A stretch of 21,166 nt of DNA from Octopus sinensis (GCF_006345805.1 NW_021823771.1:1-21166); one strand, 5' to 3'; positions 1-21,166 are shown, counted from the first letter of the stretch. The notes: generated by a model not told the origin, from the sequence alone. Numbers and translations: made by a program.

Positions 1-2257
1 TGTACAACAAGCAATCATGATTGATGTCAGACACCACCAACTGTCCATTGGACAGATTACATATTTCGCCAATGCAAGTTTTTGGTCATTCTCCTTTTCT
101 TTGAGTCGTAGATTTAGATTTCTGATGTAAGATTTTTAATGGGTAAAAGGCAGCCAGACGACCGGTCTTGATACTTGTAAAGAAGACCCCGTTGAGTTGA
201 GTGTCCGGGACATAAAGAGTTCCTTGGAAAACAGCAATGTGAGGGTGAACAGGGAAAGGCAGTTCCCACTGCCATTTCATTTGTCCATATAGATCGTAAC
301 ATCTGAGAATAGAGTGTCTCCTGAAGAGGACATAGAAATAAACATTATCAGAGTAGATGTGATGAGGGTAGCCATAGAATGGAAGGTATTTTTGAAAAGT
401 TCTTCACCACATGTGGAATACAATACCATTTTATTTTCGTTTCCATCTACGACTACAAAATTATTGGAGTTGCAGCAATGCTGACATTATGATGTCCCAG
501 AGAAATTCTTTCTGCAATGTCACTTTATCTTCGTTGATCATAAGATATGGACCTCGCTTTGTTTTTCAGTGTGGTCACAGCCAGACACTTATTTGATACA
601 ACATGACATATTTTCATGTAACCAGTTTGCACCTTTATTAAAGGGCCTTTTCGTAGTTCAGGACAGGTGATACTGAAATCCTTTCATTTCACAAAAATAC
701 CAGGAATCTGTTTGCTTTATTCTACAAACAGAAAGAAGGAAGCTCAAGGAAAACTGAATTATTTTGGTTAATTTTCCCCCTTATCAGTGAATAATTTAGC
801 TTTCTTGTTTTTGTAAATTATTAATATAGAAGATGTAGACATAGGTAGAATATTTGTATGTTGTAGCAATCCTCAATATAAATATAGCTGTTCAATGTTG
901 GGGTCCATAGCTGGAGGTTATGTGACTGCCTGGGCCAAAAGTCTTCATTTGTTCCAATGATATGAAGGACATCAAAACAATCGGTTACAAAAATGTTTTC
1001 TTTGCCAACAGAAATATGGCGGCATTTCATGCCAATTCCTCTTGTTGTCAAAGCACCTGTACCTGATATCCGATAAATAATATGTCCCTGAAGGACATAA
1101 AAATGGTTTTGGTACACAGAGATGTGGCTTGGAATGTCCAGGGAATTGGTATCCACCTCAAATAATTGCTGGCCATCCACATTGTAACAGGTAACCCTGT
1201 TAATATTGGAAAAGGATACTAAGAGTTTATTTTGTGCTCCTACAGCAATATCTGAAGGGGTTTCTTCGTTATGAATTCGTATTTTATTCTATTCTCTTCC
1301 CAGTCAATGACGTATATGGTCTGACCAAACATTTCTACACCAATCGTAGAATGTTCCAAATAAGAAACCAAGATTAATCCTAGCTGAATTCTTTTGATTC
1401 CCAAACTTAAAGGGTTGATAATACAATCTTTCGAAATGGAGGGTGGCCAGGACTGTGTCTTCACTGATTCTGGTAAAATCAGTGACAGAAGATGAGCAAC
1501 GAACATCGTTTCTGTTGCCGTCTCTTGTTATACAACATATTGTCATAAAGTGGGCGGGAATATGTTACAATTCCCCCTTGTATGACAACAATATTGGATA
1601 TTGGTTGCTTAAGTCTTCACCAGATTCCTCAATCTCTACTTCTCTGGTCACACACTGGCCGAAGAGGCCGAATTTTGTGGTTACTTTTGGTGGTTCTATG
1701 GTCTTGTGGTTGTGGGTTACAGGTGACATAAATGTCAAAGAGTCTTTGTTGAAACCAATCAAGGTTTTGGTGAACAAAATCATTATTTGTTTTGCAAATT
1801 CCAGAAATCTTGGCATTTTACGTTTGATATTACGTAAAATTCGAGATCCATTTAAACCCAGAGAGTCCATGTGATTACATTTATCCTTTACATAATCTAT
1901 AAACGTATTGATGTGGTCTGTTTTGATTAGTGTTCGGTAACATGTCACAATATGAAGGAAACTTGGTAACATGGACTTTTCCTGTTCTTTAGATTTCTTT
2001 GTGTCTTTTCTTTCCTGTTCTCTTTTCTTTGTGTTTTGTGTATGTAATATTTGGGGAAGAATTGGTGTAGTTTCCTTATAAATTGCTGTTGTGGCAGGAA
2101 TGAGAGCCAACATTTTGTTTTCTTCATTAATCTTCTCCATTTTATGAATATAGAATTATTATCTTTTTCTGTTAAATATATTCTTTTCTGTGGATTTTGT
2201 TTTCTTCCTTTCGAATACAATTTATCTCTTCAAAATTCACTAATTTTTACATGAAAG
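1..2257 (-). pseudogene. Disrupted coiled-coil + tandem NHL-like/6-bladed beta-propeller gene (TRIM-NHL-like architecture); single large exon, continues beyond position 1
   Basis: Manual stitching of minus-strand frames gives blade-like peptides: SVTDFTRISEDTVLATL, IGVEMFGQTIYVIDWEENRI, PSDIAVGAQNKLLVSFSNINRVTCYNVDGQQLF, CRHISVGKENIFVTDCFDVLHII, ICHVVSNKCLAVTT, NNFVVVDGNENKMVLYSTCGEELF, YPHHIYSDNVYFYVL, PHIAVFQGTLYVPD, IGEICNLSNGQLVVSDINHDCLLY. These follow a K/E-rich helical region (ORF 1565-2140). There is an in-frame TAA at 1565-1567 and many frame changes. A pyrimidine-rich acceptor TTTTCATTTTATTTCAG ends at 2258. Family assignment is by motif resemblance only. Confidence 0.75.
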
Positions 2258-2536
2258 CTGAAATAAAATGAAAACTTTATTAGTTTTGTGAAAAGCTTTT
2301 GATAAAATAATATTTACTTGATTCATTCAAAGAATTTCAAGGAAAACACACATTTCATTAAATATATTAACCAAATTGTTTATTTGACAGTGAAGTTAAA
2401 CATTTAAACTGTTTTCAATGGAATAATCATTAGAAATAAAACTTGAAGATATAAATACACCATTATCTTTATTGACTGAATATAAGTGATGGTGAAAAGT
2501 TTTGTAGTAAGAAGGAATATAAATATTTTGTTGAGG

Positions 2537-2765
2537 TTATTTCTACAGATATTATCGGTAGAAATTATAGCCAGGACTGATTTCCTGCTACAACATTTCA
2601 TATCGAAATGTCAGACGAAACAAACAATGAGATCAAAGAGAAAAACATCTGTTTTTTGTTCTCATTGTGTATCTCATTGTTTGTTTACATCTGACATCTC
2701 GATAGGAAAGGTTTTAGCAAAAATCAGAGCCAACTATAATTTCTATGGAATATCAATAGAATAAT
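2537..2765. repeat. Long imperfect inverted repeat (~110-bp arms, 4-nt loop at 2647-2650)
   Basis: The left arm matches the reverse complement of the right arm in blocks such as TAGAAATTATAG, CTGATTT, TATCGA-ATGTCAGA and AAACAAACAATGAGAT. The apex is AAAAAC-ATCT-GTTTTT. Confidence 0.85.
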
Positions 2766-2997
2766 GTGAAAAACACTGCTAACAAAGTAGAATGTGGTGT
2801 TGACTTCTAAAACGATTTAATATATTTTATAGGATTTATGTTGCATAATGAAATACCACGTCCCTACAAATCAGGAATAAGTATTATTAATAATTATATG
2901 CACTGGAAATGATGTGACAGTCATGGTTGGCTTGGTTCCATCATATTTACTTGGATTCACAGATACCAATAAAGCTGGAGATGAAACTGTTCTTAAC

Positions 2998-3260
2998 CTG
3001 ACAAATGCTGTAAATCTCTCGACATTTCAATATAATCCACACAATTATCATACACAACATTGATTAACTCGGAAAGCTTATCCAAAGATGGGCTTTCATA
3101 TAATCACACTGATAGACAGCATGTTGAGAGGATCGTTATTATTTGTTGCTGATTGGGATTTAATGAGGTGGATTAGGAAATATTGGTGGGGGTTTTTAAT
3201 GATATTCTGGTGACCATCATCATCATCCTTCTTCAGATTCAGCTCTTTAATATACATGGA
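2998..3260 (-). other. Possible upstream (also disrupted) exon of the propeller gene
   Basis: Acceptor-like TTTTGTTTAG ends at 3261 and a weak donor CAG|GTTAAG lies at 2998. Frames give HAVYQCDYMKAHL and LDKLSELINVVYDNCVDYIEMSRDLQHL (helical-looking) but need frameshifts. No homology confirmed. Confidence 0.3.
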
Positions 3261-3602
3261 CTAAACAAAACAGTATTTTGAGAAAAGCTGGATAGGCTAT
3301 GTTGTTGTATTTTGTTGTTTGTTGACAACAAAGTTTATAAAGAGAAAAGCAATAATTGCAAATATTTCTATTGTAAAATTAAATTGGAATGATGTTTTAT
3401 GTTTCATTTGTGCCCATTCTACTGGTTTATTTTGGGAGAAAACCTACAAAACCCCTCATAATAAATAGACTTTATCTAATTGTGTTTGTATTTATATACA
3501 CATGCATACATATATATGAATGAAGGTGTATAATATATACACAAGATGACATATGTATATTTATACATCCATACGTCTGTATGTATGTATGATGATCATC
3601 AT

Positions 3603-3770
3603 TTTACCCCCATTTTCCATTCTGGAATGGGTTGGATGGTTCAAAGAATATCTTGCCTGAAGTTACATTTTCTGGTTTTCTTTCTGCAGCTGGATGCTCT
3701 TCCTGACACCACCACTGCACAATGTGCACTGGGTGCATCTTATGGCACCATCGCTAGAGACGATCGCCAT
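3603..3770 (-). mobile_element. Decayed 3' part of HP element
   Basis: Degenerate match to the HP tail: TTTTCCATTCTGGAATGGGTTGGA ... CAGCTGGATGCTCTTCCTGACACCACCACT. Confidence 0.55.
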
Positions 3771-4196
3771 GTCCTTGACAAAACTAAAGGTTCCCCTCAT
3801 CTCTGGTTTGACATATACCTTGGGATGGTGAGAGATCTAGGGTAATAAATATATGAAAAGGAGTGGTTGGGTGTTGGGGAGAGACTCAGGTAGGTCCAGT
3901 AACATCCCTAGTTTCATTGGAAGAATGGTGAAGAGAAGAGATTTACTGCCAATCTTTATCATAGCAGTAAGATAGTAGAGTAAAAAGAAGAAGAAGAGAG
4001 AGTGATTGAGAGATGAAAGATAGAGGTAGGGGTGATAGGGTGTGACAGTAGGGACTCAAGGTCCAAGAGTTGACACTCATCAAGTGGTGTTTGGAGGTCT
4101 GTGAATATACCTCCAAAGAACCAGTTTGATAAATGCTAATAAACGAAACTTTCGGATCTTGGGTCACTTTGTTACTTCTGCTAAATTTATATATAT

Positions 4197-4563
4197 AAAT
4201 CAAAATCAAAATCCAAGTCAATCAACATCAATGGAAATTGTAGTTGTGATACCAGTGCCGGTGGTATGTAAAAGAACCATCTGAACGTGACCGTAGCCAG
4301 CGCCGCCCGACTGGCCTTCGTGCTGGTAGCATAAAAAGCACCATCCGATCATGGCCATTGCCAGCATCGCCTGGCCCCCGTGCCGGTGGCACATAAAAGC
4401 ACCCACTACACTCACGGAGTGGTTGGTGTTACGAAGGACATCCAGCTGTAGAAACTTTGCCAGATCAGACTGGGCCTGTGCAGCCTTCTGGTTTCCCACA
4501 CCCCAGTTGAACCGTCCAACCCATGCTAGCATTGAAAGCGGATGGTAATATAATGATGATGAT
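4197..4563 (+). mobile_element. HP element: (AAATC)n - head - ~63-bp hairpin repeats - retroposon-like 3' end with (GAT)n tail
   Basis: Starts AAATCAAAATCAAAATC, carries 2-3 subrepeats, then GGTTGGTGTTACGAAGGACATCCAGCTGTAGAAAC...CCAACCCATGCTAGCAT...GATGATGAT. Homologous to 5395-5727, 6915-7400, 14142-14450 and 18323-20113. The short-repeat tail is typical of RTE-mobilised elements (inference). Confidence 0.85.
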
Positions 4564-4899
4564 ATATATATATATATATATGTATATATATTATATATAT
4601 ACATATATACCTTCACATACTCCATGTACAAATATTTGTGTCTATGTATGTTTATAGATATGAATCAATGAACGACAAAAGAACAAGAGTTACGTAGACA
4701 CCTTCATTAGCTTCCAGCTGTTTCTGCTACAGGAAGCAGTGAACTCGAGCTGAGTGTGTGTGCGCGTAGGTGTCTGTGCATTTGTTTATGTTTGCAATCT
4801 CTTTTAAGTTGCTCCAGGCAGAAACATGTCAACCAATCACCCCCACCTTGGAAGACATGGGAAATAAAACTTTTGTTCTTGCAAAATGGTTTTGGGAGC

Positions 4900-5215
4900 A
4901 ATAGGAAGGCTGTCTGTAAAACAATGCTTCAATAATATATTCACCTAACCCATGCCAGCATACAAAATCAGATGTAATATCAAACCAAGTAAACCCATGT
5001 TTATACATTCATATACTTTTATGCATACATAAACACATACACACGTGTGTGTGTGTGCATCTGGTGTTAAGAAGATCATCATCCAGCTGTAGAAATCTTG
5101 CCAAATCTTTCATTGGAGCTCAGCAATGTCCTCTGGTTCACTGCTTCCTCGTCAACTGTCCTACCCATGCCAGTTAGGGAAAATGGATGTCAAACCTTTA
5201 TAATATATCAGATGA
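4900..5215 (+). mobile_element. Two decayed HP-element 3' fragments
   Basis: AGGAAGGCTGTCTGTAAAAC...AACCCATGCCAGCAT (~4903-4960) and CATCCAGCTGTAGAAA...ACCCATGCCAGT...GGATGTCAAAC (~5080-5196). Confidence 0.55.
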
Positions 5216-5251
5216 TGTATTTTCTCTCTCATAATTTTGTTTATTTATATA

Positions 5252-5303
<52 letters not shown>

Positions 5304-5326
5304 ATATATATATATATATATATACA

Positions 5327-5374
5327 TCCAACCCATACTAGCATGGAAAACGGACGCTAAACGATGATGATGAT
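5327..5374 (+). mobile_element. Isolated HP-element 3' tail fragment
   Basis: TCCAACCCATACTAGCATGGAAAACGGACGCTAAACGATGATGATGAT, embedded in a (TA)n tract. Confidence 0.8.
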
Positions 5375-5394
5375 ATTATATATATATGTTATGT

Positions 5395-5727
5395 ATCATC
5401 ATCATCATCGTTTTAACGTCTGCCTTCCATGCTAGCATGGGTTGGACGATTTTGACTGAGGGCTGGCAAACCAGATGGCTGCTTCAGGCTCCAATGTTTA
5501 TCTGGCAGAGTTTCTACAGCTGGATGCCCTTCCTAATGCCAACCACTCCGAGACTGTAGTGGGTGCATTTTACATGCCAGTCAGGCAGTACTGGCAACGA
5601 CCTCGCTCGAATGGTGTCTTTTACGTTCCACTGACACGGAAGCCAGTTAACCACTCTGGCAACGATCACGCTTGGATGGTGCTCTTAGCACCCTACTAGC
5701 CCAGGCACAAGTGCCAGTAAGGCGACG
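5395..5727 (-). mobile_element. HP element, 5'-truncated
   Basis: (CAT)n-CGTTTTAACGTC...CCATGCTAGCATGGGTTGGA...CTACAGCTGGATGCCCTTCCTAATGCCAACCACTCCGAG, followed by ~2.5 hairpin subrepeats. Confidence 0.85.
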
Positions 5728-5741
5728 TGTATATATATATA

Positions 5742-6089
5742 TTCTTTTATTCTTGTACTTGCTTCAGTCATTTGAGTGTGGCCATGCTGGAGCACTGCCT
5801 TTAGTCAAACAAATCACCTGAGGACTTATTCTTTCTAAGACCAATACTTATTCTATTGGTCTCTTTAGCCAAATTGCTAAGTTACAGGGATGTAAACATA
5901 CCAATATTGGTTGTCAAGCTCTGTTGGTGGGAGAAGCAGAGACACATAAATATATCTGATGGGCTTCTTTCAGTTTCCGTCTAACAGATCCACTCACAAG
6001 GTTTTGATTTGCCCAATGTGCCATGCAATGGGACTGAACCCAGAGCCATGTGGTTGGCAAGCATGCTTCTTACCACACAACCACTCTTG
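5742..6089 (-). mobile_element. SINE-A, full length (tRNA-derived head + short linker + 3' half)
   Basis: The minus strand has an A-box-like GGTTGTGTGGTAAG and a B-box GGTTCAGTCCC in the head (~5958-6089). The 3' half (~5742-5935) is homologous to five other copies in the window. Confidence 0.85.
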
Positions 6090-6157
6090 TGCCCTTGCCC
6101 CACTGCTTCTAATTCTTGTCACCTCCCACATTACCATTCCCCCTTTACGTTGTCTCT

Positions 6158-6191
6158 CATAATATATATATATATGTTATGTATGTATATA

Positions 6192-6270
<79 letters not shown>
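6158..6270. repeat. (TA)n microsatellite
   Basis: Direct observation. Confidence 0.95.
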
Positions 6271-6273
<3 letters not shown>

Positions 6274-6274
<1 letters not shown>

Positions 6275-6642
6275 CTCTCTCTATATAAACGGCAGTTTGT
6301 CTGGTGTATGTTTCTGTGTGTCTGTTAGGTTGTACCCTCACCCTGACCACGGCTTTCACACCTATCTGATGAAACTTGACACACACATAGCCCAATGTCA
6401 TAATTCAAAACTAACGCAGCGAAAATTTTGAAAGTTCCCCCATTCTGAAAAAAATCGATAAATTCGACATGGGGTCGAGAATCAGAAACACAAACCACAG
6501 ACTGTCTAGGGGACGCAACTCCACCTTTTTAACTCTCAAAAATAAATTTACCAAATTTTTTTTCCATTATTTTGCTATAACTCTCTAAAATGCTTTATAG
6601 TTATTTCCCTTACAAACCCGAGCAACGCCGGGATACTGCTAG
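6274..6642 (+). mobile_element. Non-autonomous Helitron
   Basis: A|TC start (6274), 3' hairpin CCCG-AGCAACGC-CGGG (6617-6632) then CTAG|T (6639-6643). Inserted between A and T in TA repeats with no TSD. The last ~85 bp match 12157-12240 in reverse. Confidence 0.85.
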
Positions 6643-6684
6643 TATATATATATTATATATATATATATATATATGTATATATTG

Positions 6685-6885
6685 TATTCCTTTATTTGTT
6701 TCAGTCAATTGACTGCAGCCATGCTGGAGCACCACCTGTAGTCAAATATAAACGGACCCCAGTTCTTATTCTTTGTTTTGCCCAATACTTATTCTATCAG
6801 TCTCTTTTGCCAAATCACTAAGATACAGGGACGCAAACCCACCAAAATCGGTTGTCAAGCAAAGCTGGGGGACAAACATAAACAC
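6685..6885 (-). mobile_element. SINE-A 3' half (partner head at 7403-7556)
   Basis: TTTCAGTCAATTGACTGCAGCCATGCTGGAGCACC...GGTTGTCAAGC matches the other SINE-A 3' halves. Confidence 0.85.
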
Positions 6886-6914
6886 AAACATATACACAAC
6901 ACACATATATATAA

Positions 6915-7400
6915 TAATCGAAATGAACCAAATTCGATGACTGGCACCCGTGCCAGTGGAGTGCTAACAGCACCATCCGAGTGTGATCATTGCCAGAGCA
7001 GCTGTCTGGCTCCCATGCTGGTGGCACATGAAAAGCACCATTTGAGCGTGATCGTTACCAGCATTGCCTCATTGGCACTTGTGCTGGTGGCACAAAAAAT
7101 GATTCGAGCGAGGTTGTTGCCAGTGCACTGGACTGGCTCCTGTACAGGTGGCACGTAAAAGGCACCATTTGAGAGTGGATGTGGCCAGTATCGCCTGGAT
7201 GGCCCTTGTGCCAGTGTAACGTAAAAGCAGCCAGTACACTCTCGGAATGGTTGGCATTAGGAAGGGTATCCAGCTATAGAAACTCTGCCAGATGAGATTG
7301 GAGCCTGGTGCAACCATCTGGTTCGCCAGTCCTCACTCAATTGTCCAACCCATCACAGCATGGAAAGCAGACGTTAAACAATGATGATGATGATGATGAT
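6915..7400 (+). mobile_element. HP element with ~4-5 divergent hairpin subrepeats, inserted in a SINE-A linker
   Basis: Subrepeats at ~6940-7235, then GGTTGGCATTAGGAAGGGTATCCAGCTATAGAAAC...GCAGACGTTAAACA(ATG)n. Confidence 0.85.
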
Positions 7401-7402
7401 AT

Positions 7403-7556
7403 CAGGCTTCTTCATTTCCGTCTACCAAATCCTCTCACAAGTCTTTGGTTGGCCTGAGGCTATAATAGTAAACTCTTGCTCAAAGTATCACGCAGTGGAA
7501 CTGAACCCGGAACTATGTGGTTGGGAAGTAAGCTTCTTACCACACAGCCACTCCTG
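7403..7556 (-). mobile_element. SINE-A tRNA-derived head
   Basis: Reverse complement reads CAGGAGTGGCTGTGTGGTAAGAAGCTT...CCGGGTTCAGTTCCACTGCGTG (A/B boxes). Confidence 0.85.
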
Positions 7557-8087
7557 TGTGTGTGTATATATATATATACACCACAGATTCACAAACCAAA
7601 AGATCCTGACTCCATACGGATTTATAGTTGCAGAGCTTATGCTGGGAATGGCCAATGAGCTGGTGTTGACAACAACAACAACAACAGAAGCACAGTGGCA
7701 GTGACCGGATGGGTGTCTTTGAGACCAGAGCCTTAAACGACTGAAAAAAGTGGAAGGGTCAACTACAACAGTTGTTGCAGACTTGATAATATAAACAAAG
7801 AGAAGAACGATGAAAGAGGGAGGAAATGGATGAAGAGGAGGCATGTAAATAAACTCTGGGTCTACATTGATGGAAATAAGTTGAAAAACAGCATCAGAAG
7901 ATCTGACCTCTCTGGCTGTTATTTAAAATCAAAGTGGTCAACCAGATGACATAAGATATAGAATGACTTGAAGAGATTTGAAATCTGGAGGAGCCTTTCT
8001 CTCTACTTGTGTAACCCCTGGCAATGTCTTGCACGTAGAAAGAAAGAAGTGGTTGAAGAGGAAGAACAACAACAATGATGACAAATC

Positions 8088-8228
8088 TACTCCAGTACTT
8101 GACTGGTTTCTTTATCAATCATATATAAAGTAAAGCTGACCTCACTTGGTATTGAACTCAGGGCACCAGAGCAGATACTGGAAACAGTCTTTTAGTAAAA
8201 TGTGTGAATGCCTTTGCCAACTGACCCC
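8088..8228 (-). mobile_element. Decayed second tRNA-derived SINE (SINE-B)
   Basis: Reverse complement has a B-box-like GAGTTCAATACC followed by GGTCAGCTTTAC. Resembles 9104-9232 in the opposite orientation. Heavily decayed. Confidence 0.45.
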
Positions 8229-9103
8229 TTTTTACATGAATAAGTTCACTTGTTTAACTGTTTGATTTCTATGAATATATTATTGCTTGAGAGAGCATCA
8301 TTAGAGAAACATACCAGGTCGTACCTTGGCCAGGTAATAACAAATGATTAATTAAATTATACACAGGTGCATGTTCATTGGTATATCTGATGTTACCTTG
8401 GAATTGTTTAATTTTTAGACAATTCTCTTGGTTAACTTAAAGAAATATACAAATTTATAACATAGATTATTATTATTAAAATTACATATTTAAATGTAAT
8501 TTATAAAAATATATTAAAAATACAATATTTTTTAATTTAATAGGATGCTTAACTTTTTATAATTCCAAAATACAATTTATAAAGTTGAAATATTGAAACA
8601 TTAAAATTATTTTTATAAACAGTAAATATATTTAAAAGAAAGAAATACATTTGTTTAAAATATATTAAAACTATGATTTCCATTTTTGATTTTTACTGAA
8701 AGTTAATTCTTGTCTAGCAATGCTATAGTCAAAAACTCTCTAACCATGACCCTCCATAAGTTGTCATGATTGAATATGTTTTTAGGGCATTTTAGGGACT
8801 TTGTTGTTAGTTTGTAAGAATTTATAATAAATGCAGACAAGGTGAAGTAATTCTCAGAAGCCATCCATCTGATAAATATATTGAAGATGGTGAGAAAACA
8901 TATTTAATGCATTGCACCTTAAAATGTTGATGTAGGATAAGATGTGCTGAGAGAGAAAATATATGTTGTCACCAAATTGTTTAATATTTAAACAATTCTT
9001 CTTGTTTGCTTCAAGATATAAAATAGAAATGAAATCACCAGAACAATTCCATTTATATACAAAGTTTAATATTGAAATAAAAAATCAGTTAAAATATTTC
9101 AAT

Positions 9104-9232
9104 TAGTAGAGTCGTTAGAATGGTATTAGTACTGACACTTTGTGTTCTGGTTCAAATTCTGGCATGGTCAACTTTGACTTTTATTATGCAGGGGTCAATA
9201 ATTAAATACTAGTTTGAGGTGGTAGAATTAAA
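9104..9232 (+). mobile_element. Decayed SINE-B
   Basis: TAGTAGAGTCGTTAGA (A-box-like) ... TTCTGGTTCAAATTCTGGCATGGTCAACTTTG ... GGGGTCAATAATTAAATACTAG. Confidence 0.5.
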
Positions 9233-10128
9233 TATTGGACACGATGCCTTCCAGTAGGTAATGTGGTTCTTTATGAACTGAGTTCAAATCCCATTGTGGC
9301 CACCCTATGTTGCAGACTAAATCTATCACCAAATTTCACACCAAAAGCTGGCCCCTGAGCTGCTTTTAGCAGAGGATTTCTCTTTTGTCTGCATTCACAT
9401 TAGGCCCTTGTTTTGAGAATGTGTTTCTCCCACTCATCCCTGTCAGAGACCCTGGAAAATGAAAGGGTCGTATGCAAGGACCTTCTCCCTCAACAAACCT
9501 TTAAAAAATTAAGTTTATGAAAACAGCCAATTAATTTATCTGCCATGAAATTAATTTGCAAATTTTAATTTCACTTGAGACTTAGAAATCCACTTTAACT
9601 ACGTAAAATGATGTATCCTTAGATGAACATTTCCATCAAATAGTTTTGACATAGTTATAACACAACCATACTTTATATTCTGGAAATGAAAGGTTTTACG
9701 TGTGATGTGACCTGCAAAATGTTTTACAACGTCTAGTCTATAAATGGTGTGTGCAAATAAACCACTATCTATATAACAGTATATTTATGTTTGAATAAGT
9801 CTAATGAATGTTTAGCAGTGTAAATGTGGTGGTAAATTGTGTGTTAAATAAATAGGAGAAGAATATTATTTACCAGGGTTGTTATTGGTTTTTGATACTG
9901 GCTTGAAGTCTTTCTGTCTCAGAAATATTCTGTGAGTCTGCTTCGCTCGAACAGCAATGAAGATATGGCAACAGTTAAGAGGATACTTATAATATATCCG
10001 GAGTAGTAGGCATTGCCTCCTCATGTGTGGTGTGTGTGTGTATACATCTTTATGTATGTATGTATATATAGATGGATATACACATACATACATGTCTTTG
10101 TGTATTACATTCTATGTGTGTATAGGTG

Positions 10129-10455
10129 TGGGAGTGGCTGTGTAGTAAGTAGATGGCTTACCAACCACATGGCTCTGGGTTCAGTCCCACTGTGTGGCAC
10201 CTTGCACAAGTGACTTCTACTATAGCCTGGGGCCAACCAAAGCCTTGTGAGTAGATTTGGTAGATGGAAACTGAAAGAAGCCCATTCTCTATATATATGT
10301 ATGTGTGTGTATATGTCCCCCATAGCTTAGCAGTTTAGCAAAAGAGACTGATAGAATAAGTACTAGGCTTACAAAGAAAAAATACTGGGGTCGATTTGCT
10401 CAATTAAAGGCAGTGCTCCAGCATAGCCATAGTCTTGTTAGAAATAATAAAGAAA
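10129..10455 (+). mobile_element. SINE-A, near full length with an internal deletion in the 3' half
   Basis: A-box-like TGGCTGTGTAGTAA and B box GGTTCAGTCCC (10178-10188), TA/TG linker, then TAGCAAAAGAGACTGATAGAATAAGTACTAGGCTTAC...GGGGTCGATTTGCTC...GTGCTCCAGCAT. Confidence 0.88.
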
Positions 10456-10791
10456 TTTTCCTGAAATAACATACAACCTTCTCATAAATACACACACATA
10501 TATATAGATATGCTTATTTTTATATACTATGTATATATATATGTGTATATACATATACACATACACACACACTCACATGTTTATATATACACATGTATGT
10601 ATATATATATATATCTGTGTATATGTCTGTGTAACACAACTATGGTGTTACTGTTGTGAAACCGGCATTTCTTATGCTTGAAGAATTTTGGTATTGGTCT
10701 GGAATCCAACAGCCCAGAGCTCAGGTTGGGTTTCTCTGCAAATAATCTACCAGGAACTAACTTATATGTATGTGTGCACATATGTATATGT

Positions 10792-10995
10792 ATTCTCTTA
10801 TTCCTTTACTTGTTTCAGTAATTTGATGTGGTCATGCTGGAGCACCACCTTTAGAAAGAAATCGATCCGAGGACTTACTCTTTGTAAGCTTAGTAGTTTT
10901 TCTATGGTCTTTTTTGCTGAACTGCCAAGTTATAGGGGTGTAAACACAGCAACACTGGTTCTCAAACGATGGTGAGGGTGGACAGTCACAGATGC
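10792..10995 (-). mobile_element. SINE-A 3' half (candidate partner head at 14702-14847)
   Basis: TTTACTTGTTTCAG...CATGCTGGAGCACCACC...AATCGATCCGAGGACTTA...; followed by the CA/TA linker. Confidence 0.85.
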
Positions 10996-10998
10996 ACA

Positions 10999-11000
<2 letters not shown>

Positions 11001-11053
<53 letters not shown>

Positions 11054-11255
11054 GAATGAGTATTTTTCCTTGTTAACAATTACACAGAAGAAATCCTATA
11101 CAAACAGGTACAGGAAGTAAAAGAATTTGAACAACACCCGTGTTTAACTCCATATCTATCTACTATCTATCTATCTACATCTATCTATCTATCTATCTAT
11201 CTATATCTATCTATCTATCTATCTATTATCTATTATCTATCTATCTATCTATATA
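11001..11255. repeat. (TA)n and (TATC)n microsatellites
   Basis: (TA)n at ~11002-11050 and (TATC)n at ~11113-11255. Confidence 0.9.
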
Positions 11256-11790
11256 TCTATATATATATATATATAAAACTATCTATATTATCTATATATA
11301 ACTATATGAATATCGTCTATTTACAGACTGTGGATCGCTTGTCGCTTTCACATGCCACACCCTCCGTTCCGATTCGCTCCAAACAGTCACTGACATGTAG
11401 AATGAGGTGACGATGCGCGTGGCTACCTTACAATCCCTATCTTCTTGGATCGCTTTCAATGCCACTCACCTCCCTCCGATTCGCTCCAAAATTTACACAG
11501 GACATTATGAATGGAGGTGACGATGCGCGTGGGCTACCTTAGAAATCCCTATCTTAAAGGTGTGGTTGCTAGGGGCCATCTTCCATCTTCACCCACTACT
11601 TCCTCCTACCTCTCAGTACTCTCTCATAACTTTCACTTTCCAAGTCCACTACCGTTATTTAAAGTATCTGTCACTATCGCTATTTCCTTTCTTTTTCACG
11701 ACACTGTTTCCTACCTTCCTATCACATCGGCGTTGTTCTTTTAAGTATATGTCTGTCACCAACAAACGACACACGAGCATGAGAACAAAT
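11256..11790 (+). mobile_element. Probable Helitron-like 5' segment containing a ~115-bp tandem duplication
   Basis: A|TCTATATATA...AAAACT start typical of Helitron 5' ends. Repeat units start TGGATCGCTT at 11331 and 11446 and share CCGATTCGCTCCAAA and GAGGTGACGATGCGCGTGG-CTACCTTA-AATCCCTATCTT. Confidence 0.5.
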
Positions 11791-11820
11791 ATTATGAATC
11801 AGATATTCTTGCGTTCATTT

Positions 11821-12006
11821 ATGTGTGTGTGTGTGTGTTCTATATATAAATATGTATATATAATGTATGTGTGTGTGTGTGTGTGTTCTATATATAAATA
11901 TGTATATATAATGTATGCGTGTGTGTGTGTGTTCTATATATAAATATGTATATATAAGGTATGTGTGTGTGTGTGTGTTCTATATATAAATATGTATATA
12001 TAATGT
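11821..12006. repeat. Minisatellite, 4 x ~46 bp
   Basis: Unit AT(GT)n-TCTATATATAAATATGTATATATAA(T/G)GT repeated four times. Confidence 0.92.
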
Positions 12007-12156
12007 ATATATACAAAGTGTATGTATCTGTATTTATATATATTTAACTTTTTCATACTTTTTCATAGTTATATATATTTTTAAACAAATTATAAATATA
12101 ATTTAATAATTTTATTTTCAATTTAAATAATTTAAAGTTTTCAATTTTATATTTTA

Positions 12157-13141
12157 CTAGCAGTATCGCCTGGCGTTGCTCGGATTTGTAAGGGAAATAA
12201 CTATATAAGCATTTTTAGTGAGTTATAGCAAAAAAAATAGCAAAAAATGCATTAAAAATGAATAAAAAATTATAGTAATTTTTTTTTTATCGTTGACTCA
12301 TCGTAGACATTTTTAGAGAGTTACTTCCCTTATATAATAGAAAAATGCATTAAAATGGAATAAAAAATGATGGTAATTTTTTTTTTAATCGTTGACTCAT
12401 CGTAGACATTTTTAGAGAGTTACTTCCCTTATATAATAGCGAAAAATGCATTAAAATGGAATAAAGAATGATGGTAATTTTTTTTTAAATCGTAGACTAA
12501 TACCCAGAAGGGCTTGATATGAATCACGACTATAAGATACCCGGTTTTGGTTACACTGCACCGCAAAATGTGGGAGTAGTTAGGAATCTAAATCGTAGGA
12601 GACAGGCACACAACCTTACTTTTATATATAAAGATTTGTGCAACAACTAAAACATTCGGTTGTGCAAATTGTTTGCACAGGAAACCTGCCCTGTGTGGCG
12701 GTAATTGCCTTTTTGTGGATCTGTTTCAGCTTTTTAGCGATTTCTGTTTTGGCGACTTCAAGCCATGAAGTCGTTGTTCTAAAAGAACGCTGGTCTCCTT
12801 CACAACGCATTACGACGTTGATTTCTTACACTCCCTTCCCCACAGCTTCACGAGGGAGAAGGGGAGAAGCACACAGGTGCAGGCGTGAGCGTGGACGCCA
12901 ACTCCGCCGCCATCGACACACGAAAAAATATGCATTAAAATGGAATAAAAAAATAATGTTAAATTATTTTAAAAATCGTAGACTCATCGTAGACGCGCGC
13001 TAATACCCAGACGGGCTCGATATGAATCACGACTATAAGATACCCGAATTTGGTTAAACTGCACCGCAAAATGTGGGAGTAGTTAGGAATCTAAATCGAA
13101 GGGGACAGACACTCATACAACTACATTTTTAAATATGTAGA
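12157..13141 (-). mobile_element. Non-autonomous Helitron with duplicated 5' end and internal ~100-bp tandem repeat
   Basis: On the minus strand the 3' end is TCCGAGCAACGCCAGG hairpin + CTAG|T (12157-12160). A|TC starts occur at 12634 and 13141. The block 12445-12634 recurs at ~12925-13141. ATCGTTGACTCATCGTAGACATTTTTAGAGAG occurs at 12289 and 12388. Confidence 0.82.
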
Positions 13142-13572
13142 TATATTTTCTATGTTATTTTCTTTTTATGTTTTTGTTTTGGTTTTTTCACTGTTTGATT
13201 GCCTATTAGTGGTTTTATCTCTAATTTAATTATACAGATATATCTCATTTGTATACATTTGTATGTATAATGCGTGCACACACACACCCACACACACCAC
13301 ACACACCACACCTATATATATTATCACAATATATTAATGTGTGCATTATGTAGTCGGTCGATTCAGCTGAAAATATGCACACCTATGTTAAAGGTGCTGA
13401 CAAGTTTGCATGACAACTATTTTGTTCCTCAAATGAAAGGCGTCACCTCTAGGACAAAATTCCTCATCTTATAAATGTGGCCCCAGTAGACCCGAATGAA
13501 ATCGGGTTATATTAACCAAAATGTGAAAAGGGGTCTAAATGGGGCGGAAGGGGATTAAAATTTCAAGGAGCG

Positions 13573-13855
13573 GGTGTTTAGGAATTCTCTGTTACATCAA
13601 GCTAAAAAATTTGCGCTATCCTTTAATCGTCAATGTGTTGCCGTCCATGATAAAGAAGTTTTGAATGCTTGCCATGGTGAGTCTACTGTCGTGAGAAAGA
13701 ATCACTTCAAACTTGGTGTTTACGAATTTTCTTTTACATCAAGTTCAAAATTTACGCCAGCTGTTAAACTGTCACTACGTTGCTGTCCGTCGTTAACAAA
13801 TGCCAGCCATGGTGACTCTACTATCCTCTGATTCTATCCCTTCAAACTTTGGTTT
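13573..13855. repeat. Degenerate 142-bp tandem dimer
   Basis: GGTGTTTA(G/C)GAATT..TTACATCAAG at 13573 and 13715. GCCATGGTGA(G/C)TCTACT and CTTCAAACTT(T)GGT occur in both units. Confidence 0.75.
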
Positions 13856-14141
13856 CCAATATTTTATTATTTTTATTCAGCTCGCAAGTTCGTCTGTCCC
13901 TTTTAAATGTTAGCGTTTTGCTGTCTGCCTTCAAGCAGACCTTTCCATTGCCACTGCCTCATATTTCGATTGATCTTTCTAAATATTTTATTTCTCAACT
14001 TACTCAAGATCTTCTGTTGTTTATAAATGGAGAGGAGATAGATAAAGATAGAGAGTAAGAGAAAGCGAGGAGAGTCCGAGAGAAAAGAAAAGTAAGAGAG
14101 TGGGAAATTGAGAGAGAAAGGAGAGAGAAACAAATACGGAG

Positions 14142-14450
14142 ATCATCATCATCATCATCGTTTAACGTCCGTTTTCCGTGCTAGCACGGGTTGGGCAGTG
14201 CGACCGGGGTCTCGGAAGCCAGGAGACTGCACCAGGCTCCAGTCTGATCTGGCAGTGTTTCTACAGGTGGATGACCTTCCTAACGCCAACTACTCTGTGA
14301 GTATGTGGGGTGCTTTTTCGTGCCGTCGGCACTGGTGCCAGGGGGCTCGCAGTGGGCACGATCAGTTGGTGCTTTTTACGTGCCACGCAGCACAGAAGCA
14401 AGTCAAGGCGGTGCTGCAATCGGCCACGTTCGGATGGGGCATTTTACGTG
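14142..14450 (-). mobile_element. HP element, 5'-truncated
   Basis: (ATC)n-GTTTAACGTCCGTTTTCCGTGCTAGCACGGGTTGG...CTACAGGTGGATGACCTTCCTAACGCCAAC, plus ~2 subrepeats (GTGCC-GTC-GGCAC stem). Confidence 0.85.
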
Positions 14451-14488
14451 CTGAAAGGAAGCAACAGAAAGTAACAACCACACTCTTA

Positions 14489-14518
14489 CCGCGCGTAGAG
14501 CGGGTCACCTTCAGCTAG
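14489..14518 (+). mobile_element. Helitron-type 3' terminus
   Basis: Hairpin CCGC-GCGTAGA-GCGG, then ~11 nt, then CTAG|T (14515-14519) abutting (TA)n. Confidence 0.65.
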
Positions 14519-14637
14519 TATATATATATATACTATATATATTATATATATATATATATCATAGTACACACACACACACACAAGCACCATGCACTAGAAC
14601 AGATTAAACACCTACATAATTGCACTCAAATATTTAT

Positions 14638-14669
<32 letters not shown>

Positions 14670-14701
14670 CATATATACACAAACACACACTCATATATTC
14701 A

Positions 14702-14847
14702 GGATGGACTTCTTTCTGTTTCTGTCTACCAAAGCCACTCACAAAGCTTGGTTATAGTAGATGACACTTGCTCAAGGTGCACACGGTGGGACTGAACCTG
14801 GAACCATGTAGTTGGGAAGCAAGCCTCTTATCACAAAGACACTCCTG
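14702..14847 (-). mobile_element. SINE-A tRNA-derived head
   Basis: GACACTTGCTCAAGGTGC...GGGACTGAACCTGGAACCATG...GGGAAGCAAG...ACTCCTG; preceded by the CA/TA linker. Confidence 0.85.
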
Positions 14848-15145
14848 TTGTTATTTGGATTTGATTTTCACTTCCTCCCTCTTAAGGTCTAAAAATCCAT
14901 TTTGAAATAATTCCAGTTGTTTCCAACTGATAAAGCATTCATTTACATTTACTCAACAACTCAAGGTTTTGTTTACACATTGGTCCCCAAAATGCAAGTA
15001 TTCACATCCCACACCACCGCCACCACACAAAAAACACCCCACTCTCATCACCATCATCATCTATTCATTAGTTTCAGCTGTCATTTATTAAAAATATAAT
15101 GCTTTGTGTATTGTTTTTGTTTTCCTGTACAGGATCTCATTCTTT

Positions 15146-15189
15146 CCTCACTCTCTCTCACTTTCTCTCTATCTCTCGCTCTTTCTATC

Positions 15190-15236
<47 letters not shown>

Positions 15237-15240
15237 ACTC
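15146..15240. repeat. (TC)n microsatellite
   Basis: Direct observation. Confidence 0.9.
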
Positions 15241-15838
15241 TTCAAATAATCACTCTGAAATCATTTGATCCTTGTTGTTCTTTTGATTTCGTTTCCCCTC
15301 CCTCCCTCTCAACATCTAACAATCTGCTTTTGTGTCACAATGGCTAAGCTGCCTTTAGACAAAAATAAATATAATTGAACCTCTTTGCAAACTGATAACA
15401 CATTCATTTACAGATTCAGGGTCATCTCAAGGGTTTTGCTTTTAAAACCTTAGAAACTGTGGTTTTTTAATGATATGCATTGTTCAGTATAAATTTCACT
15501 TTCTTCAGTCTGGATGCAAATACTTACACCAACACCACCACCAACAACAACACAACAACAGCATTATCACCTTCATCATCATCATCATCACCATCACAAT
15601 CATTGTGTTATTTTGAATTTATAAAAATAAATTTATTTATTCTCTTTTTATTCCGTTCACTGATTAAAAAGGTGAAGCAGCACCTTTGGGTGTTTTCCTT
15701 TTTCCTATCAGAATACAATCTTGGATGTTTTCATATATTCATAAGTTCAATTAGAGGTGAGTTTCGCCTTAGTTAAGGATGGCACCATTCAAGGAGTTGC
15801 TGGTTAAATACCTAACATGTTTAGGGAAAATGATAGGA

Positions 15839-16013
15839 AAATGGGATCTACCAATACTATATTTGCATACACATGCATAAACTAAGAATATGCAAATGAA
15901 TAATAAATTATAGTAACTAAGGAGTTTATATACAATTATAAATATTTAGGGGTGAAAAAAGTATTCTTAGTTTATGCAAGTGAATGCAAATATAGTATTG
16001 GTATATCCCATTT
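15839..16013. repeat. 52-bp inverted repeat with 71-bp spacer (MITE-like)
   Basis: 15839-15890 versus the reverse complement of 15962-16013: 49/52 identical (AAATGGGAT[C/A]TACCAATACTATATTTGCAT[A/T]CAC[A/T]TGCATAAACTAAGAATA). Confidence 0.9.
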
Positions 16014-16091
16014 ATGTTCATTAGAAATCAAATAAATGAGGAATTATGACACATCACGAATATTTATTTCCCCACCACTGTATGTATATAT

Positions 16092-16300
16092 TTGTTTGTC
16101 TGTGGTTGTCCACACCATTGCTTGACAACCGATGTTGGTGTGTTTACATCCCTGTAACTTTGTGGTTCAGCAACAGTGACTGACAGAATGAGTACAAGGC
16201 TTACAATGAATAAGTCCTGGGGTTGATATGCCTGACTGAAGGTGGTGCTCCAACATGGCCACTGTCATGTGACTAAAACAAATAAAAGACTAAAAGAATA
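16092..16300 (+). mobile_element. SINE-A 3' half
   Basis: GCTTGACAACCGATGTTGGTGTGTTTACATCCC...AATAAGTCCTGGGG...GGTGCTCCAACATGGCC...AAATAAAAG. Confidence 0.85.
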
Positions 16301-16471
16301 TCTATACACACACACACACCACATATATATACATATGTAGTATTGACCTCTGGTGTAAAGGTCACGGCCATGCAGGGGCACCACAGTATCATCATATTCT
16401 CTATCTATCTATCTTTCTATCTTTCTTTCTATCTATTTATCTAACCATCCATCTGTATAGATATATAAACA

Positions 16472-16719
16472 CTCTTTTATTCTTTTACTTGTTTCAGCAA
16501 TGGGACTGTGGTCATGCTGGAGCAATGCCTTAAAGGGCTTTAGCCGAACAAATCGACTCCAGGCTTACTCTTTGAAAGCTTAGTACATATTCTGGCAGTC
16601 TTTTTTACCGAATGAAATTACAGGGATGTAAACACACCACCATCGGTTGTCAAGTTATGATGAGGGTGGGAGGGAGGCAGACACACAGCCAGGCACACCT
16701 ACATGCACACAATATATAT

Positions 16720-16761
<42 letters not shown>

Positions 16762-16766
16762 ATCTA

Positions 16767-16845
<79 letters not shown>

Positions 16846-17017
16846 ATATATATACATATATTTATGTCTGATGGGCTCACTTCAGTTTCCATCTGACAAG
16901 GTCCACTTACAAGGCCCGAGGTCAAAATAGAAGAAAATTGCCCTAGGTGCCATGCAGTAGGACTGAACACAGAACCCTGTGGCTGAAAAGCAAACTTCTT
17001 ACCACACAGGAACACCT
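16472..17017 (-). mobile_element. SINE-A, full length with expanded (TA)/(TATC)/(TC) linker
   Basis: 3' half at 16472-16690, compound microsatellite at ~16700-16862, head at 16866-17017 with GGACTGAAC (B box, reverse). Confidence 0.85.
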
Positions 17018-17227
17018 GTGCCTATACATTTGTGGAGCACACAAACATGTGTATATATATATATATATACACACACATATAATGTGTTTATTATGGTAGT
17101 TTGACTTTAATAGTCCCTCGTAGTGTGAAGCATTTATGTATGGTAATGCCCTGATATATAAACATATATATATGTAAATATATGTTGTATAGCTAGAATG
17201 ATGGATGTATATATATATATATATATA

Positions 17228-18045
17228 TCCATTCATATGCTCCCAGTCATCTTCCCAAATACATTCGTAAACTATGACAAGATATACTCTGACATGCGGG
17301 TTCCATTCCTTCTCTGCCGATTATATCGTAGTCTCGTTATGTTGATTTGGGGGCATCAGTCTCACAGATTTTACTTTAGAAATCCACCCCATACGTATTC
17401 AGTTAGTCTCTTGTACTGAAGCACAACCAAATCTAGACATATATTTTGGGAAGGGACCCTTTGTGAGAAAATATGCAATGCATTCATATAACTGTTGTTT
17501 CTAGCAAACTTTGTATTTAAGTTTGTGTCTGTAACTAGTTTTTGTTGTTGTATTAATTTCATTTAATAATTAAATGCAAATTAATGCCTAATTTAAAAAT
17601 ATAATTAAAAGCATGACATATAAAATGCAACTGAATGCAAGAGCTGCTAGTAATAGCAGCCAAATTTACAGAGAAAACTGCCCCATATTGTCTCACGTAA
17701 CTCCATACATAGTTATATAGCTAGAGTTGCTTGAAATAGCAGCCAAATGCCCCTCCAATCCACTCTACTTCTGAAATTAGCTACAGTTTAAAATTCTACA
17801 CCTGTTTGTCATGCAAAACAAATCCAATACAACAGGTCCATTAAACTGTGTCATTTCATATGCTAGAAACAACAGCAAGTGTTTAGCAAAAATATATACA
17901 AAGAGGGACAGAGAAAAAACTGGGAGGAAAGCAAAAACCAAAAAAAGATCGAAATATATAATGTATCAATGTTAAATGTACTTGCTAGAAATAGCAGCCA
18001 AAACTCACTGAATCACAGCTGTCTATCTATCTATTTGTCTGTCTG
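17228..18045. repeat. Composite interspersed repeat rich in GCTAGAAA(T/C)A(G/A)CAGC motifs; homologous to 20390-21166
   Basis: Shared blocks: 17232-17520 ~ 20390-20690; 17645-17895 ~ 20886-21166; 17981-18040 ~ 20709-20770. Confidence 0.75.
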
Positions 18046-18084
18046 TCTGTTTGTCTCTCTATTTATATAAATATATATATATAC

Positions 18085-18305
18085 ATTCTTTTATTCTTGT
18101 ACATTTATTTATTCTTTTATTTGTTTCAGTTATTTCACTGTGGCCCTGCTGGAGCACCACCTTACTGGGTTTCTGTCAAATAAATCTTTGTAAGTTTAGT
18201 ACTTATTCTATCAGTCTCTTTTGTCAAATCAAAGTCACAGGGACATAAACAGACCAACATTGGTTGTCATACGATGGTGATGTGTGGTGTAGGGTAGACA
18301 CACAC
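18085..18305 (-). mobile_element. SINE-A 3' half (partner head at 20201-20352)
   Basis: TTTGTTTCAG...TGCTGGAGCACCACC...GTACTTATTCTATCAGTCTCTTTTG...GGTTGTCA. Confidence 0.85.
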
Positions 18306-18322
18306 AAATGAATATGTATATA

Positions 18323-20113
18323 TCATCATCCTCATTTAATGTCCGCTTTCCATGCTAGCATGGGTTGGACGGTTCAACTGGGGTCTGGGGAGCCCGAAGG
18401 CTGCACCAGGCCAGTCAGATCTGGCAGTGTTTCTACAGCTGGATGCCCTTCCTAACGCCAACCACTCCGAGAGTGTAGTGGGTGATTTTATGTGCCACCG
18501 ACACAGGTGCCAGACGAGGCTGGCGAACGGCCACGCTCGGATGGGGTTTTTTTTTATGTGCCACCGACACAGGTGCCAGACGAGGCTGGCAGACGGCCAC
18601 GCTCGGATGGTGTTTTTATGTGCCACCGACACAAGTGCCAGATGAGGCTGGCGAACGGCCACGATCGGATGGTGTTTGTTACGTGCCCACAGCATGGAGG
18701 CCAGTCGATGCGGTACTGGCTACGGCCACGTTCGGATGGTTATTCTTGTGTGCCACCGGCACTGGTACCACAAAGATACAAATTCCATTGATGTTCATCT
18801 ATTTTGATTTGGTTTGATTTTCACTTGCCTCAACAGGTCTTCACAACTGTCACACACTTGCCTCAACAGGTCTTCACAAGTGTCATAAGAAGGAAGGTAT
18901 GCACAGGTGGACTGACTACGTCCCAGGTAGGGGCCACGGGTTATGGCCTGACTAGTCTTGCCGGGTCTTTGGATGGTGTTTTTATGTGCCACCAACACAG
19001 GTGCCAGATGAGGCTGGCGAACGGCCACGATCAGATGGTGTTTGTTACGTGCCCACAGCACGGAGGCCAGTCGATGTGGTACTGGCTACCGCCACGTTCG
19101 GATGGTTTTCTTGTGTGCTACCGGCACTGGTACCACAAAGATACAAATTCCATTGATGTTCATCTATTTTGATTTGTTTTGATTTGATTTGATTATGATT
19201 ATGATTATTATTATTATTATTATCACTTGCCTCAACAGGTCTTCACAAGTGTCATAAGAAGGAAGGTATGCACAGGTGGACTGACTACGTCCCAGGAAGG
19301 GGCCACGGGCTATGGCCTGACTAGTCTTGCCGGGTCTTCGGACAGGTGCCAGATGAGGCTGGCGAACGGCCACGATCGGATGGCGTTTGTTATGTGCCCA
19401 CAGCACGGAGGCCAGTCGATGCGGTACTGGCTACAGCCACGTTCGGATGGTTTTCTTGTGTGCCACCGGCACTGGTACCACAAAGATACAGATTCCATTG
19501 ATGTTCATCTATTTTGATTTGTTTTGATTTTTTGATTTGTTGATTTTCACTTGTCTCAACAGGTCTTCACAAGTGTCACAAGAAGGAAGGTATGCACAGG
19601 TGGACTGACTACGTCCCAGGTAGGGGCCACCACGATCGGATGGTGTTTGTTATGTGCCCACATCACAGAGGCCAGTCGATGCGGTACTGGCTACGGCCAC
19701 GTTCGGAAGGTTTTCTTGTGTGCCCCTGGTACTGGTACCACAAAGATACAAATTCCATTGATGTTCATCTATTTTGATTTGGTTTGATTTTCACTTGCCT
19801 CAACAGGTCTTCACAAGTGTCACACACTTGCCTCAACAGGTCTTCACAAGTGTCATAAGAAGGAAGGTATGCACAGGTGGACTGACTACGTCGCCGGGTC
19901 TTCGGATGGTGTTTTTATGTGCCCCCGACACAGGTGCCAGATGAGGCTGGCGAACGTCCACGATGGATGTGTTTGTTGTGCCCACAGAACGGGCCAGGTC
20001 GATGCGGTACTGGCTACGGCCACGTTCGGATGGTTTTCTTGTGTGCCACCGGTAATGGTACCACAAAGATACAAATTCCATTGATGTTCATCTATTTTGA
20101 TTTGGTTTGATTT
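18323..20113 (-). mobile_element. HP element expanded into a head-to-tail array (5 head modules, 4 'X' modules, one 3' tail)
   Basis: The marker CAAAGATACA occurs at 18771, 19136, 19481, 19741 and, as CAAAGATAC-AAATT, at 20064 (periods 365, 345, 260, 323 bp). A single (GAT)n-type tail lies at 18323-18483. Confidence 0.92.
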
Positions 20114-20200
20114 ATATATATATATATATATATGTATATGTATATGTATATGTATATCTATATATATATATATATATAACATACACATACATTCATATAT

Positions 20201-20352
20201 GATGGGTTTCTTTCAGTTTCCATCTAGCAGATCCACTCACAAGGCTTTGGTTGGCTTAAGGGTCATTTAAAAGACACTTGCCTAAGGTGCCACACAGTAG
20301 GATTGAACCTGGAAACATGTGGTTGGGAAGCAAACTTCTTATGACAGAGCCT
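20201..20352 (-). mobile_element. SINE-A tRNA-derived head
   Basis: GATGGGTTTCTTTCAGTTTCC...GACACTTGCCTAAGGTGCCACACAGTAGGATTGAACCTGG...GGTTGGGAAGCAAACTTCTT. Confidence 0.85.
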
Positions 20353-20389
20353 GGCCGATGCCAGTTTGCATTACTGGTACCTGTGTCGA

Positions 20390-21166
20390 CTCGTTTCTTC
20401 CCGATGTCTTCCCACACACATTCCTAAACGACACCAAGGTATACTCCAGCATCTTGGTTCCATTCTTCCTCTGCCAATTTTACTCGTTGTCTTGTTGTTT
20501 CTGTCAATTCTGGGGCACCAGTCTCAAGGATTTTATTTCAGAAAATCGACCCAAAACATATTCCTCCGTCCCTTCTACTCAACAACAAACTAAACCTAGG
20601 CACAAAGCTTTGGAAAGGAGACTTTATAAAAAAATATGTGATACATTTTTAACTGTTGTTTCTAGCTTCAACTTGTATTTAATTGTGCATTTGTACATAT
20701 TTATAGACTTGCTGCTAGAAATAGCAGTCAAAACTCACTGAATCACAGCTGTCTATCTATCTATTTGTCTTATATGGTTCCAGTTTGTAATTAATTTATT
20801 TGGAATAATTAAATGGAAATGAAGTCTAATTTAGAAAAGAAAACGAAATTCATGATGTATAAGAAGTAAATGAAAGCAAGGGCTGCTAGAAATAGCAGCC
20901 AAATCTACGTCGGAACAGCATCATACTGCCTCACGTAACTCCATCCAGATTTATATATGAGCCGATAAAAATTGAAACCAATGAAAATGATAGCTAGATT
21001 TGTTTGAAATAGCAGCCAAATGTCCCTCCAATCTGCTGTAGTCTGAAATTACTTCAGTCTATAAATTCTACACCTATTTGTCACGCAAAACAAGACAAAT
21101 ACAAAGGGTCCATTAAACTGAGACGTTTCCTATGCTAGAAACAACAGCAAGACTCAAGCAAAAATA
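20390..21166. repeat. Second copy of the GCTAGAAATAGCAGCC composite repeat (blocks reordered)
   Basis: Homologous to 17228-18045, but the AAAACTCACTGAATCACAGCTG block precedes rather than follows the main block. Confidence 0.75.

Follow-up and report, generated by a model that had tools for sequence, protein, structure and literature searches.

Does an array of short palindromes with constant arms and variable loops mark a structured RNA, a spacer array, or a repeat of a common kind? The question is raised by a 21,166-nt stretch of Octopus sinensis DNA (the window), in which a first-pass annotation had noted subrepeats of about 62–67 bp, each said to hold the stems GTGCC-NNN-GGCAC and GCCAG-(loop)-CTGGC with loops of differing length and sequence, and had proposed selection on RNA or ssDNA structure. 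We compared the window with 245 kb of DNA from two further species, O. vulgaris and O. bimaculoides, a small sample of ~0.01% of the genome (its loci carry L numbers). The subrepeats are very probably an ordinary repeat inside a very common Octopus SINE-like retroposon with tandem units of 62–66 bp; the variable loops are a few inherited unit types decaying at CpG, and the array is therefore neither a new structured-RNA system nor a spacer-array system.

The units belong to a dispersed SINE-like retroposon

The setting inside a eukaryotic retroposon was borne out, as the units sit in a dispersed retroposon of octopus DNA, of which the window contains five scattered copies and one block amplified in tandem (Table 1). 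The sample and window (266 kb) contain 33 core-bearing copies, and 102 units in 42 arrays; the units collected number 97. As expected of a SINE, the element is short (440–700 bp at full length), non-autonomous, dispersed and present in many copies, and it has no long ORF besides chance frames. Read in RNA sense (for copy E, the reverse complement of the window strand), it consists of a head of ~130–150 nt, (AAATC)n, a junction, n units of 62–66 nt, the core, whose 34-nt motif also occurs in repeats of another animal, a 3′ stem-loop (CGTCC..GGACG around CCATGCTAGCATGG) and (GAT)n. Among the 33 core-bearing copies the stem-loop end is kept in 31 and the (ATC)n run in 30; the junction is reached by only 12 and the head by 8, many copies stopping at arbitrary points within units.

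Table 1. Retroposon copies and related features in the window, in window coordinates
Feature	Position	Strand	Composition
Copy A	4197–4563	+	RNA sense is the + strand; junction, half unit, two units (4275–4399), core with the conserved 34-bp motif, 3′ stem-loop, (GAT)n tail; head missing because the copy begins at the (AAATC)n stretch
Tail-only fragment	5329–5374	+	3′ stem-loop and (GAT)n; tail-to-tail with copy B, jointly a long hairpin (5327–5447)
Copy B, B/C subfamily	5397–5729	−	two units (5560–5681), the first without stem 1; subfamily-specific terminus
Copy C, B/C subfamily	6917–7401	+	four units (6971–7227), in the order 2f-2d-2e-2b on the + strand, then core, tail, (ATG)n
Copy D	14142–14451	−	5′-truncated within the third unit; two units at 14313–14439
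Copy E, full length	18322–18969	−	on the + strand: (ATC)n and stem-loop 18322–18375; body and core 18376–18484; four units 18485–18741; half unit and junction 18742–18801; (GATTT)n 18802–18820; ~150-nt head 18821–18969, with an internal 33-bp duplication
Higher-order tandem array	18971–20107	−	1–2 units, junction, (GATTT)n and head, repeated with periods of 366, 345, 260 and 323 bp; units 18979–19107, 19387–19452 (and a partial one from 19342), 19647–19712, 19912–20035
Fragment of a related but different repeat family	3600–3745	−	tail-like stem-loop and CAGCTGGATGC..CTTCCT core motif in common with the octopus element

Runs of four or more T are absent from the inferred sense strand in all seven full-length copies (440–700 nt) and number 4–7 on the opposite strand, which fits transcription by RNA polymerase III. 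We suppose that this polymerase transcribes the element and that a microsatellite-tailed LINE copies it by target-primed reverse transcription. ARAGORN, run on the window and 11 loci, detected no tRNA, and Rfam at E ≤ 1 gave no tRNA, 5S or 7SL match in the window or loci, its matches being sub-threshold, miRNA-like and located on TA-rich or inverted-repeat DNA; A/B-box-like strings, sought by eye, were weak ones only. Since no tRNA-, 5S- or 7SL-like head was detected, we infer, rather than observe, a pol III promoter and strict SINE status. The eight copies inspected by eye, many of which lie within TA microsatellites, have no clear target-site duplications.

The 3′ end invites comparison with ‘stringent’ SINE/LINE pairs (UnaSINE1/UnaL2) and RTE-mobilised SINEs, which have a LINE-type 3′ stem-loop and a short tandem-repeat tail, and ragged 5′ ends are typical of target-primed reverse transcription. 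The octopus element likewise combines a constant 3′ stem-loop, a microsatellite (GAT)n and ragged 5′ ends; it differs from these pairs in that no partner LINE sharing its tail turned up in the sample, where core-less tails belonged only to SINE-derived arrays and inverted tail pairs. RTE LINEs with microsatellite tails are known from Octopus (PMC9115989).

Loops are position-specific unit types in a fixed order

All eight loops quoted in the first-pass annotation had been read correctly, for example CATCGC (4365), GCAGCTG (6998), GCACTGG (7125) and ACGAGG (18514). Clustering and alignments resolve the loops into about ten position-specific unit types, which reappear at unrelated loci, and in O. 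vulgaris as well as O. bimaculoides, in the same order; copy C is collinear, unit for unit, with one array in each species, at L031:6992 in O. vulgaris and at L033:36538 in O. bimaculoides. If 2 edits are allowed, seven of the eight quoted loops are found again elsewhere, and if 3 are allowed, all eight are, compared with 0 matches for shuffled long loops. The annotation had counted a reduction of the loops to a few fixed ancestral types as an argument against its own proposal, and about ten recurrent types are what the sample holds. The differences between unit types consist mostly of CpG decay and of gain or loss of whole units, and within types non-CpG sites have diverged by 3.5% (stems) and 4.5% (linkers), whereas CpG sites reach 9.8%; inserted copies decay neutrally. 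In the explanation that we prefer, the GTGCC/GGCAC and GCCAG/CTGGC arms go back to an ancestral unit and passed to every duplicate. The loops are that segment of some ten old paralogous types which is hypervariable, rich in CpG and prone to indels; each subfamily keeps its types in a fixed order, and the window copies differ mostly by CpG-to-TpG/CpA decay of these types. A palindrome in the element's own core resembles the GCCAG arm together with the beginning of the loop, and unit type 2b matches the element body sequence GCACCAGGCCAGTCAG with a score of 22 (6/500 shuffles as high), which may hint at the origin of the units.

Unit number was also confirmed to vary between elements, from 2 to 4 plus a terminal half unit in the window copies and from 1 to 12 elsewhere in the sample. 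This variation has two sources, truncation of most copies at the 5′ end within the array and local duplication or loss of whole units, presumably by unequal exchange, replication slippage or reverse-transcriptase slippage between units; whole-unit insertions are seen in copy E (one extra unit) and at L031:10160 (two). An internal tandem motif of 1–12 units, with alignments that are collinear except for whole-unit indels, places the element among the quasidimeric and quasioligomeric SINEs defined by SINEBase, in one of which, CHRS, a ~20-nt motif is repeated >10 times, and variants of which were formerly taken for separate families (PMC3531059). In these SINEs, too, the copy number of the motif varies between copies and subfamilies. 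The octopus units differ from those of CHRS-type SINEs in their length (62–66 nt, not ~20), their position-specific types and their two short palindromes each, and the element differs from quasi-oligomeric SINEs in that no tRNA-, 5S- or 7SL-derived head was detected in it. SINE-derived minisatellites and satellites are known as well, including Alu/B1-derived minisatellites (review PMC6947457). Part of the octopus element is likewise amplified, both within the element and in arrays beyond it, namely the higher-order arrays at 18971–20107 of the window and at L025:3712–4260, and the 12-unit array at L026:16168–16912; in contrast to TE-derived satellites, the basic array belongs to the transposing unit and is not only a post-insertion expansion.

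One of the two palindromes is intact in most units

The GCCAG..CTGGC palindrome is real, but GTGCC-NNN-GGCAC is rarely perfect. GCCAG-N(4–14)-CTGGC has 18 perfect matches in the window, all at or near the subrepeats first annotated, compared with 0.05 in shuffles, an excess that reflects common descent and not independent occurrences because the units all derive from a single repeat family. For GTGCCNNNGGCAC the window has only 4 perfect sites (13 sites with at most one mismatch), and GTGCC-NNN-GGCAC is perfect in only 2/19 window units. Of the 19 window units found with the unit HMM, 15 carry stem 2 as an intact 5-bp Watson-Crick stem, 2 carry stem 1 in this form and 1 carries both; the corresponding counts for 76 non-redundant units from all loci were 50, 16 and 12. 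The statement that each subrepeat holds both stems was therefore too strong. A compensatory sixth pair had also been read from a swap between 6992–7010 and 7119–7137. The A/T versus T/A difference exists, but it compares two paralogous units, at array positions 4 and 2, and does not reflect a conserved pair: the sixth position forms a standard pair in only 29/75 units (UA 25, UG 2, AU 1, CG 1) and is unpaired in the other 46, and T.T occupies it in window unit B2 and in the L031 copy of the same unit type.

Covariation and folding do not exceed shuffled controls

Selection on RNA or ssDNA structure found no support in structure tests of the sample. The covariation score is 0.117 vs 0.115 in shuffles (162/500 shuffles as high), and 5 pairs show double changes vs 3.8 in shuffles (127/500), so that in the sample neither the covariation on which the proposal had been made to depend nor the compensatory changes characteristic of a structured RNA element exceed chance. 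RNAalifold predicts 0 consensus pairs. Folding energies are unexceptional: the copy E array has a z of −1.03 and its minimum-energy fold uses inter-unit pairings, single-unit z values range from −1.9 to +0.45 in 10/12 window units, and the two-hairpin fold is the minimum-energy fold in 2/12. Neither a consensus fold nor unusual thermodynamic stability was thus found for the units. At the closing pair of stem 1 all four bases occur among the type consensuses without compensation, and the arms carry single, fixed, uncompensated transitions, GTGTC in type 1a and ACCAG in type 2d, which give G.U and A.C, respectively, in the sense RNA. An alternative fold in which the loop pairs with the CCGAGCG linker, the minimum-energy fold of short-loop units, scored below shuffles. 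The asymmetry between G.U and A.C as a test of the folding strand (56 vs 31, favouring the sense strand) was set aside because one CpG site and one subfamily-diagnostic change dominate it.

Conservation of the arms and competing explanations

The pattern of constant stems and variable loops does hold between paralogous unit types, in which the four arms are the most conserved parts and the GCCAG-to-CTGGC segment the most variable. Pairwise difference among the nine unit-type consensuses is 10% in arms vs 18–27% in linkers, and 14/16 non-CpG arm columns are invariant vs 8/26 linker columns (Fisher p = 4e-4). A purely neutral history does not predict slower arms than linkers. Part of this slowness may be ascertainment, because the unit HMM used for finding and aligning the units is anchored on conserved segments; since the arms are the slowest columns between unit types, some constraint on them in master copies is possible.

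One form that such constraint could take, which we consider unlikely, is selection in a few master or source copies for tandem short RNA hairpins needed for retrotransposition or RNA stability. One or two hairpins per unit, with A-rich linkers between them, could then offer the partner LINE's protein, or some other protein that binds RNA, a multivalent platform, the loop being free and inserted copies decaying neutrally. Such an array would be a modular, repeat-built recognition domain in a SINE. This would account for arms that are slowest even when CpG-associated columns are left out, for GCCAG and CTGGC being invariant in 9 of 10 columns across the nine consensuses (the tenth departs in a single type, in which units of the L026 array predominate) around a sequence that differs by 61% and whose length varies by 5 nt, and for the change from GTGCC to GTGTC in the youngest subfamily, which retains a G.U pair in the inferred sense RNA. 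It is opposed by the lack of covariation, for which power is low because the arms hardly vary, and by the lack of an RNAalifold structure; units and array fold no better than shuffles and favour other pairings, since each unit contains five TGGC/GCCA-type motifs. The freely varying closing pair of stem 1 and the fixed A.C mismatch of type 2d also speak against pairing, and a 5-bp stem with a 6–11-nt loop is only marginally stable.

The pentamers could instead act as sequence motifs in dsDNA or RNA, for example by providing a dimeric DNA-binding protein with half-sites or by giving the SINE promoter- or enhancer-like elements, and not through base pairing. Across all units, conservation of the 3-nt ‘loop’ ACC of stem 1 equals that of its arms, which suggests that GTGCCACCGGCAC is conserved as sequence, and TGGC/GCCA recurs five times per unit in alternating orientation. 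A spacing of 6–11 nt between GCCAG and CTGGC is, however, not tolerable for a rigid dimer site, and the likeness to NFI-type palindromes fails on spacing and orientation. We regard this explanation as very improbable. We attach next to no credence to a repeat-spacer or recombination-site system, CRISPR- or integron attC-like, in which constant hairpins would surround acquired variable sequences. The resemblance lies in the look of constant stems and variable loops and is superficial because the ‘spacers’ are not unique: the 6–11-nt loops are not acquired singly but fall into about ten types that are shared, in a fixed order, by unrelated loci and by two species. The host is an animal, the 62–66-bp units have no cassettes between them as attC sites would, and they lie in a dispersed retroposon that forms a sizeable part of the genome. 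We thus return to inherited unit types within a SINE-like retroposon as the preferred explanation. It carries the caution that in a repeat family constant palindromic arms with variable loops can come from a few old duplicated units and CpG decay, and that copy number can vary through 5′ truncation alone. Were the arms constrained in master copies, the family would lend itself to studies of what a SINE body does, although the present evidence does not require this.

Relation to other repeats and to genome annotation

The 34-nt core motif TTTCTACAGCTGGATGCCCTTCCTAACGCCAACC is 88–97% identical to part of an otherwise unrelated repeat in another organism's contigs. When metagenomes were scanned with a 20-nt core motif, 22 contigs matched, none of them from octopus, and 19 of these carry the unrelated repeat; as they share only ~34 nt with the octopus element, they were unusable as extra copies. 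The motif is shared in the manner of SINE superfamilies with a conserved central domain (Nin-DC/Deu, CORE). The head and junction may resemble the MIR/CORE core and the unit the L2/MIR tail hairpin, and the unit might also be read as tRNA-like, with an anticodon arm, a variable loop and a T arm. A CORE-SINE of octopus goes back to Ohshima and Okada 1994 and appears as OR1 in PMC4824008 and as OR2 in PMC4758252 and PMC5804259; the literature searched contains no account of the subrepeats of the octopus family.

SINEs constitute 11.6% of the O. vulgaris genome (PMC13282606), and because they account for much of octopus genomes, annotation profits from knowing how the family is built and oriented. 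In a profile search, the translated ORFs of the element had no matches other than ‘hypothetical proteins’ from O. vulgaris and O. bimaculoides, and 11 annotated O. vulgaris ‘hypothetical proteins’ are translations of the retroposon.

Organization and RNA sense of the retroposon

The window holds AT-rich animal DNA that is rich in microsatellites, and its comparison to itself with the element at 18330-18800 as query located dispersed copies (Table) as well as small element fragments. The element is an ordinary quasi-oligomeric SINE-like retroposon. In the + strand orientation of copy E, it opens with an (ATC)n run, then a stem-loop (GTCCGCTTTCCATGCTAGCATGGGTTGGAC), a body and the conserved core, the 62-66-bp units and a half unit; in full-length copies these are followed by a junction (…AATTTCCATTGATG…), by (GATTT)n and by a ~130-150-bp block ending …GCCGGGTCTTC.

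Element copies and related features in the window
Feature	Positions	Strand
Retroposon copy A	about 4197-4563	+
Retroposon copy B	about 5397-5729	-
Retroposon copy C	about 6917-7401	+
Retroposon copy D	about 14142-14451	-
Retroposon copy E	about 18322-18969	-
Tandemly amplified block after copy E	18971-20107	
ORF on SINE antisense	4218-4631	-
ORF on SINE antisense	14108-14518	+
ORF on SINE antisense	18352-18645	+

Three features place the RNA sense on the reverse complement of copy E's + strand orientation. Of the 33 core-bearing copies, nearly all retain one end (the stem-loop in 31, the (ATC)n run in 30), but the junction is present in only 12 and the far block in 8, and many break off at arbitrary positions within units; such ragged loss away from the stem-loop end is the classical pattern of 5′ truncation. 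The constant end, a stem-loop and then a microsatellite as in LINE-dependent SINEs, gives the same sense. So does the confinement of T4 runs to one strand across seven full-length copies (440-700 nt; copy E and six at O. vulgaris loci L028-L032): in a genome of ~63% A+T, the inferred sense strand has none, and the opposite strand has 4-7 per copy, one in nearly every unit. This lack of T4 runs fits transcription by RNA polymerase III. Truncation at the 5′ end also explains a large share of the variation in subrepeat number between copies, and the remainder is gain of whole units: copy E has one type-1a unit more than its nearest relatives, L031:10160 has two additional type-1b units, and L026:16168-16912 has expanded locally to 12 units of one subrepeat type, with CTGGC changed to CTGAC or CTGAG.

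Quasidimeric and quasioligomeric SINEs are defined in SINEBase, and repeat-number variants of CHRS were once counted as separate families (PMC3531059). Microsatellite tails occur on Octopus RTE LINEs (PMC9115989), and 11.6% of the O. vulgaris genome is SINE sequence, mostly of ‘unclassified SINE’ families (PMC13282606). Our literature search found no description of this retroposon's subrepeats, and the family may correspond to OR1, OR2, OK or a later library entry.

Derived protein annotations and further copies

A three-sequence profile of the translated element matched 14 database proteins, including 11 Octopus vulgaris ‘hypothetical proteins’ and 2 from O. bimaculoides, which are translations of the retroposon repeat; these hits identify the source organism as Octopus. 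On the SINE antisense strand one reading frame is open for ~100-137 codons in several copies; its equivalents (P0001-P0011), annotated ‘hypothetical predicted protein’ in O. vulgaris assembly GCA_951406725.2, are almost certainly annotation artefacts. The genomic surroundings of eleven of these SINE-derived ‘proteins’ (ten 20-kb O. vulgaris loci and one 41-kb O. bimaculoides locus, none overlapping the window) supplied further copies. In these 245 kb of O. vulgaris and O. bimaculoides loci plus the window, an HMM of the unit detected 102 units, grouped in 42 arrays.

When metagenome contigs were searched for a 20-nt motif of the core, 22 matched (L001-L022, JGI metagenome), none octopus, and 19 of them carry a different ~600-bp repeat with only ~34 nt (TTTTTACAGCTGGATGCCCTTCCTAACGCCAACC) in common with the octopus element. 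This motif (TTTCTACAGCTGGATGCCCTTCCTAACGCCAACC; window 18429-18462, also in copies A-D) is 88-97% identical to the contig repeat. The 19 contigs are probably host DNA of another invertebrate, and the motif behaves as do the highly conserved central domains of SINEs; such domains, shared across phyla, are known from this class of element (PMC4758252, PMC4824008, PMC5804259).

Inheritance or structural selection

The first-pass annotation had taken constant stems and variable loops as a sign of selection on RNA or ssDNA structure. Its eight quoted loops were read correctly, and GCCAG-N4-14-CTGGC occurs 18 times in the window vs 0.05 expected, an excess that follows from the common descent of repeat copies; GTGCCNNNGGCAC matches perfectly at just four window sites. 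That each subrepeat holds both stems did not stand, however: among 19 window units, the 5-bp stem is intact for stem 2 (GCCAG/CTGGC) in 15, for stem 1 (GTGCC/GGCAC) in 2 and for both in 1. Stem 2's 5′ arm and the first part of the long loops are similar to a palindrome in the element's own core (GCACCAGGCCAGTCAGATCTGGCAG; local alignment score 22, reached by 6 of 500 shuffles), suggesting that the units derive from duplicated body sequence already carrying this palindrome.

Units cluster into a few common types, with short loops (ACGAGG, GCGAGG, AGGACG) or long ones (TCGATGCGGTA, TCAGGCGGTA, TCGAGGCGGCR, TCCAGCGGCA, TAAGGCGACG, ACAGCTGCT), in an order fixed within each subfamily. Alignment shows copy C collinear unit by unit with L031:6992 and O. 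bimaculoides L033:36538, and copies E and A likewise with six other loci; window units deviate from type consensuses largely by CG to TG/CA. Seven of the eight quoted hairpins were found at other loci within 2 edits and all eight within 3, four of them in O. bimaculoides, and shuffled long loops gave no matches in the same search. This recurrence reduces the loops to a few fixed ancestral types, one of the outcomes that the first-pass annotation had set as refuting its reading, and the constant-stem, variable-loop pattern is mostly inheritance and CpG decay. CRISPR-like and attC-like readings were rejected because the ‘spacers’ recur and the context is an animal retroposon.

With two stems and the sixth pair (next to stem 2) imposed on a sense-strand alignment of 76 non-redundant units, stem covariation matched that of shuffles (score 0.117 vs 0.115; 162/500 as high), with 86.7% vs 85.2% of cells paired and 5 vs 3.8 pairs with double changes (127/500 as high); RNAalifold predicted no pairs in the unit alignment. 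The proposed compensatory sixth pair is not supported: the swap contrasts two paralogous units, both L031 and window unit B2 carry T.T in the same unit type, and 46 of 75 units are unpaired there (UA 25, AU 1, CG 1, UG 2). Across type consensuses all four bases occur at the closing pair of stem 1 without compensation, and two arm transitions that became fixed are also uncompensated and imply opposite strands (G.U in sense RNA for type 1a GTGTC, A.C for type 2d ACCAG). Copy E's 287-nt array folds at -100.4 kcal/mol vs -95.4 ± 4.9 for shuffles (z = -1.0), with predicted pairing between units. Of 12 window units folded singly, two take the two-hairpin fold at minimum energy and ten have z between -1.9 and +0.45; an alternative fold from these predictions scored below shuffles and was discarded.

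Within types, post-insertion divergence outside CpG sites is 3.5% for arms, 4.5% for linkers and 9.9% for the loop segment, against 9.8% at CpG sites, so inserted copies decay roughly evenly. Among old paralogues the arms are the slowest part, as the nine type consensuses differ by 10% in arms, 18-27% in linkers, 47% in the spacer and 61% in the loop, with invariant columns at 14/20 in arms vs 9/45 elsewhere (p = 2e-4), or 14/16 vs 8/26 without CpG-associated columns (p = 4e-4). Constraint in master copies would predict such slow arms, which could partly be an ascertainment effect, since units were detected and aligned by HMM; with so little variation in the arms, covariation cannot tell base pairing from conservation of the sequence itself. 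From this weak residual signal we give a modest probability to a role of the hairpins or motifs in source copies.

Arrays and neighboring repeats

Minisatellites and satellites that arose from SINEs are well known (PMC6947457). The window has a five-copy higher-order tandem array at 18631-20113 (spacings 366, 345, 260 and 323 bp) in which each repeat is built from the SINE head, (GATTT)n, the junction and 1-2 subrepeats, and this is part of the SINE becoming a satellite-like array; L025:3712-4260 holds a locus-specific array of SINE tail and body with a 137-bp period. At window 5327-5447, two SINE 3′ tails lie tail-to-tail in a hairpin with ~50-bp arms (-72.5 kcal/mol, z = -12.9), matched on both strands below threshold by Rfam ‘mir-2513’; L027:15209-15339 has a similar inverted pair, and such pairs, if transcribed, could yield long dsRNA. 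Stretches of another abundant octopus repeat family (…TTCAGTCATTTGACTGYGGCCATGCTGGAGCACYRCC…) lie among the SINE copies at window 5745-6100, 6685-6900 and 20195-20300, and a 101-bp tandem repeat unrelated to the SINE (~3 copies, 84-92% identity) occupies 12236-12535.
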